Shown: one piece after another, positions 1 to 64,000 of the stretch
How the letters are laid out: each line of letters opens with the position of its first letter
How positions within the stretch are numbered: position 1 is the first letter of the stretch
DNA from: a virus
Lineage: Duplodnaviria; Heunggongvirae; Uroviricota; Caudoviricetes
Virus record (IMG/VR): IMGVR_UViG_3300042554_002914
Reading direction: 5' to 3' (one strand)
DNA: 64,000 nucleotides
Made by a program: the position numbers and the translations under genes
Notes under the pieces: generated by a model
The model's input: the letters and a program-made list of their open reading frames with translations, nothing else
What the model was told of the DNA's origin: nothing
The model's database searches: none

Positions 1-626
1 TGCCAGTATAGGTATGGAGCCCCGGAATAATTTGGGAATAGCCCATCGTAATTTCTCCACTCTAAGGTCGTATCATCGCAAAAAGCATATTTAGGTACGA
101 ACCTCCACCCTACCTCAGAATCTGTGCCACTGACGACATTCATTTCGTGACCTGATAAGGAGTAATTCTCTACAGAATACAAAGCATAGAAGGGGGAATC
201 GTCATAGGTCAATCTATAAGCTATCAAATATTGGGAATCAGCCATCCCCACCAATTCTAAATTTATAATGACTGGACCTATGGAAAGATTACCGTGTTCC
301 CAAACTACGGTTCCAGGCTTGATGACTAAAAATTTATCGTCCCCTGATGGAACAACTTCTAGGGAATTAGGGCCAAACGGACTTTCCCCAGGCGGTAGAT
401 ACACATAGGCAGACTTTCTATCTAGTCCAAAGTCAATATAGTATCGTTCCGATGCAGCAGGTAACCTACCATAAATAGGTCTACCATCTGGTACCCATTC
501 AGTGGGTGTCTCAAACAGGTTATTAGCCTCTTGAAACTGAACGGATAATATAGTACCAAATGTAGGATTAGAAGATGTTTGAATTTCTCCCCTGCCCCCA
601 TTTAAAGGCGTGATAATCTGGCTCAT
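1..626 (-). CDS. Putative baseplate/tail structural protein, truncated by window edge
   Basis: ATG at 626 overlaps the stop of the baseplate J-like gene (ATGA); frame MSQIITPLNGGRGEIQ... stays open to the window edge; not in ORF track. Confidence 0.6.
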   Translation of the reverse strand, partial: MSQIITPLNGGRGEIQTSSNPTFGTILSVQFQEANNLFETPTEWVPDGRPIYGRLPAASERYYIDFGLDRKSAYVYLPPGESPFGPNSLEVVPSGDDKFLVIKPGTVVWEHGNLSIGPVIINLELVGMADSQYLIAYRLTYDDSPFYALYSVENYSLSGHEMNVVSGTDSEVGWRFVPKYAFCDDTTLEWRNYDGLFPNYSGAPYLYW

Positions 627-3600
627 AGACTTAAGGTTCCTTCTTTATAGTCAGGCGGTTGATAGGGGAAAGTAGTCCCAGTATACCAAGAAAGTTGGGG
701 AACATCTGTATTGGAACTAGGGTTCTCCCATACATAAGTGATTTCCTGGTTGGAGTTGGTAAATCTTCCTGTATTACGAGGCACTAATGTTATTTGAGCT
801 ACGCCTAATTTAATCGAGGAGGTCTCCAGTCCAAATTGAGAGATAATTTCCTCTTCACACCGGTAAAAAGAGACGTACCTCAGTAGGTTATCGGCAAATT
901 CTTCAAATCTGGCCGTATTGGTGACTGTCATGTTTGTCCAGTTGGTCACCGTTGTTTGGGGGGTGAATGCTCTCATTACCCTATAGATATTCCTGCCATC
1001 TTCTGCTACAAGGGTGTCCTCTGCGTATTTGACATACTCCGGATTAAAATATGGGACGTATGCCCGGGGGTCAAATTCGTTTGTTCCAGCTTCTGAGGAG
1101 TCTATGAAAATACCATTTTTGTAGTAAATTGAAAAGTCAAATAAGGGGCTTACGCTAGATGTGGCTGTATAGGATTTTACCGAATTACCATTTCTAAAGT
1201 AGGTTCTGTCCCCCCTATAGAAAGTAAACATCCTGATAAATGTATTTATTTCCGTCAGCCGGGGGTAAAGAGAGGTTATTTGGATTTGGAAGCCACTGCC
1301 GGTGCCGCCCAAGTAACTATTATCTATAGTCAGGACATCGCCAATTGAGTACCCCCTTCCAAAATCTGATAACTCGTAGGAAATAATTGTATTCCCTGAG
1401 ACTACCAAGTTAATAGACCCGTTGACCCCGACCCCATTGATTGGGTTGCCATACACCAAAGGTAAGTTAGTATAGGCACCGTTTCGGTAACCTGATCCCC
1501 CGTTCACCAAGTTGGTCGTCTTTATTCTGCCAGATACGCTATTATCTACTAGATCGTCTAATTGTGACCTTAGCTCGAATGAGGGTGCAAGGTTGATCAC
1601 TGAGCCATCATTGATTAAGTCCTGAATAGATGTGCTGCTTGGTGTGAAGTACTTGGCGGCAATGCAATAAGTGGGGATTCCACCTGAAACTTCCCTGTAT
1701 TCTAAATACTGCCCACATTTGAATCTAGGTTTGTATTTGTAAATGGGTAGCCCGCCATTACCGTCTAGTACGGACACTTCTCTTATAATGCCTTGCTTGA
1801 TTAATTCGCTAAAGTAATCTACGGTTAGTGCCCCATTGGGTTCGTAAGTAAAAGGTGCAATTACATAGGCGTACTTATTGACAGCCCCTTTCGTTACGTC
1901 AACATAGTCATAATGGGGGTCAGAAACAGCATCCGGACCGCTCCCAACCTGTGGTGTGTAAACCCAAGTTCCTGCTAAGTAGGACTGACCTTCAACTAGT
2001 TGATTGTAATTATTTGGCAAGCTAGAATTTAAAGCTGGTCCTATTTTATTTTCAGTCTGGCCCCCGGTAATGTCATTCGTAGAAGGGAATAAGATAAAAT
2101 TCTGAGCTACCAGCCAAGCCAATCTTCCGACAGTAGTGGTAGGTAGGAACTCACCGTCTGAGTAGTCATATTCGACGATTTCTGGGTCTATTGTTGTCCC
2201 CAGTGAATATTGGTAAGTGTTATTTACGACCCATGCAGAATAAGTCTTTGCCGAAGAAATTTTTCCAGCTACAAAGGCACTGGGGATATCTGCTGAAGAT
2301 CCAATTACTATGTTTTCAAGGACTACGAATAACTGATTGCCTAAAGACACGATGTCCCCTAAACTATACCTGCCAGCAGTAAGTAACTTTATTTGCTTTA
2401 AAGCTAGATTACCGTACACAGTTTGGTCGAATTTGTTCGTTGAATAGGGGCTATATGCTACTTCTACTGGGTAGTATGATGGGTTAGGGTTATTAACTAC
2501 AATGAGGTCATCACTATTTAAAATAGTATTTACGGGTTCAAAATCATATACATTAGTATAAATAGCAGCGTCTTTACTCAGAAGGACGGGGGTATTGTAA
2601 GCTGCAGAGTAGTTAATTTGAGGGTCTTTGAACCTGCTGATAGAATCAAAAGTATTGTAAAAAGCTGCATCAACATCACTTACGGTCGGGTTCGTATCAG
2701 TTGGGAAAACATTTCCAGGGGTCAATACTGTGGAGAGCCTATCCCTAAAATTCAAAGTTACAGGCTGATAATTAGAGCCATAAATGCCATTAGCATCAAC
2801 TTCAAGAGTGATGTTATATTGAGTTTGACTCAGAGTGATAGGGTACAGGTGGGCTTGATTTTCAATGGGGATCGAGAAATTAATTACATTTTGACCCCTT
2901 CTTATTTGGTCATCTGTTAATTCTATACCATTGGGTCCAAGCACAAAGAAAGAAACTTGTCCATTGGGCTTCGTAAAGTCAGACAAATAATTATAACCAA
3001 ATCTGCTACTTCTATTGGGTTGAACAGAAGTCAGAGTCCCTAAACCAAACATATCTATGAAGAAATTCTCCCAGTCTGCTTGGCTAACGGGATTCCTGCG
3101 TCGGATTAGGGAGAAAAACCTTTCTTGGACTTGAGCATATGTTTCTACATCACTGCCCCCTACCGCAGGTTCTGGGTTGGTTACTACGGTGCTAGCTTCC
3201 CCGAGATCTGGGGGGCCGGTAATTGAATTAGCCGGGACATTATAGATGTTACCTACAAATTTGGAATAAACAGGGATTTCAACTTCGGTCTTACCGGCGG
3301 GTATTGTGACACTATATGAGCTTACATATTCAAATCCTTGGCCGCCCGATAATTGGGGGTTGGATGTAAATACAGACCCGGATGGTACAGATAAGTCTGA
3401 ATTTCTTGGTGCTATTGACAACCTAACCAAAGCTGTAGCAGGAGTACCCAGTCTCCTTAGGGCGCCTAAAAATGGGCCTATCCATTCGATGAGGATCTTA
3501 TTTGGTAGTTGATTCGCCCAAAATAAAAATTCACCTTGAGAAAAAGCCTGCCCCTCTAAAAGAACCGCAAGGGGATTCCCTGCACTGAAGTCATTGAGGG

Positions 3601-3703
3601 TTTTGTTAGACGCCTCGTATACTTTTTGCGCTGCATCTTGAACTAATTGTGCCTCGTTCCTTGGGTCTATTGAAACCGAGGGGAGGGGAGCATATCTTGG
3701 CAT
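623..3703 (-). CDS. Baseplate wedge protein, baseplate J-like N-terminus with long C-terminal extension
   Basis: N-terminal IDPRNEAQLV...NDFSAGNPLAVLLE and TNPEPAVGGSDVET...F motifs typical of Baseplate_J; in tail module. Confidence 0.8.
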   Translation of the reverse strand: MPRYAPLPSVSIDPRNEAQLVQDAAQKVYEASNKTLNDFSAGNPLAVLLEGQAFSQGEFLFWANQLPNKILIEWIGPFLGALRRLGTPATALVRLSIAPRNSDLSVPSGSVFTSNPQLSGGQGFEYVSSYSVTIPAGKTEVEIPVYSKFVGNIYNVPANSITGPPDLGEASTVVTNPEPAVGGSDVETYAQVQERFFSLIRRRNPVSQADWENFFIDMFGLGTLTSVQPNRSSRFGYNYLSDFTKPNGQVSFFVLGPNGIELTDDQIRRGQNVINFSIPIENQAHLYPITLSQTQYNITLEVDANGIYGSNYQPVTLNFRDRLSTVLTPGNVFPTDTNPTVSDVDAAFYNTFDSISRFKDPQINYSAAYNTPVLLSKDAAIYTNVYDFEPVNTILNSDDLIVVNNPNPSYYPVEVAYSPYSTNKFDQTVYGNLALKQIKLLTAGRYSLGDIVSLGNQLFVVLENIVIGSSADIPSAFVAGKISSAKTYSAWVVNNTYQYSLGTTIDPEIVEYDYSDGEFLPTTTVGRLAWLVAQNFILFPSTNDITGGQTENKIGPALNSSLPNNYNQLVEGQSYLAGTWVYTPQVGSGPDAVSDPHYDYVDVTKGAVNKYAYVIAPFTYEPNGALTVDYFSELIKQGIIREVSVLDGNGGLPIYKYKPRFKCGQYLEYREVSGGIPTYCIAAKYFTPSSTSIQDLINDGSVINLAPSFELRSQLDDLVDNSVSGRIKTTNLVNGGSGYRNGAYTNLPLVYGNPINGVGVNGSINLVVSGNTIISYELSDFGRGYSIGDVLTIDNSYLGGTGSGFQIQITSLYPRLTEINTFIRMFTFYRGDRTYFRNGNSVKSYTATSSVSPLFDFSIYYKNGIFIDSSEAGTNEFDPRAYVPYFNPEYVKYAEDTLVAEDGRNIYRVMRAFTPQTTVTNWTNMTVTNTARFEEFADNLLRYVSFYRCEEEIISQFGLETSSIKLGVAQITLVPRNTGRFTNSNQEITYVWENPSSNTDVPQLSWYTGTTFPYQPPDYKEGTLSL

Positions 3704-3715
3704 TTAATCCTCTAA

Positions 3716-4207
3716 TCAGTATTCGCCGTTGTCAATGACTAAATTGTTTAGCAAATCGGCTAAGATTTTCTTGGTGATTAAGTCAGCATCATCCAATGAC
3801 CCGAACTTTTGAGCTACTGACGGGGTAGGTGTCCCATTGGCGTAATTATATTTATTGTTTGTCGTATAACTTCTAGGAGCATTTTCTTTGATGTTTTCAG
3901 GGTTGACATTATTATTATTTTCATCTAACAAAGTAGGGAAACCAAACCACCATTTACCCAAGGTAACTTTATTGCCGGTGATAGGGGCTCCAGAAATGAA
4001 TTCATTTAAGCTAGATAGCGTAGGCTGGTTGGTACCTAAAGTCATGTACCGACTATCCAATCCATTCGGACCAGCCGTAACCAGGGAGTTCAATCCGAGG
4101 GGGTCATAGTGCCAATCTAAATCTTGGCCATCGAAAAATATTTGTTTTGCTCCGTTCAACCATGCACTGGTTACAATGACAGCGGAACTGTAAGTTGTCT
4201 TTGCCAT
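3716..4207 (-). CDS. Hypothetical virion/tail protein
   Basis: 163-aa ORF inside the structural module, preceded by the GGGTAAAAC motif. Confidence 0.6.
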   Translation of the reverse strand: MAKTTYSSAVIVTSAWLNGAKQIFFDGQDLDWHYDPLGLNSLVTAGPNGLDSRYMTLGTNQPTLSSLNEFISGAPITGNKVTLGKWWFGFPTLLDENNNNVNPENIKENAPRSYTTNNKYNYANGTPTPSVAQKFGSLDDADLITKKILADLLNNLVIDNGEY

Positions 4208-4233
4208 TATCCGTTGGTAATCCTGTTATGTAT

Positions 4234-4242
4234 GTTTTACCC
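4234..4242 (-). promoter_or_regulatory. Candidate late-promoter motif GGGTAAAAC
   Basis: Recurs upstream of genes at 9616, 10248, 15411, 20104, 22158, 26008, 27505. Confidence 0.45.
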
Positions 4243-4249
4243 TGCCTAC

Positions 4250-4271
4250 AAAAAAGCCCCCTTTCGGGGGC
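4250..4271 (-). terminator. Rho-independent terminator after tail tube gene
   Basis: GCCCCC-GAAA-GGGGGC followed by T6 on the minus strand. Confidence 0.85.
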
Positions 4272-4289
4272 AATTATTGAACCACAAAA

Positions 4290-4733
4290 TCAAGTTCTGT
4301 CCCAAATATTGACGGTCAGTTCCACTTCAATTTCCTGGACGTTTCCGCTGTCGCGATCAACGTTGGCAGTAGTGATTGATAGGAATTTACAACCGTAGCA
4401 GGTGTACGCGCCACCGGCTGGAGCAGATCCTGTACCAGTACAGTCCCTGGGGGTTACTGTAACGGTAACATCTTGACAATTGTAGTTTAACCAGAAGTTC
4501 TCTAATTGCTTGAAGATCGTAGGATCATACGGAGCAGTAAGAGTAACATTATCTGCAGTTCGTGGGCCAACGACATGGTACTTTCGGTTTCCAGTGCCAT
4601 TGGCGTATTCGCTCTTTTCGGAAGAATCTTTGATACCACTGAATTTTGTGAAGACAGCGATTAAAGACACCCCGTTGGGAGCTACGAACGATACCTCGTA
4701 TTGCGACTTTGTTAAAGGTCTGAGAATTGCCAT
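4290..4733 (-). CDS. Tail tube protein (T4 gp19/Afp1-like)
   Basis: 147 aa; FTKFSGI...EYANG...GPRTADNVTL and C-terminal NVDRDSGNVQEIEVEL pattern of contractile tubes. Confidence 0.8.
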   Translation of the reverse strand: MAILRPLTKSQYEVSFVAPNGVSLIAVFTKFSGIKDSSEKSEYANGTGNRKYHVVGPRTADNVTLTAPYDPTIFKQLENFWLNYNCQDVTVTVTPRDCTGTGSAPAGGAYTCYGCKFLSITTANVDRDSGNVQEIEVELTVNIWDRT

Positions 4734-4761
4734 GGGATCACCTCTTTATTTCCTATCCTTA

Positions 4762-7700
4762 TCAGGACAAGATGTTGGTGATCATAGCGCCAGAACCGAT
4801 AAGACCAGATGCACCGAGGCCAACCAAGTTAACCACACGTTCGATGGTGATTTCAGCACGCACGACACGGCGTTCGCGAATGTAGTACTCCAATTTGTTA
4901 TCGTAAAGGCTCTTTATCCTCTACATCTTTGTATTTCTACAAAGTTCAGACTATATCTTTGCCTTACATCCTTATGTAAGACATTAGGCGCTCGTGGAGT
5001 TTTCATCTGTTCTAGATTACTAACTCTAGTCGTTGAACGTTCGTTTTCTCCCGAAAACGCTTCGCTGCTGATTGCCATGGTTTGAAGTTCAAACGTTAGG
5101 GTCCCAGCAATTCACCTAATTTCTTTTTATGTCAGACCCCAGTAGTTAAGGACGGACAGCGGGTGTTCCTGTGAGTTGATCATTTTTGTTAGCGTAAAGG
5201 TTATTTATCCTTCACTTCTTTACATTTCTGCAAAGATCAGACTATATCTTCTTCCTGAAATTTCTTATCAATCCGGTAACATGACTATCAGGTAGATTTA
5301 AGTGTCGTGCGAACTTGCGAATTGCTGGTTTACCCAGCTCTACCCAAAGTTCAAACAATTCATCAAACCTAGACCATAACTCTTTTCTCGATCTGGGGTT
5401 ATTTATTCCCCTTACCTTTAGAGACAAGGTTTTCGAGATTTTCAGTTTATGCTCTTCAGTCATTTTTCTACCAGTCCAGGGATGATTTGACTTATCCTTG
5501 AAATGATTTTTATGCCAGTCACTGTTTTTTCTTTTAGCTTCTTCTGAGCTTCCTAATTTGGGGGAAATTAAACTAATCTCCCTTGAACCTAGCCCCCATT
5601 GTTTTGAACTTTTCCAAATTGCCCACCATAATTTTTTATTATGGGGTTGGGATAAACTTAAAAGTAAATGGGCTATGTAGTGTTCTCTCCGGGTCAGCAT
5701 TACTAGGTTTGATACTTCATCATTCCCTCCACAACAAATAGGAATAATGTGATGTTTTTCAAGCCCATTTTTGCTTCCCCTTCGTTTGGGGATTGGCCGA
5801 AGTAAAAGTAAACGTGATGTGATAAGATTCCAATACCACTTTTCCCATTTATTAAGAAAGTGACATTCTATCAGGAGTGGGGCACTCGTGGATGGGTTAT
5901 TATTTTCGGTATTCACCATCTAGTCGTTGAACCTTTTGACTACAACTCTATTATAGCATAGAGTCCGAAATAGTCAACTTGGCTGCTGATTACCATAGCT
6001 TTCAAACTTTCGTTTGAAGCCGTAGGCTTCCCAGCAATTCACCCCATTGATCTGCGGATCAGGCAGATAATTTGACGTTACCGTCAAACCACGCATTCAA
6101 CTCGTTTAAAAGAAACGATGTTATTAACATACGTGTAACTGAAGGCCGGAGTCGCAGCATTAGCACCACCCGCAGGCATGATCGAATCAGAAGGGCCGTT
6201 GGGGCTGTAGAACAGGAGGATGCCATTGGCGGGGAAGACAGGCTGCAAGGAGCCGTCGTTGGCCAAATAACGCCCTTCAGCTACGCGCAGGCCACGCTCA
6301 AGACCGAAGTAGCGAGCGATGACATCTGTGTCGATGCTATTGGCGGAGGTGTACTTGATACGATCAAGGATCGCTTCGTTGGTCAGCAAGAGGTCGAAAA
6401 CCGAAGTTCCAAGAACAGCGGAGTTCGGACGAATGCCGATCTGGTTGGCAACAGCACGCTTCAGGGTCAGGATGTCCTCAATGGGATTAGAGGTTGCACC
6501 AGACCATGCGGCAGGGCCAGTGGCTGTGCCATAAGCGGTGTTGAAGGCGGTCCAGGTTGTAAAACCAAGACCAGTTTGTGAGCCAGGAGTCCCATTGTAG
6601 GGCTCGTATGGATTGTAGCTGCCAGTCACTGAAACAGCTTGAGCAACGGTGTACTCGTAGCTGTTCATTCATTATGTTATCGCGAGGGCTCTTTATCCCT
6701 TGCTTCTGCATGTTTCTATGCAGTTCAGACTATATCATCGTTTTGTAAACAAAACGTCAGGCGCTCGTGTCAGCTTCATTACTGTTCTAGTAGTATGCTG
6801 TTAGTCGTTGAACGTTCCGTCAATCCCTTGACGGCTTCGCTGCTGATTACCATAGCATCAAACTTTCGTTTGAAACCGTAGGTTTCCCAGCAATTCACCC
6901 AATTTTCTAAATGAGATTAATCTCATAGGGCCAATGTGTTTAGCCTAGACATCGCGTTGCGAGTCTCGATGGCGCGTAGCATTTGTTAACTCAGCGGCTC
7001 TTTATCCACTGATTCATTACCTTGTCGTTGGTAATGTTCAGACTATATTATTGCCCCACTATGTACACGATTACTGTACTTTGTAAGACATTGGGCGCTC
7101 GTGTCAGCTTCATTACTGTTCTAGTAGTATGCTGTTAGTCGTTGAACGTTCCGTCAATCCCTTGACGGCTTCGCTGCTGATTGCCCACGCGGGGGTTCCA
7201 GCAATTCACCCAATTTATAGTGGACCTACGCTGCGATCGAAATCGTTCGTAAAAAATAATCCACTTGTGCAGGACCTTCTCCTGCGTTTTCGATTCAATA
7301 ATGTTATCGCAAAGATTTTATTCTATGCTTCTTTACATTTCTGTAAAGTTCAGACTATATCTTCACCCCTGTTTTTCTTTCTTAGCTTAGCCATATGCTC
7401 ACGGGCAATCTGCCTATGGGTTTCAGACTTTTCTTTATCCGCCCAGTACTTTTTGGCGGACTCACTTCTCTTTTCCTTTTCCTCTTCAGTTTGAACCCTT
7501 CCTCTATTAGCTTCGTGAGCTTTTTTAAGTGTTTTTTCGGGCAGGGATTTACCCATCTTGGTTTTACTAAGTCTTTCTCGCATTTGCTTGGACTTAGGTC
7601 TTCCTTTCTCGGCTGCCCCCGGGGCAATACCGAATGAGGTCTTTTGTAGGGAAGTAGCTAAAATAGATGTACGTGGTCGGTAGGTAATGGCGCCTTCTCC

Positions 7701-9530
7701 GCATTTAACTCCCAACATCCTTCTAACTGCATACCAGTGTTTTACTGAGTTAGCACCTTTCGCAAGGAGGACATGGGCTATGAAGTGTTCTCGGATTGTT
7801 AGTTTTACTCTGTTTCCTTTGGAGTTATCCCCACCGTCACACTTAGGTATGATGTGATGGACGTGGTATCCCCTTTCCTTGGAGATTCCTCTATACTTCC
7901 TGGAGGAGCAGAGTTCGTGGTACCATTTTAACCATTTGTTAGGGTGCTGGGCGCTCGTGGATGGGTTATTATTTTCGGTATTCACCATCTAGTCGTTGAA
8001 CCTTTTGACTACAACTCTATTATAGCATAGAGTCCGAAATAGTCAACTTGGCTGCTGATTGCCTTGTGTTTCAGAGAAGTCACTCCTGAAACCGTCAGGG
8101 TTCCCAGCAATTCACCCAGTTTTTCTATCAGTTTTTCAACTGACGGAGGCTATCGATCTAACCTCTTCAGGCAATTCCCAAGCCACTACTTCTTGTTCAA
8201 GAGCGTAGGGCTCAGAGTCGTAACGGCTCTGTACATACGGAATGTTAGTCCCGTAAGCACGGCGGAAGTCGTTAATAGCAAATTGTTCCTTCAATTATGT
8301 TATCGCAGGGGCTCTTTATCCCCCACTTCTCTTTGTTTCCAAAGAGTTCAGACTATATCATCGTTTTGTAAACAAAACGTCAGGCGCTCGTGGAGTTTTC
8401 ATCTGTTCTAGATTACTAACTCTAGTCGTTGAACGTTCCGTCAATCCCTTGACGGCTTCGCTGCTGATTACCATAGCATCAAACTTTCGTTTGAAGCCGT
8501 AGGCTTCCCAGCAATTCACCCAATTTTTCATAACCCCTCACGGAGTTAAGCGGCATATGGAATACCGAAGCGCAGGATACGTCCTGCACGAGTTGGCGTG
8601 TCTACCACCGGTGCTATGAATAATATACAAAACTTAACGTTTTGCTCTGCATGTTTCCATGCAGTTTAGACTATATCATCATCTTTGCCTAAGCAAAGAG
8701 TCGGGCGCTCGTGGAAAGATTATTCTTGGGTCAGTCACTTTCTAGTCGTTGAACCTTCTTACTTCACTCTTATTATAGCAACAAGAGACCCGAAGTAAAC
8801 TTGGCTGCTGATTGCCTCTTTTGCGTAGCAAAAGTAAGGTGTCCCAGCAGTTCACCCGATTATTCGACAGGGGTCACCCCCTGAAGGAACCTCATTGATT
8901 CGCAATGTTGGTAGACGGTAGCATGAAACCTTGCGCGAGGGTGGTGAGACATTTGTTAACGTAGAGGCTCTTTATTCCCTACCTCTCTTTGTTTCCAAAG
9001 AGTTCAGACTATATCATCGTTTTGTAAACAAAACGCCCGGCGCTCGTGGAGTTTTCATCTGTTCTAGATTACTAACTCTAGTCGTTGAACCTTCCTTTTC
9101 TCCCGAAAAGGCTTGGCTGCTGATTACCATAGCTTTCAAACTTTCGTTTGAAGCCGTAGGCTTCCCAGCAATTCACCGGATTTTCTTTGTTAAAAACAAA
9201 GCCACTCCTTTAAATGGGCAATATGTTATCGCAAAGGCTCTTTATCCCTTGCTTCTACATGTTTCCATGTAGGCCAGACTATATCATCATCCTATAACTC
9301 CCATGCTGAGGAGTCAAGGAGCTGGGCGCTCGTGGAGTTTTCATCTGTTCTAGATTACTAACTCTAGTCGTTGAACGTTCCGTCAATCCCTTGACGGCTT
9401 CGCTGCTGATTGCCTCTTTTGCATAGCAAAAGTAAGGTGTCCCAGCAATTCACCCAGTTTTCTGCCATCATTAAAATGACAGGGACCCTAATTAATCCAC
9501 ACCTGCGTAGGTCTGTTGTAGATTCATCAT
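4762..9530 (-). CDS. Major capsid protein, 351 aa, 10 exons: 9530-9495, 9218-9214, 8949-8898, 8620-8564, 8291-8161, 7295-7259, 6979-6942, 6669-6131, 5180-5149, 4890-4762
   Basis: Exons sum to 1056 nt in one stop-free frame MMNLQQTYAGVDPILTTLAQGFMLPSTNIANFIAPVVDTPTRAGRILRFGKEQF...NPIEDILTLKRAVANQIGIRPNSAVLG...GSGAMITNILS*; VDPILT and G.RPN motifs and position after protease/decoration genes fit an HK97-fold MCP. Confidence 0.9.
4891..5148 (-). mobile_element. Group I intron 9 of MCP gene (258 nt, ORF-less)
   Basis: P GAATTGCTGGG, Q AATCAGCAG, R TTCAACGACTA, S AAGATATAGTC; 5' exon ends in U, intron ends in G. Confidence 0.9.
5242..5919 (-). CDS. Intron-encoded HNH homing endonuclease with NUMOD3-like tail
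   Basis: HHIIPICCGG...NLVMLTRREHYIAH motif; HPWTGRKMTEEHKLKIS repeat. Confidence 0.9.
   Translation of the reverse strand: MVNTENNNPSTSAPLLIECHFLNKWEKWYWNLITSRLLLLRPIPKRRGSKNGLEKHHIIPICCGGNDEVSNLVMLTRREHYIAHLLLSLSQPHNKKLWWAIWKSSKQWGLGSREISLISPKLGSSEEAKRKNSDWHKNHFKDKSNHPWTGRKMTEEHKLKISKTLSLKVRGINNPRSRKELWSRFDELFELWVELGKPAIRKFARHLNLPDSHVTGLIRNFRKKI
5950..5977 (-). promoter_or_regulatory. Sigma70-type promoter inside intron 8, upstream of HNH ORF
   Basis: TTGACT-N16-TATAAT with extended -10 TG, about 30 nt before ATG 5919. Confidence 0.7.
6670..6941 (-). mobile_element. Group I intron 7 of MCP gene (272 nt, ORF-less)
   Basis: P/Q/R/S; IGS GGCC pairs with exon GGCU; CAUU pairs with 3' exon AAUG; terminal G. 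Confidence 0.9.
6980..7258 (-). mobile_element. Group I intron 6 of MCP gene (279 nt, ORF-less)
   Basis: P/Q/R/S; IGS GUCCAC pairs with GUGGAU; GCGUAG pairs with 3' exon CUACGC; terminal G. Confidence 0.92.
7350..7988 (-). CDS. Intron-encoded HNH homing endonuclease with NUMOD3-like repeats
   Basis: HHIIPKCDGG...NRVKLTIREHFIAH motif; KGRPKSKQMRERLS and MGKSLPEKTLKK repeats. Confidence 0.9.
   Translation of the reverse strand: MVNTENNNPSTSAQHPNKWLKWYHELCSSRKYRGISKERGYHVHHIIPKCDGGDNSKGNRVKLTIREHFIAHVLLAKGANSVKHWYAVRRMLGVKCGEGAITYRPRTSILATSLQKTSFGIAPGAAEKGRPKSKQMRERLSKTKMGKSLPEKTLKKAHEANRGRVQTEEEKEKRSESAKKYWADKEKSETHRQIAREHMAKLRKKNRGEDIV
8019..8046 (-). promoter_or_regulatory. Sigma70-type promoter inside intron 5, upstream of HNH ORF
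   Basis: Identical to the intron 8 copy: TTGACT-N16-TATAAT. Confidence 0.7.
8292..8563 (-). mobile_element. Group I intron 4 of MCP gene (272 nt, ORF-less)
   Basis: P/Q/R/S; IGS GCCG pairs with CGGU; terminal G. Confidence 0.9.
8621..8897 (-). mobile_element. Group I intron 3 of MCP gene (277 nt, ORF-less, apparent terminal A)
   Basis: P/Q/R/S; IGS GUUC pairs with GAAU; AUGAG pairs with 3' exon UUCAU; frame requires ...ATATTA|TTC. Confidence 0.85.
8950..9213 (-). mobile_element. Group I intron 2 of MCP gene (264 nt, ORF-less)
   Basis: P/Q/R/S; IGS GUGG pairs with CCAU of the micro-exon; terminal G. Confidence 0.9.
9219..9494 (-). mobile_element. Group I intron 1 of MCP gene (276 nt, ORF-less)
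   Basis: P/Q/R/S; IGS GUCC pairs with GGAU; begins with in-frame TAA; terminal G. Confidence 0.9.
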
Positions 9531-9651
9531 AATAGATGATTTCCTTTTCTAGGTTGACTTCAAAGATTGCGTTGGCAATCTAACCCAAAAGTCCGAAAAC
9601 TTCGGGGTCACTGTAGTTATACCCACACTTTGCTAATGGAAGCCTAACCAT

Positions 9652-9677
9652 AAAAAAGGAGCCCCTTTCGGAGCCCC
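9652..9677 (-). terminator. Rho-independent terminator after head decoration gene
   Basis: GGGGCTCC-GAAA-GGGGCTCC then T6. Confidence 0.8.
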
Positions 9678-9699
9678 GTAGTAAAAATTCAATCAGCAA

Positions 9700-10173
9700 T
9701 CAGTTGAAGGTTGCAATAACCAAGGTACGACGACCGATCGTAACAATCTCACGAATAAGTGGAGTGGTACCATCTAGGGTAACGTTCACACCGCTGTTGG
9801 CGACTGGGAGTGCTTTACCGTCAGTGCCAACAGAAAGGCGGCTACCAATGGTAAAAGCAGCGACAGCCGAAGCGCTTACTTCGACGATCAAAGAGCCGCT
9901 ACTGGCGACACTAACTTGACGGGCAGTTTGAGGTTGGGATAGTGCAGTCGGGATATAAGACTGGCTAACACCTACGATAGCCCCGGTAAAGGATGTTAAA
10001 TTACCAGGGGAGCAGACTAGATTAGCTCCGGCATAGGTTGCTTGAGCGACGACCGAAAATTCAGGGATTTCGACTACGCCAATACTACCAGCTTGGTTGT
10101 CGGTAGCGGCTTGCCAGGTGGAAGCATATCTGATGTACTGTTTTGCGTAAACGGGTGCAATGTTTAGACTCAT
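9700..10173 (-). CDS. Head decoration/capsid cement protein (DUF2190-like)
   Basis: 157 aa, Ala/Gly/Val-rich, IVGV...VSVASSG..IVE...IGSRLSVGTDGKA pattern; directly upstream of MCP. Confidence 0.65.
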   Translation of the reverse strand: MSLNIAPVYAKQYIRYASTWQAATDNQAGSIGVVEIPEFSVVAQATYAGANLVCSPGNLTSFTGAIVGVSQSYIPTALSQPQTARQVSVASSGSLIVEVSASAVAAFTIGSRLSVGTDGKALPVANSGVNVTLDGTTPLIREIVTIGRRTLVIATFN

Positions 10174-10281
10174 GATCTTTTTCTTAATATGTGTTGACTT
10201 TTGGTTTACTCTAGGACTTGTTTTTCACCTAGCTGATGTGATAATTGGTTTTACCCCCACTTACGTGGGGTTGCTGATGGG

Positions 10282-11043
10282 TTACCGGTAATCGACCAGA
10301 CATCTGCATCTGTCATAGCATCTGCATCTCTGCCCAGGAAGTGGTAGGGAGCCAATGGGTTGCCAACCTAACTTCTCATATTCTTTGCATTCTTTGCAAG
10401 TTTTTTTGTCCTTTTTGGCAACTCGCATCATTTCTTTATGGCCTTGTTCTTCCTTCACTAGGTAATCACCCAGTTGAAAAAATGCGTAAGCTGGGGTAAC
10501 AAGGTAGCGAGAAACCCTAGAAAAAACCCCTTGCCAGGTTTGCCCCACACCGGAATTAATCGAATTCTGTATGGCATCCTGAACCCCGGGGTCCTCAGAG
10601 TCGTAGTCGGGATCCTCTAAAATATCCCAATCATAGTCGCCAGATGGTCCTTTGGAGGCAAAATCCATTTCGTCACCGACTATAGAGATTGCATTATTGT
10701 CAAATCGAGCCTTTGTCACATTGAGGAATTTAAGTAATGGTGGCACCAATTGTCCGACAACTGTTGGCCATGCTTTTTCCAATTTTGCTTTAGGCTTCGA
10801 TGATGCTGACCCAAGGTAGACTCCTGCTAAAGATGCCTCTAAGGTTTTGTCAACCATGGCACGAGAAAACTCGTCCCACTTTATGTCTTTGTCCTTAAGA
10901 GACTTAACTAAAAGCTTAGAATCCTTAAGCATCATACTCTCTAGATTCTCAATGGTTTTAGCCTTTCTAGCTAGGGATTCGGCATTAGAGAAAAAATCTC
11001 CCCTCCTTTTAGTGGCAGAGCCAATTAAGGAAAGGAGATCCAT
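10282..11043 (-). CDS. Head morphogenesis protein (Mu gpF/SPP1 gp7-like)
   Basis: C-terminal CKEC...GWQPIGSLPLPGQRCRCYDRCRC motif. Confidence 0.7.
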   Translation of the reverse strand: MDLLSLIGSATKRRGDFFSNAESLARKAKTIENLESMMLKDSKLLVKSLKDKDIKWDEFSRAMVDKTLEASLAGVYLGSASSKPKAKLEKAWPTVVGQLVPPLLKFLNVTKARFDNNAISIVGDEMDFASKGPSGDYDWDILEDPDYDSEDPGVQDAIQNSINSGVGQTWQGVFSRVSRYLVTPAYAFFQLGDYLVKEEQGHKEMMRVAKKDKKTCKECKEYEKLGWQPIGSLPLPGQRCRCYDRCRCLVDYR

Positions 11044-11048
11044 TTAGC

Positions 11049-13622
11049 TCAGTTAGAAGTCCAAAGGCAAGTTTTGATGGCTTCCAAATAGTCGGAGGCT
11101 TCACCGCGTTTTACCATTTCAAGGGCTCTTTCATGGGGATCCATGTTTTCTAAGGTTGCTTCAAATGCTTTGTCTTCCGGTCCAACAATTTCCCCAAAAT
11201 GCACCATGCTTGGCAGGCGATTTAAAATTCCAAAGAGTTTAGACGTTGGTGTTTCACCTTCGGAGAATTCCAAGGTCCCAAATTCTAAACCTTCGCAGAA
11301 ACTTTGCAGTTCATCTTGCTGAATGATGGCATTGGTCAGTTTGCCGTCGCTATAAAGATTCTCAACGTAGTGGGAAATCCTTTGTTTATGGGCATGAACT
11401 TTCTGCTCTTCGAATTCCTTTTTGAGCCTATCATTTTCTTTCCTAAGTGCCTCAACCTCTTTCTCAATCTCCCTGTAGATTTGGGCTGGGAATCCGGTAG
11501 GACGGGCTTGACCTGCAGAACCCATTCCGCTATACTTAACTTCTTCTTCCCCGTCAGAACAAGCTCCCATGGAACCCTTGGGCTCCTTATAAGTCGAACC
11601 CTTGCCTGTTACAGTCATTGGGTCTTCCTCCTCTGCTGCCCTTTTACGGCGGGACATTTCACCTTCAGCATGGTTGACGGATGCCTTCTCACCGGACTTC
11701 TGACGGACAACCCGGACCTTATCACTTTGGGTAGCATCCTTTACGTCAACTGCCATGTCGAGATCATCGGGATCTTCCTCAGAGCGAGTTGGGAAATCAG
11801 TCGGGCCACCCTCGCGGCCACGGGGGGCTTTACCACTGGAAGTCTTGGCGGATTTCGGTTCTCGGACGACTCCCTCTTCATCAGGCTCACCACCTTCGGC
11901 ATGGTCGGCAATTGGGCCACCTTTGAGTGGGGCTCTTTTGTCGCTAGATGATTGGTGAATGACGCGGGAAGTTTTGTTACCTTTAACTGATTTGACATCT
12001 ACTGCCATATCGAGATTGTCGGGGTCTTCCTCAGAAAGGTTAGAAACTGGGGTAGGCCCTTCGCTGCGGCCATGGGGATCCTTCCCATCGGAAGTTCCAG
12101 GGCGTTGCTTCTCCGGGTACTTGGTGCTGGCATCGTCGTACTGATCGTTGTTTCTATCTTTGGCCATAGTATCTTGACCAGCCCAACGACCTTCCTGACT
12201 ATTGTCACCATCTTCCTCTCTGGCAGTTTTTAGGCGGTCTTCGTCTTGTTCGCTATTTTTTGCAGTCTTGAGACGGTCCTCGTCTTGTTCACCATCGCTG
12301 GTTACACCATCGCGGTCTTCCTCTGGGGCTTTACCGGCCTTTTGACGGGCTCCGTAGCTATCATCTTTAGATCGGGCAGTAACCGAACGGCCAGTAACTT
12401 TATCTCCGGTTTCACCTTTGTGAGTGCCAAAGGATACTTTCCCATTAGATGCGGTTTTGTGACTAACTTCGTCGTACTCTAGTTCATTGTACTCTGAATC
12501 CTCGTCATCCATTTCCTCTTCGTCCATGTCCGCTTCGTCAACAGGTTGACTGGGGGCTTTCTTTTTCTTGGACTTGGAAACTTCCTTATGCTGAGAATCG
12601 ATACCTTCCTCAAATACTTGCTCAACAACCTGAACCTCCTGGCCACCAGCCCCTTTAGAGACACGGCGCTTAATGCCTTCCTCGAATTCGGTGTCTTGGC
12701 GCTCTGGTTCATCCTCGGAGGAGTCCATCATTTCGGACTCATTGCCACCTTCGGTAACTTCCTTGAATTCCCCGTCTTCTTCGGCATCATTAAGATCGGC
12801 TTTGGGGGAAGCCTCTGGTTTGGACATTTTTGGCTTGTTTTCTGGTGCTTTGGTTTCTAGATTGGCTACTTCTTGAGTAGACTCAGCGCCTTCGCGCCCC
12901 AAGTTCTTTTTCATTTCAGAGAATTGCTGATTAGGGTTATCGGGGTTGGCGTTTTGATCCGCCGAATTTGTGGTTTCAGGTTGTTGGCCTTGGCCGACAT
13001 CTGGTTCTGTTTGTTGGTCCTGGTTTTGTTCTAGTTGCTGTAGGGACTGATTGACTTCACTTTTGACTTCATCTAGTCTTTCTTTTAGCATTTCTAGGGG
13101 ACTTTTTTCTATAAGCAGCGTCGGTCCTAAGTCCTTATCAAAAATTTGGTCAGGGGACAGGGCCACCGCAAAGTCGAAAACTCCCTCTTCTTCGCTGAAA
13201 GAGAATGGCTCCAAGCCTTTCACAGCTGGGGGTGCAGCTCCGAGCAATGCCAAATGCCTTGCACTCCACTTGCCTTTGTGTGGGTTAATGGGGGAATCGG
13301 GGGAATAGAAGGAAATGGAAACTTTCCTATAATGACCACCTCTAACTAAGTCCTTAGCTACATCTGTAAATTCTACATCTGCATATAAGTCATCACCCTT
13401 TTGAGAGAATCCTTTAATCCACCCGTAAGCAGGTACGCTGTCGTTATCTCCAGAGTGGCCAATTACAAGGGGGGCTGAATGGACTTTGGGGTCATATGAG
13501 TTTGCAACTTCCTTAAGGTCGTCAGCAGAGAAGTTCCTCTGCACACCCTGTGCGCTAGTTTGGGGGCCAGCTTTAAATACGTGGACTTTTTTTGAGAACA
13601 CTTTTTTATCGGATTTACTCAT
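11049..13622 (-). CDS. Mu-like prohead protease/scaffold with long acidic linker
   Basis: APLVIGH, PAYGW, YRKVSISFY, HLALLGAAPPAVKGL motifs; C-terminal coiled coil. Confidence 0.85.
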   Translation of the reverse strand: MSKSDKKVFSKKVHVFKAGPQTSAQGVQRNFSADDLKEVANSYDPKVHSAPLVIGHSGDNDSVPAYGWIKGFSQKGDDLYADVEFTDVAKDLVRGGHYRKVSISFYSPDSPINPHKGKWSARHLALLGAAPPAVKGLEPFSFSEEEGVFDFAVALSPDQIFDKDLGPTLLIEKSPLEMLKERLDEVKSEVNQSLQQLEQNQDQQTEPDVGQGQQPETTNSADQNANPDNPNQQFSEMKKNLGREGAESTQEVANLETKAPENKPKMSKPEASPKADLNDAEEDGEFKEVTEGGNESEMMDSSEDEPERQDTEFEEGIKRRVSKGAGGQEVQVVEQVFEEGIDSQHKEVSKSKKKKAPSQPVDEADMDEEEMDDEDSEYNELEYDEVSHKTASNGKVSFGTHKGETGDKVTGRSVTARSKDDSYGARQKAGKAPEEDRDGVTSDGEQDEDRLKTAKNSEQDEDRLKTAREEDGDNSQEGRWAGQDTMAKDRNNDQYDDASTKYPEKQRPGTSDGKDPHGRSEGPTPVSNLSEEDPDNLDMAVDVKSVKGNKTSRVIHQSSSDKRAPLKGGPIADHAEGGEPDEEGVVREPKSAKTSSGKAPRGREGGPTDFPTRSEEDPDDLDMAVDVKDATQSDKVRVVRQKSGEKASVNHAEGEMSRRKRAAEEEDPMTVTGKGSTYKEPKGSMGACSDGEEEVKYSGMGSAGQARPTGFPAQIYREIEKEVEALRKENDRLKKEFEEQKVHAHKQRISHYVENLYSDGKLTNAIIQQDELQSFCEGLEFGTLEFSEGETPTSKLFGILNRLPSMVHFGEIVGPEDKAFEATLENMDPHERALEMVKRGEASDYLEAIKTCLWTSN

Positions 13623-13624
13623 GC

Positions 13625-15352
13625 TTATTTTTTACCCTTGACCTTGTTTTCCATCTCTGATATTATAGAGTCTATTTCCTTACCGGAAATTCCACTTGTG
13701 GATTCGGTCTCATTTGCCTCTTCCTCAGGGAGTTCCCCCGGTTCGGATTCCCCTGGTTCTTCAGCCAATGCAGAGTCTAACTCGGATAGTAAGGAGTCTA
13801 ACTCTTTGTTGGCTTTGCTATTTTTCTTTTTTGGTTGCTTTTCTACAGGGGGTTGCTTTGTTGGAGTTTCTTCATTCGGAGTCGTCTCATCCGGGGTTTC
13901 TTCACCCTGAATTCCCCCATCCGGGGCCTCTTCATCTGGGGTCACATCACCCATGGTCACCTCATCCCGGGCCACATCATCCGGGGCCATCTCAGTGGTA
14001 GATCCAGGGGGCCCTTCAGCATCGCCACCCGAACCATCTTCTGGACCGAAAATCGACTCATATAGGTTCTTATCCTTTTCAGGGTCAAACGTAGTTTCTC
14101 CTTCGCTACCTTGTTGGCCTTCAGCAGATTTGGCCTCATCTTCTAGATCAACTCTAAAGTGCCTCTCAATCCATTCTCTACGGGGTTTGAAACCATTTTG
14201 AATCAATAGGGAAACATCAGCGGGTGTCAGTTGGGACTCCTCAATTCTGAACTCCCTAGTTAAGGTCGGAGATGCAACATCAGCACCGAAATTTAAATCT
14301 ACAATCCACCTTACCAAAGTTTGAGTTAGTTGATGACAGATCATTTCTGATATCTCAGATGCCCTCACCACTCGAACTACGTTAGCAACCATCGACGAAG
14401 CCCTGGAACCAGACTCAGCCTGCCCAGCTTCATTTTCACCGCAAATCAGAAGGCTAATGACTTTATCCAGGTAGTCAATCAAGCCTTTAAACACATCGGG
14501 GCTACCTTCAGGGTTAATAAAATCCAATACGAACCCTTCAGGTAAAACCATCGCGGTCTCTTGGGATAAATTTGAGATCATCCCATAAATATTATCGATT
14601 TCGGCTGTTGATGCACTTAGGGGGGCAGTTGCTACGGTAGTCGGGGTTGCATATCTGTCACCATAAAGGACATAAGACTCTAATGCCCTCTTCCTAAACT
14701 TCACCAGGGGGTATAAAATACGACCAATCGAAGAACCATAGGGATCCCCATTATGCTGAGTCCAGTACCTATTGATGATGAATTTACGCGCAGGTAGCTC
14801 GATACCTTCAAACATCCTGTTGAATGTCAAGCAACGCATTGTAAAACCTGTTTGAGAATCCTCAGCTTCTTGGAAGACAAATCGGCGCTGGTCTCTAACT
14901 CGAACATCAAATGGGATGACACCCCGCTTGGTTTTCTTCCACATTACTTCCGCAACACTGAAACCAACAATTAAGGCTTCGGCTAAGCCTTTGAAAATAT
15001 CGTCTATTGGCAACTCCTCTAAAACTTCTGCTACAAAGTCCCTGACGGCTAAATCCCCAGGTTTATCGCTGTATTCCTGAACATACCATGGCCTAGACGT
15101 AACTTCCTGGAGCAACTTAGAGTAAGAACCCTGGACTTGTTCATCCAATAGCAACCTTTGGTAAGTTGATAATGCGCGATTACCTCCCTTTTGGATTAGT
15201 AGGTCGTCATTAGGGCGAACAATGCTGGAACCAGTCCCCGTAAAAGGAGAGCTAGAACCAAACATGTAAATGGAACTAAGCGCATACGGGTTACTGATGT
15301 ACGAGCTTATTTCACCGGTTGGGACAGGCGATGTCTTAAATCTTTTGGCCAT
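13625..15352 (-). CDS. Portal protein (Mu gp29/DUF935)
   Basis: GFSVAEVMW, DPYGSSIGRILY, ISLLICGE, LVRWIVDLNFG motifs; acidic tail. Confidence 0.88.
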   Translation of the reverse strand: MAKRFKTSPVPTGEISSYISNPYALSSIYMFGSSSPFTGTGSSIVRPNDDLLIQKGGNRALSTYQRLLLDEQVQGSYSKLLQEVTSRPWYVQEYSDKPGDLAVRDFVAEVLEELPIDDIFKGLAEALIVGFSVAEVMWKKTKRGVIPFDVRVRDQRRFVFQEAEDSQTGFTMRCLTFNRMFEGIELPARKFIINRYWTQHNGDPYGSSIGRILYPLVKFRKRALESYVLYGDRYATPTTVATAPLSASTAEIDNIYGMISNLSQETAMVLPEGFVLDFINPEGSPDVFKGLIDYLDKVISLLICGENEAGQAESGSRASSMVANVVRVVRASEISEMICHQLTQTLVRWIVDLNFGADVASPTLTREFRIEESQLTPADVSLLIQNGFKPRREWIERHFRVDLEDEAKSAEGQQGSEGETTFDPEKDKNLYESIFGPEDGSGGDAEGPPGSTTEMAPDDVARDEVTMGDVTPDEEAPDGGIQGEETPDETTPNEETPTKQPPVEKQPKKKNSKANKELDSLLSELDSALAEEPGESEPGELPEEEANETESTSGISGKEIDSIISEMENKVKGKK

Positions 15353-15428
15353 TGCCTTCCCCCTTGTTGATATGATGTTTGACCAAGCTACTAAATGTTA
15401 CGCTGTAGAGGTTTTACCCCGTGGAAAC

Positions 15429-15806
15429 TCAGTTTCCAAGGGAGAATTGAACAGGGGGCTGAGGTATGTTATTGACGGCGTAAGTAATGGCCACTAAATA
15501 AACACCGTCGTCCCCCCTGGTTACCCAATCCCCATTAACAGAGAGGGAAGTTAAACCTGAAACCTGTGATGTTATCGAAGTTTGAAATTCTGAATTAATT
15601 TGCCCAGGGTCCATTACATCGAGAGTATGGTCACCAACCCCGTAATCAGCTCTCATCACCCTTTCGAAAAATCTCGTCTCCACTACACTTCTGATCTCTT
15701 GAGATTTCAATTCAAAATCAGTACTTGTAGCTAAATTGCCATTTTCAATTCTTAAAGGGTAAGCTATGCCCCTTACAGTGGGGTATGTCGGTTGCGGCAC
15801 ACTCAT
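15429..15806 (-). CDS. Baseplate gp25/gpW-like protein
   Basis: GIAYPLRI...IRSVVET.FFERVMRADYG motif. Confidence 0.85.
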   Translation of the reverse strand: MSVPQPTYPTVRGIAYPLRIENGNLATSTDFELKSQEIRSVVETRFFERVMRADYGVGDHTLDVMDPGQINSEFQTSITSQVSGLTSLSVNGDWVTRGDDGVYLVAITYAVNNIPQPPVQFSLGN

Positions 15807-16087
15807 CTATAACACCTTAGAATTTGAAGCTCTAATTGTCTTACCCTCCTTTTTACCTCCTCTGTAGATAAGTCACTTCCCATGACTTTCTTCATTTCTA
15901 ACCTAATTTGACCATTCGGTAAAGACCCGTACAGTGATGGATCTGTCAGTTGTTCTGAAACTCTTTGATTGTCGCTATCTAGCATATAGAGGCAGAATGC
16001 TTCTAATGAAACACCCTGCCCCTTAGCTTCTTGTTCTAGCTTAGAAAAAAGAGAGTCAGGAATCTGTAGCTTTAATTCCTTGTTCAT
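15803..16087 (-). CDS. Ribbon-helix-helix-like DNA-binding protein
   Basis: LKLQIPDSLFSKLEQEAKGQGVSL pattern. Confidence 0.55.
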   Translation of the reverse strand: MNKELKLQIPDSLFSKLEQEAKGQGVSLEAFCLYMLDSDNQRVSEQLTDPSLYGSLPNGQIRLEMKKVMGSDLSTEEVKRRVRQLELQILRCYR

Positions 16088-16102
16088 TAACCCTCTTGTA
16101 GA

Positions 16103-19100
16103 TTAACCTAAGCCCCTTGATTGAAGTTCATTGCTCATTTGACCAATGGAAACTCTAATCAATCCAACATCGATTCTTTCCATTGTTGGGACAGGGACAT
16201 CATAGACTTGGACATTGACGATTCCGTTTTCCAAATCTTCGACCCTGTTGATCCTTTCGTCGCAGATGACTTGGAAAGCATCAGAAGGCTTAGCACCATA
16301 AAGAGCACCTTCGTTGTAAAGTTGACCCATGACGCTGTTGCCTATAGTGACAATCTGGTTGAAGATAACTCCAAAGCCATCAATTACCGAGAAGATCTGA
16401 TTATCAAATACCCTACGGAGCGAACCATAAACAACGTTTTGGATGACGCGGGTGTTGACAAATTGGAACTTACGTTGTTCGGGGATAGCAGGGTTGATCC
16501 TAGTTCTTCCGCCCCAGATAAAGATCGCAGAAGAAGCATAGCCAGGTAGGGTCCTAGCAACGTTGCAGCCTCTGGGATTCAACAAGTTCTGTTGAGCAGA
16601 GTTGACAGAAAGTTGAACGCTAACGGCATCGACAAGTTGATATTTAGTGCCAGCTGGAGGGAATTGGAACCCTTCTGAACGATAACGTCTTAGCGCAACA
16701 CCAGCCACATACGGGGAGAGAGGAATGTACTGACCCGCTGAATTAAGGATGTGTGGGCCATAGTAGGCAATAAATCCAAAAGCGTTAAAGTAGCGTTGGC
16801 TATCCTCTAGCAAGCGTGCTACATTATCGACACCAGCCTCTACGAATACGGCCTCTGGAACTCCCGAGTTCCCTACCCCACGTAAAGCATCATCGATAAT
16901 CTCAGTGGATGTAATGGCATCAAAGTTCCACAAATTGGTTAATGGTGTTTGCTCTTCGGTTAATACAAGTTCGACTTGTGAGCCATAGCAAACATGACCA
17001 ACGGAGGTTAAATCACCGCCAAGGGAATCGGCAGGGATAACCGCCCACTCATAATTAGAGCCGTTGAAGACCACAGCAATACGATCACCAACAACTACTG
17101 GGGTTGTCCCATCAGGAGCCAAACCAGCGGCAGTAATCACGTCGAAGTAAACACCTGAGAGGTTAGTAATTCTACCTTGGATGTCCCCTTTACCAGACCC
17201 ATTCAGCAGACCAACGGCGAGAGTGTAGGGTTTGGCACCTAATAGGATACCTGGGCCTGCGGTTATGGTGCCAACAGTAACTGTGAACAAGGTTCCGGAA
17301 CCGATTACAGCAGTAGAGGCAGAAAGCAAACTTCCGGCTGTGTGCCCAAAACCAGTGGCCTTCAGAGTCACAACGGTAACAATCCCACCAGCGACAGTGA
17401 TATCAGCCGTAGCCCCACTACCACTGCCACCTGTGAGGGGGACATTTGTGTAGATGCCATTGGTGTACCCTGTACCCCCGGTAATGGCGCCAAGAGTAGC
17501 GATAGGCCCCCTGGTAGCTGTTCCGGTTGGATTGTAGGAGCCACCATTAATAGCATCGATAGCTGGAACTAAGTATGCCTGCGATGTGAAATTTTGAGTT
17601 GTAGTCGGGGCGCAAATATAGTTTTGAGTTGTAGTCTGAATATCACCCGGGTCAACCAAGTCCAAAGAAGGTAGCCAACCGGCAGAGGTGGTTTCACCGT
17701 ACGGGAAAATTAACTCTTTGCCAAGAACCTTAGAACTTCTGTTCAGGTAGATGGATACGGTGGGGTTGTCTATATTTGGTACCGGTGCTACAGATGCTCT
17801 AGCGGCCTGGCTTGCGACAATACCGCTGTTTAGACCATATTTCCTGGCTCTAATGAGTGGAATAGTGGTTAATTCAGCCAGGTTAACCGACGTCAGATTG
17901 CCACCCAATACACCCGAGTATAAAATAGTCGGTGCTGTGGAAATCGATGCAGATGGATAAATAACATAAGAACCAGACAGGTACCCCGTATAGCTGGTAG
18001 CTAGTAGGATAGTGTCATTATCCAGAACTTTGACGTAGTAGGGATTAATGGAGTTAGAGGTCGTTGCCTTTAGTAAGGTTGCAGCCCCCGCCAAAACAGT
18101 CTGAGTAAAGAAGACCTTTTGGCCATTGACTAATCCGTGTCCTTTCAGTTCAAAAGCCGCATATCCCACAGAACCACCAGGGAATGTGTAGGAACTAATA
18201 CTGGCAGAAGGGTTTAAAAGGGTTCTTGAAATAAAATTCAGCCTGTAATCCCTAGTGGAAGCCTGTAAGGTCGCAGGTAGGTGCAGGGTGTTGACGTATG
18301 TAGTCTCACCTGTGGTGTTCTGAAGGAGGTTAGAGGGTTGTCCGCTGATTTCAACGGGCCAATTCCAACTAGAAACCCCATAGGTAACAATAGCTGTAGA
18401 TCCAGTGGGAGTGCCAACCACATAAGCACCGTTCGCTGCAGCAACACCGGACCCAATAAGAGCAGTTCCACCAGCAGCTAGGACTGCAGTCAGTACAGAA
18501 GTAGCCTCTGAAGCTGTGGCAGTAATGTAGACGTATTGTGTGTTACCATCTGATGGGTAGGTGCCATACAGATTTGTATTATATGGTGGTGCTACGATGT
18601 AAACAGTCGCCGAAGTTTCACCTACACCGAACAACCCAGCAAAATCTGCACCGGCATTACTGATGGTAACTTCTTGAATGTCATATTTGACGGGCCAAAC
18701 TGCGCCATCAATGTAGAATACGCCATCATCAGATTGACCGACTACAGATTCTACTGTAAAGACGGCAGGGTCTAGAAGACCAACCTTTTCACCAGCGGTT
18801 ACTGATTCTGTAGATTGTTCTACGGCTACTTGAGGGTCATAGCCCGAAATCAAAGATTGATATGGCAAACGTCTGTAAGTAACGTCATTGCCGGTCCATT
18901 CATAGATGGTATTATCAACCAAATACTTCAAACCCATTACCAAATCTTCGGCCGGCTGGTGTGGGATATAGTTTTTATACTTATTGATATCTGTAACTAA
19001 GAACGAGCCACTATCTGCCAAAGCCAGCCACTTAAAGTTACCATCTTCGCAATGGGCCGCAGCAGCAGCTCCCACGGCAGTTCTACCTGCAGCATCAAAC

Positions 19101-20005
19101 TGCGCATATGCAGTGGGCGATAGCAGATACCCCTGGTCTTGTTGTCCGTCAAATGCAGTTCTGATGCACTGAACATAGTCTTGAGGGACCCTTTCCAGGC
19201 TAGTCTGGGCACAATCAATAGTTCCGACCACATAGCAATCGGTCATTAAGATTTTAGCAGCGCCTACAATGAATTGTTCAGGTACTACTTGGATAGTCCC
19301 GTCAAAAGTTGTAGCTGCCAGGACTGCAAATCCGCTTTCTGAATTTGTCTCAGGGCAAAGGGTATTTACTAGGCCCGACTCCCTAACATAGACGGAGCTG
19401 CTAATGCTAGGATTAGACTCAATTGCAGCAGCAAATGCGTTGACGATCGCAGATGAAATCTTACGGTTATTTACTTCGTCCCCAACGATATAACCAACGG
19501 GGATAGTAACAGGGACACCGAGCCACTCGCCATCGGCAGTATAACCAGTGGAGCCATCTCCAGCCACTAACTTTTGGCCATTAAGGATCATTTGGATATA
19601 CACCTGGTCACCAGCTTCGAGCTGGGAGGGTAATCCAGTGGAATTGATTTTGGTGCCAGAAGGTAGAAACTCAATTTCAGCAATCTGGGTTGGTGTTCCT
19701 ACTCTGACAACACGAACGTCCCCAACTTGTTGGGCATTTAGGAAAAGTTCATTTACACAATTATAGCTAAGAAGGGGGATTTTTTCGGTGGGTACTCCGC
19801 CTACTAGGGCCCTATAGTCATTTAAAGAAGTGATGACGACCGGGGTGTTAAACGGAAAGCGACTTACTGGGACAGAGTCCTCAGCCTCCACCAACATATA
19901 GGCAGTGTTAAATGTTGCGATTGGCGCGGCTGTAATATTGCCAGCGACTTCGTTTATGAATGTACCAGGGGCCCCAGGGGTGGTGCCAAAAGAGAAAGTT
20001 GCCAT
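16103..20005 (-). CDS. Tail sheath protein, 1300 aa with large insertion
   Basis: N-terminal APGTFINE; C-terminal YYGP...SPYVAG...PPAG...LLNPRGCN...IWGGRT...FVNTR. Confidence 0.92.
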   Translation of the reverse strand: MATFSFGTTPGAPGTFINEVAGNITAAPIATFNTAYMLVEAEDSVPVSRFPFNTPVVITSLNDYRALVGGVPTEKIPLLSYNCVNELFLNAQQVGDVRVVRVGTPTQIAEIEFLPSGTKINSTGLPSQLEAGDQVYIQMILNGQKLVAGDGSTGYTADGEWLGVPVTIPVGYIVGDEVNNRKISSAIVNAFAAAIESNPSISSSVYVRESGLVNTLCPETNSESGFAVLAATTFDGTIQVVPEQFIVGAAKILMTDCYVVGTIDCAQTSLERVPQDYVQCIRTAFDGQQDQGYLLSPTAYAQFDAAGRTAVGAAAAAHCEDGNFKWLALADSGSFLVTDINKYKNYIPHQPAEDLVMGLKYLVDNTIYEWTGNDVTYRRLPYQSLISGYDPQVAVEQSTESVTAGEKVGLLDPAVFTVESVVGQSDDGVFYIDGAVWPVKYDIQEVTISNAGADFAGLFGVGETSATVYIVAPPYNTNLYGTYPSDGNTQYVYITATASEATSVLTAVLAAGGTALIGSGVAAANGAYVVGTPTGSTAIVTYGVSSWNWPVEISGQPSNLLQNTTGETTYVNTLHLPATLQASTRDYRLNFISRTLLNPSASISSYTFPGGSVGYAAFELKGHGLVNGQKVFFTQTVLAGAATLLKATTSNSINPYYVKVLDNDTILLATSYTGYLSGSYVIYPSASISTAPTILYSGVLGGNLTSVNLAELTTIPLIRARKYGLNSGIVASQAARASVAPVPNIDNPTVSIYLNRSSKVLGKELIFPYGETTSAGWLPSLDLVDPGDIQTTTQNYICAPTTTQNFTSQAYLVPAIDAINGGSYNPTGTATRGPIATLGAITGGTGYTNGIYTNVPLTGGSGSGATADITVAGGIVTVVTLKATGFGHTAGSLLSASTAVIGSGTLFTVTVGTITAGPGILLGAKPYTLAVGLLNGSGKGDIQGRITNLSGVYFDVITAAGLAPDGTTPVVVGDRIAVVFNGSNYEWAVIPADSLGGDLTSVGHVCYGSQVELVLTEEQTPLTNLWNFDAITSTEIIDDALRGVGNSGVPEAVFVEAGVDNVARLLEDSQRYFNAFGFIAYYGPHILNSAGQYIPLSPYVAGVALRRYRSEGFQFPPAGTKYQLVDAVSVQLSVNSAQQNLLNPRGCNVARTLPGYASSAIFIWGGRTRINPAIPEQRKFQFVNTRVIQNVVYGSLRRVFDNQIFSVIDGFGVIFNQIVTIGNSVMGQLYNEGALYGAKPSDAFQVICDERINRVEDLENGIVNVQVYDVPVPTMERIDVGLIRVSIGQMSNELQSRGLG

Positions 20006-20179
20006 TTTATATTTAGTATTCCCCCTTTACCTAATCCTCGTACCGGCGGGGATAACTCCGGTGGTGGTGCCCGTAGGCCAAGGATTGTTTATGGACAATT
20101 AATATTTACCCACCATTGAATCGGCATTCTTTCCGGCCTGAATAGTGATGCCCCTAGCCAAAGATTGGAGGTTTTTATC

Positions 20180-20545
20180 CTATTGGTTACCAGTATCGGA
20201 ATGGATACTAGCGGCTGACCAACCGTTGTTTCTTTCTACATCACTTAAAGACAATCTGGTGTATCTCGATAAGGACTCAGCGTAAGACTCTTGAGAAGAG
20301 AAAGGGAAGAAGTCTCCAACAGAGTTTGTAACGGGGGACAGTACGGGGGATTGTTGGGTTAACCCCACAGACGTAACTGACCCAGTAACACTACCCGGGT
20401 TAAGAATTGTCCCTAAAGGGGGATTTTTTACTACAGACCATGTAGGATTATTATCTAGAACTTCCCTATATGAGAGGGAGTTTGAGTATAGAGCAAAACC
20501 CAGTCTTCTCCAGGTTGAACCAGATTGAAAAACTAGGTTTGCCAT
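20180..20545 (-). CDS. Tail protein X/LysM-like baseplate protein
   Basis: FQSGSTWRRLGFALY...YREVLDNNP...PLGTIL pattern. Confidence 0.5.
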   Translation of the reverse strand: MANLVFQSGSTWRRLGFALYSNSLSYREVLDNNPTWSVVKNPPLGTILNPGSVTGSVTSVGLTQQSPVLSPVTNSVGDFFPFSSQESYAESLSRYTRLSLSDVERNNGWSAASIHSDTGNQ

Positions 20546-20548
20546 CTA

Positions 20549-20998
20549 TCAGGTTCCTCTTTTTGCTTTTGCCATCAGGCGAGCACCAACTTCAGTACCA
20601 CGAGTTAGGGGGAAGCCATTATCCCTAGAAACTTCCTTAACTTCGTTATTAAGTTGACTCGAAGGTACAAATGGGTCTACTTCCGGGGAGTTTAACCTGT
20701 TGGAAAGTTTCTCTTGGATGGACGCCTCGATAGACTCCTTAGTGGGTTTATCCTTAATGGCAGTGCTCTCGGCTGTTTTAAGGTCGATTACAGCGGGTTC
20801 GTGTGATTCGTGTGATTCGGGCTCTAAACCAGGGGGTTCTGTGGGGCCTGGCACCATGGCTACGGGATGCTCAGGGGTTTCTGGATTGGGTGCAATTTCA
20901 GCAGCTGGATTTTCGTCCCAGGCTTCATTTACGTTAGGGGTAGTTGGGTCATCACCAACAAATTTACCGAGGGGGTCTTTAGCGCGTTGTCTTGTCAT
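20549..20998 (-). CDS. Hypothetical protein
   Basis: RAKDPLGKFVGDDPTTPNVNEAW N-terminus; tight operon packing. Confidence 0.6.
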   Translation of the reverse strand: MTRQRAKDPLGKFVGDDPTTPNVNEAWDENPAAEIAPNPETPEHPVAMVPGPTEPPGLEPESHESHEPAVIDLKTAESTAIKDKPTKESIEASIQEKLSNRLNSPEVDPFVPSSQLNNEVKEVSRDNGFPLTRGTEVGARLMAKAKRGT

Positions 20999-21000
20999 GG

Positions 21001-21411
21001 TTATTTAAGAATGTGTTTCCAGGCAATGTCAGATAATTTATCAAGGGAGCTATCTGGTACTCCCATCCATGGGCGAGCGGGCATTTTTTTAGTTCCAAAT
21101 TGGTTGAACACCCCCCATGGAGTCGTATCGACTAAGAATCTATTACCCCAAGGTCTAACCACGGCTGTGTTAAACATCTCACCGGTCTCCCTTAGGATAA
21201 ATCTAGACCCATACCCCTCGGCATCTTTTTCTTTTATGGTCTCCGGATCTAGTTTAACCCAGGGTTTACCTTCGTAGTCAGTTTCAGCATACCAATGGGG
21301 CTTATTTTCCTCCAGAAGAGCAGGAGCCCATTCCACTTTGGCAGGACCCCACCACCCTAATTTAAAGGGTTGCATAGAGCCCGGTTCCTTTAGGGTGACT
21401 TTAATTTTCAT
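21001..21411 (-). CDS. Virion morphogenesis/tail completion protein (Mu gpG-like)
   Basis: ILRETGEM and NQFGTKKMPARPWMG motifs. Confidence 0.75.
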   Translation of the reverse strand: MKIKVTLKEPGSMQPFKLGWWGPAKVEWAPALLEENKPHWYAETDYEGKPWVKLDPETIKEKDAEGYGSRFILRETGEMFNTAVVRPWGNRFLVDTTPWGVFNQFGTKKMPARPWMGVPDSSLDKLSDIAWKHILK

Positions 21412-22129
21412 TTCTTTTTCATTAGGCTCTCTTGTTCTTCGGCGTATTTTTTATTGACTTCAATCATGGCTCTAATTTTGCTCATAGGTTGAGTTTCCAA
21501 CCAATCGATAGATGAATCCCACCGTTGTTTGCATAAGTGAAACGCGACTTCAAGCCAATTTTCCACCGACAGGATATTTTCTTGGAAGATAGTTGTCACT
21601 GCCCAGTCAATTAATACTTTGAAAATTTTAGACGGGGTTTCATCGATGGCGTCGGTATTTAAGATCACCCTTAGAAGAAGCGGTAGGAAGCTCTTCTCAC
21701 CATTCCTGAGGATTTGTGCCTTATAGAAGTCTTTGGGGGTTATCTCCCTAAGGTGAAATGGCCCCCACCCGTCTATAGTTACAAGATATGAAAAGTCGTC
21801 TTGATCCTCAATTATGATTTTGGGTCAACTACAACTTCCCCCATTGCCTTGCCGACTAACTCACTGATTTTTTTAATGTCCGAGAGACGAAGATCAGCAA
21901 TTTCGTCAAAGGAAATTTTATCCTCACCGATTGTTAATCGTTCGGCCAATAGAAAGCTTTGCTTGGCTTGTTTGAATTCACCAAGTTCTTCTTCTAGGTA
22001 AATTAAATCCCTGCCGGTCATTTCCCTAATTGTGAGGGTTCGGCCGTCAGACAAAGTTTCACTATAAGTCTCAAGCCCAGTGACTGGTGTAGTCTTTACT
22101 GTGGTGGTTTCGTTGGATACGGTTCGCAT
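21408..22129 (-). CDS. Tail assembly chaperone pair: 105-aa product (21812-22129) and ~240-aa -1 frameshift product
   Basis: LTIREMTGRDL motif; slippery C-CCA-AAA at 21824-21818 just before TAA; -1 frame open to 21408. Confidence 0.75.
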
Positions 22130-22362
22130 TTGGTTTTTATTGAGGGATACTCAGTGAGTTTTACCCTACTTGCCACCAGATGCCTTTCCAATTCTGCATC
22201 ACCTTTCCCAGCAGGAAGTTTGAGATATAGATGGTTAGCTGTCTGCCAGCTTTTTTCAGCCCCATCTAAATCCCCCATATCGACCCTATCGCTAACATCA
22301 TCAATCCAACTACGGATAACTTCTTTGCGAAACTGTGGGTCTAAGGGTAGCGGAAATGGCAT
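22096..22362 (-). CDS. Hypothetical protein
   Basis: 88-aa ORF, co-oriented. Confidence 0.55.
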   Translation of the reverse strand: MPFPLPLDPQFRKEVIRSWIDDVSDRVDMGDLDGAEKSWQTANHLYLKLPAGKGDAELERHLVASRVKLTEYPSIKTKCEPYPTKPPQ

Positions 22363-22414
22363 GTTGCTGTTTGGGTTGGAACGTAGTAACTCCTATGGGC
22401 TTAGTGCCCAATAG

Positions 22415-22612
22415 TCAAAGGGCTTTAAGCATTTGGACAACTTGATCTTCAGAGTAGTAAAGAGCATTATATGCGCAATCGACTGAAGAAGGGATGAATT
22501 TATCTTTTTTATCGAAGGGTTGCGGCATATAGAAAGTACCGAGGGACCCGGGATGCGCAATAACGATGGCAGAAACAGCGCGATTCTTTTTCAGTTTTGG
22601 TTGTGTTGTCAT
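22415..22612 (-). CDS. Hypothetical protein
   Basis: 65-aa ORF, co-oriented. Confidence 0.45.
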   Translation of the reverse strand: MTTQPKLKKNRAVSAIVIAHPGSLGTFYMPQPFDKKDKFIPSSVDCAYNALYYSEDQVVQMLKAL

Positions 22613-22653
22613 GGTGTTTTTGTGATTAGTTTTAGTTAAAGGTAAGTTAAAAG

Positions 22654-25599
22654 CTAAATGAGTCCTTTCTGGATTGAGTCATACCGGAAAGTTAGCTTAC
22701 TGACAGCACCCAATTCAAATAGTTGAGTCATTGAGTATTCAACCCCAGGTGGTTCATCACCCCCAGACTGATTGGATGGAGTTACCGTATTCTCTTTTGG
22801 GGACTTCCGGAGCCTATCATCAATGGCAACCGAGGAGAAAAACGCACGGCTCAATGGTAATTCGGGTATTTCCATCGCGTAGTGGAATAAACACCAAGTG
22901 AAAAGGTGGGCAATCTGGAATAACACGGCAAACTGCTCTGCGTATTTTTCCGGTGTCATAAAATGCAGTTCATCATGGATGCTAATTATGAATCGGTAGG
23001 GGATCTTAAACTCTTCGGCCAGCCATGCCACGGCAGTTAAGGTGATAGACAGGATTTCGGACCCTGAAGCTTGAATTGCCCAGTTGGTCCTCCCCGTCTT
23101 AAAATCATTGCCGACTGCAGATGGCATCATGGCCGTTGAGATTTTTGTCCCCAAACACGGCAACCGGGGGGTCCCTGGCCCCATGGAAATTCTTTCCATC
23201 ATATTGAAAGCACCTGAGTCTGATCCACCTTCGTATTTGCCGAACCTTAAGACCCCCTTCTTAGACGCAATAGCTTTAAGGGCAAAAGTTTTGACCGCAT
23301 CTTCGTCTTTATCGGGGAAGGTCATTCGGATTGGGTTACTAAGGGCTCTGACGCTCCCGCCATACAAGGTAGCAAATCCTACAATCTTGGCCAGGTCTCT
23401 AGCTATTTTAAGCATAGTGTCTTTTTCCTTATCAATTGGAGACACCCAGTAGCCATCACGGGAGCGGCAATCATCGCTGTCTTCAGGTTTTTGCTCATAT
23501 TTATAGCAAATCCCCAGGGTCTTATCCCAAATTAGACCATCATACAATTCCGGGAAGATCGCTCGGGCCAATGCAGTGTGAGGATCAGTACCATTCTCTT
23601 TAGAACCAGAAAGCACGTTATACCCCATGGGCGAACACCCAATGAAACCGCCTTCCCATTTATCACTATAGATAGACGCAATCTGCATCTCTTGGCCGTC
23701 ATAGTCCGCACTAATGATTTTCCACCCCTCCGGGGCCTGTACACGGGTCTTAAGCTCGGTTCCGATGCGCCAGCTCTTGGTAGAGCACATGGTGGCCATA
23801 AGGCTCTCTACGACCCTACGGGTGACGGTTCCGTGGCAGACGATCTCTGGCAGGGTAACGAGGTTAGGTTTTCCCAGGGGGTTGGTGGCCCCCATGACAA
23901 TACGGCTTTTAACTCGGCTGCGAACTGATGTCCAAAAACTAATGGCATTAGCAATTTCCAGTGCCCTTTTTGCCTCGGGTAAGTCACTACTTAGTCTTCC
24001 AACTTCCATGTGAGTAACGAACTCTTTAGAGAATAGGCCGCCTACGTTTTCGCCGGGTTTCTTAGGGTGTGGGATTCTATCCAGGGTGCCGTCTCCCGTA
24101 GTAAAACACCAACCTTGTCCATCTTCCCATATGATGGGGGTGCCTTCCCATTTTAGTTTCAATAGGAAATGCGATAGTTTGCTTTTAACACCAATCTCCT
24201 TATCAGGGTCCTTCTTATAGGGCCTCATCCAAGTGGGGACCCATGCGTAGACACCCTTGATAGACTTCACTTCCCAATCTAATTGGCGAATCCACGGGTC
24301 TTTTGACACCCATTTACTTGCCTCTTTGACCCCAATTTCCTTTGTTTCGTGGCTATCTACTATTTCCTTCCATGAATTGAAAGTATCCCATAGCAAAGTT
24401 TTACAAAGACCGGTCATTTCCTGGTTATGGCTGTTATAGACTTCTTCAGCCCCTTGCACCCATTCAAACCAGTTGTCCACTAGCGGCACCACAGACCCAT
24501 TCAGGTGGTAATGCCCGCAAAGCCCCACCATTGATGGTGTACTATCAAGGTATTTTGGCCATAGTGCCTGGAATAACTCTGAAGTATAATAAGCGTCCTT
24601 AATGGCGTAATCAACTGTCTCGGCTAGTACCTTATTGATTTCGGAAAGCGTATCAGCGGTGACAAAAATGTTCCTAATTTCCTTGTCGGAATCTGATAGT
24701 GGCTTTACATCGCCATCGTCAAAGAAAAATTCTTTTGCCCGTTGAACATGGAAGTTGTATGTTTTAACTAGGGAGTTTGTGCTCCCCCTGTCAAGCCATT
24801 CCGGAGAATACTTAAGTTTCCGCTTCTCATCATCATCAAGCAAATCAAAGTCCTTTTCAGCCAGCGCATAAAGCCACCTCTGACCTGATGCTAAGCCTGA
24901 TACGCCAACGTGCGCTGACAGGGTGTCAAAGTAGAAATTTTCCGGTTTGGTAAAATCTAGCGAATAACCCTCTTGGGCCCTCACACGGTCATAGGATATA
25001 TTGTGGCCAATGACAAGCCTGTCAGTCCCAATTGGAATAAGTTTAAATTGATCCCAATCATTTTGGGGAATATCAAGGTCAATCAGCTCGGCGGCTAACC
25101 AAATATAGGCGGCCCTATCACTTAGAGCAGTTCCAATAATGGGAAAGGCCCCACCTTTAACGAAAGTTTCCGTGTCGAATGTAAATACTTCTTCCTCGGG
25201 GTAGGGTACTTTTCTAGTTTGCCATTGCTTGTTGGGGCCATCCCCGATAAGCTCATACCGTGTCCACCCCGGTTGAAATACTAAATCGTTGATTGACGGG
25301 ATCTTTGGTAGGGCACATTTGGCAAATTTATTGCCTAGTTCCTTATAGCGTCCAACTTGATTTTCTGCAATCTTTTCAAAGTGGTCGCGGATATTGTTAG
25401 CCTTTAGGTTAGGCAGGGGGACTGGCCCATCATAGATGCTTTCGGGATAATCAACGGGGGCCTCAATCCCAAATTTCCTCAAAAGGGAAACGGCCTGGTC
25501 CTTTTGCTTGCTATTCATTTCGGGCCTATAGTCAGATCCAAAAATCTTTAGGTGCAAGTCATCGGACAAGACCGGGTAGCCAAGGGCAGTAGTTTTCAT
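22654..25599 (-). CDS. Family A DNA polymerase, mitochondrial Pol-gamma-like
   Basis: Exo motifs FDTE, IGHNISYDRVR, DTLSAHVGVSG, YAIKD; GTVTRR, RIGTELKTRVQAPEG, ADYDGQE, RDLAKIVGFATLYG, NWAIQASG, ISIHDE. Confidence 0.9.
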   Translation of the reverse strand: MKTTALGYPVLSDDLHLKIFGSDYRPEMNSKQKDQAVSLLRKFGIEAPVDYPESIYDGPVPLPNLKANNIRDHFEKIAENQVGRYKELGNKFAKCALPKIPSINDLVFQPGWTRYELIGDGPNKQWQTRKVPYPEEEVFTFDTETFVKGGAFPIIGTALSDRAAYIWLAAELIDLDIPQNDWDQFKLIPIGTDRLVIGHNISYDRVRAQEGYSLDFTKPENFYFDTLSAHVGVSGLASGQRWLYALAEKDFDLLDDDEKRKLKYSPEWLDRGSTNSLVKTYNFHVQRAKEFFFDDGDVKPLSDSDKEIRNIFVTADTLSEINKVLAETVDYAIKDAYYTSELFQALWPKYLDSTPSMVGLCGHYHLNGSVVPLVDNWFEWVQGAEEVYNSHNQEMTGLCKTLLWDTFNSWKEIVDSHETKEIGVKEASKWVSKDPWIRQLDWEVKSIKGVYAWVPTWMRPYKKDPDKEIGVKSKLSHFLLKLKWEGTPIIWEDGQGWCFTTGDGTLDRIPHPKKPGENVGGLFSKEFVTHMEVGRLSSDLPEAKRALEIANAISFWTSVRSRVKSRIVMGATNPLGKPNLVTLPEIVCHGTVTRRVVESLMATMCSTKSWRIGTELKTRVQAPEGWKIISADYDGQEMQIASIYSDKWEGGFIGCSPMGYNVLSGSKENGTDPHTALARAIFPELYDGLIWDKTLGICYKYEQKPEDSDDCRSRDGYWVSPIDKEKDTMLKIARDLAKIVGFATLYGGSVRALSNPIRMTFPDKDEDAVKTFALKAIASKKGVLRFGKYEGGSDSGAFNMMERISMGPGTPRLPCLGTKISTAMMPSAVGNDFKTGRTNWAIQASGSEILSITLTAVAWLAEEFKIPYRFIISIHDELHFMTPEKYAEQFAVLFQIAHLFTWCLFHYAMEIPELPLSRAFFSSVAIDDRLRKSPKENTVTPSNQSGGDEPPGVEYSMTQLFELGAVSKLTFRYDSIQKGLI

Positions 25600-25613
25600 C
25601 GGCGTTAGGTTGA

Positions 25614-25649
25614 TTGACTGTGGGCTATTTGACTGTGGGCTATTTGACT
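25614..25649. repeat. Short tandem repeat (TTGACTGTGGGCTAT)x2.4
   Basis: Seen directly, upstream of the polymerase start. Confidence 0.7.
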
Positions 25650-25658
25650 ATTTAGCCA

Positions 25659-25982
25659 TTAGGACACGGAGTCCAAAGGTGGTGGTACGAGGCTGTCGGC
25701 AACTGGGGAAAGAATCGCACTAAAACCATTGCCAAATATACGTTTTGAAGGCTGCGCCCATCGTGGTTGGTTTCCTAGCCAACTATGGACGTAATAGCTG
25801 AAAGTTACGGGCCTGCCTAAAGTGTCACTGGGGCCATTGCCTGATGTGCCTAAGAAGTAAGCAGAGTAAATGTTGCTCCACCCCATGTAAGGCTTGGCTA
25901 TGATGTTGCCGTATTCACTTACTGACTCCTCCCCAATAATGTCAGCTACGGCTTTTGCCATTACTACTGTAAGTGGTACCAT
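25659..25982 (-). CDS. Hypothetical protein
   Basis: 107-aa ORF with GAGG upstream. Confidence 0.5.
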   Translation of the reverse strand: MVPLTVVMAKAVADIIGEESVSEYGNIIAKPYMGWSNIYSAYFLGTSGNGPSDTLGRPVTFSYYVHSWLGNQPRWAQPSKRIFGNGFSAILSPVADSLVPPPLDSVS

Positions 25983-26887
25983 TCTTCCTCTCTTTCGATT
26001 TCTTCAATTTTACCCCTTACCCAAGTTGATTCCGTATCCTCTGGGTCGGCATCTAGTTGGAAATTAATTGATTGGTTTAGTTTTTGAAAGCTTACTTCAA
26101 AATCCTGAAGACCTGAACTTATGTAAACATCCTTTCTATTTCTCTTGTAGATGTCAAATACGTCATCAATTTTTGAAAATTCATGGGGGCGGCATTCCGG
26201 GTGCTGCTGCCACTTTCTCATTTCGAAGAATGAAAATGGCTCATCGATTTCCCATGATTTATCTTTGCCTTCAAAAAGTCTAATAAGGGCGTCCCTCTTC
26301 CACCAATTGCTTACCCTATCGATATAATACTCCCATGCAGTTTCGTCAGTCAAGTAAGTATCACAATCTTTACGGATTGACTCAAGTTCTTTTTTACCGT
26401 CGTTTATGACATCCATGGTAGCTTCAGGGAGCACACCAAATAGGTACTCAGGGCGGCACTCATTGATGCGTTCATACACACTGGGGAACAAAACCGAGTA
26501 GCACATTAGCTTATAGTCGTCAGAATCCCCACAAATTAAATCTAAGATGGTCTCAAAGATTGATATTGACGTTGCGATTTGCTTTTCTAGGTCTGGCTCG
26601 TGCTCTTCTTCCCGGTCTGGCAGTCCTCTTTCACTTCTAAGTTCACGAATTTCACTCATCAACCCCTCAATATCAAGCTTTAGCTTTTTGTTTTCCCTAC
26701 CCATTTCTCTTTCTAGCCGTGCCTTGTAGGCTTCCACTTCGTAGAATAGGTTTGTAACTTTTTCTTTTAGATAATCAAGAGATAATGCCGTCTTATTATC
26801 TAGTTGGGTGCGAGCATTAAAGTCTTTTTCAACACTGCGAATACTGGAGAGAACGCTGGTTTTTAATTTGAGGATCGAATCGTTCAC
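25964..26887 (-). CDS. Hypothetical coiled-coil protein
   Basis: 307-aa ORF. Confidence 0.65.
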   Translation of the reverse strand: MNDSILKLKTSVLSSIRSVEKDFNARTQLDNKTALSLDYLKEKVTNLFYEVEAYKARLEREMGRENKKLKLDIEGLMSEIRELRSERGLPDREEEHEPDLEKQIATSISIFETILDLICGDSDDYKLMCYSVLFPSVYERINECRPEYLFGVLPEATMDVINDGKKELESIRKDCDTYLTDETAWEYYIDRVSNWWKRDALIRLFEGKDKSWEIDEPFSFFEMRKWQQHPECRPHEFSKIDDVFDIYKRNRKDVYISSGLQDFEVSFQKLNQSINFQLDADPEDTESTWVRGKIEEIEREEEWYHLQ

Positions 26888-26888
26888 G

Positions 26889-27458
26889 TTAAATTGGTTT
26901 GATGGTTGCTTTTAGTTTGTTTTCTGGTTCTCCGGGTTCAGTTGTATCTGATGGCCGGATTATAAAGCTGAATTTCTTTTCAGGGTCTGATAATAGGTGA
27001 AAATCACCCATAAAATGTTTGCCTTCAGAAGATAACAAAAATGAATTACCCGGTGTTGGCGGAGAACACAAGGCAATGTCACCTTCTAAATCGGGGTCAG
27101 CCTCTTCGATGGCTATTACTAATTCCCTGTAAATGGCAGAGGTCTTAGCCAGATCCTCATCAGTGGTTATTTCAGCCCTGACTTCATCCTGTACGGCCTC
27201 TAAGCGAGATTCTAGACCAGTGTCAAGCTGGATGGTGAAGATGGCTCCGTCATTTTCCGACTCAAACATGACTTCCTCAGGTTCAAATTCGCAATCTTCG
27301 GGCTCTTGATCTGTGAAATCAAACTCCAGAAGCGAGTAGAAAGCTTCTTTAAGTGTGTCACCGTCTGGGCCACCCAGATAGTTGGCTATGGCATAGAAGA
27401 TTTTGGGGTTTGCTAACAATCTGGAGACAGGGTATACAATTGACATAGTTCGGTCCAT
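26889..27458 (-). CDS. Hypothetical acidic protein
   Basis: 189-aa ORF; promoter TTTACT-N16-TATACT at 27467-27494. Confidence 0.65.
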   Translation of the reverse strand: MDRTMSIVYPVSRLLANPKIFYAIANYLGGPDGDTLKEAFYSLLEFDFTDQEPEDCEFEPEEVMFESENDGAIFTIQLDTGLESRLEAVQDEVRAEITTDEDLAKTSAIYRELVIAIEEADPDLEGDIALCSPPTPGNSFLLSSEGKHFMGDFHLLSDPEKKFSFIIRPSDTTEPGEPENKLKATIKPI

Positions 27459-27517
27459 CTACTCTTAGTATAGCAGGGAGGCCCCGTAAGTAAACCCCCC
27501 TTGTGTTTTACCCTGTT

Positions 27518-28576
27518 TCACTCTGGGTTTTCTCTAACTTGTTGGATTCTTTGCTGGGCGATGTCGAGGTACGATTCCTCCATTTCAATGCCAATAAAGT
27601 TGAATCCCTCCAGTAGGGAAGCCTTTCCAGTTGTTCCAGAGCCTAAGAATGGGTCAAGTACGGTACCACCGGGCGGCGTAATTAAGCGGCACAAGTAACG
27701 CATTAAATTTGTTGGTTTGACTGTGGGGTGATTGTTGGTTTCACCATTGAGACCTTCGTTTCTGTCTTTTTTATTAGCTTTGGCGCAGTAGAAGAACCGG
27801 GCGGCGCTGCCCCCGTTGTCGTCGTGGCCACGCACTGTGGATTCACCACCGTACACGCCATAGGCGTTTGATTTGCCCTTGCCCGTGCCACGATGAGCAG
27901 CTTTAGCCGGACCCGTCTGTGGAAACAACCCCACCACCTCGTCGCTGCCATCCGTGATCAGGTTAGCGGGCCATCTACCGGTGAGCCCATCGCCGGTCCT
28001 GGTTCCGCGTTCCATGCCATAGCTGCCATAAACCTTGTTCTCGCCGCCATAAGGGCGCCCAAGTCCGTCATTCGTCCCCACCCTGCACCCATCAATGTTG
28101 ATAGCCCCGGTGCCGTGCTCCAGCACGTTTGCGGCCACGGTGCCCTCTGAGATGGGCTTGCGGGCCATGGTGATCGGCTCTAGGGCGGGCTTTAAGGAGC
28201 CTCCCCAGCCATCACGCACAGTCTCACCGTTGCTGTCCTTGATGTAGCCCACCTTGTTGAATCCACTTCCGTAGACCCACGCAATCATATCACGAATCTC
28301 AAACCCCGCATCCTCAATCCGCACCGCCATCCGGTGCTGCGTGCGCGTGCCAGCAAATGACAGTAAATGGCCACCAGGCTTCAGCACCCGCAGGCACTCT
28401 TTCCAAATATCAACACTTGGCACATCATAGTCCCATTTTTTACCCATAAACGCCAGGCCATAGGGCGGATCAGTACAAATAGCATCGATACTATTGTCGG
28501 GCATTTCCTTTAATACATCAAGGCAATTGCCATGGTACAGTTGATAGCGGTCTTCGGAAACGTAAGGCTTAATCAT
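27518..28576 (-). CDS. DNA N6-adenine/N4-cytosine methyltransferase (beta class)
   Basis: TDPPY, HPTVKP and LDPFLGSGTT motifs. Confidence 0.93.
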   Translation of the reverse strand: MIKPYVSEDRYQLYHGNCLDVLKEMPDNSIDAICTDPPYGLAFMGKKWDYDVPSVDIWKECLRVLKPGGHLLSFAGTRTQHRMAVRIEDAGFEIRDMIAWVYGSGFNKVGYIKDSNGETVRDGWGGSLKPALEPITMARKPISEGTVAANVLEHGTGAINIDGCRVGTNDGLGRPYGGENKVYGSYGMERGTRTGDGLTGRWPANLITDGSDEVVGLFPQTGPAKAAHRGTGKGKSNAYGVYGGESTVRGHDDNGGSAARFFYCAKANKKDRNEGLNGETNNHPTVKPTNLMRYLCRLITPPGGTVLDPFLGSGTTGKASLLEGFNFIGIEMEESYLDIAQQRIQQVRENPE

Positions 28577-30633
28577 GGTAGTTTAATCTCATTTAGGTTT
28601 GCAATTTTAGCCCCTTTCGCACCGGGTTTCCCCAGCTTTACAGAAAGGTCAATTTTTGTTGGTTTTTTCTTTGTTGATACCCACTCGACGGTAAATGGTT
28701 TCTCCCCAAAATACATAAAGACGGCCCCTTCCGGCAACCATTGCTTGCCCGTGCTTGTGGTTCTACACAGGGTTTCACCATCCATGGCCATAGCCCTTAG
28801 TTGACCATCAACCATAAATACAGCCAGGTATTTGCGTCCCGAGACGTATGCTTCCGGTTTTGCAAGCACCACAGGTGAATACCCTGTGGAAATTACACCC
28901 TTAAACGAAGCAGGCACCTTCTTTAGCATTCCGTCCTCGCACACTAGGATTAGCTTGTCGGTAGACCCCATGGCCAGGCAACCCTTGGGCCCTTTAGACT
29001 GTTCAATCACACCTTTCTTCATGTCGATTTTTAAGAAACGTGGTTTTGCTATTGGGGTGGTGTCTGAGGGGGTAGTGGCCGGAGGGAGAGACCCTGCGTT
29101 GTCTACTTTGGACCGGACCCCTACGGCAACAGGAACATCAATCAAAGGGCTCCTGCGGGGGACCCCATATTGCTTGTTGATCCTAGCAAGTTCCTCCAAC
29201 ATGTATGACTTTCGGGCACTGACATTATTGGCTTTGTCCCCCACCAGGGACTCTAGCCTATTGATGTCAGCCAATAGCTCATTTTTCTCACAAGACATCA
29301 AATCAAAGTCTAGGCACGTTAATTGCCGCAACCTCATTTCTAAAATGGCATCAGCTTGTTGCTCGGTGAATTTAAGCGGTGCTGACATTAGGGACTGCTT
29401 GGCTTCAGATTTGCCATTTGCGGCACGAATGCGCTTAATGACTAGGTCCATACGGTCAATAGCCTTTAGGAGACCATCAACGATGTGTAATCTTTTGTTT
29501 TTTGCCTCCAGTTCATGTTCAAATTTAACATCAAGCCGATCCAATCTCCATTGGACCCATCGTTGGATGATTTGTACCGGTGATAACTCAACGGGCTTAA
29601 ACCCATCGATAACCAAGGTTTTAGCTGAGTATTTGCAATCAAGGTCTGTATATGTGTATAGCAACTGCTTTACCAAATTAATATCAGCACCAGGTTTGAG
29701 GACCACCACCAGCCTATCCCCACTAATATCACTTTCATCTGTGATTTCGGCGATCCCTTCAATACGTCCTTTTTCTAACTCACTCTTGATCTGCTCACCA
29801 AGTTTCTCTGGATTGGTGCCAGGTGGCAAACAAGTGAAAGTCAAGGTGGATCGATCCCTGGCTTTTCCGCCCCTTTTCTGAATACCAGTCTCAACACAAG
29901 CCACGCAGCGTATTCCCCCGATTCCAGTACGGGTATAAGCATCTAGTTGCTCGTCTTGGACGATTTGGGTGCCAGTTGGGAAATCGGGAATTAGAGATAG
30001 GCTGGCTTTTTTTATATTATCAAGGTGGGCCTTTTCGGTAGGGGCATCCTTGCAAATTAACTTAATGGCTTCTACGATGGAGCGTAGACTGTGGGGAGCC
30101 AAACGGGTAGCAAAACCCACGGCAATTCCTGAGTCACCGTTTAGCAAAACGGTTGGCAAAGAAGTATTAAACCTGATGGCCTCCCGCTTACTGCCATCAT
30201 AGTTTGATTTAGTTTCCCACACTTCCCGGTCTTGTAAAAGAAGTTCCACTGCGGAAATTCGTAGTCTATTTTCTAGGTACCTTTCTGCTGAGGGGGAGTC
30301 AACTGTGCTTCCAATATTTCCATGACAATCAATCCAAGGGACATTATTGTTCCAAGGAGTAGCCATGTTAATGAGGGCCCCGTATGCAGAGCCATGGGGA
30401 TGGTAATAGGCACTAGTTAGGCCCGTAGTTCGGGCACACTTTACATACGGTTTATTCGGAAGCAATCCCTCTTCAATCATTGTCTGAAGGATGCGTCTTT
30501 GAACTGGCTTTAGCCCATCGCAAATGTCCGGTATCGATCTCCCGATAAGCACGGCCATACTATAGCTCAAATAGTCTTCCTTGAGCTGATCGACGAGATT
30601 GACTTCTGTGATTTTTGGCCTAGTTTTAGTCAT
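28573..30633 (-). CDS. gyrA: Type IIA topoisomerase subunit A (GyrA/ParC-like)
   Basis: DGLKPVQRRIL, YHPHG, ERY catalytic Tyr, LLNG.SGIAVG.AT, PDFPTG, QADAILEMRL. Confidence 0.88.
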   Translation of the reverse strand: MTKTRPKITEVNLVDQLKEDYLSYSMAVLIGRSIPDICDGLKPVQRRILQTMIEEGLLPNKPYVKCARTTGLTSAYYHPHGSAYGALINMATPWNNNVPWIDCHGNIGSTVDSPSAERYLENRLRISAVELLLQDREVWETKSNYDGSKREAIRFNTSLPTVLLNGDSGIAVGFATRLAPHSLRSIVEAIKLICKDAPTEKAHLDNIKKASLSLIPDFPTGTQIVQDEQLDAYTRTGIGGIRCVACVETGIQKRGGKARDRSTLTFTCLPPGTNPEKLGEQIKSELEKGRIEGIAEITDESDISGDRLVVVLKPGADINLVKQLLYTYTDLDCKYSAKTLVIDGFKPVELSPVQIIQRWVQWRLDRLDVKFEHELEAKNKRLHIVDGLLKAIDRMDLVIKRIRAANGKSEAKQSLMSAPLKFTEQQADAILEMRLRQLTCLDFDLMSCEKNELLADINRLESLVGDKANNVSARKSYMLEELARINKQYGVPRRSPLIDVPVAVGVRSKVDNAGSLPPATTPSDTTPIAKPRFLKIDMKKGVIEQSKGPKGCLAMGSTDKLILVCEDGMLKKVPASFKGVISTGYSPVVLAKPEAYVSGRKYLAVFMVDGQLRAMAMDGETLCRTTSTGKQWLPEGAVFMYFGEKPFTVEWVSTKKKPTKIDLSVKLGKPGAKGAKIANLNEIKLP

Positions 30634-31429
30634 TAGTAATTTCTTCCCTTAGCGAGGGATCAATGCCCCTAGCAGTTTGATATCGAGTGAGGCCGCCAGG
30701 TGTTGATATTTTTCCCGTTACTAAGCAGCGTACGCGCCTAGAATTAGTTTTTTTAGCCATATCGGAAAAATGCAGGGGATTCTTGGCCAATGTCACACGC
30801 GCTGATCGCCTAGCATGATTGCTAAAAAACTCAGGGTCTTTGCTTAGTTTAGTTTGATTAGCTTTTTCATATGCTTGTTTCCTCTTTTCTGGAGTCATGG
30901 CCTTTTTCATCGCCAAATACCTACTTTCTTTTTCTTCAGGGGATAACTTGGCCATCGCCGCTCGACCCCCTGCTTGTTTCTGCTCCCGGGTTTGACTAAG
31001 TGCCCCCTTTCTAGAAAACTCTGCTTTTTCTTCAGGGGATAACTTGGCCATCGCCGCTCGACCCCCTGCTTGTTTATGCTCCCGGGTTTCTTCTCTGGGG
31101 AGACCTTTCCATCTAATTATTCCGGGAATGGCTTTAACCCCCATCCACTTTCGCCAAAGAGATAAAATCTCCGCCTCAAGGTAAGATTTCTCCCAGCCCC
31201 AAATACAAGGGTGGTTACACTCCTCTGACTGCAAAACACCTTGAATAGCGTGGTGCTCTTTGAGCAGAAGAACGGTATTACTTCCCCCTAGGCATTTTGG
31301 GACAGGGTAATGACAAGACTCCCAATCCCCGTGGCAAGGATTACCAGGTTCCAGCCGGTTGTCAAAGTAATAGTCTTCGCACCACCTTACAAATTGCTCC
31401 TGAGTCGGCATCATTTTAGCATTAGTCAA
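30626..31429 (-). CDS. Free-standing HNH-like endonuclease with basic repeats
   Basis: HYPVPKCLGGSNTVLLLKEHHAIQG; duplicated KQAGGRAAMAKLSPEEK. Confidence 0.6.
   Translation of the reverse strand: MTNAKMMPTQEQFVRWCEDYYFDNRLEPGNPCHGDWESCHYPVPKCLGGSNTVLLLKEHHAIQGVLQSEECNHPCIWGWEKSYLEAEILSLWRKWMGVKAIPGIIRWKGLPREETREHKQAGGRAAMAKLSPEEKAEFSRKGALSQTREQKQAGGRAAMAKLSPEEKESRYLAMKKAMTPEKRKQAYEKANQTKLSKDPEFFSNHARRSARVTLAKNPLHFSDMAKKTNSRRVRCLVTGKISTPGGLTRYQTARGIDPSLREEITND
30928..31089. repeat. 66-bp intragenic direct repeat (30928-30993, 31024-31089)
   Basis: One mismatch, 96-bp period. Confidence 0.85.
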
Positions 31430-32016
31430 GGTAAAAAATCCAGATAGTCAAGGATCGTTTCCTTGGCTTCCGATGCTTTTACCCGAACAGGAGTAAAACT
31501 TTTGCCGTACTCAGTTGAAAACGAATTAAGATACTCCTCAAGGTGCCCATCCAAACGTAAAGCGTCTTCTTCAGATTCATATCTGCCTTGGGGGTCATAC
31601 GGGAAATCCCTACTAAGAAGAAAATTCAAATGCACCACACCGTCATTAGTAGAGTGGTTTACAAACCCCTTGGCCGCCTCATCGACGTAACTGGATATCA
31701 CACCGTGATAATAGGTGGCATAAAACCCGGCAAGCAATACCGGGGAGTCAGTGACAATGTACCTCACGGTGCCATACAGGAAAGACTCATAATGGGATTG
31801 TTTACCTAGTAGGTACAATTGGTCGTACTTCCCGATTTTCCTCTTTGTGTAAGCCCAGTGTTTGACATATTCGCGAACAAGTTCTGCGCTTTCGCCTTGT
31901 TTCTTGAGTTCGCTGTAAATGTCGGGCGCAGCAGTGGATTTACCCGTACCTGGGCCACCAAATAGATTAATTACGGTAGTTTGCATGGCGAATGTGGTTT
32001 GTGAAGATGGTGTCAA
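31426..32016 (-). CDS. P-loop kinase/ATPase (NadR/AAA_28-like); probable start ATG 31986
   Basis: INLFGGPGTGKS, ELVREYVK, IVTDSP. Confidence 0.8.
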   Translation of the reverse strand: MTPSSQTTFAMQTTVINLFGGPGTGKSTAAPDIYSELKKQGESAELVREYVKHWAYTKRKIGKYDQLYLLGKQSHYESFLYGTVRYIVTDSPVLLAGFYATYYHGVISSYVDEAAKGFVNHSTNDGVVHLNFLLSRDFPYDPQGRYESEEDALRLDGHLEEYLNSFSTEYGKSFTPVRVKASEAKETILDYLDFLP

Positions 32017-32024
32017 TCATGGAT

Positions 32025-32052
32025 ATTGTATCGTTTGGCGCCCCAAAGTCAA
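32025..32052 (-). promoter_or_regulatory. Sigma70-type promoter
   Basis: TTGACT-N16-TACAAT, intergenic. Confidence 0.55.
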
Positions 32053-32083
32053 TGGCTGTAGGTATGGATGTGGCTAGGGGGGG

Positions 32084-32281
32084 TTATTGTCGGCATGCGC
32101 CTACTTCCCTCAGGCAATCAGGACATTGCCACCCGGTAATCTTACCATTTTCTAAAACTCCTATCAACCGCGAATGAAAAGCCCCTGGCTCGCATGTGTG
32201 AGGCAAAAGCATTTCGCTTGCTATGAGATTTGTGCAACAATGGGGGCATTGCTTGCAGTGTAGAATGGTGGGATATGGCAT
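32084..32281 (-). CDS. Small Zn-ribbon protein
   Basis: CPHC...SRLIGV...WQCPDC. Confidence 0.55.
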   Translation of the reverse strand: MPYPTILHCKQCPHCCTNLIASEMLLPHTCEPGAFHSRLIGVLENGKITGWQCPDCLREVGACRQ

Positions 32282-32352
32282 TAGGGTTATTAGTGTAGAA
32301 TAGTGGGGGCTAGTATGGGCTAGTATGGGCTATTTAGACCAACCCCTCAGCA

Positions 32353-32988
32353 TCAAACATCGATGTCAACGTATTCTAATTCACCTAGGCTAATAATCTC
32401 GACGCCGTTGTAAATTTTACGCGAAGACAGATGCCAATGGCCATGCACCCATAGGTCCGGCTTATGAATTTCAAGCATATTGTCGAAACACCTTCGGGTT
32501 ACAGACGGGATATCATACTTATGTATTCCTTTTTCATGGCAAATACGGGTTATGACCGAATCCGGGCACTCATGGGTGACGACGATTTTTGGTTTTATCA
32601 ACTCATAAGCATCCATTATATTGGACAATTCACCATAGGACAATTCCTCATCGTGCCACCAGTCGTAGTTTTCGGTCCGCCGATCTCTGTCAATGGAAAA
32701 AGCCCCGCCAACACAAAATATATCGTCGCGGCCAAAGGCAGACCCACCGTCTTTGATCCAGAAGGGGTGTCTCTTGCAAGCTCCGGGACTATCGTGGTTT
32801 CCACGAATGAAGAAGTGCTCCCCCTTGGCCATGTGGTCGTAGGGCGGGTTGCTATAGGGTTTGTTGGTACGAGGGTTGATGAATCCGACTCCAAAATCCC
32901 CAACTTGCAAGGAACGGTTGCACCCTTTAATGATGTCCTGAAATTTACTCCATTTCGCGTGGACATCTCCAATGAATCTAATTTGCAT
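32353..32988 (-). CDS. Calcineurin-like metallophosphoesterase
   Basis: GDVH, VGDFG, RGNHD, THECP, HGHWH. Confidence 0.9.
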   Translation of the reverse strand: MQIRFIGDVHAKWSKFQDIIKGCNRSLQVGDFGVGFINPRTNKPYSNPPYDHMAKGEHFFIRGNHDSPGACKRHPFWIKDGGSAFGRDDIFCVGGAFSIDRDRRTENYDWWHDEELSYGELSNIMDAYELIKPKIVVTHECPDSVITRICHEKGIHKYDIPSVTRRCFDNMLEIHKPDLWVHGHWHLSSRKIYNGVEIISLGELEYVDIDV

Positions 32989-33223
32989 TTTGTTTTTTGG
33001 CGATTTTGTTAAATTGCTTCACGATAGACTCAGCTTGTGCGGGGCTGTCTACTTCACAGAGAACAATGTAGATACCCGCGAATAGGGACCTGGCTATCCC
33101 TGAGCCTTGGGTAGTATAGGTTGCTGTGCCGACTGTGAGTAAGCGGCAAAGAATAGGGCTAAGAATGGGGATTTGTGGTACTATCATAGTTTTTGTAGGT
33201 GGGTAGGGTTGCCCCCAAATCAA
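32978..33223 (-). CDS. Hypothetical protein
   Basis: Overlapping operon arrangement. Confidence 0.45.
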   Translation of the reverse strand: MIWGQPYPPTKTMIVPQIPILSPILCRLLTVGTATYTTQGSGIARSLFAGIYIVLCEVDSPAQAESIVKQFNKIAKKQNAN

Positions 33224-33540
33224 ACGGACTCATAAGATACGACAGTTTTTTCTTTCATCTTGAAGAAGACATAAGAGTTACCACAATCTGACCAAGACAT
33301 TTCTTCACTGAAAACATCACAAACTCCCCGGATGCCAAGTAGACCACCCTGCACCTGAATAACAGAAGTTGAAAGGGCATACCATCTGTGCCTATCGTAG
33401 TCCAGGTTATCCTCCAAAATGGTGAACCCATCACTGAAGTACTCTTCATAGAGATCATATGGTAAGTCATCTTCCCAACAACCCGCTTGGTTTAGGTTTA
33501 GCGATTGGAGTTTGTCAAGCATTTCGTCAAATTTGTTCAT
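33220..33540 (-). CDS. Hypothetical acidic protein
   Basis: 106 aa, DRHRWY motif. Confidence 0.6.
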   Translation of the reverse strand: MNKFDEMLDKLQSLNLNQAGCWEDDLPYDLYEEYFSDGFTILEDNLDYDRHRWYALSTSVIQVQGGLLGIRGVCDVFSEEMSWSDCGNSYVFFKMKEKTVVSYESV

Positions 33541-33610
33541 TTTAGGTTGGGTTTGGTTTGGATTGAGGTAATTCTCAAGGTTGTCTCCAGAAGCTTGTAT
33601 TTATAATAGG

Positions 33611-34723
33611 TTACCCCAAGACGTTCAAATCGGGATACAAACTCAAAAGCTCCTCCTTCGAAAGAACATCATACTCATCTTCCGGTTGCCAGATAATCTC
33701 AAGGGCGACTAGGTCATCAGGTGTGATAGATCCTAGGGCTACCAGATTTGACTTTAGGCCCTCATGTGAGTCAGATGGCCTTAGGTTAAGATCCCCGTTC
33801 GTAACTACCAGGACATTCACAAGGATGTATTCGTTGTCTTGGGTTTTTTCGTGAGCCTTTTCCTTACTCTTTGAGAGACGACCGTCAACGTTCGTCAAAG
33901 TTTCTTCCGACGCTCGGGAACGCTCTTCCATGGAGAACTGGTTAAAGAGATCTTCCGCATTGTCAATGGACTCCCTGTTCTTATCACTCCAAGCGTAGAT
34001 GACCTTATCAGGGTGCCGGAGAAGAGCAAGGGTTGTTTCTTGTAGGATCTTGGCAAGGCCGTATGAACTGTCGGTATCTCCTTGTTCGGCCATCCGAATT
34101 AGGTCAGATTGAATGTCTTTGGCTGACGCAAGTAGGGCCACTCGTTGACGCACTACTGTGAGTTTCTTATACTTTTCCTTTTGGGTGCTTAACCACGGGC
34201 CTACAAAGTCTTCCCACCCTCCGCACAAAAGAATGCCTGCAATAATTACCACACCCATTGAAGCAAGCAGAGTCAAAAGAACCACCGGATTGGCAGGTTG
34301 TTGACTGACTGTGGTCACCCGCGAAGGCAAGGAGTATGGGATAGCCGGTGCAACATTTGGAGTCAAGTCAGGCATGACGATGATGTTAGTGCTCGAATGA
34401 CTTGGGGGGTTGTAAGAGGGTCTGGGGACAGGTGAAGGAGTGTATGTTCTCGGTGCAGAGTAACTATGGCTGGGACGGCTGATACTTGGGGAGCTGGGGC
34501 GACTATAGCTAGGGGAAGGGCTACGACGGCTGTAGCTCGGGGTGCTAGGACGACTATAGCTCGGCCTACTATAGCTCGGGGAGCTTGAGCGGCTGCGAAA
34601 GCTACTACCGCCGATGCGACCAGCAGATGCAGCAAAAGCGGGGGACGCCGTCAATAGCATCGCAACCGTGAGCGTCAGAATTATTGTCTTGAGTGATTTG
34701 GTGTTCATGGGTTTCATTTTCAT
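33611..34723 (-). CDS. DUF1517 / FLAP1-like membrane protein
   Basis: Signal peptide, GRIGGSSF, one TM helix, VALLASA..IQ.DL, LQETTLALLRHP, FNQFSMEERS, EIIWQP...LSKEELLSLYPDL. Confidence 0.85.
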   Translation of the reverse strand: MKMKPMNTKSLKTIILTLTVAMLLTASPAFAASAGRIGGSSFRSRSSSPSYSRPSYSRPSTPSYSRRSPSPSYSRPSSPSISRPSHSYSAPRTYTPSPVPRPSYNPPSHSSTNIIVMPDLTPNVAPAIPYSLPSRVTTVSQQPANPVVLLTLLASMGVVIIAGILLCGGWEDFVGPWLSTQKEKYKKLTVVRQRVALLASAKDIQSDLIRMAEQGDTDSSYGLAKILQETTLALLRHPDKVIYAWSDKNRESIDNAEDLFNQFSMEERSRASEETLTNVDGRLSKSKEKAHEKTQDNEYILVNVLVVTNGDLNLRPSDSHEGLKSNLVALGSITPDDLVALEIIWQPEDEYDVLSKEELLSLYPDLNVLG

Positions 34724-34729
34724 GTACTA

Positions 34730-34758
34730 ATGGTAACGGTTCTGCAACGCAGAAACAA
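34730..34758 (-). promoter_or_regulatory. Candidate promoter giving leaderless DUF1517 mRNA
   Basis: TTGTTT-N17-TACCAT, 6 nt before the ATG. Confidence 0.4.
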
Positions 34759-34817
34759 GGGGAGAAGCCGAAGGCTTCCGTTCGGTTAACCGACCTTGGG
34801 TTTCATCAATCACGGCA

Positions 34818-35270
34818 TTAATCACTTCCACAATCAAAGCCGCCAAAGTCGTGACCACCGCAATCATGACCCCCGTAGTCATGGCTGCTTCCATAGTCAT
34901 GGCACCCGGAGTTATAACTGCTGTGGCTACTATAACTAATGAAAGTATCATCGTCTACGTCTCTTGAGTAACGTTCAGTTGTAGCCCTTCTTCTTGTTTG
35001 TGATTTATTTCCTATCTCGGATCTCGGGCCACCTGCTTGGTGTTTAGATATGAAATTGACAGCGGCTTCTTCGCCGAACGAGGTACGAATGCGACTAAGG
35101 AGTATTGGATCTATAGGACCTTTGAAACCTTGATACAGGGCTGAGGGTTCAGGTTTCTCGGCAGTATCCTCTTTGCGTTTGACTTTGGGGGCTTTTTGAG
35201 TTAAGCTCATGCTTGCGGTTAATGCCGTAGTGATTAGGAGAATGGCTATGACTGGTAAAAGAAAGGTCAT
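34818..35270 (-). CDS. Hypothetical membrane-anchored protein with Gly/Asp-rich tail
   Basis: N-terminal hydrophobic helix; HDYGG/HDCGG/HDFGG repeats. Confidence 0.6.
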   Translation of the reverse strand: MTFLLPVIAILLITTALTASMSLTQKAPKVKRKEDTAEKPEPSALYQGFKGPIDPILLSRIRTSFGEEAAVNFISKHQAGGPRSEIGNKSQTRRRATTERYSRDVDDDTFISYSSHSSYNSGCHDYGSSHDYGGHDCGGHDFGGFDCGSD

Positions 35271-35309
35271 TTGTGGGTTGGTTGTAGAGGGTGGTGTGGG
35301 CCGGGTATC

Positions 35310-35361
35310 GCCTGCGGCGCCCGTCCCTGGTCGGGGGCTTACGCCCCCTCCCGAAATTTTT
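35310..35361. repeat. Dispersed ~52-bp double-hairpin element, copy 1
   Basis: Identical but for a 1-nt loop indel to 42652-42702. Confidence 0.85.
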
Positions 35362-35381
35362 AGGGGGCTGTCATTAGATGG

Positions 35382-35690
35382 CTACCCAGCCAGCCAGCAC
35401 TCTTTGGCGTTTTCGAGGATGACGGCACCAGTATTCACAGCATGGGGCCATAAATCTATGGGCAAGTGATAGGTTATTTGTATTGGGACTCCTCTACTCC
35501 CCAAGTCCATCCCTGCAATAAACCAGTTTGGGTCACCAAAGGGGATCTCCCCGTCATGGTGTCTCAGGCTGATCCAACTTCTTTGGGGGTTGGAACGCAT
35601 CAGTGCCAAAAACAAAGCGTGCCGGTGCTCGTAGAGTTCGGCAAAAGTATGGTAGCCATCTGATTGGAGTTGGGTGCTTTCGTGTGTCAT
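35382..35690 (-). CDS. Conserved phage hypothetical protein
   Basis: SDGYHTFAELYEHR...WFIAGM...QITYHLP motif. Confidence 0.65.
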   Translation of the reverse strand: MTHESTQLQSDGYHTFAELYEHRHALFLALMRSNPQRSWISLRHHDGEIPFGDPNWFIAGMDLGSRGVPIQITYHLPIDLWPHAVNTGAVILENAKECWLAG

Positions 35691-35710
35691 GGTACTGCTG
35701 TAGTTTAAAT

Positions 35711-36034
35711 TTAAAGGAGGTTCCCCCTAAGGTATGCGATTGGTAGGGTAACTAAGCGATTTTGTAACTTCCCAAGGACAGAACATTCCCTAGTTACAAT
35801 TGCTTCTATTGCCATCCAGTTGTTGCATTCGATGGTCCACCCATTCATACCCTCAATCGGTACTGAAACCTTGAAAAACCATTCGGTCATGAACGGTGTG
35901 ATGTCCTCGGGTTCAGCAGCATCCGCAGTGATTACGGCTACCTGGCGCCCAGTTTCGTTGTCATACACGACTATACGGGCTTTGTAGGGGGTGTTTAAAA
36001 CAAGTTTTGCTGTTACCTTGCAGTTCTTAACCAT
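35711..36034 (-). CDS. Hypothetical protein
   Basis: Operon overlap. Confidence 0.5.
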   Translation of the reverse strand: MVKNCKVTAKLVLNTPYKARIVVYDNETGRQVAVITADAAEPEDITPFMTEWFFKVSVPIEGMNGWTIECNNWMAIEAIVTRECSVLGKLQNRLVTLPIAYLRGNLL

Positions 36035-36725
36035 TGGTTAACCCCTTGGCGTCGTCATACAAAGCAATGCCCCACCTCAGAGCCCAACAACACCATAGGA
36101 AATGATAGGTGTATTCCGTGCAGTCGTATTCATAAAAGTCCTGGAACAAGTTAGGGTGGGCACTATGAGTAAATTCATAGGCAGCCTGCTGAGCGACATA
36201 TTCATTGTCGTCTGCATAATATAGAATTTCATCTTCGACTTGCTGCCAGACATTGGCAATTAGTTTCTCCTTTTCGGAGCTACTATAGTCACCATCTCTC
36301 AAGCTTTCGGCCCAACTATCGAAACGATCCTTGATGTTTTCTTTGAAGATTCTGGGACTAAATTTGGATATGCCACTTCGCTTATCAATGGCTTGGAGCT
36401 TTTCTGCCCAGTAGCTGTAGCTGATTTGGTATCTATCGTGGCCCCCACGAAAGAACTCAAACATATCTGTCAAGCGACTAAACACATACGTGCCCATATC
36501 ACCATTATAGCACAGGGAACCTGGCCATGTGATGATGTCGAAATACTGGTTGTTAGTGTCAGGGCACTTAAAGCGTAGGTGACGGTGGGTACCTTCGTCT
36601 TTGATTATGGTTAGTTGGTGGTTAGCAACTTGCTTTTTGAATAGCTCAAGTTCCACCTTGTGGTCTTCAGGTAGTTGGGACATTTTGGGATAGAGGGATG
36701 GCATTGTTGGCTGAGGAGTTGCCAA
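36027..36725 (-). CDS. Conserved phage hypothetical protein
   Basis: FDIITWPGSL.YNGDMGTYVF.R..DMFEFFR motif. Confidence 0.7.
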   Translation of the reverse strand: MATPQPTMPSLYPKMSQLPEDHKVELELFKKQVANHQLTIIKDEGTHRHLRFKCPDTNNQYFDIITWPGSLCYNGDMGTYVFSRLTDMFEFFRGGHDRYQISYSYWAEKLQAIDKRSGISKFSPRIFKENIKDRFDSWAESLRDGDYSSSEKEKLIANVWQQVEDEILYYADDNEYVAQQAAYEFTHSAHPNLFQDFYEYDCTEYTYHFLWCCWALRWGIALYDDAKGLTNG

Positions 36726-36766
36726 TGGTATAGCATGGTGTAGGAGGGTATGGCAATTTACAGGTA

Positions 36767-37528
36767 CTAATCAGGAACCACCAGATCCCAACTCTCAGGA
36801 TAAAACCGGGGCTCGCGCCAATCTTTGATTATGCCATCGGGGCCAATGTTCAGAATGATGTAATCCCCAAACCCCTCATCCCCATGGCAAAGATAAGGGT
36901 CGGGAACGTAATAGTCCCTATACTTGAATAATCTGCGGGATGCACTACGCAACCAATACTCCCCTTCGTCACAAACTTTGTAATACACCCGTGCAGTCAC
37001 CCCTTCAGGCCAACCCATGACTTTACCATCGCTGAGTCGGATCGTAGGGACCCATAAGTCTCCATTACGGAAAGGTATCAAAATACCATCAATGTCCCTG
37101 TCGCCGTTAACATGAGCATCTTCCCAATATCTGACTTTGGCGGAAACTTCCAAGAATTTGGGCTTTTCTGGTACTGGTTGTTCCGGTACTGGCTGTTCCG
37201 GCACTAGCTGTTCTCTTTTTGTAATTCTTTCACCCAATATCCCCTTAGCCGCAACTAAAACGTGGGGCCAGGTCCTCTTGGGGTTGGTATCAATAGCAAT
37301 GTCCCCATGGTAGGGCAACCGCATCGTTTCCATCTGTGGTTCACCTAGGGGGATCACCTCAATAGTGTAACCTTCGCCGTCGTTTGTAAATGAGTTGAAT
37401 TTTGTTGCTTCTCCGGAATATAATGCTTCGGCCAAACAGTCGAGTAATGCAGCCAGAGACTGGCGGTCACCGACGATATAAGCAGAATCATGCCAAGCGT
37501 CTTGGCCGTAAATGTGTAGGGTGTCCAT
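36767..37528 (-). CDS. Hypothetical two-domain protein
   Basis: Two regions joined by a VPEQP repeat linker. Confidence 0.65.
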   Translation of the reverse strand: MDTLHIYGQDAWHDSAYIVGDRQSLAALLDCLAEALYSGEATKFNSFTNDGEGYTIEVIPLGEPQMETMRLPYHGDIAIDTNPKRTWPHVLVAAKGILGERITKREQLVPEQPVPEQPVPEKPKFLEVSAKVRYWEDAHVNGDRDIDGILIPFRNGDLWVPTIRLSDGKVMGWPEGVTARVYYKVCDEGEYWLRSASRRLFKYRDYYVPDPYLCHGDEGFGDYIILNIGPDGIIKDWREPRFYPESWDLVVPD

Positions 37529-37598
37529 GCTTGTGGGGTGTTTATGGTGGGATTAGCTAATTAGAATCGGAATTATTCCGGTTGCAGTTACCGAAAGT

Positions 37599-37627
37599 AT
37601 TATAGGGGAAGATCCAGCCAAAGTCAA
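37599..37627 (-). promoter_or_regulatory. Sigma70-type promoter
   Basis: TTGACT-N17-TATAAT, intergenic. Confidence 0.7.
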
Positions 37628-37664
37628 TGGCTTGACTGGCTTTTATGTTGTGCAGTGTAATTAT

Positions 37665-37724
37665 AGGGTCAGGGTCAGGGTCAGGGTCAGGGTCAGGGTC
37701 AAGGCCGAAGTCAAGGTCAAGGTC
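37665..37724. repeat. Hexamer tandem repeat (AGGGTC)x6 plus 4 degenerate units
   Basis: Seen directly, intergenic. Confidence 0.9.
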
Positions 37725-38124
37725 AAGAAAGAAGTTTGTTTGAAATTTCCGTCCGGAGGTTCAAGATGGGGGTTTGCATTTTGTACTCGATGGCTTTTGA
37801 TAGCGCCCCTAGTAGGCCATCCTTCAGTACAGCATCGATTGTAGTGGTTACCTGCTCGGAATTATCCTGAAGCCAAGTGGTGATCGCTTTTTCCATCATG
37901 GGCTGTACTTGTTCGGTTACAAGTTCTTGGAATAGGGATGGTTTCTTTTTATCTCTACCGTAGTAACTCGAAGAGGGAACAATTCGTTCTTCGAAAAATG
38001 ACTTTTCAATGGTTCTTTCTAGGAGTTCTTTCAAGTCGTCTTCTGAGAGAAGTTCTCCCATTGATTCACGGATGCGTTCAAACATTCGCTGTTGAAAAGT
38101 GTCTGCTTTTGTAAGTTCTGTCAT
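37723..38124 (-). CDS. Hypothetical protein
   Basis: 133-aa ORF. Confidence 0.65.
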   Translation of the reverse strand: MTELTKADTFQQRMFERIRESMGELLSEDDLKELLERTIEKSFFEERIVPSSSYYGRDKKKPSLFQELVTEQVQPMMEKAITTWLQDNSEQVTTTIDAVLKDGLLGALSKAIEYKMQTPILNLRTEISNKLLS

Positions 38125-38151
38125 TGTGGGTTTGGGGTGAGAAGGGTGTAG

Positions 38152-38445
38152 TTAGAAATCGGGATCAAGTTCTGTTGCGATGTCCATGAGTTTACTTCTC
38201 GTGGTATGACGCTGGAGACTTTGTGCTATTTCTGTCAGATTAAATTCGCCGGTAGCGTCATCATAAAAATCATTCGGTCTGGAATGCTCCCATAGGAGTT
38301 CCTGTTCTGTTAATACTCGGATAATAAACGCAACATGCCCACGGCATTCTTCACACGGCTTCACGCACGGGCCTGCAGACGCAGGGTATCGACGTTGGCA
38401 TAGTGCATTTACCAGGTCTTGGGCGGTAGGGGATAGGTCAGCCAT
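38152..38445 (-). CDS. LSP..IATEL paralog family member
   Basis: MADLSPTAQ...DIATELD. Confidence 0.6.
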   Translation of the reverse strand: MADLSPTAQDLVNALCQRRYPASAGPCVKPCEECRGHVAFIIRVLTEQELLWEHSRPNDFYDDATGEFNLTEIAQSLQRHTTRSKLMDIATELDPDF

Positions 38446-38605
38446 TGTGGGTTAACGGGGGGGGGTAGATTACTTAAGTCGGGGACTCTCTTTTTCGAGA
38501 CCCGCCGAAACGAACCAGACAAGTGCCATGAAGCCAAGGATAGGAGAGTTTGCTATGAACGACCCAACCAAGCTGATCGTGCCACAAAGGGTGTAGAGTT
38601 GCTTG

Positions 38606-38824
38606 TCAGTCATTTGATTCACCTGTTTCAACACGCAAATGGCGCACAGTGGGGTATCTCTCGGTAAGTTCTGCGGTCGCGCCACAGTGGGTGCAACTAT
38701 GCGGATACTCCACAGGGTCAGCCGGACATGCGACTTTACCATGGGATTTCATGGTCCCGATCCCGCACTTGTCGCATATGTATTCAACACCGACGACTTG
38801 GATTGGAAAGTTTCTTTCAGCCAT
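38606..38824 (-). CDS. Small Zn-ribbon protein
   Basis: CDKC...CTHC. Confidence 0.6.
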   Translation of the reverse strand: MAERNFPIQVVGVEYICDKCGIGTMKSHGKVACPADPVEYPHSCTHCGATAELTERYPTVRHLRVETGESND

Positions 38825-39323
38825 TGGGGCCCTCTAGATCGGTGGCAATGGCTCTGGGTTTTCGTTGCACAAAGTGGTGAAGATCGCCACCGGGCCAGAA
38901 CCTCTTTCTGTTGTTTAATGCCACCTCTTGTTCTTCATAAAAAGCATCTCTCCAGAAATCATTGCGAGGATCGTTGTGGAAGCCTTTGTATCCTCCGCGA
39001 TTCTCCCGATAGTATAGAGTCATTTTTGAAGCATACCATTCGTCAAACTCCCAAACTTCTCGGGCAGACATAGTAAACTTGCACTCGGGGATGTCGTTTG
39101 TTTTGACTCCCCAAACTCCGGTATATGCCTCAGGATTATTGTGCCATACGTCTCTGGCGCTTAGCCATTCTCCCGAAATAGCGCACCAACTTTCAATGGG
39201 GTGAAGACCGCCCATGGCCACTCGATAGTGGATGCAGGATGAACAGGGTGACATTAAATGGGGCCCTCCAACTCGGTGGCAATGGCAAGGATCTCGCGTC
39301 GAGTTTCGTACCTGGCCGACCAC
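38817..39323 (-). CDS. Hypothetical protein (start uncertain)
   Basis: Cys-containing ORF in operon. Confidence 0.45.
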   Translation of the reverse strand: MVGQVRNSTRDPCHCHRVGGPHLMSPCSSCIHYRVAMGGLHPIESWCAISGEWLSARDVWHNNPEAYTGVWGVKTNDIPECKFTMSAREVWEFDEWYASKMTLYYRENRGGYKGFHNDPRNDFWRDAFYEEQEVALNNRKRFWPGGDLHHFVQRKPRAIATDLEGPNG

Positions 39324-39514
39324 TTTGCGGCACCTACATCACGAGGTAAGCAGTCGTTTGCAACTGAAATATGTAGATCAATATCAGGCACCACCAAGTC
39401 TGCCAGGGCGCGGATAGCGGCGGCTATGGCTTCGCGTTGATGGTGTGGCTCTGGTTTTGCTTCTGCGTTGAACGCATTTAGTACTGCTTGCGCGGCAGGA
39501 GATAAGTCAGCCAT
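39254..39514 (-). CDS. LSP..IATEL paralog family member
   Basis: MADLSPAAQAVL...AIRALAD...ILAIATELE. Confidence 0.65.
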   Translation of the reverse strand: MADLSPAAQAVLNAFNAEAKPEPHHQREAIAAAIRALADLVVPDIDLHISVANDCLPRDVGAAKWSARYETRREILAIATELEGPI

Positions 39515-39845
39515 TGAGTCCCTCCAGTTCGTCAGCGATGGCGAGAATGTTCTTTTCAGTAATTCCAATATACTTGAGTTCCTGTGTAAGAGCACGAAGG
39601 GCGGCAGCCATACCCGCTGTATGCGGCCTATTATCGCGGTAAGCAATTAGTACCGCCTGCGCGGCAAGGGAGAGATTGCCCGTTGGTTTAGGGGTTGATT
39701 CGTTCATTTTCCTTAAAGGTTTAACAAATAGCTCGTGAGGCATAACATCATCCATTGGCGTTTCAGGGGGTTCGGTAGTTTCTGGAAACAATAGCCCCCC
39801 AGTTCGGGTGGTCAACAGAATTTTGCGAGGTTCAGATTCAATCAT
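39507..39845 (-). CDS. LSP..IATEL paralog family member
   Basis: LSLAAQAVL...AALRAL...ILAIADELE. Confidence 0.6.
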   Translation of the reverse strand: MIESEPRKILLTTRTGGLLFPETTEPPETPMDDVMPHELFVKPLRKMNESTPKPTGNLSLAAQAVLIAYRDNRPHTAGMAAALRALTQELKYIGITEKNILAIADELEGLNG

Positions 39846-40150
39846 TGGGGGTCGTGCATACTACTTTCAATTAGATCGGCAATTTTATCTTTGGTAAGAT
39901 GTGGAGGGCTCAAACGGATCATTTCAATCGCAAGGGACATCCCTTCGTCCATGGCATATTCGATTTGTTGTTTGATTAACGCCTTCACAAGTTGCGTTTG
40001 CTCCGGGGTGAACCCAGGTACGGATGTCCAGTCTATGTTGGGGGGTTAGTTGCCTCAAGCAATTGGAATAATTTTAAGGCTCTTTCTGTGTCAGTCATTG
40101 TTTCTAGGGTTGTACATAATGAATGAGTTTAACCATTAGGCGGTTGTTGC

Positions 40151-40558
40151 TCAAGATTCGTCCAAAATGTCAAGTTCGTAAATGCCAACAACTATCATTT
40201 TCTCTCCGTGGTGGTTTGAGGCTAAGTCGGAGATTTTGTGGATTGTTCTCCTAGTTAACTTCTTCACTTGGGCATAATGTGTAGCGGTTTGCACTTTGTT
40301 TGACCCTTGAAGAGTGAACATAAAATCCCTCCAAGGTTCCGTAGGAATAGGTACATTTGCTAGTAACTCATCGTCCTCTGCTGCCATTTCTTCGGTGTAA
40401 ACCACGGGATCTCCATCGGGGGTTTCCATGACATGTATCAATTCCAAAAGTTGCTCTTTTGTGAAGCTCCCGTCTAATGCGAGTGAGTTTGGCCCGTCCG
40501 GAGCAAACCAGTTATTTGAATGATCCGGGCGATTAGCAATTTCATTAAATTTTGTCAT
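40151..40558 (-). CDS. Hypothetical protein
   Basis: 135-aa ORF. Confidence 0.55.
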   Translation of the reverse strand: MTKFNEIANRPDHSNNWFAPDGPNSLALDGSFTKEQLLELIHVMETPDGDPVVYTEEMAAEDDELLANVPIPTEPWRDFMFTLQGSNKVQTATHYAQVKKLTRRTIHKISDLASNHHGEKMIVVGIYELDILDES

Positions 40559-40618
40559 TTTGCGTAGGGTTCGAACTGAGCGTTTGAGATTTTTTCGAGA
40601 GGGAGAGTCACCGTGCTG

Positions 40619-41137
40619 TCAACCCTGTGAATAAAGTTCTAGTTGTTGTCTTAGAAATTCTAAACCCCCGTTGATCTTATTGTAGGTATCTTCTATATCT
40701 AGAAAAATAAAGTATTCTACCTTATGTAGTTTTTCTGAAATGGAATCAACCTCGTCATTCAGGATTCTATAGCTGTCGGTCACTTTTTGAATGATTTCCT
40801 TAGGGGCTTTGGCCAGGAAATTAGTGTCCTCTAACCTACTCTTATCCTTGTTTCTTTTTATAATGGTTTTATTTAAGTTAACCTTGGCAGATTTAAATTC
40901 AGAATTGAATGATGATTCTTCTACGATTAAAGGGTCATCAAAACCATCACCCTCAGAGGGAGTTCTTATGAGACAATGATGTACACCGTTCTTTAAAAGA
41001 AAATGAGCATGTAATAGTTTTGGACTTAGGTCCGATAATACATTCCTCTCCAAGCTAACTCCAAACCCATCCTCAAAGGATTGGCTACAGATGTTAACGA
41101 TGTATGGCTTCATTGGGTGGGTTAAATAGCGAGGCAA
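40619..41137 (-). CDS. Protein with ValRS C-terminal coiled-coil-like segment
   Basis: SRLEDTNFLAKAPKEIIQK resembles the ValRS tRNA-binding arm. Confidence 0.5.
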   Translation of the reverse strand: MPRYLTHPMKPYIVNICSQSFEDGFGVSLERNVLSDLSPKLLHAHFLLKNGVHHCLIRTPSEGDGFDDPLIVEESSFNSEFKSAKVNLNKTIIKRNKDKSRLEDTNFLAKAPKEIIQKVTDSYRILNDEVDSISEKLHKVEYFIFLDIEDTYNKINGGLEFLRQQLELYSQG

Positions 41138-41321
41138 TCACATTGATGCAATCTGGGCAGGGGACAAGGCGACCTTCGTCCCTGACAGTATAAGCAGCGT
41201 GGTCGATGTCCACGAAAGGAAGGTCAAAGTTACTCAAGGGGAGGCCGCACCATGACTGCTTTGAGAGAGCCTCGTGAGTGTGTCGTATGCAGCGGATGTA
41301 TGAGGGTCGTGAAGTTTTCAC
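41094..41321 (-). CDS. Hypothetical Cys-containing protein
   Basis: SWCG...PCPDC. Confidence 0.55.
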   Translation of the reverse strand: MKTSRPSYIRCIRHTHEALSKQSWCGLPLSNFDLPFVDIDHAAYTVRDEGRLVPCPDCINVIASLFNPPNEAIHR

Positions 41322-41710
41322 TCTTCTTCCCCGTAGAAGTAAAGTTGGGGTTTCATGGCTTCTTCATACCGAGAATAGCCAATGAATTGGCCCGAATAGG
41401 CATCAACCCATGGTAAGATCCACTCAAAGAAGGCTTCGACTTCCTGACTATAGTTCTTAATGTCACCCTTTCCTAGAAGAGACCATTGCTTTGGAATTTC
41501 GTCGTATTCTAAGAATTTACAGTGCGTTCTCGGAGTGTAGTAGCTGCAATCAGAAAAGAGTCTGTGCCAACGGTCTGGGAACTCTATCAGTGCCTCGTCC
41601 GCCTCACTCTCTTCCAGTTTCCCGCACATTGCCTTGAGCACATGAATCACCTCGTCAGGGGTTTCCTGTTTGAGGTCCACATTCACATAGATTTCTGTGT
41701 ACATTCCCAT
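41318..41710 (-). CDS. Conserved phage hypothetical protein
   Basis: MGMYTE...IKNY..E.EAFFEWI.P...GYSRYEE. Confidence 0.7.
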   Translation of the reverse strand: MGMYTEIYVNVDLKQETPDEVIHVLKAMCGKLEESEADEALIEFPDRWHRLFSDCSYYTPRTHCKFLEYDEIPKQWSLLGKGDIKNYSQEVEAFFEWILPWVDAYSGQFIGYSRYEEAMKPQLYFYGEEE

Positions 41711-41992
41711 TTGTTTACTCTTCGTTGTTTATTTCGTTGTTGGCTAACTGCTTGGATTGCACCCGGCCGTAGCGTTTGCGGGCCCAGTGGGGGCAGGTAC
41801 GTCCCCAATCTGACTTAGTAGACCAGTCTAACTTTTCGCACAGTCCCGCTGAATTTTGATTTTTAGACTTTACGAAGCTAACGCAGGATCCGCAACTTTT
41901 GCTCATTGCCTTAGGGGTTTAGATGGGTGGGGTGTTGGGTCCGGTGGCACCGGCAATGCCCGTATACACCATGAGAAAAAGAAATGTTTCAA

Positions 41993-42388
41993 TCATTGCT
42001 TGTAAAGTTCAGACATAATCAATGGGCGGATAGTATTGTATTGGTCATTCTGGATCAGGAAGCGTAACATCTCCTCTTCCAAACCCTTAGTTACATCCTC
42101 AGCAATAGACGCTGCAAGTTTCTTTACGGCTTCAACTGCCGAAGCTCCATTATTTGCTTGAATCCCAGATGTTGAAAAAGTAACATCACGAGTAGTTTCT
42201 TTTCCGTTTAATTTCCACCTCGCCCGCAGTGTGCAATTATTGATAATAACTGAGGTGTTGTGCCAATGGTCTACAGCCACAGACAGGGAATTTTCCGGTG
42301 CGACTAAGTCTTTTGTGTATAGAGACAGGTAGTAATCAGAAAGCTCTTGCCATTCGGTAAGTTGTTGTAGCGGGGATTTGTCAGTCAT
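41993..42388 (-). CDS. Hypothetical protein
   Basis: 131-aa ORF. Confidence 0.55.
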   Translation of the reverse strand: MTDKSPLQQLTEWQELSDYYLSLYTKDLVAPENSLSVAVDHWHNTSVIINNCTLRARWKLNGKETTRDVTFSTSGIQANNGASAVEAVKKLAASIAEDVTKGLEEEMLRFLIQNDQYNTIRPLIMSELYKQ

Positions 42389-42563
42389 TGTTTAATGGGT
42401 GTGGAATAATGGGTGTGGAATTTTGTCGTATGGTAACCAGTGAGTGAGGCTGTATTGGTGTCGTGCCCCTATTTTTAGATTCGCGCTGTCGTACCGCATT
42501 AACTCCCAAAACCCATCATCGCAAAACACCCAGATTTCCATGAAGGGGGACATGCAATCGTTT

Positions 42564-43052
42564 TCAGGGTCGGGTAGCCGTGTAGTGAAGGGGATAGGGG
42601 TAGTCATTGCGGTTGAAAGTCTTGGCGGGTTGGGGGTTGGGTCCGGGCATAGCCTGCGGCGCCCGTCCCTGGTCGGGGGCTACGCCCCCTCCCGAAATTT
42701 TTGGGTTTAGCTCAGAGGCAATTTGCCTTAACTTCTCAACGATTGTCATTTCGCCTAAAGCCTCTAAATTCTCAAATGTCTCATTGAAGTACAGATTCTC
42801 GCCATTGGGGCCAATCCACGGGGTTCTAGATGGGTGAGGGCACAGGTGGTTTGCAGCGGCCAGGAAAGCCACAGCCAGAATCTCCCGGTTAGCATAGCAC
42901 GAACTGCACCCTTTCCAATCTCCATCCGACGGGTGGCAAGGCGGGTCGTTGACGTTGTCCCACTCCCAGAGGCACTGGGCTTTGGTTACTGCGTTGCAGA
43001 TTGATTCGGCAATTTGGTTCATTTCAGTTATACAACTTTCAGAAAGTGTCAT
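42564..43052 (-). CDS. Divergent LSP..IATEL family member reading through the hairpin element
   Basis: LAAANHL...LRQIASELN, then continues through the repeat. Confidence 0.5.
   Translation of the reverse strand: MTLSESCITEMNQIAESICNAVTKAQCLWEWDNVNDPPCHPSDGDWKGCSSCYANREILAVAFLAAANHLCPHPSRTPWIGPNGENLYFNETFENLEALGEMTIVEKLRQIASELNPKISGGGVAPDQGRAPQAMPGPNPQPAKTFNRNDYPYPLHYTATRP
42652..42702. repeat. Dispersed ~51-bp double-hairpin element, copy 2
   Basis: Matches 35310-35361. Confidence 0.85.
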
Positions 43053-43061
43053 TTATACAAC

Positions 43062-43307
43062 TTAAGATTCAAATAGGGTAATTTGATCAGGGTCAGCAAG
43101 CATGGCCTTTGGTGCTTTTACTTTTTCCGAAATTAGTTGCCGGTTAATCTCATCACACCATGTTTTATAAGGGTAATACTCCCTCAACCCAAACGGATAA
43201 GCCTCCCGGAGTTTGCTGCGGAGGATTTTCATGTCGGTAGTTCCAACTTCGGAGATAACACGGGAGATTATCGGAGCGGCTCGCTCTCGCCAGGTTAGGT
43301 ATTTCAT
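43062..43307 (-). CDS. Conserved hypothetical protein
   Basis: LREAYPFG.R..YPYK.W..E. Confidence 0.6.
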   Translation of the reverse strand: MKYLTWRERAAPIISRVISEVGTTDMKILRSKLREAYPFGLREYYPYKTWCDEINRQLISEKVKAPKAMLADPDQITLFES

Positions 43308-44473
43308 TGTAGGGTGAATTTATAAATTTCTTTTTTGGAGAGCCTAATGATTTGATTGTTTAGGGTTTCCACTGAGGGGACGATCGTGGTGTCATCCGAT
43401 ACCTTAATTCCGGACAAAACGACAGACCCGGCTCTGATTTTACGTCTGGCATCGCTAGTGCTTTTTACCAAGTTGAGTGTTTTAAGCAGGTTGGCTAGTG
43501 GTATGGGGAATGTAATGTCATTGAGAAGGGCGGTTGGCACGTTGCTGTCCGTAGGATCTGCCAGGCCAGAAAAGACGATGGACTCAGCACTCTGTTTGGC
43601 ATCTAAGGCTTTGTCCATGCCGTGAAAGGTCGCTGTAACTTCGATTGCCATTTGCCGTTGCTTTTCACGGGGGTTGGTAGGGAAATCCCCCGGCTCGCAA
43701 TCAGTAAGTAAAGTGATGAACTCATTGACGGCACTATCGGGAATTTTCTCCAGTTTGGAAAACATGTGGAGAGGGTGCTCGTTAATCCCGATGGTATTCC
43801 CAAGGCTTTTTGACATCTTTTGGTGGCCGTCGGTACCCACAAGAATGGGCATTAGTAGCCCGATTTGTTGCACTTCCGAGCCAAGTCCTCTTTGGATGGT
43901 TCGTCCGACACTGATGTTGAATTTCTGGTCAATGCCACCTAGTTCTACATCGGATTGGACAACAAAGCTATCGAAACCTTGCAACAACGGGTACATGAAT
44001 TCGTGTAGGCTAATTGGTGTTTCGTTTTTTAGACGGTTGGAAAAATCTTGCTTAGCCAGTAGCTGCTGCACAGTAATTAGAGACTGGAGCTTGATGATGT
44101 CGTTGAGTTGTAGCGATGCTAAGTGGGTGGAATTAAATATGATTTCGCATTTTTCTATGTCAAGGAATTTTCCCATAGTATCCAGAAAGGACTGCCCATT
44201 GGCGCTCACTACATCAGGGTCAAGTTGCGGGCGAGTTGTGTTTTTACCGGTTGGATCTCCGATCCTGGCAGTGAAATCACCAATAATTACAACCGGAGTA
44301 TGGCCATCTTGCTGGAAGGCACGGAGCTTTCTCAGAAGCACAGAATGCCCCAGGTGCAAAAAATCTGAAGTCGGATCGAATCCAAGCTTGATGCGTTTTG
44401 GTTGTGATAGGAATTGGTTTAGGTTGGTGGCAGGTAGTACATCAACGATGCTGCTTTGTATGGGTCTTATCAT
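43304..44473 (-). CDS. tyrS: Tyrosine--tRNA ligase
   Basis: KLGFDPT..LHLGH, YPLLQGFD, ELGG.DQKFN, KMSKS, C-terminal S4-like domain. Confidence 0.95.
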   Translation of the reverse strand: MIRPIQSSIVDVLPATNLNQFLSQPKRIKLGFDPTSDFLHLGHSVLLRKLRAFQQDGHTPVVIIGDFTARIGDPTGKNTTRPQLDPDVVSANGQSFLDTMGKFLDIEKCEIIFNSTHLASLQLNDIIKLQSLITVQQLLAKQDFSNRLKNETPISLHEFMYPLLQGFDSFVVQSDVELGGIDQKFNISVGRTIQRGLGSEVQQIGLLMPILVGTDGHQKMSKSLGNTIGINEHPLHMFSKLEKIPDSAVNEFITLLTDCEPGDFPTNPREKQRQMAIEVTATFHGMDKALDAKQSAESIVFSGLADPTDSNVPTALLNDITFPIPLANLLKTLNLVKSTSDARRKIRAGSVVLSGIKVSDDTTIVPSVETLNNQIIRLSKKEIYKFTLQ

Positions 44474-44479
44474 GTTCCT

Positions 44480-44508
44480 ATTATAGGTTTACTTAGGGGG
44501 CAAGTAAA
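44480..44508 (-). promoter_or_regulatory. Promoter for tyrS, probably leaderless
   Basis: TTTACT-N17-TATAAT ending 6 nt before the ATG. Confidence 0.55.
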
Positions 44509-44552
44509 GGGCGGATAACCGAACGTGCCTTGACCCCGTGTTGTAAACAGTT

Positions 44553-45080
44553 TTATATGCCCCGGAACCCTAGTCTGTAATCACGGTATTCGTCGTCATA
44601 ATAAAAACTACCAAAGTTATCAAGGTCTTGCAAGGTCTGAGATGGCCGCATTAGAACAGAGTTAAAGTAAGATCTGATTCTTAAAAGAGCATCATCTGTT
44701 AGGGAATGTTGTTTATGCAGAAGTTCACACAGGATCCTGTAATCCTTATCTTTCGCCAATGTTTCTGAAACTGCTGGGATATTTGTGCAACTATTAGCCA
44801 CAGCGTACCTCACCCTGGGTTCAGGGTCTTCGGCTAATTCTAGTATAATGTTCTCAGGGATGCCCATATACCACCATGCTACCTGCTCTCTTACTGAGTA
44901 TTCTGCATCCCTAGCTAGCCTCGTTAGCATCTCTTCGTCAACACGAGGGTTTTTAGCTGCAGAAGCTCTGACTAAGCTACATTGGTCTTTTGACAGTTCC
45001 CGTAAAACTTCTATATCTGGTGTATTTCTAGCCAGGTTCGTTTTGTGGGAAGTATCCGGGCGGAGTTGGTGGTTTGTCAC
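44553..45080 (-). CDS. HEAT/leucine-rich-variant repeat protein
   Basis: Repeated L..D....VR..vA.N units. Confidence 0.7.
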   Translation of the reverse strand: MTNHQLRPDTSHKTNLARNTPDIEVLRELSKDQCSLVRASAAKNPRVDEEMLTRLARDAEYSVREQVAWWYMGIPENIILELAEDPEPRVRYAVANSCTNIPAVSETLAKDKDYRILCELLHKQHSLTDDALLRIRSYFNSVLMRPSQTLQDLDNFGSFYYDDEYRDYRLGFRGI

Positions 45081-45101
45081 GATTGGGGTTCTCTTATAGT
45101 T

Positions 45102-45578
45102 TTATGGTATTCTGGGATTACCTTTCGGGAAACCCATCCTAGAGAAAATTGCAGCTTTAGCCACAAGGTATTTGTATTCCCTAGAATTAAAACTAGGGTT
45201 GTGACCAAAGCGACCAAGATTCTTAAAAACCTCTTCTGCTCTTATCGGGGTCTCGTTGGTTTTTACAGAATTGAATAGAGCCTCATTAGAACAACCACTC
45301 AGCATACGAACTACCTCCCTAATTTCCATAACCGGGTTTCGCGACATTTCAAGATAATCATCGGGAGTCCGACAGAGATTTTCATCTAGATACCACTCTA
45401 TGACATCAAACCCTGTACCGGTGATTACCTCAAAGTAAATTCCGTATTGAGGGTTCTCCCCGTATTCTTTAAGACTTTGAATTTTCTGTTCAAGGAGGTT
45501 TCTAGAAGAAATTCCTTCGGTTGACCAGCATGTGGAACAAAAGGACTTGCAGTGAGCGGGTCGTTTAATGGGTGTCAT
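45102..45578 (-). CDS. Hypothetical protein
   Basis: 158-aa ORF. Confidence 0.5.
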   Translation of the reverse strand: MTPIKRPAHCKSFCSTCWSTEGISSRNLLEQKIQSLKEYGENPQYGIYFEVITGTGFDVIEWYLDENLCRTPDDYLEMSRNPVMEIREVVRMLSGCSNEALFNSVKTNETPIRAEEVFKNLGRFGHNPSFNSREYKYLVAKAAIFSRMGFPKGNPRIP

Positions 45579-46067
45579 TGGTTTTGCGGTGTTTTTTTTT
45601 TTTCAACGTGATATGGCATTTTGATGTTCGTTGTTTGATGGGTTACTAATAATTTCAAGTTATGCCATATTTGCTATGGGGGTGAGCTTAAATACGCTTT
45701 TGTCACTAGACTAATTAGGTCAAGATTAGCGATATTGCTGCTCCAGCGGTTATAAAGTTTGTCATAGGCATATTTTAATTTATACGGATTTGATGTGGGA
45801 ATTAATGTCAACACGGCAATTTTCTTGGGGCATTTCTCCAAGATGCACGCTACTATACTTACTAATGGCAAGGGGTGGCTTGCTATGTTGCGGTAGTCGT
45901 CGTCCGTAAGGTCATAGTCGTCGTCAAAGTATGTCTGAACCTTAAAGAAGTATGAATCACAGGGTGCGAACTCACCCACTTTAATGGAAATTCCCCATCG
46001 GGGGTGTACCATTCCGGTACGGATTTTTTAATGTAACCTTCTTCAAATTCCTCAAATACCATGGTAA

Positions 46068-46298
46068 TCATACTTTGCCCTCCCCTAACAAGTCATTTAT
46101 AAACTCAGAGATTTCGCTACCGAAAAAGATAGCAGTAGCAATGATGTCGATACCGACAATGCCAGCAAAGACCTTGGCTGTGCTCAGATCGTACCCCCAA
46201 TTATTGGCAACATCATGTGCAACAATGGAAATAGCATAGAAGATCGAAAATTCAATGGCTTGGCAAACTAGGAAAATTAGGAGGAGACGGTAGTTCAT
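46068..46298 (-). CDS. Small two-TM membrane protein
   Basis: Two hydrophobic stretches. Confidence 0.5.
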   Translation of the reverse strand: MNYRLLLIFLVCQAIEFSIFYAISIVAHDVANNWGYDLSTAKVFAGIVGIDIIATAIFFGSEISEFINDLLGEGKV

Positions 46299-46320
46299 TG
46301 GGGGTTCGGGATGGGAGCGT

Positions 46321-46863
46321 TTAAATGGTTGCGTAGTCCATTATAGTAAATCGGCTGGCTTTTCTGATAAGGTTTAAAGTATCGGCACTAATATTGGTGG
46401 CTTCGGGACTAGCTTCGGCACTGGCTCTGACTTTAGTGTGGGAATTCGCTGCATCCCTTATATCGTGGTGTGGGTCTCTCAAAAGCTCGAAAAGGAGACT
46501 CTCCGGGAGATAATTCAGATGGGGCAGCAGCATTATGCGAACGAAACAAGACGAGTGATTTAATATAGTTTCGTAGTTTAAGTTATTGATAGAATTTTTG
46601 TTAGCTGTAACTATAATAGAGCGATGTCTGTTACCATGTCGCTGGGTAAAGTTCCTTACCCGGATAGAAAAACCATTAGGTATGTCATTGAGAAAACTAA
46701 CATGGTCCTGGTGAAGCTCAGAGATGTTATGTCTATGCCCACTGTAGATGTATATCCAAGAGTTTTGGGTTTGCAAAAAGTATTCCTTACCAATAGTCCA
46801 GGTTTCTTCCCAAATAGGTGGGTACATTACGGATACAGGCTCACACATAACAAGCAATGTCAT
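46321..46863 (-). CDS. Hypothetical protein
   Basis: 180-aa ORF. Confidence 0.5.
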   Translation of the reverse strand: MTLLVMCEPVSVMYPPIWEETWTIGKEYFLQTQNSWIYIYSGHRHNISELHQDHVSFLNDIPNGFSIRVRNFTQRHGNRHRSIIVTANKNSINNLNYETILNHSSCFVRIMLLPHLNYLPESLLFELLRDPHHDIRDAANSHTKVRASAEASPEATNISADTLNLIRKASRFTIMDYATI

Positions 46864-47776
46864 TTTGCCTTTCTGCCGAGGCGGCTGCAGCTTCTTTGAT
46901 TAGGGATGTACACATCGAAACTTGCTCAGGGGTCAAACTAGAATGGCATGGTCCTTCAATCTCCTCTATGGTGAAATTCTCCGGGTCGCCCCTTAGTTGT
47001 ACGGTATATTTCGGCCTTTCTTCCTCCTCAATTAGGATAATTCTAGATTCCCCATTGAGAATTCGGTCCTCTCGGGAAAGTACGCAATTTTTAACTTCTC
47101 TCCCCCATTTGCCCAACTCGACCGTATCCGCAGGTTGAAACACCTTGTAGTTGTCTTTTCGGTATGGGGTTGAAATTAAGTCGTTACAGTACTTGGTATT
47201 CCCAGTGGATCTCTCAATGTAAAGGGCTGAAATATGGTCGTGGAAATCCCTTAATCTCCATCTACGGGGTCTAGGGACCGGTTCTGAACTTTTCCTTAGT
47301 ATTTTATCAAGTTGTTCTAAGGTATCTCTTAATTCGGATTCTATTGTAACCAGGGCCTGTTTGCCGTGAACCCTGCTCAACATATTTAAAAATGAACGCA
47401 AACTAAGGTTATTGCCGAGCCAGTTTAGGCATTCGGTCGTTGCTAGATTTACACCGTTATTACTATAGAGTCCCCCCAAAGAGATAGACTCAATGAGTTT
47501 TTGGTATGTCTGGAAATGGTCGTTAGGGGAATCGGGCCAAATACGGGACAAGACACTCACGTTTCTCACGTAGTTGGTAAATAAGAATACATGAAGGTGG
47601 GCCCCCCACTCTTCCCCCTGGTCCAGGGCTTGCAAGCGGGTTGAGGCCAGGGTTTTGAAGTATGGGGTCTGCAAGAAGTCGGAAATATGATTTAGATCGC
47701 AGTCTGCTAGTTGTAACGCTTTGCTCAGTCTTTCCGGGAATTGCAGTTTGAGGAAATCCTTCAGTTCGTATGCCAT
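46841..47776 (-). CDS. PcfJ-like domain protein
   Basis: LRDT..QL, FHD, EL..WG..VKNCV motif. Confidence 0.65.
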   Translation of the reverse strand: MAYELKDFLKLQFPERLSKALQLADCDLNHISDFLQTPYFKTLASTRLQALDQGEEWGAHLHVFLFTNYVRNVSVLSRIWPDSPNDHFQTYQKLIESISLGGLYSNNGVNLATTECLNWLGNNLSLRSFLNMLSRVHGKQALVTIESELRDTLEQLDKILRKSSEPVPRPRRWRLRDFHDHISALYIERSTGNTKYCNDLISTPYRKDNYKVFQPADTVELGKWGREVKNCVLSREDRILNGESRIILIEEEERPKYTVQLRGDPENFTIEEIEGPCHSSLTPEQVSMCTSLIKEAAAASAERQNDIACYV

Positions 47777-47887
47777 TTAGGTGAAATTGGTTTCAGGTTG
47801 GTTGGTTGAGGGGTGAATGCCGGCTCCCATCATAGTAGCTTAGGGGTTTTAGACACGGTGCGGTTAACCGAAGGGTACCCTTATAGG

Positions 47888-48289
47888 CTAAGCATCGGCA
47901 GGCAACCGGTTCAGGGCATCCCGGATTGTTTCAATGTCCTGGCACTGTTCGCGGATGTCATTTGCACCAGATGCTATTGCGTTCAGGGCGGTCAAGGCTT
48001 GTTGGCGTGTTGGTGACGGTTGCCCACCACTTCTCAAGCTGTCTAAGGTTGTTCGTGTTTCACCTTTAAGCTCTCGAATTCTGACCACACTAGCTTCGAT
48101 CCTGAGATCGGCATCTCTGAGTTTCTTTTCTAGCTCGGGCAACTCTGAGGCGTCTGGATCCAAAATAGTTGTTGGGTGCAAGGAGCGTAGTTTTTTGATG
48201 ATTTGTAATTGTCGGCAATATAATCCGTACACCATAACCATGGTAACCAGTAAGCCAATCGTTAGAAAGATATCGTAGGTTGTAGTCAT
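47888..48289 (-). CDS. Hypothetical protein with C-terminal P..QAL...TIR.AL module
   Basis: Module shared with 48286 and 52274 ORFs. Confidence 0.6.
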   Translation of the reverse strand: MTTTYDIFLTIGLLVTMVMVYGLYCRQLQIIKKLRSLHPTTILDPDASELPELEKKLRDADLRIEASVVRIRELKGETRTTLDSLRSGGQPSPTRQQALTALNAIASGANDIREQCQDIETIRDALNRLPADA

Positions 48290-48732
48290 TGCGAGTCCGG
48301 TGAGTTTAAGTTGGCAGTTAAAGCCTTGCGAATCGTATCTGTGATTTCTGGCAAGTACTTGCCGTCTTTTTCGATTGTGCCTAGGAATTGTAGAGCCAAC
48401 TCGTCTAGAGTTGGGGACTTTGGGCGCCGAATAGCACGAAGAACATTCCCAGATACATACGCTCCATTTATTTCCATAACGTTACAACAGTCATTCAGTT
48501 CACCATCGGCAGCACTTTGCTCTAGGTACTGGATATACTCTCGGAGATATTCTACAATCTTTTCTGGAGTTGGAGTAATTCCTTTCCACTGCCAAAGAGA
48601 AGGGCCGTCACCTCCAATTTCGTCAATGAAATTTGTGAGTGCTTCTGCCCACTGGTTTGATATTTTCTCGTTGGTGTGCCAAAGAACTTCAATTATTTCG
48701 GGTTCAATGGTGAATTCAAGTTTGGTGGTCAT
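48286..48732 (-). CDS. Hypothetical protein with C-terminal P..QAL...TIR.AL module
   Basis: RRPKSPTLDELAL...DTIRKAL. Confidence 0.6.
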   Translation of the reverse strand: MTTKLEFTIEPEIIEVLWHTNEKISNQWAEALTNFIDEIGGDGPSLWQWKGITPTPEKIVEYLREYIQYLEQSAADGELNDCCNVMEINGAYVSGNVLRAIRRPKSPTLDELALQFLGTIEKDGKYLPEITDTIRKALTANLNSPDSQ

Positions 48733-48741
48733 TGGTTGTTG

Positions 48742-48981
48742 TTATTGGGGGGGGGGGGTTTCAAGTTCGGTTGCGATTGCAAGGATCGATTCTCGGATTG
48801 GATTTCTCTTCTCGTACCAGCAACCTTGGATTTCTTCGTCCTCAAAAGGAACTACTTCGTCAGCAACGACCCTGAGAAACGCAGCGAGGGCATTGCCGTA
48901 ATCATCAAAGACGCCAACCTTCTCAGCTACATCATTAAAGGCGTCCCATGCGGCTTGGGTTGTTGGTGAGAGGTTTGGCAT
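48742..48981 (-). CDS. LSP..IATEL paralog family member
   Basis: MPNLSPTTQAAW...LRVVADEVVP...ILAIATELE. Confidence 0.65.
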   Translation of the reverse strand: MPNLSPTTQAAWDAFNDVAEKVGVFDDYGNALAAFLRVVADEVVPFEDEEIQGCWYEKRNPIRESILAIATELETPPPQ

Positions 48982-49290
48982 TGGGTGTTACCGTAATAAA
49001 TGTTTCTAGTTCGGGGCAATGTCAAATGTTAGCTTCGTGGGTTTGGTCATGGTTGGGTGGTGGTTAAGTAACTAAGCTTAGCGTTTTAGCACCGCGAAAA
49101 CAAGTGTGGAAACCGGCGGTTCCAGGACGGCTAACCGACCCTTATCAAGCTACGGATAGCGTCTGCATTTTCCAGGAACCACTCCACTGCTTCCCAGTTA
49201 TTTGCATACCAGTCATCTAGGGACTCTAAGTAACCGCCCCCAAAAGTCTCCTCATCATATGGGCGGCGAGGTGATACATGGGGCATGCGG

Positions 49291-49533
49291 CTAAGATTCG
49301 GTTTTTGCGATTCCATCTAATTCGGTGGCAATATCGCAAAGTTGATCTTTGCAGGAAAGTAGCATTCCGCCTTGAGAGCTTATTTCCGGGTCTAGAACAA
49401 GTTGATCAGCGGCGGCGCGAAGAACGGCAGATGCGATATCCCGGAAGGTGGCTTTGTCATCATTAGCCCAGTTCCAGCCAGCTTCTCGAAGGGCTTCCAG
49501 AACCGCCCGGGATGCAGGGGATAAGTCAGCCAT
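49291..49533 (-). CDS. LSP..IATEL paralog family member
   Basis: MADLSPASRAVL...LRAAADQ...DIATELD. Confidence 0.65.
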   Translation of the reverse strand: MADLSPASRAVLEALREAGWNWANDDKATFRDIASAVLRAAADQLVLDPEISSQGGMLLSCKDQLCDIATELDGIAKTES

Positions 49534-49876
49534 TGTCACCATCCAGCTCGGCGGCGATCTGAGCGATTCGGCCCATTGCCCCATTCCAACCTCTCTCATA
49601 TTCGTCAGGGGCTGAGCCTTCCCAGTCTTCTGTGCCTAGTTTGAGTTGGTCGGTAACGGAATGCAGGCTAGCTGCAATTTGACGGCGGCGTGTTGTTTCA
49701 GTATCGCCGAGTGATATGGGCAAATTCCACGCAGCATCGAATATGGTTTGGGCTGAGGAACTTAAGGGTTTGACATTCTCAGGGTCGGCCATGTGTAAGA
49801 AATATGCGGTGAGGTCGTTTTCTGCTCGTAATTGCAGAGCGGCACGTAAGAGAGGTGGAATCCGTAAATCAGCCAT
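49526..49876 (-). CDS. LSP..IATEL paralog family member
   Basis: LSSSAQTIF...IAASL...IAAELD. Confidence 0.6.
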   Translation of the reverse strand: MADLRIPPLLRAALQLRAENDLTAYFLHMADPENVKPLSSSAQTIFDAAWNLPISLGDTETTRRRQIAASLHSVTDQLKLGTEDWEGSAPDEYERGWNGAMGRIAQIAAELDGDNG

Positions 49877-50456
49877 TGGAACTATCCAATCCAAAGGCAA
49901 TAGCGCGAACATCTTCTGGATGAATGTAGAGAGTCTCGCAATCAACGACCCATGGATATTCCGTGAGGTCAGCAAGGGCGCGGAGGGTGGCAGCGAGACC
50001 TTTGCGGAAATCGTATGTTGGGGCTGAGTCTGAGCCACATGCCGCATCAACAAAAGCATCCTGCAAGGCTTTGGCGGTGGGACTTAGGGATGGCTTTTTG
50101 GATGAAGACACCGATGCAAGAACAGGCTCCTTAACGTATAACACTGATGCTAACCGGCCTGAACGTGTGGGTCGCTGAGTTTCCTTGCCAGTTGAGGGGT
50201 CGGTCCGCTTCTCTAATTGACCCATTTGCACTAATTCCCGACACCGGGCAGAAGCAGTTTGGTGCAACATTGAAAGGTCTTGTTCGATCTCGTCGCAAGT
50301 GGCACCATTGGGTTTGGTTTGGATGTGGTTGAGAACCTTTAGCCTTAGGCTTCCTGCGATTTGGGCAACTGAGTTAGCGGCAGCTTTTTGGGTTTGGGTG
50401 GCGGTTGGCATGGTGGGTTTTAGGTGAGGGTGGTGGGTTTGGGTGGTGGTTGGCAT
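49869..50456 (-). CDS. Winged-helix protein fused to LSP..IATEL module
   Basis: GATCDEIE..L...HQTASARCREL plus LSPTAKAL...LRALAD. Confidence 0.65.
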   Translation of the reverse strand: MPTTTQTHHPHLKPTMPTATQTQKAAANSVAQIAGSLRLKVLNHIQTKPNGATCDEIEQDLSMLHQTASARCRELVQMGQLEKRTDPSTGKETQRPTRSGRLASVLYVKEPVLASVSSSKKPSLSPTAKALQDAFVDAACGSDSAPTYDFRKGLAATLRALADLTEYPWVVDCETLYIHPEDVRAIAFGLDSSNG

Positions 50457-50533
50457 GGTGAGTGAGACCCCTCGTAGCTACTATGGCAGGCAAGCTAGGT
50501 GCGGCGGTGCTTTTACTATCAGCAGTTTGACCC

Positions 50534-50707
50534 TTAGGCATAGTGACCCACTGCTCTAGCATAAAAGTCATTAAGTGCCTTAAGCACATCAGGCTCTAAC
50601 ACAACCACAGGTTCATTACGGTGGTCATTTACCATTAGAGAAACGGCATATCCGTCAAACTGGGCATATACGCCATCGCCCAAATAGTCAATCCAGGGGT
50701 CTTTCAT
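50534..50707 (-). CDS. Small hypothetical protein (57 aa, not in track)
   Basis: MKDPWIDYLGDGVYAQFDG...LEPDVLKAL. Confidence 0.6.
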   Translation of the reverse strand: MKDPWIDYLGDGVYAQFDGYAVSLMVNDHRNEPVVVLEPDVLKALNDFYARAVGHYA

Positions 50708-50880
50708 TATCAGTAGTTGAATTTGTGATCATTACAGCCATCTCCATCCAACCCCCCATAGTTGATGGGGCGGATAGCCTAATAATACGGGTAAACCAGT
50801 CCTTGTACCGGCCAGTGTAGGGGAATATGTCAAGAATAATGGATAAGCCATCAGCATTACCGCTAAACCATGTGGGGTAC

Positions 50881-51174
50881 TTATCCCCTGCCTTGAGTAT
50901 ATTTGGGCCATTGGAATTCCTCCAATTCAGAGGCAATGGCACGGATTTTCTGTCGTGTAAGTTGGGTTTGTTGGTCCATACCCCAAATCATAGCATCTCT
51001 CCCGCTATTAAGATTCTCTTGGGGTTTGAGAAACATGTGGGGGGTTACCTCATCCGCAACGGCGCGGAGGGCTGAGGCCAGGCGCTCTGGGTCGCCTTCT
51101 AAGTAAATGCCATTTTCGGATGCGCTCCAGGCATTCAGAACCGCTAGCGAGGCAGGAGAAAGGAATTTAGTCAC
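50881..51174 (-). CDS. LSP..IATEL paralog family member
   Basis: LSPASLAVL...LRAVADEV...IASELE. Confidence 0.65.
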   Translation of the reverse strand: MTKFLSPASLAVLNAWSASENGIYLEGDPERLASALRAVADEVTPHMFLKPQENLNSGRDAMIWGMDQQTQLTRQKIRAIASELEEFQWPKYTQGRG

Positions 51175-51226
51175 AGGGGTCTCAAAAATGTCAGATTTGC
51201 AGAAGGGGCGTGATACTTTGGTTCAG

Positions 51227-51496
51227 TCATTGTAATGTCAACGCACGGTCGGCTTCATACGTGAGCAGGGCTCGAAGTTGTTTCCGGAAATCGTACTCAT
51301 GCTCTACCAATCCGCCCCACCAAATGTGGTCTAATGGTTCTTCTTCTGGTACAAGCCAGTCGCGAATAGCTCGGATTCGAGCAGCATTGTAGTCTTCGTC
51401 GTTTAAACACTCATTGGTGTTTCGTTCTATTGCCAGAAGTTTATTCTCTGCGTCATCTATAGCTTGCCACAGTCTAGGGCCGGATTTTGTACTCAT
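51227..51496 (-). CDS. Hypothetical protein
   Basis: IRAIRDWLVPEE...LRALLT.EADRA. Confidence 0.55.
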   Translation of the reverse strand: MSTKSGPRLWQAIDDAENKLLAIERNTNECLNDEDYNAARIRAIRDWLVPEEEPLDHIWWGGLVEHEYDFRKQLRALLTYEADRALTLQ

Positions 51497-51831
51497 TAGG
51501 TCTCTTCGTTTGGTTCAAGCGTTGAGTTCATTGATCTGCAGGCGCTTATCTTTAGGCCGTACAGGACGCCGCTTTTACTTACCTCATTAAAATAGTCACT
51601 CCAATGTGTATACGGCTCTGGGGGCAGACCCGAAAATACGCAATTGGTGATGTGAGATAAAGGACTGTTGGTATTCATTGGTGGGTGATTGTCAGTGGTC
51701 ATTGGTGGATGGTTTGGTGGTTTGATGGTTTCAGTGTCATCGTCTTGTTATGGTATCTTAGCCAATTTACCATTTGGCCGAACGTTTTTTTTTCGAGAGT
51801 TTTGGTTTACTTTGGTCCATATTTTCAAAAG

Positions 51832-51957
51832 TCATCGTAATTGGCTCACTAAGAATATGGCTAATCCTATGTAGATAACTCCTGCTACAACCACAGTGCC
51901 AACGGCACCAGCGGCACCGTAAAGAAGCCAAAGTGGAATTGTGAATGTGAATGTCAT
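51832..51957 (-). CDS. Small membrane peptide, paralog 3 (41 aa)
   Basis: MTFTFTIPLWLLYGAAG... Confidence 0.6.
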   Translation of the reverse strand: MTFTFTIPLWLLYGAAGAVGTVVVAGVIYIGLAIFLVSQLR

Positions 51958-52026
51958 TGGGTGCTTATGGTAATAATCAAAGGTGCGAGAAAGGGTGTCG
52001 TGACAAGGTGTTGGCCATAATTAGTA

Positions 52027-52158
52027 TCACCATGGCCCATTGGGGCCGGTAACAAGTCCTACGAAAATAAAAACCCCTAAACACATAAACGCTAATGCCA
52101 CAAGTGCGGCAAAGCCTCCTACTGTGTATAGCAGCCAGATTGGAATTGTGAATGTCAT
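52027..52158 (-). CDS. Small membrane peptide, paralog 2 (43 aa)
   Basis: MTFTIPIWLLYTVGG...; ATGA overlap. Confidence 0.65.
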   Translation of the reverse strand: MTFTIPIWLLYTVGGFAALVALAFMCLGVFIFVGLVTGPNGPW

Positions 52159-52277
52159 TGCAGTTTAATTGATCGAAGGTAGTGAAGCGCCAAGGCTCCG
52201 AAGCAAGCTAGGGCAAGCGTCACAATAATTGCACCGCCTCCTACAAATAAGAGCCAGATTGGGATGGTCACTGTCAT
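52155..52277 (-). CDS. Small membrane peptide, paralog 1 (40 aa)
   Basis: MTVTIPIWLLFVGGG...; ATGA overlap. Confidence 0.65.
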   Translation of the reverse strand: MTVTIPIWLLFVGGGAIIVTLALACFGALALHYLRSIKLQ

Positions 52278-52645
52278 TGGCGAACCTCAGGTGTAGCCCC
52301 TAGTGCGCGACGAATGATGTCGCATTGGTCGGATGTGAGTTTCACCCCTGACTTACCGCACGTCTCAAGTAAACGCAAGGCCTGTTCTTTTGGGGTCGGA
52401 GGTTGTGGGCGCCGAGCGCTGCGCAGTTTGTAGGTATCAACGTTGAGATCTAGGTCTTCAAGCCACTCACAGCAAGCTACCAATTCCATGTCGGCCGCCC
52501 ATTTTATCAATGAGTCGATTTCTTCGAAGGAGAGCATCCAACCTTGCATACCGTTTATACTCTGGTCGGGTGATGCCTCCTTGAGTTTACGGATTTGGCA
52601 GTTTATTTGGTCTCGGGTGAGTGTCGGCGGGTCAAGGTTGGTCAT
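52274..52645 (-). CDS. Hypothetical protein with P..QAL...IR.AL module
   Basis: WAADMELVACCEWL...LRSARRPQPPTPKEQAL. Confidence 0.6.
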   Translation of the reverse strand: MTNLDPPTLTRDQINCQIRKLKEASPDQSINGMQGWMLSFEEIDSLIKWAADMELVACCEWLEDLDLNVDTYKLRSARRPQPPTPKEQALRLLETCGKSGVKLTSDQCDIIRRALGATPEVRQ

Positions 52646-53212
52646 TGTGGTTAGATCGTTGGTTGGCGGAATGTTGTCTCGTGATTTCATACGATTGATT
52701 GCATTAAGCATTTTTCTAGGTGTTCTTTTCGAAGGTTGTCCCAACACCAAGCTCTATAGTCTTTTCGGGTTGGTTCTTCTACGTGAGTGTCGTACCAAAA
52801 GGCTAAGAACTCTGATTCCATATCGAGTCCCGCCTGGTGCAGGGAGCCTGGTCCCCTAGCGTCCATGATTTTCTGGAGAGATATGGGTAATCCGGTTTCT
52901 TCTACCGGGTGTTGGTTGTTGTTCATTGGCTTAGACAATGGGGTGACATTCATCGCATATCATCATAATAAAGAGTCATTCTACGGTCGCATAGCTTGCA
53001 CTTGTGGCATTCGCAATGGAAGTCGGACCATGTTTCTAGCATGTTCGGGCTTGACCATGACTCTTGTTCGGTGTTGCATCTTGTGGTTTTATCGAAGACA
53101 TTATTCATCTTTATTGCGGGTTAATGTCCTTAGCAATTCAGGGTGTGAGGTCATTGCGGAATGCAATCCATAGGCGCTTAAAGACATTGTACTCACAGAA
53201 ATCGTGAACCCT

Positions 53213-53755
53213 TCACCTGAGATCAAAAAGTTTGTCATTGGTTGACAGGTACCTATCATTCAAAGAGGCATTCGTGCTTAAGGCATCGTTGAGTTTTTCC
53301 TCTAGTTTAGATTTTTCCTGCCTGGTTTGGGTGAGGCTTTCAAGGCACTTCTCTAACTTGCCAGTCTCTACCCTATTCTCATGCTCTAACTTTGAGATTT
53401 TTCCTGCAACTTTTTCTTCATTAAATACGTGCCATAGGATTCTTTCTAGTTCGGGTTCGACGGCGAACAGGTGGTGGTAGGTGTCTACGGTGTCGTAAGT
53501 TTCTAAGTCCTTATGGGTATCATACAATTTCCACGGTCCCGGGGGAGAAATTCTAGGGATGCCCTGGGTTATCCTAAACGATTTACATACGTGGTGCAAA
53601 GGTAGGTAGGTCTCTTTTAAATACGATGGAATATACAAGGATGGTCCTCCTTCAACCCGGAGAGGAGACACTTCCTCAGTCATGTATCTCACACTTTCGT
53701 GATTGTATACCGGAATGACTTTAGATTGAAGGGTGTATAAGGTGGCGGTTTGCAT
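53213..53755 (-). CDS. Hypothetical coiled-coil protein
   Basis: 180-aa ORF. Confidence 0.55.
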   Translation of the reverse strand: MQTATLYTLQSKVIPVYNHESVRYMTEEVSPLRVEGGPSLYIPSYLKETYLPLHHVCKSFRITQGIPRISPPGPWKLYDTHKDLETYDTVDTYHHLFAVEPELERILWHVFNEEKVAGKISKLEHENRVETGKLEKCLESLTQTRQEKSKLEEKLNDALSTNASLNDRYLSTNDKLFDLR

Positions 53756-53799
53756 TTTGTTGCTGGTAGATTATGCGATGGTATTCGATGGATAGGCAA

Positions 53800-54219
53800 T
53801 CAGACGGGGGGCCGATAGAACCCGACGCCAGCAACCTCTTCCCAAAGCTGCCGCATCGTTACTAGTATAGCAGCTTGGTGCTTAGAGTCAAGCAGTCCGA
53901 AATCGTGGCGGTATCGCATGGCCATGGACTCAAGGAGAGCCGGGTCGGGCTGTATGGGAAAGTTAATAGCTTTGTCGTTTACCATATCAACATTAATCGC
54001 ATGATAGTCGTTAATTCCCGATTTAGACACGATCCAGTCCCCGTCCCAGCGCTCAAAGGTGATCCATCGTTTGGTGCCAGGACATTTGGTTACCCTTAGT
54101 CTGTCACCTCGCTTTAAGGTGGTTTTGGCCTGAGCTGTTGCCAGGTGGCAAATTCGTTTCCTTTCGGAGTGGTCGGGTGTTTCAGTTTTAGGGTCTTGGG
54201 CAAGTTCTAAGTCAGTCAT
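53800..54219 (-). CDS. Hypothetical protein
   Basis: 139-aa ORF. Confidence 0.55.
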   Translation of the reverse strand: MTDLELAQDPKTETPDHSERKRICHLATAQAKTTLKRGDRLRVTKCPGTKRWITFERWDGDWIVSKSGINDYHAINVDMVNDKAINFPIQPDPALLESMAMRYRHDFGLLDSKHQAAILVTMRQLWEEVAGVGFYRPPV

Positions 54220-54236
54220 TGGGAGGTGGTATTTAT

Positions 54237-54443
54237 TTAGTTTGGGCGGCGATTCCAGGCTTCAATCAGCGGCTCCGGGGTCTCTCCGGCAACTTCCATG
54301 CCAGCGGGGCATTCTTCGCAATCTATCCACCATGTTGGAGCGTAAGTATCTCCGTGATAGTCGGTGCAGTGCGGGCCTCTAAGGTTTATGCTTCCGCAAT
54401 GGGGACATGGCTTGAGCGTGGTTGGGGACTCTGTGTCTTTCAT
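54237..54443 (-). CDS. Lar-family restriction alleviation-like protein
   Basis: LKPCPHCG...WIDCEEC...IEAWNRR. Confidence 0.7.
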   Translation of the reverse strand: MKDTESPTTLKPCPHCGSINLRGPHCTDYHGDTYAPTWWIDCEECPAGMEVAGETPEPLIEAWNRRPN

Positions 54444-54937
54444 GGTTTTTCGTTCGTGGTTGTTGAGGGATCCCGCATTCTACTTTTGAAATGATTCTCA
54501 ATGTCGTTATCATCAGTGCTCACATGGGTTCTGTTGGGGTATTTTCTTATTGTTTTGCCCCATGGTCCATCGGCCACATTAACCATTCGTGTAAGTTGAT
54601 AGGGACAATATTGGCCATACAGTTCCCAAATGCGCCTCAAGAGTGGGATTCTAGAGTCGTATTCTCGAAGAGTGGGGTAACCGTCGGGGAGTGAAAGGCA
54701 GGACGGAATTGGCTCACATCCAAACTCCCCAGCAAAGCCATAAATACTTTGAAATCCAGGTCCCCATGGCATCATCGTCACTACTTCGCTAATGAGGGGC
54801 TTACCAAATAGGGCCAGGTGCCACCCATAAGCGAAGTATACGAGTTTTTGCAACTTGGATAGCGTGATTTGCTGGTCATCTCGCCTAGCAGCATCTATGA
54901 ACCAGTTGGCCACGGATAAGGTTTCTGGGTTATTCAT
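54440..54937 (-). CDS. Panacea-domain (DUF4065/SocA-like) antitoxin
   Basis: VANWFI...ITLSKLQKLVYFAYGWHLA...PL...GP. Confidence 0.85.
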   Translation of the reverse strand: MNNPETLSVANWFIDAARRDDQQITLSKLQKLVYFAYGWHLALFGKPLISEVVTMMPWGPGFQSIYGFAGEFGCEPIPSCLSLPDGYPTLREYDSRIPLLRRIWELYGQYCPYQLTRMVNVADGPWGKTIRKYPNRTHVSTDDNDIENHFKSRMRDPSTTTNEKP

Positions 54938-55016
54938 TTATTTTCCGAATTATTCCAGGGCAACATCAAAGCGATGCTTTGTCGCAGGGGTTCTAGCCAA
55001 TCATCTTCAGGGTGTA

Positions 55017-55316
55017 TCATATTAGGGATCTTAGCGGTATACCACAGGCCTTCAGCCAAAGGGTATCGCGGCCGATGCGATCGGCGATCACCTTAAGCTC
55101 AGAAATATCGCATGGTACCCCCATCCAGAATACTTCTGGATCCACACAGGCAGACCCGGCATGGAACCCCTGAGCCTTAATAAGAATGTGGCCATCATCA
55201 TCCATACCGTATTCTTGCCCATTGGCATCCGTCACAGTATTTCCCGCCAGCAAAACTCGAAGTAGGATTTCTATGGGTTCTTTGAGACTTGTGGGTTCTT
55301 TACCAGTTACAGTCAT
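55017..55316 (-). CDS. Hypothetical protein
   Basis: 99-aa ORF. Confidence 0.5.
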   Translation of the reverse strand: MTVTGKEPTSLKEPIEILLRVLLAGNTVTDANGQEYGMDDDGHILIKAQGFHAGSACVDPEVFWMGVPCDISELKVIADRIGRDTLWLKACGIPLRSLI

Positions 55317-55654
55317 ACTCCTAGCCCCACAACATCACGCAAGGTGCCGTCCGAATCGCGAAGAATCACATTGCCCCCTTGCCGACGGGTATCTATTGCT
55401 TTTTTGTAAAGGGCCATGGCGCGGCGGAAGATTTCACCACGGGAATGGCCTGTCTGTTCAACAAGGTCTTGCATGTCCTGGGCGAGGTCAAGTGGCATAA
55501 TTACATCGAAGCGGCGTGGCGGTGGTTGTCGATTCACTTCCTCACCCCATTCCGACATATACATTTCATTGAATTTTTTGGCCTTTACGTGATCTAATTT
55601 TATGGCGGTAAATAGCTGTTCGAGTTTTTGATTGAACTTCTCTTCTGTATTCAT
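55313..55654 (-). CDS. CopG/RHH-like DNA-binding protein
   Basis: RFDVIMP...MQDLVEQTGHSRGEIFRRAMALY. Confidence 0.65.
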   Translation of the reverse strand: MNTEEKFNQKLEQLFTAIKLDHVKAKKFNEMYMSEWGEEVNRQPPPRRFDVIMPLDLAQDMQDLVEQTGHSRGEIFRRAMALYKKAIDTRRQGGNVILRDSDGTLRDVVGLGV

Positions 55655-55992
55655 GGTAGGTTTCCGTAAGTCTGCAGGAGCTTGGTGGCAAAGTCCACCA
55701 CGATGTCCCGAATGTCGGTATCTTCAACAGAGGGAGAACAAGCGCCCCCGTAAGAATTTTCGTAGACTAAGTCCGTTGAAACAGCCAACGCAATGATTTG
55801 GTCTGTGGGGGAGTGGTGGGGGACGGTGACTGGTTGACGCATCGGTGGCATCTATTCCCCTAACTTCAGCAACAAACTCTAGGCAAGTTACTCTTTCAGG
55901 ACAGGTAAAGCAGTCGTTCTCTGCAATTTCCTGAAAAGATTTGGTTCGGCCCGGACTGTAACATTCTGGCTTTTTGGGGGCTTGAAATTCCA

Positions 55993-56475
55993 TCAAAATT
56001 CACCTCCGTCAATATCCTGTAGTCTAGCCATAATCTCCATGTAGAAAACATGGTACTTCGCCATTCGAGCAATATCCTTCTCGGTTACACCTTTGAGGCG
56101 GCGCACATCGGTGTTATGTCGGAGATCGCAGAGTTTCACCCTCATTGCATCCTCATTGGCAAAGACTCGGTGCTTGTATTCATCGTAGGTTTCCCCCGGA
56201 AGCTTAGTAAGGGCGCGGATGCCTTCGATTACCCGATGGGTGAATCCTTGCTCCCGGAGATCCGCATACGTCACCTTGGTATCTTCGATAATGTCGTGAC
56301 CAAGCGCAATGCACTGGAGGTCTTCGTCGTCTGATTTTAGGAAATACATTACCTTCAGCGGGTGAAGGATATAAGGCTTTCCACCTTTGTCATACTGTCC
56401 AGCGTGGGCATTGGTTGCCAGAACCAGCATCTTGTTTAGCTGTTCGCCTTTTTGCATTTTGCTCGGGGTTTGCAT
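55993..56475 (-). CDS. HD-domain small alarmone hydrolase-like protein (SpoT-HD/Mesh1)
   Basis: AHAGQ.DK.G.PYILHP, HDIIED, VKLCDL.HN. Confidence 0.85.
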   Translation of the reverse strand: MQTPSKMQKGEQLNKMLVLATNAHAGQYDKGGKPYILHPLKVMYFLKSDDEDLQCIALGHDIIEDTKVTYADLREQGFTHRVIEGIRALTKLPGETYDEYKHRVFANEDAMRVKLCDLRHNTDVRRLKGVTEKDIARMAKYHVFYMEIMARLQDIDGGEF

Positions 56476-56556
56476 TTTTATGGTTGGGTCTCAGTGTATT
56501 ATAGGGTGTTCCTGTCCGGGTGTATAGGGTGGTTTACCGGCCCTGGGCCATTCGGG

Positions 56557-56934
56557 TTAGTTAGCCTGGGTGGAAGACTTCTTATTGACCTGGTCCCTCA
56601 TAAGCATAATGCGGCCACACTCTTCATCGGTGAGTCCAATTTTGAGACTCTTCAGATCGTAGGTGGTCCGAATGTTTTTCAAGACTCGGCTCAATGCCCA
56701 GGCGAAATCAGCTTCGGAGTACTCTTGGGTTCGATGAGGGATCCATTCTTTGGTTCGTCTCCAGGGCCAAGTCCTACCTAGTTTGGTACAATCGTCCCTA
56801 TAGTGGCTCACATGCCGATAGTCCAGATGTTGATAGCCATCCTTGTCTTCGCCTAATAAAATTTCAATACACCCGTCAGGGTCCATGTCATCGAAGTCAG
56901 GGAGATGGGGTGGTTGGTTGAAGGGGGTTGTCAT
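56557..56934 (-). CDS. Hypothetical protein
   Basis: 125-aa ORF. Confidence 0.5.
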   Translation of the reverse strand: MTTPFNQPPHLPDFDDMDPDGCIEILLGEDKDGYQHLDYRHVSHYRDDCTKLGRTWPWRRTKEWIPHRTQEYSEADFAWALSRVLKNIRTTYDLKSLKIGLTDEECGRIMLMRDQVNKKSSTQAN

Positions 56935-57546
56935 TTACTTAAAGTGTGAATTTATAATAGGGTTGTTAGATCCGTTATCGAAATCATCTGTTGGCTCATG
57001 GAATTCGCTCATACCGGTAGTACTTAGGCAAATACCCTCAACCCACTTGTATGTAATGACTTCCTCAAGCTCTTCTAGGGAATCAACTTGTTCGACGCCA
57101 TAACGTTCGCAAACAATGTCAACGTTTCCCTTTCGGTGGAATCCTTCAGGGCAGCATACGATCAGCTTGTTGCCCCCATTGGCAGCGTAAATCCCAAGCT
57201 CCAATAACGAGATCGGACTCATGGTGCCTGGTGCCAAATACATAACGACCAGATTCGCCTGAGCCAGGGCATCAAGTTCCCATTCCACTTGTTCACGGAA
57301 CTGGGGATTATCAGCGCTTTGCACCCATGTTGGGTCCCAGTTGTCGCGGCGAGGATTGTAAATGTTAATGTCAAGATGTGCCAACTGATTTTCTACATCT
57401 GCCTGCCAGTCAGGGGCAGCACCCATTTCGATGGATCCAGCGAGGAAGACGCTGTAGCCCTGCCATTTTGGCGGGAGTGGTGCGGGGGGTTTGTATGTGG
57501 TTGCCATTTTTAGCTTAAGGGTAAATCTTGTGGAGCCATGAGACAT
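56935..57546 (-). CDS. Nucleoside 2-deoxyribosyltransferase-like protein
   Basis: VFLAGSI...WQ...NPRR...QVEWE...SPISLLELG...RKGNV. Confidence 0.85.
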   Translation of the reverse strand: MSHGSTRFTLKLKMATTYKPPAPLPPKWQGYSVFLAGSIEMGAAPDWQADVENQLAHLDINIYNPRRDNWDPTWVQSADNPQFREQVEWELDALAQANLVVMYLAPGTMSPISLLELGIYAANGGNKLIVCCPEGFHRKGNVDIVCERYGVEQVDSLEELEEVITYKWVEGICLSTTGMSEFHEPTDDFDNGSNNPIINSHFK

Positions 57547-57811
57547 TTAATTTAAGGGAGTTAGGGGAACTATCGCTGTCTACATAAACTTCGTACCCGT
57601 CGTTGGTAAGGTACTTGTAAACTATTTCCTTCGCGTTTTCGCCCAAGTAGGATAAAGGAATGGTGATGGAAAATTCATTTTCTTGGGCCGCTTCTCGAAT
57701 CTTAGTATAGTACTCTTCCAGCAGGCTGATGACGCTAGTTAAATCACTCTCTCTGAAAGAGATATCAAAGGCACTTTGGGCGGTGATTCGGTTTGGGATT
57801 TGTAGTTGCAT
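57515..57811 (-). CDS. Hypothetical protein
   Basis: 98-aa ORF. Confidence 0.55.
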   Translation of the reverse strand: MQLQIPNRITAQSAFDISFRESDLTSVISLLEEYYTKIREAAQENEFSITIPLSYLGENAKEIVYKYLTNDGYEVYVDSDSSPNSLKLNVSWLHKIYP

Positions 57812-57952
57812 TTTGGTTTTTGGATTTTGGTTTCGGATTTGTTCCCGGGGATCAGGATGTTAGAGTCATGCAGCTAGGCCATTAGGGATGAATTGTTGTA
57901 GCCCCCAATGGCAATATAGCCCCTTAAGCATTGTATAGGGCAAAAGCCAAAC

Positions 57953-58600
57953 CTACATCCCCTCGGCCGTGTTTACACTAAGGTCTACATTAGGGACAGC
58001 ACCATGGACAGCACCACTAGGGACATTAGCAGCTATCGACACAGCAAATGGCCTCGGGACATTAACACGCGGGGCAATACGTTCCCCAGTAACTGCAGCT
58101 TGTTGTGGTGCGGATGGGGTCATTGCCACGGTCGTAGGAATCGATGGCAATTGGGTGGGGGGTTGATATGGCTGATATGGTTGATATGGCTGATACGACC
58201 CCGATGTTGGCGCAGCCTGGGAACCAATCGTATGCTGAGCATGTAGGGGATTAAATTCAGGTAGCGGGGCCGGAGTTGAACCCGGCGGGGAAATACTGAT
58301 GATTAGTTCATTTAGACAATCCGAGTATGGGGGCATTGCTCCCGTCGCTATGATGCGTTGGTTTAGGTTCTCCCGGCGGTTGTTAACCCAATCAGCAACT
58401 AAAGCCGAAATCCGATCAGCCCAAAACTGTGCCTCTTCCTTGCCATTATCCTCGTCAATGAATGCCGCATAGATGGCCCCCCATAGGGAATCTGATCGTC
58501 TACGTTCCCTTTCTAGTTCCCCCATTAGGAATGCAACTTGTTCTTCTAGTTGGGAAATTCGGTCCTTGCTGTTTGGTTCGATTGATGGGGGTTCAGTCAT
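57953..58600 (-). CDS. Hypothetical protein with Pro/Gln-rich tail
   Basis: (YQP)x4 repeat. Confidence 0.55.
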   Translation of the reverse strand: MTEPPSIEPNSKDRISQLEEQVAFLMGELERERRRSDSLWGAIYAAFIDEDNGKEEAQFWADRISALVADWVNNRRENLNQRIIATGAMPPYSDCLNELIISISPPGSTPAPLPEFNPLHAQHTIGSQAAPTSGSYQPYQPYQPYQPPTQLPSIPTTVAMTPSAPQQAAVTGERIAPRVNVPRPFAVSIAANVPSGAVHGAVPNVDLSVNTAEGM

Positions 58601-58663
58601 TTTGGGTTGGTGGTTGGTGGTTGGTGGAGTGGTGGTTGGGCCATTGATGGTTATAGACAGTAA

Positions 58664-59533
58664 CTATCGTGTTGTTTCGCCGTAGTCATCGCCGTAGTCG
58701 TCGGTGGCATGATATAACTCGGTGGTAGCATGGGACCAACTTAACTGATCATGGGACCCATTGGCATCATCTAAAAGGCTACAAAATACAATTTGCCGCC
58801 ATCTTGATACTAGCATATCTGCGTATTGCTGTCGGGTAGGGGGGTTAGATTGGGGGTCGTTATTTTCGTACAGACCCAATGCCCAGGCATCGTTAAGCTC
58901 GACTAGGCAATACCTGCCTAAATCACACCTCCATCCGATGTCCACCGTATATGCCCCTGGGGCACCATTGCCTTCCAATTCTTTCATTATGGCTTCGACC
59001 AACCCGAAGTCGGGTTCAGGGCATTGCATGTTTGAATCATCGTATCGAGACCAACCCTGGACTTTACCACCACCTACGAAGTCTTGAACATAGAAGCGAA
59101 ACTCAGCCCCAAATGGTACGGCTTCAGAAATCCAAACTGGGGTGTCATTCGGTATGGAATCCGATGTCCCCATATCAAGGTGCCCCTTCACATTTCCAGT
59201 AAATGACTTTATCTCAATGGGTTTGATGAAATCGGTTAGGGTCGCCTCACCATAGGTGCCCCTTCGAATAGTTCTCATTAGGAATTTGTCCAGATCACCA
59301 TCGCAAATCCCATAGGAAAAATCATCAGGTAGCCGGATACCGACGTGGTCACCATATGCCTTGACAAACTCAACTGAGCCAACTGGGATATATCGGATTT
59401 TTGCTTCTTGGGGGTCTAACTTTGTTAGTTCCGCCAATGAGCAATACCTGATAGGGTAACATGAAAAGCTGCAGGCTATTTTTTCTGTCGGTAGTGGCCC
59501 ACCGGCTTGGAGTAGGAATGTTGGGTTTTTCAT
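58664..59533 (-). CDS. ATP-grasp domain protein (DUF4343/R2K-like)
   Basis: PVGSVEF, FIKP..IKSFTG, EFRFYV, YTVDIG, LVELNDAWALG. Confidence 0.75.
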   Translation of the reverse strand: MKNPTFLLQAGGPLPTEKIACSFSCYPIRYCSLAELTKLDPQEAKIRYIPVGSVEFVKAYGDHVGIRLPDDFSYGICDGDLDKFLMRTIRRGTYGEATLTDFIKPIEIKSFTGNVKGHLDMGTSDSIPNDTPVWISEAVPFGAEFRFYVQDFVGGGKVQGWSRYDDSNMQCPEPDFGLVEAIMKELEGNGAPGAYTVDIGWRCDLGRYCLVELNDAWALGLYENNDPQSNPPTRQQYADMLVSRWRQIVFCSLLDDANGSHDQLSWSHATTELYHATDDYGDDYGETTR

Positions 59534-59559
59534 TGCGGTTTGGGGCTGGTTATAAGGTT

Positions 59560-59588
59560 ATTCTAGCAGGGTTAGTCCCGGTTGTCAA
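59560..59588 (-). promoter_or_regulatory. Sigma70-type promoter
   Basis: TTGACA-N17-TAGAAT with extended TG. Confidence 0.7.
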
Positions 59589-60443
59589 TGCTGACGGGGT
59601 CACATCGGAAATAAAATTGTGAGGCCAAGAAACTCTTAGTGTACACATGGTATCACCTTTTTTTTACAGTTTTTTCTGAGACTTCGAAACCAAACTCTTT
59701 AAGTAGTTTCAAAGCAGTAGTCATAGATGGTTTTCTTATGGATGGGTCTCTTTTGTCCACAACACAGTAGATAGTAATTTCTACGGAACTGTCATGCCTG
59801 TGGTGGGCTTCTTTAACCAGGGTCCCAATATGTGAAAGAATTGAGCCCATCTCTTTCAAGCCCGCCAAAGACCAATACCCAATACTTCCAAGTTCTCTAT
59901 AAGGGTCGATGTAGTTTGATGTGATTGCCATGTTGTTTATAGGGATGTTGAGGCCATAGGGTGGATAATACGAACATTATGCTTCGGGGTATGCCAACTC
60001 GTTATCATCGGAAACTAAAGACAACCAAATCGGCTTCACTTCACTAAAGAGGCTATTACTGGCTTCGATATTGCCTTCCAATAGCGACAAATACGAATCC
60101 ATTACCTTCTGGGAATACGCCTGCATTTTTTCTGCGTGATTCATGGGTGGGAGAGTATACTTAGCTGTAAGGAAGTTAAAAGTAATGACTTATGGGGTCA
60201 ATCGTCACTAAAGATTGCAAAATCATACTGCTCTTTGCCATCGATATGCGCCATAAGCAAATCAATTACTGCTTGTAGGGACTCAGGGTTGGCATATGGC
60301 CCCGATGATCCGGGGGTTGCATTGTACGCATCAACTAAGTCCCTACCAAGTTCGGTCAGGGGGCGAGTTTGTTTTGCTTTGAAGTGTGTCATTTTGCTAG
60401 TTGCTGTCGGTCATGTGTCATTTTGCCATTTGCGATATACTAA

Positions 60444-60490
60444 TTGCTAGTTGCCATTTGCCAGTTGCCAGTTGCCAGTTGCCAGTTGCC
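60444..60490. repeat. Heptamer tandem repeat (TTGCCAG)
   Basis: 4 perfect copies plus degenerate flanks, intergenic. Confidence 0.8.
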
Positions 60491-60511
60491 CAATAACGAA
60501 TTACCCGCACG

Positions 60512-61075
60512 TCAAGCATTGGCCCTCAGCATGTTGCAAAAAATACGGCCCTGTTCAATGGCATCATCAAGGGCTATATGGGTATGCTTAGACTTTGGGG
60601 GGAACCACGCCTTTGGATAATTACGTTTTGTTGATTGCCGGTACGGTCTCTTCAAGAGAGCCATAGCATATGTCTTGCCATCTAGGGCAGAGAAGCTAAA
60701 TGGGGATTCCCCTGCGAATTTAATCATATACCAATACACGAACATAAAGTCAAAGCCTGCAGGAAACGCAACAAATACCGGTTTGCCAGTACCTGAAAGT
60801 TCCTTTACCCACTTAATATAAGCAACTAAGGCATCAGCTGGGTCCTGCACATTTTCCCGGCACGCCGCCCAAGCCCCAGGTTGAGACTTCCACCATTCGG
60901 CAGTTTTGGGATCTGGTTTTGCCTCCGGCAATGTTTTTAAGTTAGCACTGAATGTCCCCAACAAAACACCATCCGAACTAAAAGCAGCTGACCCCAAAGA
61001 TAACATACTGTGTGGGCCCGGGATTGGCCCGTCAGTTTCTATGTCAGTTGAGAAGTAGATTTCGTGGTTTGTCAT
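60512..61075 (-). CDS. DEDDh 3'-5' exonuclease
   Basis: [21 protein letters not shown]. Confidence 0.85.
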
Positions 61076-61135
61076 GGGTCGAGTCAGGTGTTTACCGTGG
61101 GTGATATAGATGGTGTAGATAACCCCAAATAGCAA

Positions 61136-61447
61136 TTAGCGAGGCAAAATAAGGCGGGACTCTGGTTCGTCTTCGACTCGGATAGCCTCCTTGACGGTTA
61201 GATCATTGGTCCCCTCAATCCGAGTGAATGATAAGGCATAGTTTCCTTCTTCAGCTTGGGATGCCAGCGAATAAAGACCGAGGGAGCGCATGAATAGTTC
61301 GTCTTGGGTTAGCCCCTCTCGTTCTGACAGCGAATTAAAAGCTTCGGCAAAGTTGGTTGGTAAATTGATTGTGACTTCGGTATGTTGTGGTTGCTGTGGT
61401 TGCTTTGAGTTTTCTGCCGAATAGTCAGGTGGTTCTACAGTTGTCAT
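61136..61447 (-). CDS. RHH-like DNA-binding protein
   Basis: VTINLP...LSEREGLTQDELFMRSLGLY; resembles 55313 ORF. Confidence 0.5.
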   Translation of the reverse strand: MTTVEPPDYSAENSKQPQQPQHTEVTINLPTNFAEAFNSLSEREGLTQDELFMRSLGLYSLASQAEEGNYALSFTRIEGTNDLTVKEAIRVEDEPESRLILPR

Positions 61448-61588
61448 TTGCTATTTGCGATTTGCGAATGGGTGTTGTTGTTGCCTAGGGTTGTTGTTGC
61501 GATGCGTTAAGGACTTTTTCGTTGGCCCTATCAATGTAACTAAGCGTGATTGCCGTTAGCATAGGGTCAAGTTTCGGCGTGCGACCAC

Positions 61589-62005
61589 TCATTTCAGGCA
61601 CGCAATGTCACGAAACGTTTTAGGTCCTGCTTTGGTATCCCCGGCGTTGGCTATTGCTTCGGTCTTAGTTACCGCTGACTCCACGGCTTTTGAGATTGAC
61701 TGCGTTATAATGGTGGTTAGTTCTGCGTGGGTCAAAGATGTCGAGTCGGAAAATTTGATGGTAGGTTCGATAACAACCGGTGCGGCAACAACCGGTGCGG
61801 CAACAACTTGTTGGACAGATGCAGCCTTCATTGCGCGGATAGCATCGAGAGCAGTATTATGATCGGTGGCACCTAAGCACTCCAAAAGTTCATCATAGTT
61901 CGTCTGAATCTCCTCAGCCTCATCCCACATATCGCGAACCCGCCCCATTAAGTCAAAGTTTGCATTCTCAATACCCTGAAGAATCGAATCAAAATTAACG
62001 GTCAT
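61589..62005 (-). CDS. Hypothetical protein
   Basis: Probable start MTVNFDS after an A-run. Confidence 0.55.
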   Translation of the reverse strand: MTVNFDSILQGIENANFDLMGRVRDMWDEAEEIQTNYDELLECLGATDHNTALDAIRAMKAASVQQVVAAPVVAAPVVIEPTIKFSDSTSLTHAELTTIITQSISKAVESAVTKTEAIANAGDTKAGPKTFRDIACLK

Positions 62006-62069
62006 TTTTTTTTTTTTGAGAAAGTTATTGTCGTTACCATTACCATTGTAACTACTCCCCCCTACAAAG

Positions 62070-62624
62070 TCAAGGTTCGGTTTCCACCCGGCAAACAATC
62101 AGTCGCTTGCCCCTAACTACGATGATAGATGCCCGATCTGATTTTACCAGGTCCCTAAACCATTCTTTGACCCTTACTGTTGGTAGCTGATGAGTTTTCG
62201 CGAATGTGGTTGCATTTACCCGGTGCGGTAACCCGAAGATACCTTCAAACATAGCAGGCAAACCTTTTGCGTTGACTCTAAATAGATATTCAGGTTGCTG
62301 TATGCCTAGCACAGAGTTGTAATATCGGATGGTGCCTGGTTTTAGGTTAGGGTTCTTTAAACCTAGTCTAGCCCGGATGAGTTCAGGATATGTCGCCACT
62401 TTGGTTCTGCGGGGGCCTGGCCTAAACATTCCTCCACCACGATGGAACCTAACCACATATTCATTTTCAACCAACCAATTTAATGCACAGGGCGTATACC
62501 CATTGAATTTACCAATTTGATTGGCATTCAGGGTGGAGTCTGCCAATGGTGATCTAACCCATTCGAGTAATAGCGCTAGGGGGGCTAAGGGGGCCTCTGT
62601 TATTTTCGGGCCGTCCTGCCCCAT
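62070..62624 (-). CDS. Hypothetical protein
   Basis: 184-aa ORF. Confidence 0.55.
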   Translation of the reverse strand: MGQDGPKITEAPLAPLALLLEWVRSPLADSTLNANQIGKFNGYTPCALNWLVENEYVVRFHRGGGMFRPGPRRTKVATYPELIRARLGLKNPNLKPGTIRYYNSVLGIQQPEYLFRVNAKGLPAMFEGIFGLPHRVNATTFAKTHQLPTVRVKEWFRDLVKSDRASIIVVRGKRLIVCRVETEP

Positions 62625-62763
62625 GCTGCTTGTTTGCCGTGCAATTAGGGTTTACCCCCTTTGCCTTTGGTGTTGCCGCCGGGATTAAGCACCGCCGGTT
62701 AAGCTTCTTACTAAGAATCAGTTACAAGCCTTTCGAAGCAGACTTTATAGCTGTCAGGTTTAA

Positions 62764-63477
62764 TTACCTTGGGGGGGCACTGACCGCATCCACCGCAGCA
62801 ACAAAGTTGGCTATAGACTCTTTGCAATACTCAGTTACCCTGCCGATATCGCAACACCCATCGATCGTTACATGTGGATACTCCTTAATAAAAGGTAACT
62901 TACTTGCATTGTCGTAACCTTCAATAACCCTATCCATAAATGGTCTCCCTTGGGACTCGAACCGATCTTTGACATCGGATTTCCTACCATGTTCTTGTCT
63001 CAATTGCTTATTCCTCCTTTCCACCCTCAATGCAGCTTCATCGGCAGGGACATCAAAGTAAATCTCAAAGTCCGGATAAAACAAACCGCACGCAAGTTCA
63101 TGTGCTTGCTTAACGGCTTGCCACCCTAAGGCTCTACCCCACCCTTGGTATGCCATGGTGCTGGTATAGAATCGGTCGCATAATACCCAGTTACCTCTTT
63201 CAAGTTCGGGCTTAATTACAGTCTCCACATGTTGGGCTCTATCAGCCATCATCAATAGGAGTTCGGCCCTTGGGGTTAATGCGGTGGCAGGATCCTTTAG
63301 CAAAGCCCTAATAGCAGGCAAACAACCCGGCGCATGAGTCTCTACAACCTGTGCCCCCTCTGGCAATAAACCACTTGACCATAGCCAATCAGCGATAGTT
63401 GCTAGTTGAGTTGTCTTTCCGCACCCGTCTATACCTTCGAAGGTTATGAATTTGCCTTTCTTTGCTTTAGTTTTCAT
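62764..63477 (-). CDS. tmk: Thymidylate kinase
   Basis: FITFEGIDGCGKTT, ADRAQH, LCDRF..ST.AYQG. Confidence 0.93.
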   Translation of the reverse strand: MKTKAKKGKFITFEGIDGCGKTTQLATIADWLWSSGLLPEGAQVVETHAPGCLPAIRALLKDPATALTPRAELLLMMADRAQHVETVIKPELERGNWVLCDRFYTSTMAYQGWGRALGWQAVKQAHELACGLFYPDFEIYFDVPADEAALRVERRNKQLRQEHGRKSDVKDRFESQGRPFMDRVIEGYDNASKLPFIKEYPHVTIDGCCDIGRVTEYCKESIANFVAAVDAVSAPPR

Positions 63478-64000
63478 TTTTGTCTCCGTATAGGTTAAAT
63501 AGTTGTTCTGCTAGCATTAAAAACCTTTCGCTATCTTGTAGCCCATCAATGAATTTTCGGGGTATGCCAGAAAGACCATAATACGCTCCGGCAATTTGAC
63601 CCGCTACAGCACCTACGCTATCGGTGTCGCCGCCTAGATTGACTGCAGTTAATACACATTCTTTGAAGGTCTCAGTATTGAAGAAACAATACATGGCCGC
63701 ACATAGGGTGTCCGTTGAAAATCCGCTTATGTTATGCCACTGACTTTCATCGGATGTTGCCGCACTTGACAATTTATATAGTGTATCGCTACACATAAAG
63801 GGGTCACGGGGGTCATCTTCGGTGCGCCCAGGTAGGGGAAAGTCACCTTCAACATGGTCCCCAGTAATATAAGCCCTTAGCATGATGCCCAAGAGATTGG
63901 CACAAGTTAGTGCCGAGTTATGTCCGTGGGTTGTTAAGCTCGATAGTCTAGCAATTTCTTGAACCTTGTCGGTGTCCCTATGGTAAGCTATAGCAACCGG
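63467..64000 (-). CDS. ADP-ribosylglycohydrolase, 5' part outside window
   Basis: THGH, AVNLGGDTDSVGAVAGQIAGAYYG. Confidence 0.88.
   Translation of the reverse strand, partial: PVAIAYHRDTDKVQEIARLSSLTTHGHNSALTCANLLGIMLRAYITGDHVEGDFPLPGRTEDDPRDPFMCSDTLYKLSSAATSDESQWHNISGFSTDTLCAAMYCFFNTETFKECVLTAVNLGGDTDSVGAVAGQIAGAYYGLSGIPRKFIDGLQDSERFLMLAEQLFNLYGDKNEN

What the first reader, a model, noticed from the sequence alone, without database searches (positions are those of the whole stretch)
4762..9530. Major capsid protein gene interrupted by nine group I introns
Seen: nine segments of 258-950 nt each carry the ordered group I core elements (GAAYTGCTGG, AATCAGCAG, TTCAACGACTA, A[C/T]ATAGTC-type S). 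Each follows an exonic U that pairs with a G in an internal guide. Removing them joins 10 exons (36, 5, 52, 57, 131, 37, 38, 539, 32, 129 nt) into a 351-aa frame. Introns occupy 3713 of 4769 nt. Known: phage group I introns mostly occur one to a few per gene, typically in DNA-metabolism genes. Inference: this organelle-like intron load in the most abundant virion protein gene is exceptional and invisible to normal gene callers.
Basis: partly seen in the sequence, partly recalled or inferred. Interest (0 to 1): 0.97.

Follow-up and report, generated by a model that had tools for sequence, protein, structure and literature searches.

The report
Phage capsid gene with nine introns
The only major capsid gene of a roughly 280-kb lake-water jumbo phage is cut into ten pieces, one just 5 bases long, by nine self-splicing group I introns; lake RNA data show relatives' copies of six of these introns removed exactly as predicted, and this is far more introns than published for any phage gene I could find.

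Summary
Nine group I introns lie on the minus strand between 4891 and 9494. Rfam scores eight above its threshold and the ninth, which carries an endonuclease gene, at 47 bits. A close variant of the joined protein folds as an HK97-type capsid protein.

A complete 279-kb relative has 13 introns in its only capsid gene. Across the clade I count 16 insertion sites and 0 to 13 introns per gene.

Contigs from lake RNA libraries carry the uninterrupted gene. Two of them match, 1056 of 1056 bases, the joined exons of an 11-intron DNA contig. One RNA contig shows a circle junction of intron 8.

Intron 3 ends in A rather than the usual G, yet its junction is exact in RNA contigs.

I rate this an extreme new variant of a known kind. 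Published phage genes have at most about three or four interruptions; Faustovirus (12 introns) and fungal mitochondrial genes are the nearest analogues.

The scan found this clade before on other DNA (a six-intron relative), and a ten-intron capsid gene in an unrelated soil phage.

The parts
9495..9530 (-). Exon 1 (36 nt, ATG at 9530; MMNLQQTYAGVD)
   Evidence: Matches residues 1-12 of the S-CBWM1 capsid protein.
9219..9494 (-). Intron 1 (276 nt, no ORF; CDS site 36)
   Evidence: RF00028 85.9 bits. P1 is GGAU/GUCC and the intron ends in G. Orthologues sit at the same site in L015, L045 and L055.
9214..9218 (-). Exon 2, a 5-nt micro-exon CCCAT (Pro plus two bases of Ile)
   Evidence: Supplies the 'PI' of the conserved VDPILTT motif. 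RNA contigs carry ATGGG (plus strand) between 8949 and 9495. The same arrangement is present in L015, L045, L055 and L050.
8950..9213 (-). Intron 2 (264 nt, no ORF; site 41)
   Evidence: RF00028 97.4 bits. P1 is CCAU/GUGG. Its orthologue is removed in RNA contigs of the L017 strain.
8898..8949 (-). Exon 3 (52 nt)
8621..8897 (-). Intron 3 (277 nt, no ORF; site 93), which ends in A instead of G
   Evidence: RF00028 94.3 bits. P1 is GAAU/GUUC and P10 is UUCAU/AUGAG, 5 bp. The 8620>8898 joint is exact in four RNA runs. The terminal A recurs in L015, L017 and L045, while other strains end in G at this site.
8564..8620 (-). Exon 4 (57 nt; FIAPVVDTPTRAGRILRFG)
8292..8563 (-). Intron 4 (272 nt, no ORF; site 150)
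   Evidence: RF00028 85.8 bits. P1 is CGGU/GCCG, read by hand. The RNA joint lies at 8291>8564.
8161..8291 (-). Exon 5 (131 nt)
   Evidence: In relatives this stretch is split further by introns at CDS sites 160, 192 and 273.
7296..8160 (-). Intron 5 (865 nt, carries an HNH ORF; site 281)
   Evidence: RF00028 hits at 7817-8170 (56 bits) and 7331-7465 (32 bits) are its two halves. P1 is GAGGU/GCCUC, with a compensatory variant GAAGU/GCUUC in L042. The RNA joint lies at 7295>8161.
7350..7988 (-). HNH homing-endonuclease ORF (212 aa) inside intron 5
   Evidence: phrog_655 'homing endonuclease', E 3e-24. A promoter-like site lies at 8046-8019.
7259..7295 (-). Exon 6 (37 nt)
6980..7258 (-). Intron 6 (279 nt, no ORF; site 318)
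   Evidence: RF00028 55.7 bits. P1 is 7 bp (AGUGGAU/GUCCACU) and P10 is 6 bp. The 6979>7259 joint appears in four RNA runs.
6942..6979 (-). Exon 7 (38 nt)
6670..6941 (-). Intron 7 (272 nt, no ORF; site 356)
   Evidence: RF00028 86.7 bits. P1 is GGCU/GGCC and P10 is 4 bp. The RNA joint lies at 6669>6942.
6131..6669 (-). Exon 8 (539 nt, the core of the capsid protein)
   Evidence: phrog_1005 'major head protein' E 1e-23 and PF03864, 36.8 bits against a cut-off of 22.9. No strain of the clade has an intron here.
5181..6130 (-). Intron 8 (950 nt, carries an HNH ORF; site 895)
   Evidence: RF00028 47.2 bits across the insert. P1 is CACGU/GCGUG. An RNA contig joins 5181 to 6126, a circle junction.
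5242..5919 (-). HNH homing-endonuclease ORF (225 aa) inside intron 8
   Evidence: phrog_655, E 3e-26. It is 50% identical to the intron-5 ORF over the N-terminal 100 aa. A promoter-like site lies at 5977-5950.
5149..5180 (-). Exon 9 (32 nt)
4891..5148 (-). Intron 9 (258 nt, no ORF; site 927)
   Evidence: RF00028 92.7 bits. P1 is GUCCU/GGGGU. Orthologues are present in L015 and L055.
4762..4890 (-). Exon 10 (129 nt, stop TGA at 4764-4762)
   Evidence: Its translation matches residues 300-341 of the S-CBWM1 capsid protein at 79% identity.

Best explanation
This is the single, functional major capsid gene of a freshwater jumbo phage of about 280 kb. The protein has the HK97 fold and belongs to the Phage_cap_E / Mu-like family. 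The nearest isolate is Synechococcus phage S-CBWM1.

The gene has been colonised by nine paralogous group I introns of the phage IA type.

The pre-mRNA is made late in infection (inferred). Each intron folds into its ribozyme. Four to seven bases at the end of the upstream exon, ending in U, pair with the intron's internal guide to form P1. A free guanosine attacks after that U, and the freed exon end then attacks after the intron's last base, joining the exons. These chemical steps are inferred from the family.

Removing all nine introns restores a 1056-nt frame. An in-frame stop codon 3-47 nt into every intron halts ribosomes before they reach the catalytic core.

Two introns carry HNH homing endonucleases behind their own promoter-like sites. 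These most likely cut intron-less capsid alleles of co-infecting relatives, so that repair copies in the intron together with neighbouring introns and flanking exon sequence. That would explain why close relatives differ at many of the 16 insertion sites.

What is shown: the intron anatomy, the colinear product, purifying selection on the joined frame, joined exons in RNA libraries, and presence/absence polymorphism between relatives. What is inferred: self-splicing without helper proteins, the homing mechanism, and the timing of expression.
For: Ribozymes.
- Nine RF00028 hits, all on one strand.
- RNAalifold on the seven short introns recovers P3, P4, P5, P6, P7.1/7.2, P8, P9 and P9.1, and 27 of 52 pairs show compensatory double changes.
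- P1 pairing with a U.G wobble is present in all nine introns.
- Exon and guide covary between strains at sites 281 and 303.

Gene product.
- The spliced 351-aa product is colinear with the S-CBWM1 capsid protein.
- An AlphaFold model of the uninterrupted orthologue (pLDDT 87.8) matches 3bjq and the lambda, HK97 and P23-45 capsid proteins.
- The gene lies between the portal and protease genes and the tail-tube and baseplate genes.
- The complete relative G001 has only this one capsid locus.

Selection.
- pN/pS is 0.03-0.11 on the joined frame across strains with 0-13 introns, and every joined frame is 352 codons with one stop.

RNA.
- Four lake metatranscriptome runs hold contigs with joints at all nine predicted boundaries.
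- L094 and L096 are 1056/1056 identical to the joined exons of the 11-intron DNA contig L017. L014, the same record as L094, matches L017's flanks at 100% and 99.9%.
- The exact uninterrupted protein is on record in only four assemblies: three consecutive JGI samples and one Logan run. The Logan contig's length equals that of an RNA-run contig laid.
- All six DNA assemblies at 95% identity or more carry 9-13 introns.
- An RNA contig shows a circle junction of intron 8.

Mobility.
- The same intron occurs with and without an endonuclease gene at sites 9, 41, 93, 273, 281, 303, 318, 356 and 895.
- 19 of the 40 exon differences from L017 fall in exon 5, where L017 has three extra introns.

In-frame stops.
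Against: - No RNA data come from the window's own strain. The strain with matched DNA and RNA (L017) lacks introns at sites 36, 895 and 927, so splicing of introns 1 and 9 rests on anatomy alone, and splicing of intron 8 rests on the circle junction.
- RNA libraries can contain DNA, and intron-less capsid genes exist as DNA in more distant relatives at 78-90% identity.
- I could not confirm with the tools that JGI samples 3300012770/-772/-777 are metatranscriptomes.
- Intron 3 lacks the terminal G that the second splicing step normally needs.
- Contigs cannot give splicing efficiency.
- Self-splicing in vitro and endonuclease activity are untested.
Confidence: 0.92

Rival explanations
1. The introns are real, but the uninterrupted contigs in the RNA libraries come from DNA (or mRNA) of co-occurring intron-less strains. 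On this reading, splicing in this subclade has not actually been observed.
For: Intron-less capsid genes exist on long DNA contigs in relatives at 78-90% identity. The read-laying tool warns that DNA can be present in RNA libraries. The RNA contig L097 has no exact DNA match among the loci.
Against: L094 and L096 equal the joined exons of the 11-intron DNA contig L017 at 1056 of 1056 bases, and L014 (the same record as L094) matches L017's flanks at 100% and 99.9%; losing all 11 introns with no other change is unlikely. The uninterrupted exact protein is on record in only four assemblies, one of which matches an RNA-run contig in length. All six DNA assemblies at 95% identity or more are intron-rich. 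An intron-8 circle junction can only arise in RNA. In run X2 the exon contigs have depth 118-152, against 15-47 for intron contigs.
Confidence: 0.05
2. The gene is a decaying pseudogene overrun by mobile elements, and the virion uses another capsid protein.
For: 78% of the locus is intron. One intron lacks the terminal G.
Against: pN/pS is 0.03-0.11 on the joined frame, and the joined frames are intact in every strain. The complete 279-kb relative has no second capsid locus. Compensatory changes keep the ribozyme helices intact. Joined transcripts are present in RNA libraries.
Confidence: 0.01
3. The nine-intron arrangement is an assembly artefact, produced by collapse or chimerism across the repeated intron sequences.
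For: The introns share identical stretches of tens of bases. The window's own assembly is not held, and no other contig shows exactly this set of nine introns.
Against: All ten exons are present once, in order and in frame. Every one of the nine introns is found at the same site, at 82-100% identity, in independent assemblies. L015 and L016, from different samples, give identical 13-intron structures.
Confidence: 0.02

Closest known systems
Phage genes with several group I introns: Staphylococcus phage Twort orf142 (three introns; Landthaler & Shub 1999, as cited in PMC11878797) and Bastillevirinae DNA polymerase and terminase genes (up to three; PMC11878797)
   Same: The ribozyme type is the same IA-like phage kind; the nearest sequence matches are introns of Bacillus, Staphylococcus, Streptococcus, Clostridium and Lactobacillus phages. 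The endonucleases are HNH-type, ORF-less deletion derivatives occur, and each intron has an in-frame stop soon after the 5' splice site.
   Different: This gene has nine introns, and 13 in relatives, against at most three. That is one intron per roughly 80-120 coding bases. Exons can be as short as 5-10 nt. The target is a capsid gene rather than a DNA-metabolism gene. The host is probably a cyanobacterium, not a Firmicute.
Single introns in phage capsid genes: mycobacteriophage LittleE and lactococcal phage Tuc2009 (PMC3706429)
   Same: A group I-type intron sits in the most highly expressed virion gene and is spliced during late expression.
   Different: Those genes have one intron each. The LittleE endonuclease is LAGLIDADG-like and lies on the opposite strand.
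crAss-like Zeta-group capsid gene (cMAG OLRF01000054) and Jug gut jumbo phages (PMC7886860, PMC12880540)
   Same: These are metagenomic phages heavily infested with group I introns, and the capsid gene is among the targets. Splicing in the Jug phages was supported by metatranscriptome reads.
   Different: The crAss capsid gene is in five fragments, and up to 14 introns per whole genome was called unprecedented. Jug phages average 18.5 introns per genome, with genes split into two or three parts. Here 9-13 introns sit in one 1056-nt gene while the rest of the 64-kb window has none.
Faustovirus E12 major capsid gene (13 exons, 12 introns, five of them group I; PMC6247863)
   Same: A viral capsid gene with a two-digit intron load, short exons (13 nt and up), and endonuclease ORFs in two introns.
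   Different: Faustovirus is a eukaryotic giant virus with a double-jelly-roll capsid protein. Its introns average 1273 nt, seven of them are not group I, and its endonucleases are GIY-YIG. In the present gene all nine introns are one compact ribozyme family in an HK97-fold gene of a bacteriophage.
Fungal mitochondrial cox1 genes with many group I introns (from my own memory: Agaricus bisporus cox1 with about 19 introns); cyanobacterial 23S rRNA genes with multiple endonuclease-encoding introns (PMC1995217)
   Same: Many mobile group I introns are stacked in one conserved gene, with presence/absence polymorphism between strains.
   Different: Those are organelle or cellular genomes with much longer introns, and the mitochondrial introns often rely on maturases.

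Membership tests
Group I intron (Rfam RF00028) | Match to the covariance model at or above the gathering score | tested here: met
   Eight introns score 55.7-97.4 bits against a threshold of 50. Intron 8 scores 47.2 bits, with E 6e-10, across a roughly 700-nt ORF insert.
Group I intron (Rfam RF00028) | Conserved core helices P3-P9 kept by base-pair covariation | tested here: met
   RNAalifold on the seven ORF-less introns predicts P3, P4, P5, P6, P8, P9 and P9.1. 27 of 52 pairs show changes on both sides that keep the pair. The P7 pseudoknot cannot be predicted by that tool, but its two strands (GACUA / UAGUC) are invariant.
Group I intron (Rfam RF00028) | 5' exon ends in U, and that U forms a U.G wobble with the internal guide in P1 | tested here: met
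   Met in nine of nine introns (intron 4 read by hand). Exon and guide covary between strains at sites 281 and 303.
Group I intron (Rfam RF00028) | 3'-terminal guanosine (omega-G) | tested here: inconclusive
   Eight of nine introns end in G. Intron 3 ends in A in five independent assemblies (window, L015, L016, L017, L045), yet its junction is exact in RNA contigs. The family as a whole fits; intron 3 departs on this one feature.
Group I intron (Rfam RF00028) | Excision and exon ligation in RNA | tested here: met
   RNA contigs identical to the joined exons of L017 lack the orthologous introns at sites 41, 93, 150, 281, 318 and 356. An intron-8 circle junction is present. There is no strain-matched evidence for introns 1 and 9.
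Group I intron (Rfam RF00028) | Protein-independent, guanosine-dependent self-splicing in vitro | not testable with these tools
   This needs in vitro transcription and a GTP-labelling assay.
Subgroup IA (IA2-like phage introns) | Extra P7.1/P7.2 hairpins between P7 and P3' | tested here: inconclusive
   A 34-36-nt insert sits at that position in all nine introns and folds into a covarying hairpin. The nearest sequences are Firmicute-phage introns, many of which have been classed as IA2 (PMC11878797). I made no formal subgroup assignment.
HK97-fold major capsid protein (Pfam PF03864 Phage_cap_E) | Sequence match above the curated cut-off | tested here: met
   Exon 8 alone scores 36.8 bits against a cut-off of 22.9. 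It also matches phrog_1005 'major head protein' at E 1e-23.
HK97-fold major capsid protein (Pfam PF03864 Phage_cap_E) | HK97 fold of the full-length spliced product | tested here: met
   The model is of the uninterrupted orthologue from L014, whose CDS equals L017's joined exons (0.994 amino-acid identity to the window's spliced product). It has pLDDT 87.8 and pTM 0.86. Foldseek matches 3bjq at E 2e-23 and then the lambda, HK97, P23-45 and HFTV1 capsid proteins. The window's own spliced sequence could not be submitted to the fold tool.
HNH homing endonuclease | HNH catalytic motif and a family match | tested here: inconclusive
   phrog_655 'homing endonuclease' matches at E 3e-26 and 3e-24. 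Pfam HNH scores 17.6 and 16.5 bits, below the 21.4 cut-off. There is no PDB sequence match. Cleavage activity is untested.

The most novel reading that the evidence does not exclude
The capsid gene of this lake jumbo-phage clade is a battleground for a radiating intron family: at least 16 insertion sites, up to 13 occupied at once, and exons as short as 5 nt. On this reading the intron-borne HNH nucleases act as weapons between co-infecting relatives, as shown for one intron in phage PhiPA3 (PMC11620839). Within this gene sits a natural group I intron whose last base is A, not G, and which is still ligated accurately in vivo. That would show that a strong P10 can stand in for omega-G in the second splicing step.
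Probability: 0.35. Interest if true: 0.9.

Novelty: new variant of a known kind. Interest (0 to 1): 0.82.

Why it matters
- **Scale.** The known intron load of a phage gene rises from about three or four to nine here and 13 in a relative. The gene concerned must be expressed at the highest level late in infection, so nine ribozymes must all work on one short transcript.
- **Annotation.** Gene callers see only fragments. The protein databases hold many exon-sized pieces of this capsid protein, so the capsid genes of a widespread lake phage clade are mis-annotated.
- **Ribozyme mechanism.** The locus offers natural test cases: a 5-nt exon shared as substrate by two ribozymes, an intron ending in A that is still ligated, and nine paralogues with swapped peripheral modules.
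- **Intron mobility.** Closely related genomes differing at many of 16 sites are a natural experiment in intron gain, loss and co-conversion. They may also bear on intron-mediated competition between phages.

Tried and rejected
**Alternative boundaries for intron 3.** Model (b) puts the 5' site four bases downstream and the 3' site after CATAG. Model (c) puts the 5' site after ACAU and the 3' site after UUUUG. Both keep a terminal G and the reading frame. I rejected both: they give poor P1 pairing, lose the match to the homologue's ISNFIAPVV stretch, and RNA contigs join 8898 to 8620 exactly.

**Rfam's P1 for intron 1.** It implies a splice site 14 nt upstream (after ACCU). That breaks the frame and the match to S-CBWM1, so I rejected it.

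**First structure prediction.** A six-sequence alignment gave pLDDT 34 and was unusable. I repeated it with 116 diverse sequences.

**Spliced aligner on distant loci.** My aligner allows no small indels. On loci at about 83% identity or less that contain codon indels it reports spurious introns. For those loci I used only the nhmmer counts.

**Apparent sites 86/87, 881/884/889 and 71/75.** The first pair are artefacts of truncated loci. The others are single sites with ambiguous boundaries.

**Searches that gave nothing.**
- The window's own genome is not held.
- megablast of the locus against GenBank phages found only 63-71-nt intron-tail matches in Clostridium and Clostridioides phages.
- phmmer of the endonuclease against the PDB found nothing.
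- Pfam found nothing on the second intron-bearing gene of G001; PHROGs then named it a primase.
- Literature searches found no description of this clade or of a phage gene with nine or more introns, and nothing for the sample identifiers.

**Odd joints** (7182>9136, 9185>9521, 9207>9495). These are contigs of other paralogous introns that partly match, not splice events.

**Parts of the locus without RNA-contig cover.** I draw no conclusion from these gaps.
Full report
**The observation**

Rfam's group I intron model (RF00028) gives eight matches above its gathering score, at 55.7-97.4 bits. A ninth match scores 47.2 bits and spans a roughly 700-nt insert. Two partial matches are the two halves of intron 5. 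No other part of the 64-kb window matches the model at the gathering threshold.

**The exon model**

The introns make up 3713 of 4769 nt. The result is a 351-codon frame with one terminal stop. A spliced-alignment program that I wrote recovers the same blocks.

The product aligns end to end with the uninterrupted 341-aa major capsid protein of Synechococcus phage S-CBWM1 (NC_048106). Identity is 68%. The only gaps lie inside the large exon and none lies at a junction. The 5-nt exon CCCAT supplies the Pro and most of the Ile of the conserved VDPILTT motif.

**What the gene is**

- The 539-nt exon alone matches PHROG 1005 'major head protein' (E 1e-23) and Pfam Phage_cap_E above its cut-off.
- The neighbours are a Mu-type portal, a head protease, a tail-tube-like protein and a baseplate J protein.
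- I could not submit the window's spliced sequence to the fold tool. I folded the uninterrupted orthologue from locus L014 instead; its CDS equals the joined exons of L017, which are 0.994 identical in amino acids to the window's spliced product, and I used 116 diverse relatives as the alignment. The model has pLDDT 87.8. Its best structural matches are 3bjq, then the capsid proteins of HFTV1, P23-45, lambda and HK97.
- The nearest genome held, G001, is a complete 279,339-bp IMG/VR record with terminal repeats. It is syntenic with the window at about 86-98% identity over the pieces compared and has only this one capsid locus.

**The ribozymes**

The nine introns are paralogues, 52-82% identical in pairs. 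The P3, P4, P6 and P7 strands are invariant, while the peripheral hairpins are shuffled among them.

RNAalifold, run without any model, recovers P3, P4, P5, P6, a hairpin at the P7.1/7.2 position, P8, P9 and P9.1. 27 of 52 pairs are kept through changes on both sides.

Every 5' exon ends in U, and that U can form a U.G wobble within a 4-7-bp P1. Introns 3, 6 and 7 also have a 4-6-bp P10 directly next to P1.

Between strains, exon changes are matched by changes in the guide. At site 281 the pairing is GAGGU/GCCUC in most strains and GAAGU/GCUUC in L042. At site 303, three exon variants each have a fitting guide.

Each intron carries an in-frame stop codon 3-47 nt after the 5' splice site, always before P3.

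The closest sequences in GenBank phages are introns of Bacillus, Staphylococcus, Streptococcus, Clostridium, Listeria and Lactobacillus phages. This is the classical phage IA-type family.

**The endonucleases**

Introns 5 and 8 hold ORFs of 212 and 225 aa that match PHROG 655 'homing endonuclease'. They are 50% identical over their first 100 residues, and the first 13 residues are identical. Each ORF starts just after the 5' strand of P7 and ends inside the 3' strand of P7.

A near-consensus sigma-70-type promoter with an extended -10 box lies in P6, a short way upstream of each ORF. A weaker copy survives in the ORF-less intron 3.

**Relatives**

A search of IMG/VR with the large exon returned 80 loci. 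Counting introns with an HMM built from the window's short introns, and mapping them with my aligner, gave these results:

| Locus | Introns in the capsid gene |
|---|---|
| G001 (L015) and L016 | 13 |
| L055 | 13 (the aligner split one intron in two) |
| L017 | 11 |
| L050 | 11 |
| L045 | at least 11 |
| Relatives at about 82% identity | 1-6 |
| S-CBWM1 and a number of more distant members | 0 |

The union of sites is 16, at CDS positions 9, 36, 41, about 73, 93, 150, 160, 192, 273, 281, 303, 318, 356, about 887, 895 and 927. None lies in CDS 357-883. At the 15 sites with an unambiguous boundary the upstream exon ends in U.

Relatives have further micro-exons of 6, 8, 9 and 10 nt.

At nine sites the same intron occurs both with and without an endonuclease gene. 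The window's nine introns have orthologues, 82-100% identical, at the same sites in independent assemblies.

All joined frames are 352 codons with one stop. pN/pS against the window is 0.03-0.11.

G001 has three more group I introns, in a DNA primase gene.

**RNA evidence**

Fourteen lake or freshwater metatranscriptome runs hold part of the locus. I laid the contigs of four of them on the window. They show these joints:

| Intron(s) | Joint in RNA contigs |
|---|---|
| 9 | 4890>5149 |
| 8 | 5180>6131 |
| 7 | 6669>6942 |
| 6 | 6979>7259 |
| 5 | 7295>8161 |
| 4 | 8291>8564 |
| 3 | 8620>8898 |
| 1 and 2 | 8949>9495, with ATGGG (the reverse complement of CCCAT) in between |

These are exactly the predicted boundaries.

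The contigs come from other strains, so I asked which DNA strain they match.
- L014 (the same record as L094) and L096 are 1056/1056 identical to the joined exons of L017, a 127-kb DNA contig with 11 introns. L014's flanks match L017 at 100% over 2671 nt and 99.9% over 1216 nt.
- The exact uninterrupted protein is on record in only four assemblies: three consecutive JGI samples and one Logan run. The Logan run's 1357-nt contig has the same length as record 1 of the metatranscriptomic run X1.
- By contrast, all six DNA assemblies at 95% identity or more have 9-13 introns.

I read this as direct evidence that the orthologues of introns 2-7 are spliced in vivo. I could not verify the JGI sample type with the tools.

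For intron 8, one RNA contig joins the intron's last base (5181) to its fifth base (6126). This is the junction expected when the terminal G attacks near the 5' end of the excised intron and makes a circle. The four bases released, AUGU, can pair with the guide GCGU just as the exon's ACGU does.

Introns 1 and 9 have no strain-matched RNA evidence.

**Intron 3**

Intron 3 ends ...GUAUAUUA, so its last base is A. The same end is found in G001, L016, L017 and L045. Other strains' introns at this site end in G. L050 shares the 5' half of the intron and ends ...AAUUG.

The P7 helix, which forms the guanosine pocket, is the same as in the other eight introns. P10 is 5 bp and contiguous with P1.

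Because the L017 strain carries this A-ending intron and its RNA contigs lack it precisely, the intron appears to be ligated accurately without omega-G. I have no tested explanation; a strong P10 is my guess.

**The 5-nt exon**

P10 of intron 1 (CC/GG, possibly CCC/GGG) and P1 of intron 2 (CCAU/GUGG) use overlapping bases of CCCAU. The two ribozymes therefore cannot both hold this exon at the same moment. Either splicing order would still work on paper.

**How it most likely works**

See Best explanation. The homing and co-conversion part is inference. It is supported by three things:
- the presence/absence pattern between relatives;
- the occurrence of the same intron with and without its ORF;
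- the clustering of 19 of the 40 exon differences between the window and L017 in exon 5, where L017 has three extra introns.

**Comparison with what is known**

- Single introns in phage capsid genes are known: LittleE and Tuc2009 (PMC3706429).
- Up to three introns per phage gene are known: Twort and the Bastillevirinae (PMC11878797).
- crAss-like Zeta phages have a capsid gene in five fragments, and up to 14 introns per genome was called unprecedented (PMC7886860).
- Jug phages average 18.5 introns per genome, with genes in two or three parts (PMC12880540).
- The Faustovirus capsid gene has 12 introns, five of them group I (PMC6247863).
- I found no paper on this clade or on a phage gene with nine or more introns.

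Earlier notes of this scan report a six-intron relative of the same clade (e1-5381985, e1-5381997) and a ten-intron capsid gene in an unrelated soil phage (e1-5345991). I used them only as leads, and tested the clade claims myself.

**Verdict**

This is an extreme new variant of a known kind, with two mechanistic oddities worth bench work: the intron that ends in A and the shared 5-nt exon.

Noticed in passing
window 8019-8046, 5950-5977 and 8772-8799 (minus strand): Near-consensus sigma-70-type promoters (TTGACT-N16-TATAAT with a TG extension, 11 of 12 matches) lie inside the P6 hairpin of introns 5 and 8, upstream of the HNH ORFs. A 10-of-12 copy lies in the ORF-less intron 3, which looks like a derivative that has lost its endonuclease gene.
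   Followed up: partly
window 5181 joined to 6126 (RNA contig of run X1): A 309-nt RNA-library contig joins the last base of intron 8 to its fifth base. This is the junction expected of a truncated intron circle. The released AUGU can pair with the guide sequence as the 5' exon does.
   Followed up: partly
G001:20378-21454 (locus L013 1879-2955): The 279-kb relative has three more group I introns, in a DNA primase gene (phrog_25243). That region lies outside the window.
   Followed up: partly
window 8161-8291 (exon 5): 19 of the 40 exon differences between the window and strain L017 fall in this 131-nt exon, where L017 and G001 carry three extra introns (CDS sites 160, 192, 273). This looks like co-conversion of flanking exon sequence during intron homing.
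   Followed up: partly
window 22654-25599, 28573-30633, 27518-28576, 33611-34723, 43304-44473, 58664-59533: The window also encodes a family A DNA polymerase with a mitochondrial-type exonuclease domain, a gyrase/topoisomerase IV subunit A-like protein, an N6/N4 DNA methylase, a DUF1517 protein, a class I Tyr/Trp-type tRNA synthetase and an ATP-grasp (R2K) protein. None of them is interrupted by an intron, and the window has no tRNA genes.
   Followed up: no
loci L015-L092 (IMG/VR relatives): All 16 intron insertion sites of the clade lie in CDS nt 9-356 or about 884-927. None lies in the 539-nt central exon, which is half of the gene.
   Followed up: no
protein database hits P0122, P0131, P0147, P0222, P0261: Public protein collections hold many exon-sized fragments of this capsid protein, for example a 195-aa protein covering only the large exon. 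Gene callers have evidently mis-annotated the intron-split genes.
   Followed up: no

Follow-up and report, generated by a model that had tools for sequence, protein, structure and literature searches.

How could nine introns of one phage gene come to carry near-identical peripheral hairpins in differing combinations, each of them with a guide of its own? The question is raised by the capsid gene of a lake phage, which lies within the 64,000-nt stretch of DNA analysed here, called the window. A reading of the sequence alone had proposed that ectopic gene conversion swaps modules between the introns while their site-specific guides stay fixed. We propose that the introns of this gene very probably do exchange peripheral hairpins by recombination, with the guides held at their sites.

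The exons of the gene sum to 1056 nt (351 amino acids), and the introns make up 78% of its length. Exon 8 alone matches PF03864 (phage major capsid protein E) with 36.6 bits, against a cut-off of 22.9, and the 351-aa spliced ORF is colinear over its full length, with no gaps at the nine junctions, with the intact "major capsid protein" of Synechococcus phage S-CBWM1. Exon 2 codes for Pro and two bases of Ile within VD-PI-LTT. The protein is predicted to be of the λ-gpE type; the introns are presumably spliced, and precise excision of all nine would restore the capsid reading frame. As a practical warning, a capsid gene of this kind is likely to be missed or shattered by gene callers and may be mis-joined by assemblers.

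Nine matches to RF00028 lie on one strand (−) from 9494 to 4891, which is exactly the span, from the first base of i1 to the last base of i9, given in the sequence-only reading. Eight of them score 55.7–97.4 bits, above the gathering cut-off of 50, and i8 scores 47.2. In the covariance-model alignments, all nine have an insert of 30–33 nt that follows the 5′ strand of P7 and precedes the 3′ strand of P3, and this insert, P7.1/P7.2 (P7.x), folds into an outer stem of 4–5 bp and an inner stem of 4 bp. We class the nine as probable paralogous group I introns of subgroup IA (P7.1/P7.2 type). A megablast search of cultured phages turned up nothing related to the intron array; its sole match was 71 nt between the 3′ end of i9 and introns in Clostridium phage tape-measure genes.

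At the junctions defined by homology, P1 helices can be drawn for the nine introns in which the U just before the 5′ splice site forms a U.G pair with the internal guide: GGAU/GUCC (that of i1, whose terminal base is G), CCAU/GUGG, GAAU/GUUC, CGGU/GCCG, GAGGU/GCCUC, GUGGAU/GUCCAC, GGCU/GGCC, CACGU/GCGUG, and UCCU/GGGG. Eight of the nine introns finish in ...TG, and i3 finishes in A at its supported boundaries. Two placements are available for i3 (Table 1): 8897–8621, from homology, P1 and P10, with A as the last base, or 8904–8628, if a terminal G is demanded. The G-terminated option is in frame, moving both sites by 7 nt and altering two conserved residues. It conflicts with an intron-less allele of the same site in a relative (L034), which reads GCGAAT up to the insertion point and TTCATAGC after it; this allele, P1, and a 5-bp P10 favour the boundaries ending in A. 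Other intron types are found at the i3 site in relatives.

Table 1. The capsid gene of the window and its predicted introns, with the modules placed in each (window coordinates; RF00028 scores in bits).
Feature	Position	Strand	Length (nt)	RF00028	Content
Major capsid protein gene (Phage_cap_E type)	4762–9530	−			10 exons, 9 group I introns
Exon 2 (CCCAT)	9214–9218	−	5		Matches PI in S-CBWM1
i1	9219–9494	−	276	85.9	P5 9412–9441 (allele also in i3); P6 9377–9401 (also i4, i6, i7); P7.x 9334–9364 (also i2, i4, i9); P8 9285–9324 (own)
i2	8950–9213	−	264	97.4	P5 9126–9164 (identical to i8); P6 9091–9115 (rare allele); P7.x 9048–9078 (also i1, i4, i9); P8 9015–9038 (hairpin also i4, i7)
i3 (ambiguous ends)	8621–8904	−		94.3	Promoter-type class without ORF; P6 8755–8803; P7.x 8713–8742
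i4	8292–8563	−	272	85.8	P5 8470–8507; P6 8435–8459; P7.x 8392–8422; P8 8359–8382
i5	7296–8160	−	865	56 (3′ part 32.4)	Predicted HNH homing endonuclease ORF 7350–7988; promoter-type P6 8002–8050; P7.x 7959–7989
i6	6980–7258	−	279	55.7	P5 7183–7197 (minimal, own); P6 7148–7172 (also i1, i4, i7); P7.x 7103–7135 (also i7); P8 7049–7093
i7	6670–6941	−	272	86.7	P5 6849–6886; P6 6814–6838; P7.x 6769–6801; P8 6736–6759
i8	5181–6130	−	950	47.2 (just below 50)	633-nt insert in P8; predicted HNH ORF 5242–5919; P5 5992–6030 (= i2); P6 5933–5981 and P7.x 5890–5920 (= i5)
i9	4891–5148	−	258	92.7	P5 5074–5103 (own); P6 5039–5063 (stem variant of i2 type); P7.x 4996–5026 (also i1, i2, i4)

An exact-match search of the minus strand placed every block named in the sequence-only reading in the introns listed there. 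One P5-region block, CAAACGAAAGTTTG, is in i2, i4, i7, and i8, and another, CTTTTGCTAYGCAAAAG, in i1 and i3. The P6 block CCGTCAAGGGATTGACGG is in i1, i4, i6, and i7, TTTTCGGGAGAAAA in i2 and i9, and a promoter-type P6 (TTGACT-16 nt-TATAAT) in i5 and i8. A post-R block of 31 nt occurs in i1, i2, i4, and i9, and its four exact copies compare with 0.00 expected from 100 shuffles; i6 and i7 carry a second allele, i5 and i8 a third. The P8 block CGTTTTGTTTACAAAACG is in i2, i4, and i7. All four modules of i4 are each common to at least two other introns, and the exact shared runs extend to 87 nt (i4/i1), 73 nt (i4/i7), 89 nt (i6/i7), and 107 nt (i8/i5). The block map can be refined in that the P6 of i3 (TTTACT-16-TATAAT) is a distinct but related version of the promoter type and the P6 of i9 differs from that of i2 by compensatory stem changes.

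Five invariant segments of the catalytic core, 10–15 nt long, delimit the blocks, and the nine P1/P2 regions all differ, both as had been claimed. The segments are GGTGAATTGCTGG, AATCAGCAGC.AAG, AAGGTTCAACGACTA, CACGAGCGCC, and GATATAGTCTGA. For homologous recombination of the classical kind, islands of this length are short. Between them, the short P6 alleles all have 7-bp stems and a four-base loop (GGGA in nearly all), and the class-I P7.x alleles have a constant AGAAC loop on stems that covary. The peripheral hairpins (P5, P6, P7.1/7.2, P8, and P9) appear to be self-contained elements drawn from a small set of isostructural alleles.

The population sample comprised 170 related introns from 38 IMG/VR contigs, with 0–14 introns per capsid gene; the nearest record (G001), which has 14, was used as the comparison genome. 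Introns in the helicase gene of G001 have neither cores nor modules in common with the capsid family, in keeping with an exchange that depends on homology. At orthologous sites, the related phages bear out the proposed swapping of modules under fixed guides: single modules are replaced wholesale, differing by 20–60%, while guide and P2 are nearly constant (0–4 differences in 40 nt). The swaps are all-or-none and involve single hairpins, in genomes whose exons are 97–100% identical. The differences cluster in single modules only, with flanks identical across the invariant islands, and the junctions appear to fall in conserved core sequence elements. In 96 of 99 such differences, one or both of the alleles can be found again, with at most one edit, elsewhere in the same gene of the same genome, and identical modules of 25–33 nt are found at different sites. 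The chimeras very probably arose between non-allelic introns.

The distal pairs of P3 covary. Of 96 distinct introns, 93 have all three pairs of the distal P3 triplet; the mean is 2.96 pairs out of 3, as compared with 2.32 ± 0.04 when partners are shuffled. The boundary of the P8 hairpin lies immediately after the intron-specific P3′ triplet, and one P8 hairpin stands behind different triplets, every one of which matches its own 5′ strand. Since every helix is preserved and the interrupted gene, an essential one, is intact, it is likely that the chimeric introns are splicing-proficient.

Ectopic conversion with fixed guides, as first proposed, stands as regards the tree conflict described below, the module swaps, and the fixed guide/P2 end, with gene conversion as the presumed process. 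The shuffling is not uniform but graded. P6 and P7.x reassort freely. Their allele table contains 18 four-gamete quartets, and in the ORF-less class, 11 of the 12 combinations are present and linkage is undetectable (Cramér's V 0.26, p = 0.35). P5 and P8 are for the most part strongly linked to the site.

Could the recombination be essentially allelic? Co-infecting phages would then reshuffle old polymorphisms between orthologous or neighbouring introns, and the sharing across sites would be a relic of the original whole-intron duplications, not the product of continuing ectopic conversion. Modules do stay associated with sites (Cramér's V 0.71–1.0), a site-based statistic that is slightly conservative because the single-linkage label x1 merges two true sites, one after codon 3 and w3, which share a P1–P2 unit. 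Moreover, whole 5′ units have been duplicated to new sites with a common GAAT target. Allele sharing within genomes is not significant against a site-stratified permutation null (P6, p = 0.066; P5, 0.33; P7.x, 0.18), as an allelic process would have it, and since this test of concerted evolution is not significant, we make no claim of intragenomic homogenisation. On the other hand, the same small set of P6 and P7.x alleles recurs, without a single base changed, as polymorphisms at many different sites, which requires either repeated independent insertions at each of them or transfer from site to site. In addition, tracts of one hairpin bounded by the cores occur at sites otherwise devoid of site-specific variation. 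We consider it unlikely that allelic exchange is essentially the whole story.

Far less probable still is descent along a single tree with no exchange between introns, in which individual hairpins came in from external sources or, in some lineages, changed very rapidly. By inspection, the P5, P6, and P7.x states of the nine window introns, taken as unordered, could fit one tree centred on an i4-like intron together with whole-module replacements. As the compatibility of module states in the nine introns alone would allow a single tree, the decisive evidence of reticulation comes from the nucleotide-level tests and from the relatives. No one tree explains all domains. A PHI-type test gives an observed value of 0.394 against a null of 0.566 ± 0.013 (p ≤ 0.0005), and the per-domain trees conflict significantly: in AU tests, made on 33–93 alignment columns in which unlike alleles are aligned arbitrarily, the alignment of each domain rejects the ML trees of the others (p mostly < 0.01; ΔL 8–266), and the concatenated tree is rejected by P5 (ΔL 61), P8 (p 0.001), P1P2 (0.008), and P9 (0.047). 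Among the relatives, complete 2 × 2 allele combinations are widespread, and the replacing alleles, which in 96 of 99 cases have a near-identical copy at another site of the gene, are not novel. Nor is the divergence clock-like where ten differences crowd into 16 nt beside more than 250 identical bases: at site w6, the window and L030 differ at ten positions within 16 nt of P6 and at a single position in the rest, over 273 nt.

Assemblers do stumble at this locus, as seen in a short relative contig (L060) that was joined through introns with its exons in the wrong order. The window introns have exact runs of 87–107 nt in common, and eight of the nine are without a base-for-base copy elsewhere, only i3 (P2 to P9) being reproduced in another assembly. 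Nevertheless, it is most unlikely that a short-read assembler mixed the modules of near-identical introns: adjacent modules are joined over a core of 9–12 nt, which a k-mer of ~31 or any read would cover; a single mis-join between direct repeats would drop exons, whereas all ten are present, ordered, and in frame; five of the nine window module combinations are found again at the same site in relatives; one 14-intron pattern occurs in two different metagenomes (L030 and L031) and other patterns in four (L035, L038, L039, and L042); and six four-gamete quartets survive when the table is restricted to the 34 genotypes identical in at least two metagenomes.

How, then, might introns of the same gene exchange hairpins? 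We suggest that homologous or short-homology DNA recombination between non-allelic introns would copy a hairpin or a run of hairpins, with the junctions placed in the shared cores or in neighbouring modules already in common. The exchange may be a non-reciprocal conversion, or template switching in break repair or replication; because a reciprocal crossover between direct repeats would remove exons, we infer gene conversion. Exchanges that replaced the P1 guide or broke the distal P3 pairs would abolish splicing of an essential gene and would be lost, which would keep the guide/P2 end, along with the three nucleotides of P3′, bound to the site and leave the interior mosaic.

One set of modules does not move singly. 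The promoter-bearing P6, the P7.x in which the endonuclease ORF starts, and that HNH ORF itself form one coupled travelling cassette. A long P6 is present in 47 of 48 ORF-bearing introns, and the P7.x class follows the length class of P6 perfectly. The HNH ORF begins inside P7.x, which holds its start codon and its first 13 codons, as with the ATG of the i5 ORF, and the body of the ORF is in P8. The promoter-like match in the P6 of i5 is 11/12 with an extended −10, and that in i3 is 10/12. Both ORFs match phrog_655 "homing endonuclease" (i5, E = 3e-24; i8, E = 3e-26), their Pfam HNH scores of 16.5–17.6 bits lying below the 21.4 cut-off, and we regard them as predicted HNH homing endonucleases. 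At sites w5, w6, and w8, some close relatives have the HEG-bearing block and others lack it. In our model, the cassette, with a σ70-like promoter in the long P6, the HNH start in P7.x, and the ORF in P8, would be gained or lost blockwise at a given site.

It is tempting, if only tentatively, to view the capsid gene as a library in which nature combines ribozyme parts. Conversion tracts of one hairpin, some of ~57 nt or less, might be frequent enough relative to point mutation for P6 and P7.1/7.2 to reach linkage equilibrium, although a core of only 12 nt separates them. Nicking of intron-containing DNA by the resident HNH enzymes may drive the process, and it may be favoured since diverse outer helices, in up to 14 tandem ribozymes with the same core on one transcript, would cut mispairing between introns and exon skipping.

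Group I ribozymes are textbook modular RNAs, and interchangeable peripheral domains are known mostly from engineered chimeras. The capsid array provides an unusually clear natural record of modular ribozyme recombination, with dozens of combinations of P5, P6, P7.1/7.2, P8, and P9 on one catalytic core, in an essential gene where failure means lethality. The division into free parts (P6 and P7.x) and parts that stay with the splice site (P1/P2, the distal P3 pairs, and P8) yields testable rules for ribozyme design, and the same rules bear on how self-splicing introns multiply and homogenise within one gene. The array also documents the movement between resident introns of an endonuclease expression cassette whose promoter and start codon are in ribozyme helices.

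The td, nrdB, and sunY (nrdD) introns of phage T4 reportedly recombine to give chimeric, splicing-proficient introns. There, as in the capsid gene, non-allelic group IA phage introns recombine at shared core elements into hybrid ribozymes, presumed functional in the capsid case. The T4 cases are rare laboratory events among three distant genes, mostly deletions or rearrangements or pseudorevertants, whereas the capsid gene has up to 14 introns in one gene, short internal replacements with no exons lost, and standing variation across many wild phage genomes.

The orf142 gene of Staphylococcus phage Twort is said to hold three group I introns. The Jug jumbo phages are intron-rich, with a mean of 18.5 introns per genome (PMC12880540). 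These phages, like that of the window, have several related self-splicing introns in essential genes, and HNH endonucleases are common. They are described as having at most a few introns per gene, in contrast to the far denser 9 (window) to 14 (G001) in 1 kb of capsid coding sequence, with exons of 5–45 nt, and the Twort and Jug reports contain no description of module exchange.

In yeast mitochondria, the omega (21S rRNA) intron and its HEG form a mosaic that has been explained by horizontal transfer together with gene conversion (Wu & Hao 2014, PMC4059233). The omega and capsid introns have in common a mosaic with a significant PHI test, HEG+ and HEG− forms that interconvert at one site, and a turnover of the HEG that is faster than that of the intron. 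However, omega concerns one orthologous site in different species, and the capsid introns are paralogous, at many sites of one gene; in the capsid gene, the units of exchange coincide with helices of the ribozyme, and the guide region can be shown to stay fixed. Finally, intron-encoded HNH endonucleases of the T4 and SPO1 families promote intron homing with co-conversion of the flanks (reviewed in PMC2988022). The homing systems and the capsid introns share HNH ORFs located in P8 and a HEG-bearing block that some close relatives have, and others lack, at a given site. Unlike classical homing, in which a whole intron enters an empty site, only the intron interior (P6 promoter, P7.x, and P8 ORF) enters a resident intron in the capsid gene.

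Eight group I introns of the capsid gene score above the Rfam gathering threshold and a ninth falls just below it; the scan finds no further group I introns in the rest of the 64-kb window. The array is accompanied by genes for a Mu-like portal, a Mu-like protease-type protein, a gp19-like tail tube protein and a baseplate J protein, and of the open frames lying between introns, the largest has a Phage_cap_E match. The nearest cultured relative, Synechococcus phage S-CBWM1 (60% identity over exon 8), has a capsid gene that is uninterrupted as annotated (341 aa), and this capsid was the guide for all intron/exon junctions. The predicted spliced product (1056 nt, 351 aa) is gap-free against it at all nine junctions. 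Each intron (i1 to i9, 5′ to 3′ along the gene) is preceded by a U paired with G in a short P1, and eight of the nine end in ...TG. Their layout is that of subgroup IA, in which a 30–33-nt P7.1/P7.2 insert (P7.x) separates P7 from the 3′ strand of P3. HNH homing endonuclease ORFs (phrog_655) lie within P8 of i5 and i8.

Features of the intron-containing capsid gene in the window
Feature	Position	Strand	Basis
Group I introns	4927-9518	minus	Rfam scan
Exon 1	9530-9495	minus	S-CBWM1-guided junctions
Exon 2	9218-9214	minus	S-CBWM1-guided junctions
Exon 3	8949-8905	minus	S-CBWM1-guided junctions
Exon 4	8627-8564	minus	S-CBWM1-guided junctions
Exon 5	8291-8161	minus	S-CBWM1-guided junctions
Exon 6	7295-7259	minus	S-CBWM1-guided junctions
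Exon 7	6979-6942	minus	S-CBWM1-guided junctions
Exon 8	6669-6131	minus	S-CBWM1-guided junctions
Exon 9	5180-5149	minus	S-CBWM1-guided junctions
Exon 10	4890-4762	minus	S-CBWM1-guided junctions
i3 boundaries	8621-8628, 8898-8904	minus	
i9 3′ end (P7′-P9-tail)	4889-4959		
Putative sigma-70-like promoter, near-consensus, extended −10, in P6 helix of i5	8019-8046	minus	sequence match
The same, i8	5950-5977	minus	sequence match
The same, i3	8772-8799	minus	sequence match

Exon 2, flanked by i1 and i2, is 5 nt long (CCCAU), compared with 32–45 nt for other exons; it serves both as 3′ exon for i1 and as P1 substrate for i2 (CCAU/GUGG). At the boundaries backed by an intron-less allele in a relative (L034; GCGAAT, then TTCATAGC), by P1 (GAAU/GUUC) and by a P10 of 5 bp, intron i3 would have A as its last base and no terminal G. 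The sole G-terminated in-frame option would place each splice site 7 nt further upstream and turn the conserved NIANF into NIILF. Four related loci (L030, L031, L036 and L063) have the i3 sequence at the same site, with one or two changes in P5 only. Past the end of the Rfam model, all window introns except i3 have a conserved hairpin, its loop of the GAUAAAGAG type, plus GAUAACA. Over 71 nt, the 3′ end of i9 shares 88% identity with sequence within the tape-measure genes of Clostridium perfringens phages (phiCP13O, phiCP34O and others), where the matches are presumably related introns.

The introns were divided at five invariant segments into six variable ones: the guide end P1/P2, the peripheral hairpin modules P5, P6, P7.x and P8, and the P9 tail. 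The sequence-only reading had described blocks recurring in different combinations over 4891-9494. Exact-match search places each block in precisely the introns it listed, and the limits of the span are exactly the last base of i9 and the first base of i1. One P5 allele is common to i1 and i3, and another to i2, i4, i7 and i8. P6 alleles unite i1, i4, i6 and i7; i2 and, as a near match, i9; and i5 and i8, to which i3 is related. For P7.x the sets are i1, i2, i4 and i9; i6 and i7; and i5 and i8. A P8 hairpin is common to i2, i4 and i7, and the 31-nt post-R block occurs in exact form four times, with none expected. The P1/P2 ends differ in all nine.

If the P5, P6 and P7.x alleles of the nine introns are treated simply as unordered states, one tree could accommodate their pattern, and the question of more than one tree with REPLACEMENTS was therefore put to further tests. 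Over 139 informative columns, a PHI-type (pairwise-homoplasy) statistic takes the value 0.394, whereas permutation gives a null of 0.566±0.013 (p≤0.0005). Per-domain ML trees disagree, and AU testing of any one domain leads to rejection of almost all trees from the others. One tree for all domains, which would have spoken against the reading, is not what emerges: P5, P8, P1P2 and P9 reject the concatenated tree, and only P6 and P7.x accept it. Since these alignments are short and unlike alleles are aligned arbitrarily, we regard the per-domain tree p-values as supporting evidence only.

We take the relatives to provide the decisive evidence for shuffling. There are at least 234 relatives of the capsid gene in IMG/VR; the 80 loci taken for analysis contain 170 introns of the family in 38 contigs (0–14 per gene), and the complete 279-kb genome G001 (L030/L028) has 14 in its capsid gene (C1:72235-77911). 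Insertion sites, called from the guide/P2 region, are consistent with exon order. Across the relatives, the P6 by P7.x table holds 18 complete 2×2 allele sets. In the ORF-less class, 11 of the 12 cells of the 4×3 table are occupied, and no association of P6 with P7.x is detectable (Cramér's V 0.26, p=0.35) despite only 12 nt of core between them. Six complete sets are left using just the 34 intron genotypes that are base-identical in at least two metagenomes. This persistence of reticulation with replicated genotypes alone argues against the mosaic being an assembly artefact, as do the linkage of neighbouring modules across just 9–12 nt, the loss of exons that one mis-join would entail and the same multi-intron patterns in independent metagenomes, although window introns do have identical stretches as long as 107 nt in common and, in one 2195-nt contig of a relative (L060), an intron links the end of exon 8 with exon 6. 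That intron has the guide of site w8 (sites are numbered by the matching window intron) and a w5-type interior; the contig is either an assembly mis-join at modules that introns have in common or a genuine recombinant molecule.

Related phage genomes, whose comparison the reading had proposed, show single modules swapped at the same site with guides near-constant. Between the window and its four closest relatives, exons are 97–100% identical and the guide/P2 region differs at 0–4 of 40 nt; single modules differ by 20–60%, all-or-none. At w6, 10 changes inside 16 nt of P6 and 1 in the remaining 257 nt separate the window from L030; at w4, the differences between these two are confined to P6 and P9. 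The w1 introns of the window and L066 differ essentially in P7.x only, plus single changes in P5 and P8. For 96 of 99 same-site differences, at least one of the two alleles has a copy (≤1 edit) elsewhere in that genome, at a different site; for 63, both alleles do. Allele sharing within genomes does not significantly exceed a site-stratified null. In three loci (L035, L038 and L040), one P1–P2 unit, with guide GGTTCC and an identical P2 hairpin, stands at two sites per capsid gene, after ATGATGAAT and after ATTGCGAAT, each ending in GAAT, which suggests that an intron may have spread to a second site with the same 4-nt P1 target.

Every short P6 allele has a 7-bp stem and a four-base loop, GGGA in nearly all, and ORF-less P7.x alleles retain an AGAAC loop while their stems covary. 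The module alleles are isostructural, which would make the modules interchangeable. Shuffling is graded rather than uniform, association with site rising from P6 (Cramér's V 0.71) through P7.x (0.78) and P5 (0.86) to P8 (1.0). One reason lies in distal P3, where three bases past core D pair with intron-specific bases directly before core A. Of 96 distinct introns, 93 have all three bases of the triplet paired (a mean of 2.96 of 3, compared with 2.32 of 3 with shuffled partners); before the common P8 hairpin it is GGG, TGA or CGA, each fitting its own 5′ strand.

A second intron class acts as a coupled cassette. Its long P6 contains a near-consensus, promoter-like TTGACT-16-TATAAT with extended −10, and no promoter-like matches of the region are better. 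This long P6 is found in 47 of 48 ORF-bearing introns; P7.x class tracks P6 length class with no exceptions. The endonuclease ATG and first 13 codons, inside the P7.x module and core D, are the same in i5 and i8, beyond which the two endonucleases are at best 50% identical. At w5, w6 and w8 the cassette is present or absent between relatives with the guide unchanged, and i3 derives from this class but has no ORF. The HNH ORF of i5 and i8 begins in P7.x, the module next to the promoter-type P6; the ribozyme helices would therefore double as promoter and N-terminal coding sequence.

As for mechanism, the invariant islands are only 10–15 nt long, and already-shared neighbouring modules would probably also be used as homology in exchange; template switching in break repair or replication would be an alternative route. 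If direct repeats crossed over reciprocally, exons of an essential gene would be lost; survivors would then have to be non-crossover replacements, and it is for this reason that we infer gene conversion. The exchange may take place inside one genome or between co-infecting genomes. In G001, the introns of the helicase gene differ in their cores from the capsid family and have no modules in common with it, which fits homology-dependent exchange. Three group I introns in a gene of G001 other than that of the capsid (L029, C1:19500-22500) form a separate lineage with no shared cores or modules.

The mosaic itself is thus confirmed, and its interpretation as ectopic gene conversion that leaves site-specific guides fixed is supported in refined form, with graded shuffling, an endonuclease cassette and a P3 constraint. 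The subject should interest RNA and mobile-element specialists. As a laboratory precedent, recombination among the three introns of T4 reportedly yields hybrid introns. Our literature searches turned up no description of modules reassorting among many tandem introns within a single phage gene; intron-rich jumbo phages are already known (PMC12880540). In the yeast mitochondrial omega intron, gene conversion has produced mosaic group I introns with gain and loss of the homing endonuclease gene, but that case concerns one orthologous site (PMC4059233).

Follow-up and report, generated by a model that had tools for sequence, protein, structure and literature searches.

A five-base exon between two group I introns in the major capsid gene of a large freshwater cyanophage

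Introduction

Tandem group I introns and exons of 1 to 3 nt are known from mitochondria. In the placozoan mitochondrial cox1 gene, a 1-nt exon lies between two group IB introns and has been proven by RNA-seq (Osigus et al. 2017, PMC5436844). Fungal mitochondria contain "side-by-side" tandem group I introns, such as mS917a/b in the rns gene of Endoconidiophora resinifera and cox3-i2 in Hypomyces aurantius (PMC6279837), and 3-bp fungal exons are ascribed to Xavier et al. 2012 in a later paper that cites that work (PMC12308204). Staphylococcus phage Twort has three similar group I introns in orf142, and skipping of exons has been described there (Landthaler & Shub 1999, as cited in PMC3073962). 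Among crAss-like phages of the Zeta group, four intervening segments, three of them with domains typical of group I introns, divide a major capsid gene into five pieces (Yutin et al. 2021, PMC7886860). Group I introns have also been published for the capsid genes of Cluster J mycobacteriophages (PMC3706429). No phage or bacterial case of a few-base exon flanked by group I introns emerged from full-text literature searches.

Here, we describe such an exon in the IMG/VR record IMGVR_UViG_3300042554_002914. The stretch of DNA that was analysed, referred to below as the window, is 64,000 nt long, comes from a large lake cyanophage, and carries the capsid locus on its minus strand. In our preferred reading, which we hold with a probability of about 0.87, CCCAU is a genuine 5-nt exon created by two independent mobile group I (IA-like) introns whose sites, in the sole capsid gene of a freshwater cyanophage of roughly 280 kb, are separated by 5 bp; each intron splices in the ordinary way, and neither needs the prior removal of the other.

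Capsid gene architecture

In tblastn searches, homologues free of introns such as P0056 and P0073 match ten pieces of the window. The largest exon has matches to Phage_cap_E (PF03864) and to major-head PHROGs, and Rfam detects eight group I introns within positions 4927 to 9518 (Table 1). Joining positions 9530-9495, 9218-9214, and 8949-8898 to the seven later exons, i.e., removing all nine introns and keeping CCCAT, yields a single open frame of 1056 nt (351 codons). The capsid genes of related phages hold 10 or more introns, compared with 9 in the window; Synechococcus phage S-CBWM1, whose capsid protein is the most similar among cultured phages (67.6% identity), has none.

Table 1. Features of the capsid locus (window coordinates)
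Feature	Positions	Strand	Evidence or remarks
Whole major capsid gene, lambda gpE type, PF03864	4762..9530	-	10 exons and 9 group I introns
Exon 1 of the major capsid gene	9495..9530	-	tblastn with intron-free P0056 and P0073; 12 codons
Intron 1, group I ribozyme, 276 nt, no ORF	9219..9494	-	Rfam RF00028, 85.9 bits
Micro-exon CCCAU	9214..9218	-	Needed for the frame and the conserved D-P-I-L
Intron 2, group I ribozyme, 264 nt, no ORF	8950..9213	-	Rfam RF00028, 97.4 bits
P1 hairpin of intron 2	9202..9217	-	Predicted unguided by RNAalifold; loop 9211-9208
Exon 3	8898..8949	-	tblastn; 52 nt, T CTC ACC ACC ... GCG AAT

Exon 1, read from the ATG at 9530, is ATG ATG AAT CTA CAA CAG ACC TAC GCA GGT GTG GAT and is directly followed by TAATTAGGGTCC.... 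With slashes marking the splice junctions, the minus strand then reads ...GATAACATATTG(9219) / C9218 C9217 C9216 A9215 T9214 / T9213 TAAAGGAGTGGC..., the micro-exon following directly on G9219, with which intron 1 ends (...CATATTG), and preceding T9213, with which intron 2 begins (TTAAAGGAGTGG...). The sequence-only reading of this DNA had proposed exactly this exon, and its position, its sequence, and both flanking intron ends are borne out. CCCAU supplies a Pro codon and the first two bases of an Ile codon. GAT, CCCAT, and TCTC together translate as D-P-I-L in a spliced region that reads G-V-D-P-I-L-T-T, and the predicted peptide across the micro-exon is ...YAGVDPILTTLAQGF....

The same reading had claimed that only this exon restores V-D-P-I-L-T and that its skipping would shift the frame, and both claims stand. 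The 1056-nt frame includes the motif, and GVDPILTT is encoded in all 103 intron-free loci examined in IMG/VR, where every Pro codon is used and Ile is specified by both ATT and ATC; DPILT is also kept in more distant full-length capsid proteins. With CCCAT omitted, exons 1 and 3 (36 + 52 nt) join out of frame and encode a 48-codon peptide followed by a stop, and with intron 1 or intron 2 retained, translation ends after 12 or 14 codons. The reading frame and the conservation of D-P-I-L across the compared sequences thus demand that CCCAU be kept in the mature RNA. These comparisons confirm as real the predicted CCCAT micro-exon between two complete group I introns. Gene callers cannot detect an exon of 5 nt, so that throughout this phage group the capsid gene is annotated in fragments; once the micro-exon is recognised, the true capsid protein can be read.

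Introns 1 and 2 as group I ribozymes

Both introns score above the RF00028 gathering threshold of 50. The match of intron 1 spans positions 9255-9518 (E = 2.9e-22) and that of intron 2 positions 8985-9223 (E = 1e-25); each covers model positions 1-253, i.e., the full length, and the two do not overlap, as befits two separate complete ribozymes. In intron 1, which ends in G9219, the guide GUCC lies at 9486-9483, and in the RNAalifold prediction it pairs with the GGAU of exon 1 to form P1 (G9498-C9483, G9497-C9484, A9496-U9485, and U9495.G9486). Its pairing with the 3' exon amounts to at most a 2-bp P10 (C9218-G9487 and C9217-G9488), the counterpart of which in L130, as read from the sequence, is 1 bp. 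Intron 2 ends in G8950 and has the guide GUGG at 9205-9202. The sequence-only reading had paired this guide with CCAU, and RNAalifold arrived at the same P1, 9217-9214 with 9205-9202, on its own: C9217-G9202, C9216-G9203, A9215-U9204, and U9214.G9205 at the splice site, extended by U9213-A9206 and U9212.G9207. The exon side of this helix, the 4 nt from C9217 to U9214, lies wholly within the micro-exon. Related copies that carry intron 2 only have an identical 4-bp contact, and the next exon base is opposite a C there, too. A possible P10 of intron 2 would join the first 3 nt of exon 3, UCU, with GGA (9208-9206).

Introns 1 and 2 both show the group I hallmarks, namely, a U at the end of the 5' exon, a U.G pair with the guide, and a terminal G. 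A looser P1 test, which allowed any position and wobble pairs, was passed by ~50% of shuffles, and a stricter rule was therefore used. Under that rule, whose criteria were picked post hoc (a guide whose first base is a G at +8 to +11 and which forms 4 bp or more with the end of the exon), guides are found in 7 of the 9 introns of the capsid gene, whereas shuffled sequences comply at a rate of 4% per intron (P about 5e-9). Of the nine introns of the gene, eight end in G, and all nine are preceded by an exon U. Two hairpins separate ACGACUA from the 3' strand of P3 in both introns as folded by RNAalifold, and introns 1 and 2 may belong to an IA-like subgroup, similar to T4 td, with P7.1/P7.2 between P7 and P3'.

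The sequence alone would also permit boundaries shifted by one base, because the base after the 5' splice site and the base after the terminal G are both T (CCCAT/T...G/T compared with CCCATT/...GT/). The exon would then be the 6-nt CCCAUU, intron 2 would run from 9212 to 8949, and the mRNA would be unchanged. Such a shift would, however, exchange the U.G pair of the 5' splice site for U-A and the terminal G of the intron for U, against the pattern of terminal G and preceding exon U seen in this gene, and we regard it as very improbable.

Related phages with one intron or none

Introns 1 and 2 are each found alone, at exactly their own sites, in related phages. Six loci (L088, L090, L095, L101, L111, and L114), referred to as class B, carry only intron 2 in the form GAT CCCAT/TTTTTAGAGTGGC...AACAAATG/TCTC, the intron being 263 nt long in L088 and about 935 nt in the other five. 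Class C comprises 13 loci with only intron 1 (L098, L100, L102 to L106, L108 to L110, L112, L130, and L148). In 12 of these, the form is GTGGAT/TAATTAGGGTCCC...CACTGG/CCAATC; the remaining one is L130, whose intron measures 958 nt. In their long forms, both introns encode an HNH homing endonuclease (phrog_655). Each intron accordingly is, or was, mobile on its own. The two introns are 66% identical to each other and share an identical core block of 53 nt that covers P7, P7.1/7.2, and the 3' strand of P3. A nested twintron was ruled out, CCCAU being needed in the mRNA and each intron also occurring alone.

The exon flanks are associated with the introns: GTG GAT occurs with intron 1 and CCC ATT CTC ACC ACC with intron 2. 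Most intron-free alleles read GTA GAT CCG/CCT ATT CTG (CCG or CCT at the third codon) and have neither 4-nt target, and the loci with both introns (class A) combine the upstream flank of intron 1 carriers with the downstream flank of intron 2 carriers. Close relatives thereby serve as natural controls, with intron 1 alone, intron 2 alone, both, or neither. They also pose an evolutionary puzzle: when one intron homes in the ordinary way, any intron 5 bp from it should be lost, and yet phages with both are found.

Intron-free contigs and probable processing intermediates

Several contigs match the exons of single-intron relatives and are devoid of their introns. The 1560-nt contig L149, from the Logan assembly of SRR6435861, is 100.000% identical to all exons of genomic L109, an 85-kb contig, with every intron absent; its junction at the intron 1 site is GTGGAT/CCAATC. 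Four further contigs (L004 and L153 to L155, from JGI samples 3300012770, -777, and -772) match genomic L088 at 100% in the exons and in 1671 nt upstream, and their junction is GATCCCAT/TCTCACC. In L194 and L195 (samples 3300012758 and -761), all spanned capsid introns are gone except for intron 2, L195 beginning within the final few bases of intron 0, and in L196 (sample -766), intron 3 alone is kept. L194 to L196 resemble processing intermediates rather than a set of DNA variants. Because introns are kept in varying combinations on an identical exon background, we take these contigs for transcripts; that the intron-free ones come from RNA is deduced from sequence identity and from the intermediates, not from sample records. 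Judged by these contigs, single-intron relatives excise both types of intron precisely at the bonds predicted here.

For class A, exact scans of viral and metagenome contigs, among which there are few transcript assemblies, returned no phage match to the spliced or skipped pattern (GCAGGTGTGGAT, 0 to 6 nt, TCTCACCACCCTCGC) or to the pattern with intron 1 removed (GCAGGTGTGGATCCCATT); the pattern with intron 2 removed (ACATATTGCCCATTCTCAC), scanned exactly in viral contigs only, again with few transcript assemblies, had no phage match either. The 37 metagenome matches to the intron 1-removed pattern are unrelated and come mostly from ABC-transporter genes encoding ...DEPFAGVDPI.... The exact exon 8 of the window is absent from all full-length spliced proteins retrieved, and the intron-free contigs nearest to the window bear the exon signatures of single-intron phages. 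P0032, whose start, MPILTT..., suggested that intron 1 had been kept while intron 2 was missing, was dropped, being only 92% identical.

Constraint and persistence of the double arrangement

Class A comprises the window and five further IMG/VR contigs from different samples (locus ids L081 to L087, L117, and L129, with more than one id per contig); contigs 3300044846_005229 and 3300042569_002782 are examples of this genotype. The micro-exon is invariant in all six double-intron sequences. When the window is aligned with four of these contigs, about 60 of the 546 positions vary, and none of these lies in the micro-exon, in the final 14 nt of intron 1, or in P1 to P4 of intron 2. The substitutions fall in P2, P3, P6, P7.1/7.2, P9, and the terminal hairpin, are mostly in paired positions, and leave the helices of both introns intact. 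According to RNAalifold, 21 of the 85 pairs of intron 1 are kept through changes on both sides, and P1 to P9.1 of intron 2 are found with 8 of 83 pairs compensatory; these counts come from few, related sequences, and some of the changes may be whole-hairpin swaps between the paralogous introns. Sequence variation of this kind shows structural constraint on both ribozymes in the double arrangement. One class A contig is 279,339 bp long, has direct terminal repeats, and is rated 100% complete, and all of its capsid matches lie in one locus. With a complete genome and a single capsid locus, this phage depends on the double-intron capsid gene, and since the gene is the only one for the capsid in a complete genome, accurate removal of both introns can be inferred for the double-intron phage.

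These data bear on the idea that the double-intron gene is defective, i.e., that the introns leave as one unit or fail to splice and that the phages are crippled or dependent on a helper. The contig scans found no RNA of the double-intron genotype, and skipping between similar neighbouring group I introns is documented for phage Twort, as related in PMC3073962. As read from the sequence, the P10 bases of intron 1 could also bind the beginning of exon 3 (UCU with AGG), so that P10 offers no protection, and it is conceivable that the shared 53-nt core block permits mispairing or a hybrid fold and hence skipping. However, the two introns have different P3 helices (CUGGGUG with CGCCCAG compared with UCCGGUG with CGCCGGG), and a hybrid P3 would contain 1 or 2 mismatches. 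Moreover, the genotype persists in six assemblies with the 5 nt and their flanks constant amid the substitutions described above, the changes in helices are compensatory, and the complete genome offers no second capsid locus. A defective gene is scarcely plausible in our view.

Order of splicing

In the preferred reading, each ribozyme would follow ordinary two-step splicing. Intron 1 would recognise exon 1 via GGAU with GUCC and end at G9219; intron 2 would recognise the micro-exon via CCAU with GUGG, the U9214.G9205 pair marking the 5' splice site, and end at G8950. Once both ligations were done, the RNA would read GAU-CCC-AUU-CUC. If intron 2 left first, intron 1 would remain as in class C, and if intron 1 left first, intron 2 would remain as in class B. 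Neither intron should depend on prior removal of the other, because the 4-nt contact of intron 2 fits in the micro-exon and intron 1 needs almost nothing on its 3' side. The pairings of the two ribozymes overlap at one base (C9217), plus the bond beside G9219. Either order of splicing is chemically possible, given this overlap of one base and the splicing of each intron alone in relatives with the same contacts. The sequence-only reading had taken the sharing of 5 nt to imply ordered splicing, and here it has to be amended, since base pairing forces no order.

The same anatomy might nevertheless be accompanied by strongly ordered splicing. In this scenario, P1 of intron 2 holds the micro-exon, and maybe G9219 via C9201, so that intron 2 leaves first, or else crowding of the folded cores makes one of the introns wait. 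An alternative P1 register with G9219-C9201 paired and C9216 bulged does appear in both the Rfam alignment and the minimum-energy fold of the junction, a single unpaired base separates the terminal G of intron 1 from P1 of intron 2, and the retention of intron 2 in two RNA intermediates of single-intron relatives indicates that it is not a fast splicer. Against this, the unspliced precursor already offers each intron all of its exon contacts, and the energies of the alternative pairing are low and do not exceed those of shuffles. The shortness of P1 and P10, which when folded in isolation gain no stability over shuffles, counts against the preferred reading as well. Strong ordering is accordingly a possibility that we entertain tentatively, and independent splicing of the two introns remains the preferred reading.

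A more speculative view, to which we give a low probability, is that 5 bases may be near the smallest spacing for two autonomous group I ribozymes and that the pair is coupled. P1 of intron 2 would compete with the 3' splice site of intron 1 for the same bases, possibly also for its terminal G, and the kinetic order or measurable level of skipping so set would restrict capsid production late in infection or determine its timing. A tether of only 5 nt between two cores of about 270 nt is a possible source of coupling. The locus is a natural test of how closely two self-splicing ribozymes can sit and still function.

Comparison with known systems

The placozoan cox1 gene resembles the capsid gene described here in having a micro-exon between separate group I introns that was first overlooked and that restores a conserved residue, and it, too, has been explained by a second intron inserting beside an existing one. 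It differs in that the downstream intron finds no P1 target in the 1-nt exon, whereas the 5 nt of the capsid gene hold a full 4-nt target, and in that the placozoan introns are mitochondrial and of group IB, whereas those of the bacteriophage are IA-like paralogues of one family. Twort orf142 likewise has several similar phage group I introns in a single gene, and mis-joining of neighbours, the risk to which the sequence-only reading had pointed, has been seen there, according to the citing paper. Its introns number three, compared with nine here, and we came across no report of a few-base exon in Twort. In the Zeta-group crAss-like phages, the introns were detected via protein domains, and, unlike here, ribozyme boundaries and micro-exons were not described. 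The fungal tandems share with this locus adjoining group I introns separated by zero to a few exon bases, and ectopic insertion of a paralogous intron has been proposed for them. They are organellar, carry LAGLIDADG endonucleases, and their splicing pattern is uncharacterised, whereas the present pair lies in a phage structural gene, has relatives with HNH-type endonucleases, and has each partner also alone in related genomes. As far as we could find, the occurrence of such an arrangement in a phage, accompanied by natural single-intron controls, is new.

Sequence relationships among the capsid gene introns

Introns 1 and 2 of the window, which flank the 5-nt micro-exon CCCAT, contain an identical block whose flanking hairpins are unlike between the two introns, a combination that suggests an exchange of modules between these paralogous introns. 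The positions of this block and of the other features described here are listed in the table. An additional intron, absent from the window, is found after the third codon of the capsid gene in the related locus L086, as well as in L081-L085, L088, L090, L095, L098, L101, and L111, where it splits the start of the gene into a 9-nt coding exon 1 and a 27-nt exon 2. Its target/guide pair, GAAU/GUUC, is identical to that of intron 3 of the window, which suggests that one intron type has spread to a second site with only 4 nt in common. Intron 3 itself ends in A, and its AAT/TTC junction is present in two contigs that lack this intron (L004 and L194), both read as RNA-derived. Class C relatives, which have intron 1 but not intron 2, carry a further intron within the equivalent of exon 3 of the window, followed by a very short exon; both of these class C introns are gone from the transcript-like contig L149. 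Among the longer introns of the window, intron 5 encodes a homing endonuclease, and intron 8 (950 nt) contains the common core sequence but was not matched by Rfam at the gathering threshold.

Features of the capsid gene introns in the window and related loci (slashes mark splice junctions)
Feature	Location	Strand	Details
53-nt block shared by introns 1 and 2	Window 9356-9408 and 9088-9140 (approximate)	-	100% identical; GTTCAACGACTAGAGTTAGTAATCTAGAACAGATGAAAACTCCACGAGCGCC
Intron 3	Window 8621-8897	-	Terminal A, not G; …GTATATTA/TTCATAGC
HNH homing endonuclease ORF, 212 aa, in intron 5 (865 nt)	Window 7350-7988	-	phrog_655, E 3e-24
Intron directly after codon 3	L086:1103-1379		ATGATGAAT/CATGGCGGTTCC...ACATAATG/CTACAACAG
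Further class C intron, ~215 nt	L109:2774-2988		After ...CTCCCT
18-nt class C exon	L109:2988-3005		TCCACCAACATTGCGAAT; between the ~215-nt intron and the intron 3 site

Codon choice at the insertion sites

Most of the 103 intron-free alleles encode the G-V-D-P-I-L site with the codons GTA GAT CCG/CCT. GTG GAT, with the intron 1 target GGAU, is found in only 3 of them, and CCC AT, with the intron 2 target CCAU, in only 5. Synonymous codons may decide which alleles are able to hold, or to resist, each of introns 1 and 2.

Transcript-like contigs

In each of five Logan contigs from different runs (L149-L152 and L156), the first base lies 20 to 30 nt before the capsid ATG, and the sequence extends well past the stop codon into the next gene, ending 280 to 485 nt beyond the stop. 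This common start and extent may point to a late transcript that is abundant and has a defined 5′ end. The last 95 nt of L004 (positions 5743-5837) do not run on into downstream sequence; they match L088:5035-5129 and so duplicate a stretch of the large capsid exon, which is probably an assembly artefact. Three partly spliced, RNA-like contigs each keep a single intron: intron 2 in L194:1-364 and L195:1-354, which come from two lake samples, and the A-ending intron 3 in L196:1-290, from a different lake sample. Introns 2 and 3 may splice more slowly than all other introns in the capsid gene.

Follow-up and report, generated by a model that had tools for sequence, protein, structure and literature searches.

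Group I introns are treated as universally ending in a G (omega-G), which is held to be mechanistically required because during step two of splicing it shares a pocket with the guanosine cofactor. The window analyzed here, a stretch of 64,000 nucleotides, carries on its minus strand (9530-4762) the single major capsid gene of a freshwater jumbo phage, an uncultured lake cyanophage, interrupted by nine group I introns, the third of which appeared in a sequence-only reading to end in A. The locus raises the question of whether this A is real, and whether an intron with such an end can still be accurately removed from an essential gene.

The 3' boundary of intron 3

The boundaries of intron 3 were set by colinearity with intronless orthologs and by comparison of an intron-free contig (L279) with a genomic one (L272). 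Taking out the nine segments (intron 3 being 8897-8621) gives a stop-free Phage_cap_E protein of 351 aa, to which the intronless capsid protein of S-CBWM1 is colinear without any indel, with 68% identity. At the site of intron 3 the intronless orthologous genes (~109 contigs) read an uninterrupted ...NIAN|FIAPVVD, which fixes the junction, and the exon 4 peptide FIAPVVD is invariant and free of indels in ~115 related contigs. At its 3' end intron 3 reads ...GUAUAUUA|UUC in RNA letters (minus-strand DNA ...gcaaaacgttaagttttgtatatta|ttcatagcacc), and since the boundary is unable to slide, A8621 is the last intron base, as the sequence-only reading had proposed. Its statements that intron 1 ends in ATATTG (...acatattg, last base G9219) and that the nearest upstream G would break the frame were also confirmed; using G8628 adds 7 nt and brings in a stop where exons 4 and 5 meet.

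The same A is found at omega in six assemblies from six samples, representing six haplotypes (the window, L019, L272/L020, L021, L022 and L273), omega-A thus being a fixed character of this diverged lineage of phages. Over the 277 nt of the intron these haplotypes differ at 3 sites, each lying in a loop or junction or in a pair that the change preserves, while the DNA flanking it differs by ~4-5% between haplotypes. Among 70 distinct sibling tails 65 were G-ending by pattern and one more by inspection, one was unresolved, and the remaining three were those of intron 3. A metagenome scan with N allowed at omega yielded no intron 3 with a G there, its sole additions being three chance matches and, once more, the 127-kb contig, and among isolated phages none carried intron 3, with short core matches only. 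The features of the intron and its neighboring exons are collected in Table 1.

Table 1. Intron 3, its structural elements and its flanking exons in the major capsid gene, in window coordinates.
Feature	Position	Strand	Description
Exon 3	8898..8949	-	52 nt, ...LTTLAQGFMLPSTNIAN; last U (8898) is the U of the P1 U.G pair
Group I intron 3, major capsid gene	8621..8897	-	277 nt, no ORF, ends in A
Internal guide sequence	8887..8896	-	P10 strand AAUGAG (8896-8891), then P1 strand GUUC (8890-8887)
R element, P7 5' strand (UUCAACGACUAG)	8742..8753	-	carries the G of the putative guanosine-binding G-C pair
S element, P7 3' strand (GAUAUAGUCU) and J7/9 AAA	8665..8677	-	siblings have GAA at J7/9
P9 hairpin CUGCAUG-GAAA-CAUGCAG	8647..8664	-	predicted by folding; nearly equals P9 of intron 7
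P9.1 hairpin GCAAAAC-GUUAA-GUUUUGU	8627..8645	-	predicted minimum-energy fold, ensemble frequency 0.91, z -4.5
Single-stranded 3' tail AUAUUA	8621..8626	-	11-16 nt in siblings; aligns with AUAUUG of intron 1
Omega position	8621	-	A (T on + strand) where G is near-universal
Exon 4	8564..8620	-	57 nt, FIAPVVDTPTRAGRILRFG; first five bases UUCAU form P10

Guide sequence, core and 3' domain

The guide sequence pairs without a break to the joined exons, GAAU|UUCAU, forming P1 (GAAU/GUUC) and P10 (UUCAU/AUGAG). P1, GAAU(C)/(G)GUUC, has at the 5' splice site the U8898.G8890 wobble that characterizes group I introns. That P10 marks the 3' site, as had been suggested from the letters, was borne out by a P10 scan, in which five contiguous pairs were obtained at 8620, the only one among the sensible sites to have them, as against at most three at candidate sites after a G. 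In this helix, UUCAUAG/CAAUGAG of the window corresponds to UUUAUCG/CGAUAAG of the orthologs L055 and L113; the third P10 pair, A-U in these G-ending orthologs, is G-C in intron 3, a compensatory change. With 5+1 bp as compared with 7 bp in the G-ending orthologs, P10 of intron 3 is no longer than theirs.

The core was also found to be that of a group I intron. Rfam model RF00028 matches 8647-8907 over its full length with 94.3 bits (gathering cut-off 50), the second best score of the nine introns; this covariance model scores the conserved catalytic core, P3-P8 with the P7 pseudoknot. All nine introns of the window share both P7 strands, UUCAACGACUA and AUAUAGUCU, in agreement with the earlier impression of an unchanged P7, and in the R/S strands CGACUA/UAGUC involved in guanosine binding there is no difference from the eight G-ending siblings; the binding pair itself is placed tentatively, by its likeness to G264-C311 of Tetrahymena. 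P8 is a 19-nt hairpin, the gap between R and P3' spans ~30 nt (8741-8712), and the U-U before omega could pair with the A-A of J7/9. Going by the Twort and td sequences, intron 3 would belong to subgroup IA (phage Twort/T4-like), and it is, as part of the whole explanation given below, quite probably a complete group I ribozyme of the Twort/T4-like kind, with no ORF. No maturase-like ORF was found in or beside the intron.

The 3' region had been described as different from that of the other eight introns, which holds for P9.1 and the tail; the P9 hairpin itself is ordinary. After P9, the eight siblings have a GGAUAAAGAGCC hairpin followed by a GNUAAC...G tail, whereas intron 3 has a short hairpin and a 6-nt tail, and lacks both GNUAAC and the GAUAAAGAG loop that is conserved in them. 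The closest G at which the intron could end, G8628, is paired inside the predicted P9.1, whose stem varies only by C8639U in L273, with pairing kept as U.G. A 16-mer from P9.1 was found in IMG/VR in this lineage only, the 12 other matches being chance occurrences in coding DNA. After P7, intron 3 has GUCUA (vs GUCUG), unique among ~70 family tails, which we considered and rejected as a specific second-site compensation in the pocket because unrelated phage group I introns with G-ending-looking tails commonly have GAUAUAGUCUAAAC. No feature of the sequence accounts for the tolerance of omega-A.

Probable excision of the intron and competing explanations

Evidence of removal came from intron-free contigs. 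L279 (5.8 kb) equals L272, a 127 kb genomic contig bearing intron 3, at 4683 of 4683 bases with 11 introns removed exactly, being identical to it over a flank of 4.2 kb and in every exon. All 11 missing segments follow a U, and ten of them end in G and intron 3 in A. The exon 3/exon 4 junction of L279, GCGAAU|UUCAUAGC, is also present on three more short contigs (four in total), which start 20-68 nt before the ATG, and the junction 23-mer was found nowhere else in IMG/VR, no long DNA contig having it. We infer an RNA origin for the samples of the intron-free contigs (3300012770, 3300012772, 3300012777 and 3300012766), and L279 most plausibly represents spliced mRNA; in this Quebec lake project, only the co-assembly 3300013295 is documented as a metatranscriptome (10.1101/324970). 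At the protein level, the fully spliced 351-aa product of the window haplotype (at least 99% identity to exon 8) was absent from the protein collection, where only P0001, which retains intron 3, was found. Precise excision with ligation of the exons is what L279/L272 and the four junction contigs point to, and intron 3 is quite probably a working omega-A intron, accurately removed in infected cells. The spliced contigs could in principle derive from a co-occurring strain without intron 3.

Our best explanation as a whole, in which we have good confidence, is that of a complete ribozyme with a terminal A that is accurately removed during infection. Its ancestor would be a G-ending intron at the same Asn31|Phe32 site; the lineage would have lost a homing-endonuclease gene, and its 3' end would have been remodelled by shortening of P9.1, loss of the GNUAAC tail and replacement of the omega G by A. 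Free guanosine would still be used in a normal pocket during the first step, and in the second the 3' site would be placed mainly by the P10 of 5-6 bp and by U-U/A-A P9.0 pairing, with G8628 hidden in P9.1. Omega-A would then sit weakly in the G site, as a result of which ligation would probably be slower, yet fast enough for capsid protein, and 3' splice-site hydrolysis and circularisation would probably be suppressed.

It is possible, if rather doubtful, that the A has been selected for, either as a means of making ligation a slow, controllable step of the capsid mRNA or as a block on hydrolysis, circularising and reverse-splicing, the guanosine pocket remaining standard. In that case intron 3 would be a natural omega-A-ligating ribozyme, for which the G-ending introns at its own site would serve as natural controls, and it might have an unrecognised docking mode for a non-G 3' splice site.

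Less probable is that the second step is aided by a host or phage protein (maturase or chaperone-like), by translation or by coupling to a neighboring intron, and that the naked RNA would stall after the first step. Price and Cech in 1988 and Michel et al. in 1989 reportedly saw in Tetrahymena a strong loss of exon ligation on changing omega from G to A with the G-C binding pair left as it was, so that efficient self-splicing of intron 3 would be unexpected; its G-binding pair is unchanged too, and going by that in vitro work omega-A should bind poorly. The absence of the siblings' GNUAAC tail and conserved GAUAAAGAG loop points in the same direction. However, a maturase-like ORF is lacking, the core cannot be distinguished from that of the siblings, and the phage group I introns that have been studied are generally self-splicing. 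In favor of such help, ND5-717, which apart from intron 3 is the one natural omega-A intron documented, is classed as obligatory and host-factor-dependent (PMC3679873), with inefficient splicing.

A defective allele had been raised as an option; that intron 3 is dead or dying, the intron-free contigs then stemming from DNA or RNA of co-occurring phages without it, we consider very unlikely. In its favor, omega-G is regarded as essential for the second step, the RNA type of the samples is a reading of ours, and L273 retains intron 3 with every later intron gone. That retention could also stem from a slow or rate-limiting splice step, the third option of the sequence-only reading, but G-ending introns are likewise retained in contigs similar to L273, and no genome matching L274, from a verified metatranscriptome, was found with which to calibrate the retention of a G-ending version. 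Against a defective allele, the six diverged haplotypes all retain intron 3 with an intact core and variation that preserves structure, and the host gene is the only capsid gene of a terminal-repeat genome (CheckV 100% complete), the complete 279-kb relative G001 having one capsid locus. Moreover, the match of L279 to an intron-bearing genome extends across the 4.2 kb flank and all exons, and the junction lies on intron-minus contigs and on no long DNA contig of IMG/VR.

Two other junctions would restore a terminal G and are in frame on paper, namely one at G8628, where moving the 5' site puts in an Ile-Leu, and one at G8614, where a 5' site following C8897 turns Phe-Ile-Ala-Pro into Pro-Pro, but their use is extremely improbable: both lose the 5' U.G pair and keep at most one contiguous P10 pair, both disagree with a FIAPVVD that is invariant in ~115 orthologs, G8628 is paired in the predicted P9.1, and the plain G8628 (5' site unshifted) and G8614 junctions are absent from IMG/VR, where the canonical one is present. 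Finally, a sequencing or assembly error at 8621, an option of the sequence-only reading that has nothing but the rarity of omega-A in its favor, is excluded because the assemblies of six separate samples, each with its own haplotype, all have A.

Comparison with known introns

Omega-A is already known in group I introns from ND5-717 of hexacoral mitochondria (sea anemones and mushroom corals), a documented natural case in which the exons are ligated perfectly in vivo (PMC8146996, PMC6545197). As in intron 3, the last nucleotide is A, the gene is essential and protein-coding, and the G-binding site is depicted in its usual form; RNA data show accurate joining of the exons in ND5-717, which is also probable for intron 3. 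Unlike intron 3, ND5-717 is a strictly vertical organellar intron of fungal origin, with a giant P8 insertion holding 2-16 genes and with inefficient splicing, sometimes back-splicing. Intron 3 is compact (277 nt), ORF-less and a member of a mobile phage family, and it is not of the obligatory, vertical type with a large P8 insertion, its site being empty in ~109 related contigs and occupied by G-ending introns in six. The only other natural exception that could be documented is a highly derived mitochondrial intron, seemingly in need of host factors, and the present one is a small, otherwise textbook phage ribozyme in an essential gene, with database evidence of precise removal. It offers RNA biochemists a compact natural system for the docking and ligation of a non-G 3' splice site, and annotation rules requiring a terminal G would mis-call a capsid gene that carries it. 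A literature search for another non-G omega in a phage or bacterium found none, a weak negative given that the Greek letter is not matchable in a search.

The phage introns of Twort orf142 and of T4 td, nrdB and nrdD (subgroup IA) share with intron 3 the R/S core UUCAACGACUA / GAUAUAGUCU, a P9-P9.1 domain and, putatively, extra P7-P3' hairpins and a 3' site set by P9.0 plus P10, and with the family at large the HNH endonuclease genes of some copies and the presence of multiple introns per gene. To our knowledge, and as far as could be searched, all introns of this type end in G; intron 3 differs from them in its A, and lacks even its own siblings' P9.1 loop and GNUAAC tail.

Closer still are the G-ending introns of L055, L064, L113 and L042/L054/L116, found in sister phages at the same Asn|Phe site and with the same P1 GAAU/GUUC; L055 shares a P7.1/7.2-type block with intron 3, and L064 has a P8 that closely resembles its P8. 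They differ from it in ending ...GGUAACAAGUG or ...AUAAUUG, in keeping the P9.1 loop of the family and in having a 7-bp P10, and in some of them P8 holds an HNH gene.

For the Tetrahymena intron, engineered mutants of the G site and of omega (G to A) were reportedly described by Price and Cech in 1988, Michel et al. in 1989 and Been and Perrotta in 1991. In these, the omega G-to-A change reportedly blocked or strongly slowed ligation unless the G-C pair was also changed; intron 3 has the same base change with its binding pair unchanged, and yet its natural removal is apparently accurate.

An intron-crowded capsid gene

On the minus strand, from 4927 to 9518, Rfam gave eight group I intron matches above threshold plus two weaker ones, and nine introns were placed by reading the P1 helices and the conserved 3' tails. 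Their removal leaves a 351-aa protein without stops, whose largest exon matches Pfam Phage_cap_E and which is colinear with the intronless major capsid protein of Synechococcus phage S-CBWM1 (341 aa, 68% identity), showing no indels in any exon. The nearest record found, a phage genome of 279 kb in IMG/VR that has terminal repeats and a completeness rating of 100%, contains 14-17 matches to group I introns and only one capsid locus. The window thus derives from an uncultured jumbo phage of fresh water with a cyanophage-like genome, and the intron-bearing gene is its sole capsid gene. Coordinates of these and other features are collected in the table.

Features of the capsid locus and of related contigs
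Feature	Location	Strand	Description
Intron 3	8897-8621	minus	C8897 to A8621, 277 nt
Internal guide of intron 3	8896-8887	minus	AAUGAG-GUUC; continuous pairing with the joined exons
Intron 3 variant			one, P4/P5 junction region
Intron 3 variant			one, hairpin loop
Intron 3 variant			one, P9.1 C-G to U.G
Exon between introns 1 and 2	9214-9218		5 nt, CCCAU
Endonuclease ORF, intron 8	5242-5919		HNH; weak Pfam HNH and NUMOD3 matches
Endonuclease ORF, intron 5	7350-7988		HNH; weak Pfam HNH and NUMOD3 matches
Hairpin upstream of capsid gene	9640-9690		GC-rich, then T run (ggggctccgaaaggggctcctttttt); follows a 157-aa gene
Intron-dense capsid region	L272:6210-9539		compared with L279:4177-4683
Repeated end of contig	L279:5743-5837		final 95 nt, behind the downstream gene; copy of a stretch of capsid exon 8
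Pro25/Ser26 intron	L276:704-918		group I, 215 nt, in the capsid gene; variant core (GGGUGAACUGCGGG, UUCAGAGACUA, AAGAUAGUCCGA)
Joint of two intron segments	L274:690-800		one intron's 3' end (...GATAACACAATG) joined directly to Asn|Phe-site intron interior
Introns of a second gene	G001:C1:20378-21454		three further group I introns, clustered, far from the capsid locus of the 279-kb relative

The 3' boundary of intron 3

The sequence-only reading had proposed that intron 3 ends in A instead of the near-universal omega-G. A search of IMG/VR with a degenerate exon 4 peptide query returned 120 matches, about 109 of which run from ...NIAN (NIAK once) straight into FIAPVVDTPTRAG, while six carry a G-ending intron, and four an A-ending one, at exactly the Asn|Phe point. 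The protein junction is thus Asn|Phe and leaves no space for an indel. Exon 3 terminates in ...AUU GCG AAU and exon 4 opens with UUC AUA GCA; the boundary is therefore unique, with C following GCGAAU and A preceding UUCAUA, any other cut changing the product, and the proposed terminal A is confirmed. Splicing at G8628, the nearest upstream G, would add 7 nt, in line with the frameshift anticipated earlier, and run into a stop codon. Two frame-keeping G-ending alternatives were also rejected: both need a non-U 5' site, and they would insert Ile-Leu or swap the invariant Phe-Ile-Ala-Pro for Pro-Pro.

Among the exon 4 peptide matches (L024-L139), the Asn31 codon is AAC in nearly all intronless alleles and AAU in every intron-bearing allele whose 5' exon end is readable at this site, in keeping with the U.G pair needed at the 5' splice site; AAU also occurs in three contigs without an intron there (L105, L106 and L112).

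The guide forms P1 (GAAU/GUUC, including the U.G wobble) and P10 (UUCAU/AUGAG), the latter previously suggested to set the 3' site. Among 40 candidate positions scanned, five contiguous P10 pairs were found only at 8620 and at one position within a hairpin, and positions following a G gave three at most. Moreover, where the window has exon UUCAUAG and guide CAAUGAG, two related contigs whose intron at this site ends in G read UUUAUCG and CGAUAAG. The third P10 pair has thus gone from A-U to G-C through changes in both strands, which supports the helix as well as its register.

A base-call error at 8621 can be dismissed, as the A is present in six distinct haplotypes: that of the window and those of five further records, four being IMG/VR contigs, each from a different sample and one of them found in the JGI metagenome set as well, and the fifth another JGI contig. 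Only 3 of the 277 intron positions vary among them, against a divergence of about 4-5% in the flanking genome, which indicates that intron 3 is conserved or has recently spread.

Transcript-like contigs

The exact 23-mer of the predicted junction occurs once in IMG/VR, on L279 (5837 nt, sample 3300012770). Compared base by base with L272, the locus of a 127-kb genomic contig bearing intron 3, L279 is identical at all 4683 compared bases and lacks 11 segments of 259-280 nt, each preceded by U; ten end in G, and the one ending in A is the intron 3 segment. The 351-aa protein is also encoded, with an identical intron 3 junction, on three contigs of 1.36-1.56 kb (samples 3300012777 and 3300012772, run SRR5839259) that start 20-68 nt upstream of the ATG. 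Given the identity to an intron-bearing genome, the exact loss of eleven introns and the transcript-like shapes, we infer an RNA origin for these samples, and the intron-free contigs are by far most likely spliced mRNA. The junction for which a cDNA check had been suggested is thus present on four contigs, with their RNA nature deduced in this way. The co-assembly of the sample project, 3300013295, is documented as a metatranscriptome (10.1101/324970).

In L272 at least 11 group I introns, all missing from L279, interrupt the initial 500 nt of the capsid coding sequence, leaving exons as short as 8, 9 and 15 nt. The 5-nt exon of the window is retained in the product, L279 reading ...GTCGAT CCCAT TCTCACC. 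The repeated end of L279 resembles an artefact of assembling a transcript with high coverage, and the three shorter contigs start downstream of the GC-rich hairpin.

In contig L273 (sample 3300012766), which begins 13 nt ahead of the 5' splice site, the whole of intron 3 is followed by exons 4 to 10, and every other intron is missing. Were the contig RNA, intron 3 would be the last to leave, with neither step yet done; short contigs of this kind from other lineages also keep G-ending introns, so this is no more than a hint of slow splicing. The Pro25/Ser26 intron is still present in four short contigs (L275-L278), each from its own sample, from which downstream introns are otherwise missing. 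The joint in L274, a contig of the metatranscriptome co-assembly, leaves out exon 3 together with the opening bases of the Asn|Phe-site intron; a mis-splice, an intron-intron product and an assembly chimera are all conceivable.

Core, 3' domain and comparison with ND5-717

The catalytic core of intron 3 scores 94.3 bits (Rfam), and its P7 R and S strands are identical, letter for letter, to those of its eight siblings, in agreement with the first impression of an unchanged P7. Mutation of this pocket in the laboratory reportedly switched nucleoside specificity (Michel et al. 1989; Been and Perrotta 1991), and no sign of such a change was seen in the P7 strands. The sole difference nearby is GUCUA just after P7, where the family has GUCUG with an invariant G; as a compensating partner change it is not specific, A being frequent there in unrelated phage introns with apparently G-ending tails.

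We compared 70 distinct 3' tails of the family from capsid loci. In 65, the order after P9 is a P9.1 hairpin whose loop is of the GAUAAAGAG type, GNUAAC, a spacer of 2 to 10 nt, G and recognisable exon; of the other five, inspection showed a terminal G in one, one is ambiguous and three are intron 3 haplotypes. The P9 region had been described as unlike that of the other eight introns, which is true of P9.1 and the tail, while P9 itself is retained. P9.1, here a 7-bp hairpin closed by a GUUAA loop (ensemble frequency 0.91), has G8628 among its paired bases and leaves a 6-nt free tail, AUAUUA, which aligns with AUAUUG of intron 1, whose end had been read correctly. The G-ending intron of contig L055 has the P7-to-P3' block of intron 3 in common and an HNH gene in P8, an ORF that intron 3 lacks, and the P8 of L064 is close to that of intron 3. 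The simplest history would be a G-ending ancestor with an endonuclease gene at the Asn|Phe site, followed by loss of that gene and remodelling of the 3' end.

In the mechanism we propose, the first step would be ordinary, with guanosine in the unchanged pocket, and in the second the 3' site would be selected by P10, by a putative P9.0 pairing the two U's before omega with A's of J7/9, and by burial of the competing G8628 in P9.1. Omega-A would bind the G site weakly, ligation would probably be slower, and omega-G-dependent side reactions (3' site hydrolysis, circularisation) would be reduced; a helper protein may also take part.

A limited literature search turned up no phage or bacterial intron reported to have a non-G omega. 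The omega-A of intron 3 is real, rare and experimentally attractive, and represents no new class of element: a natural omega-A group I intron, ND5-717 of hexacoral mitochondria, is already described, its exons being perfectly ligated and over 70% of its precursors remaining unspliced (PMC6545197; PMC8146996). Its authors proposed the same consequences of omega-A (PMC8146996), and it has been grouped with host-factor-dependent introns (PMC3679873). Unlike intron 3, ND5-717 is obligatory and holds whole genes in its P8.
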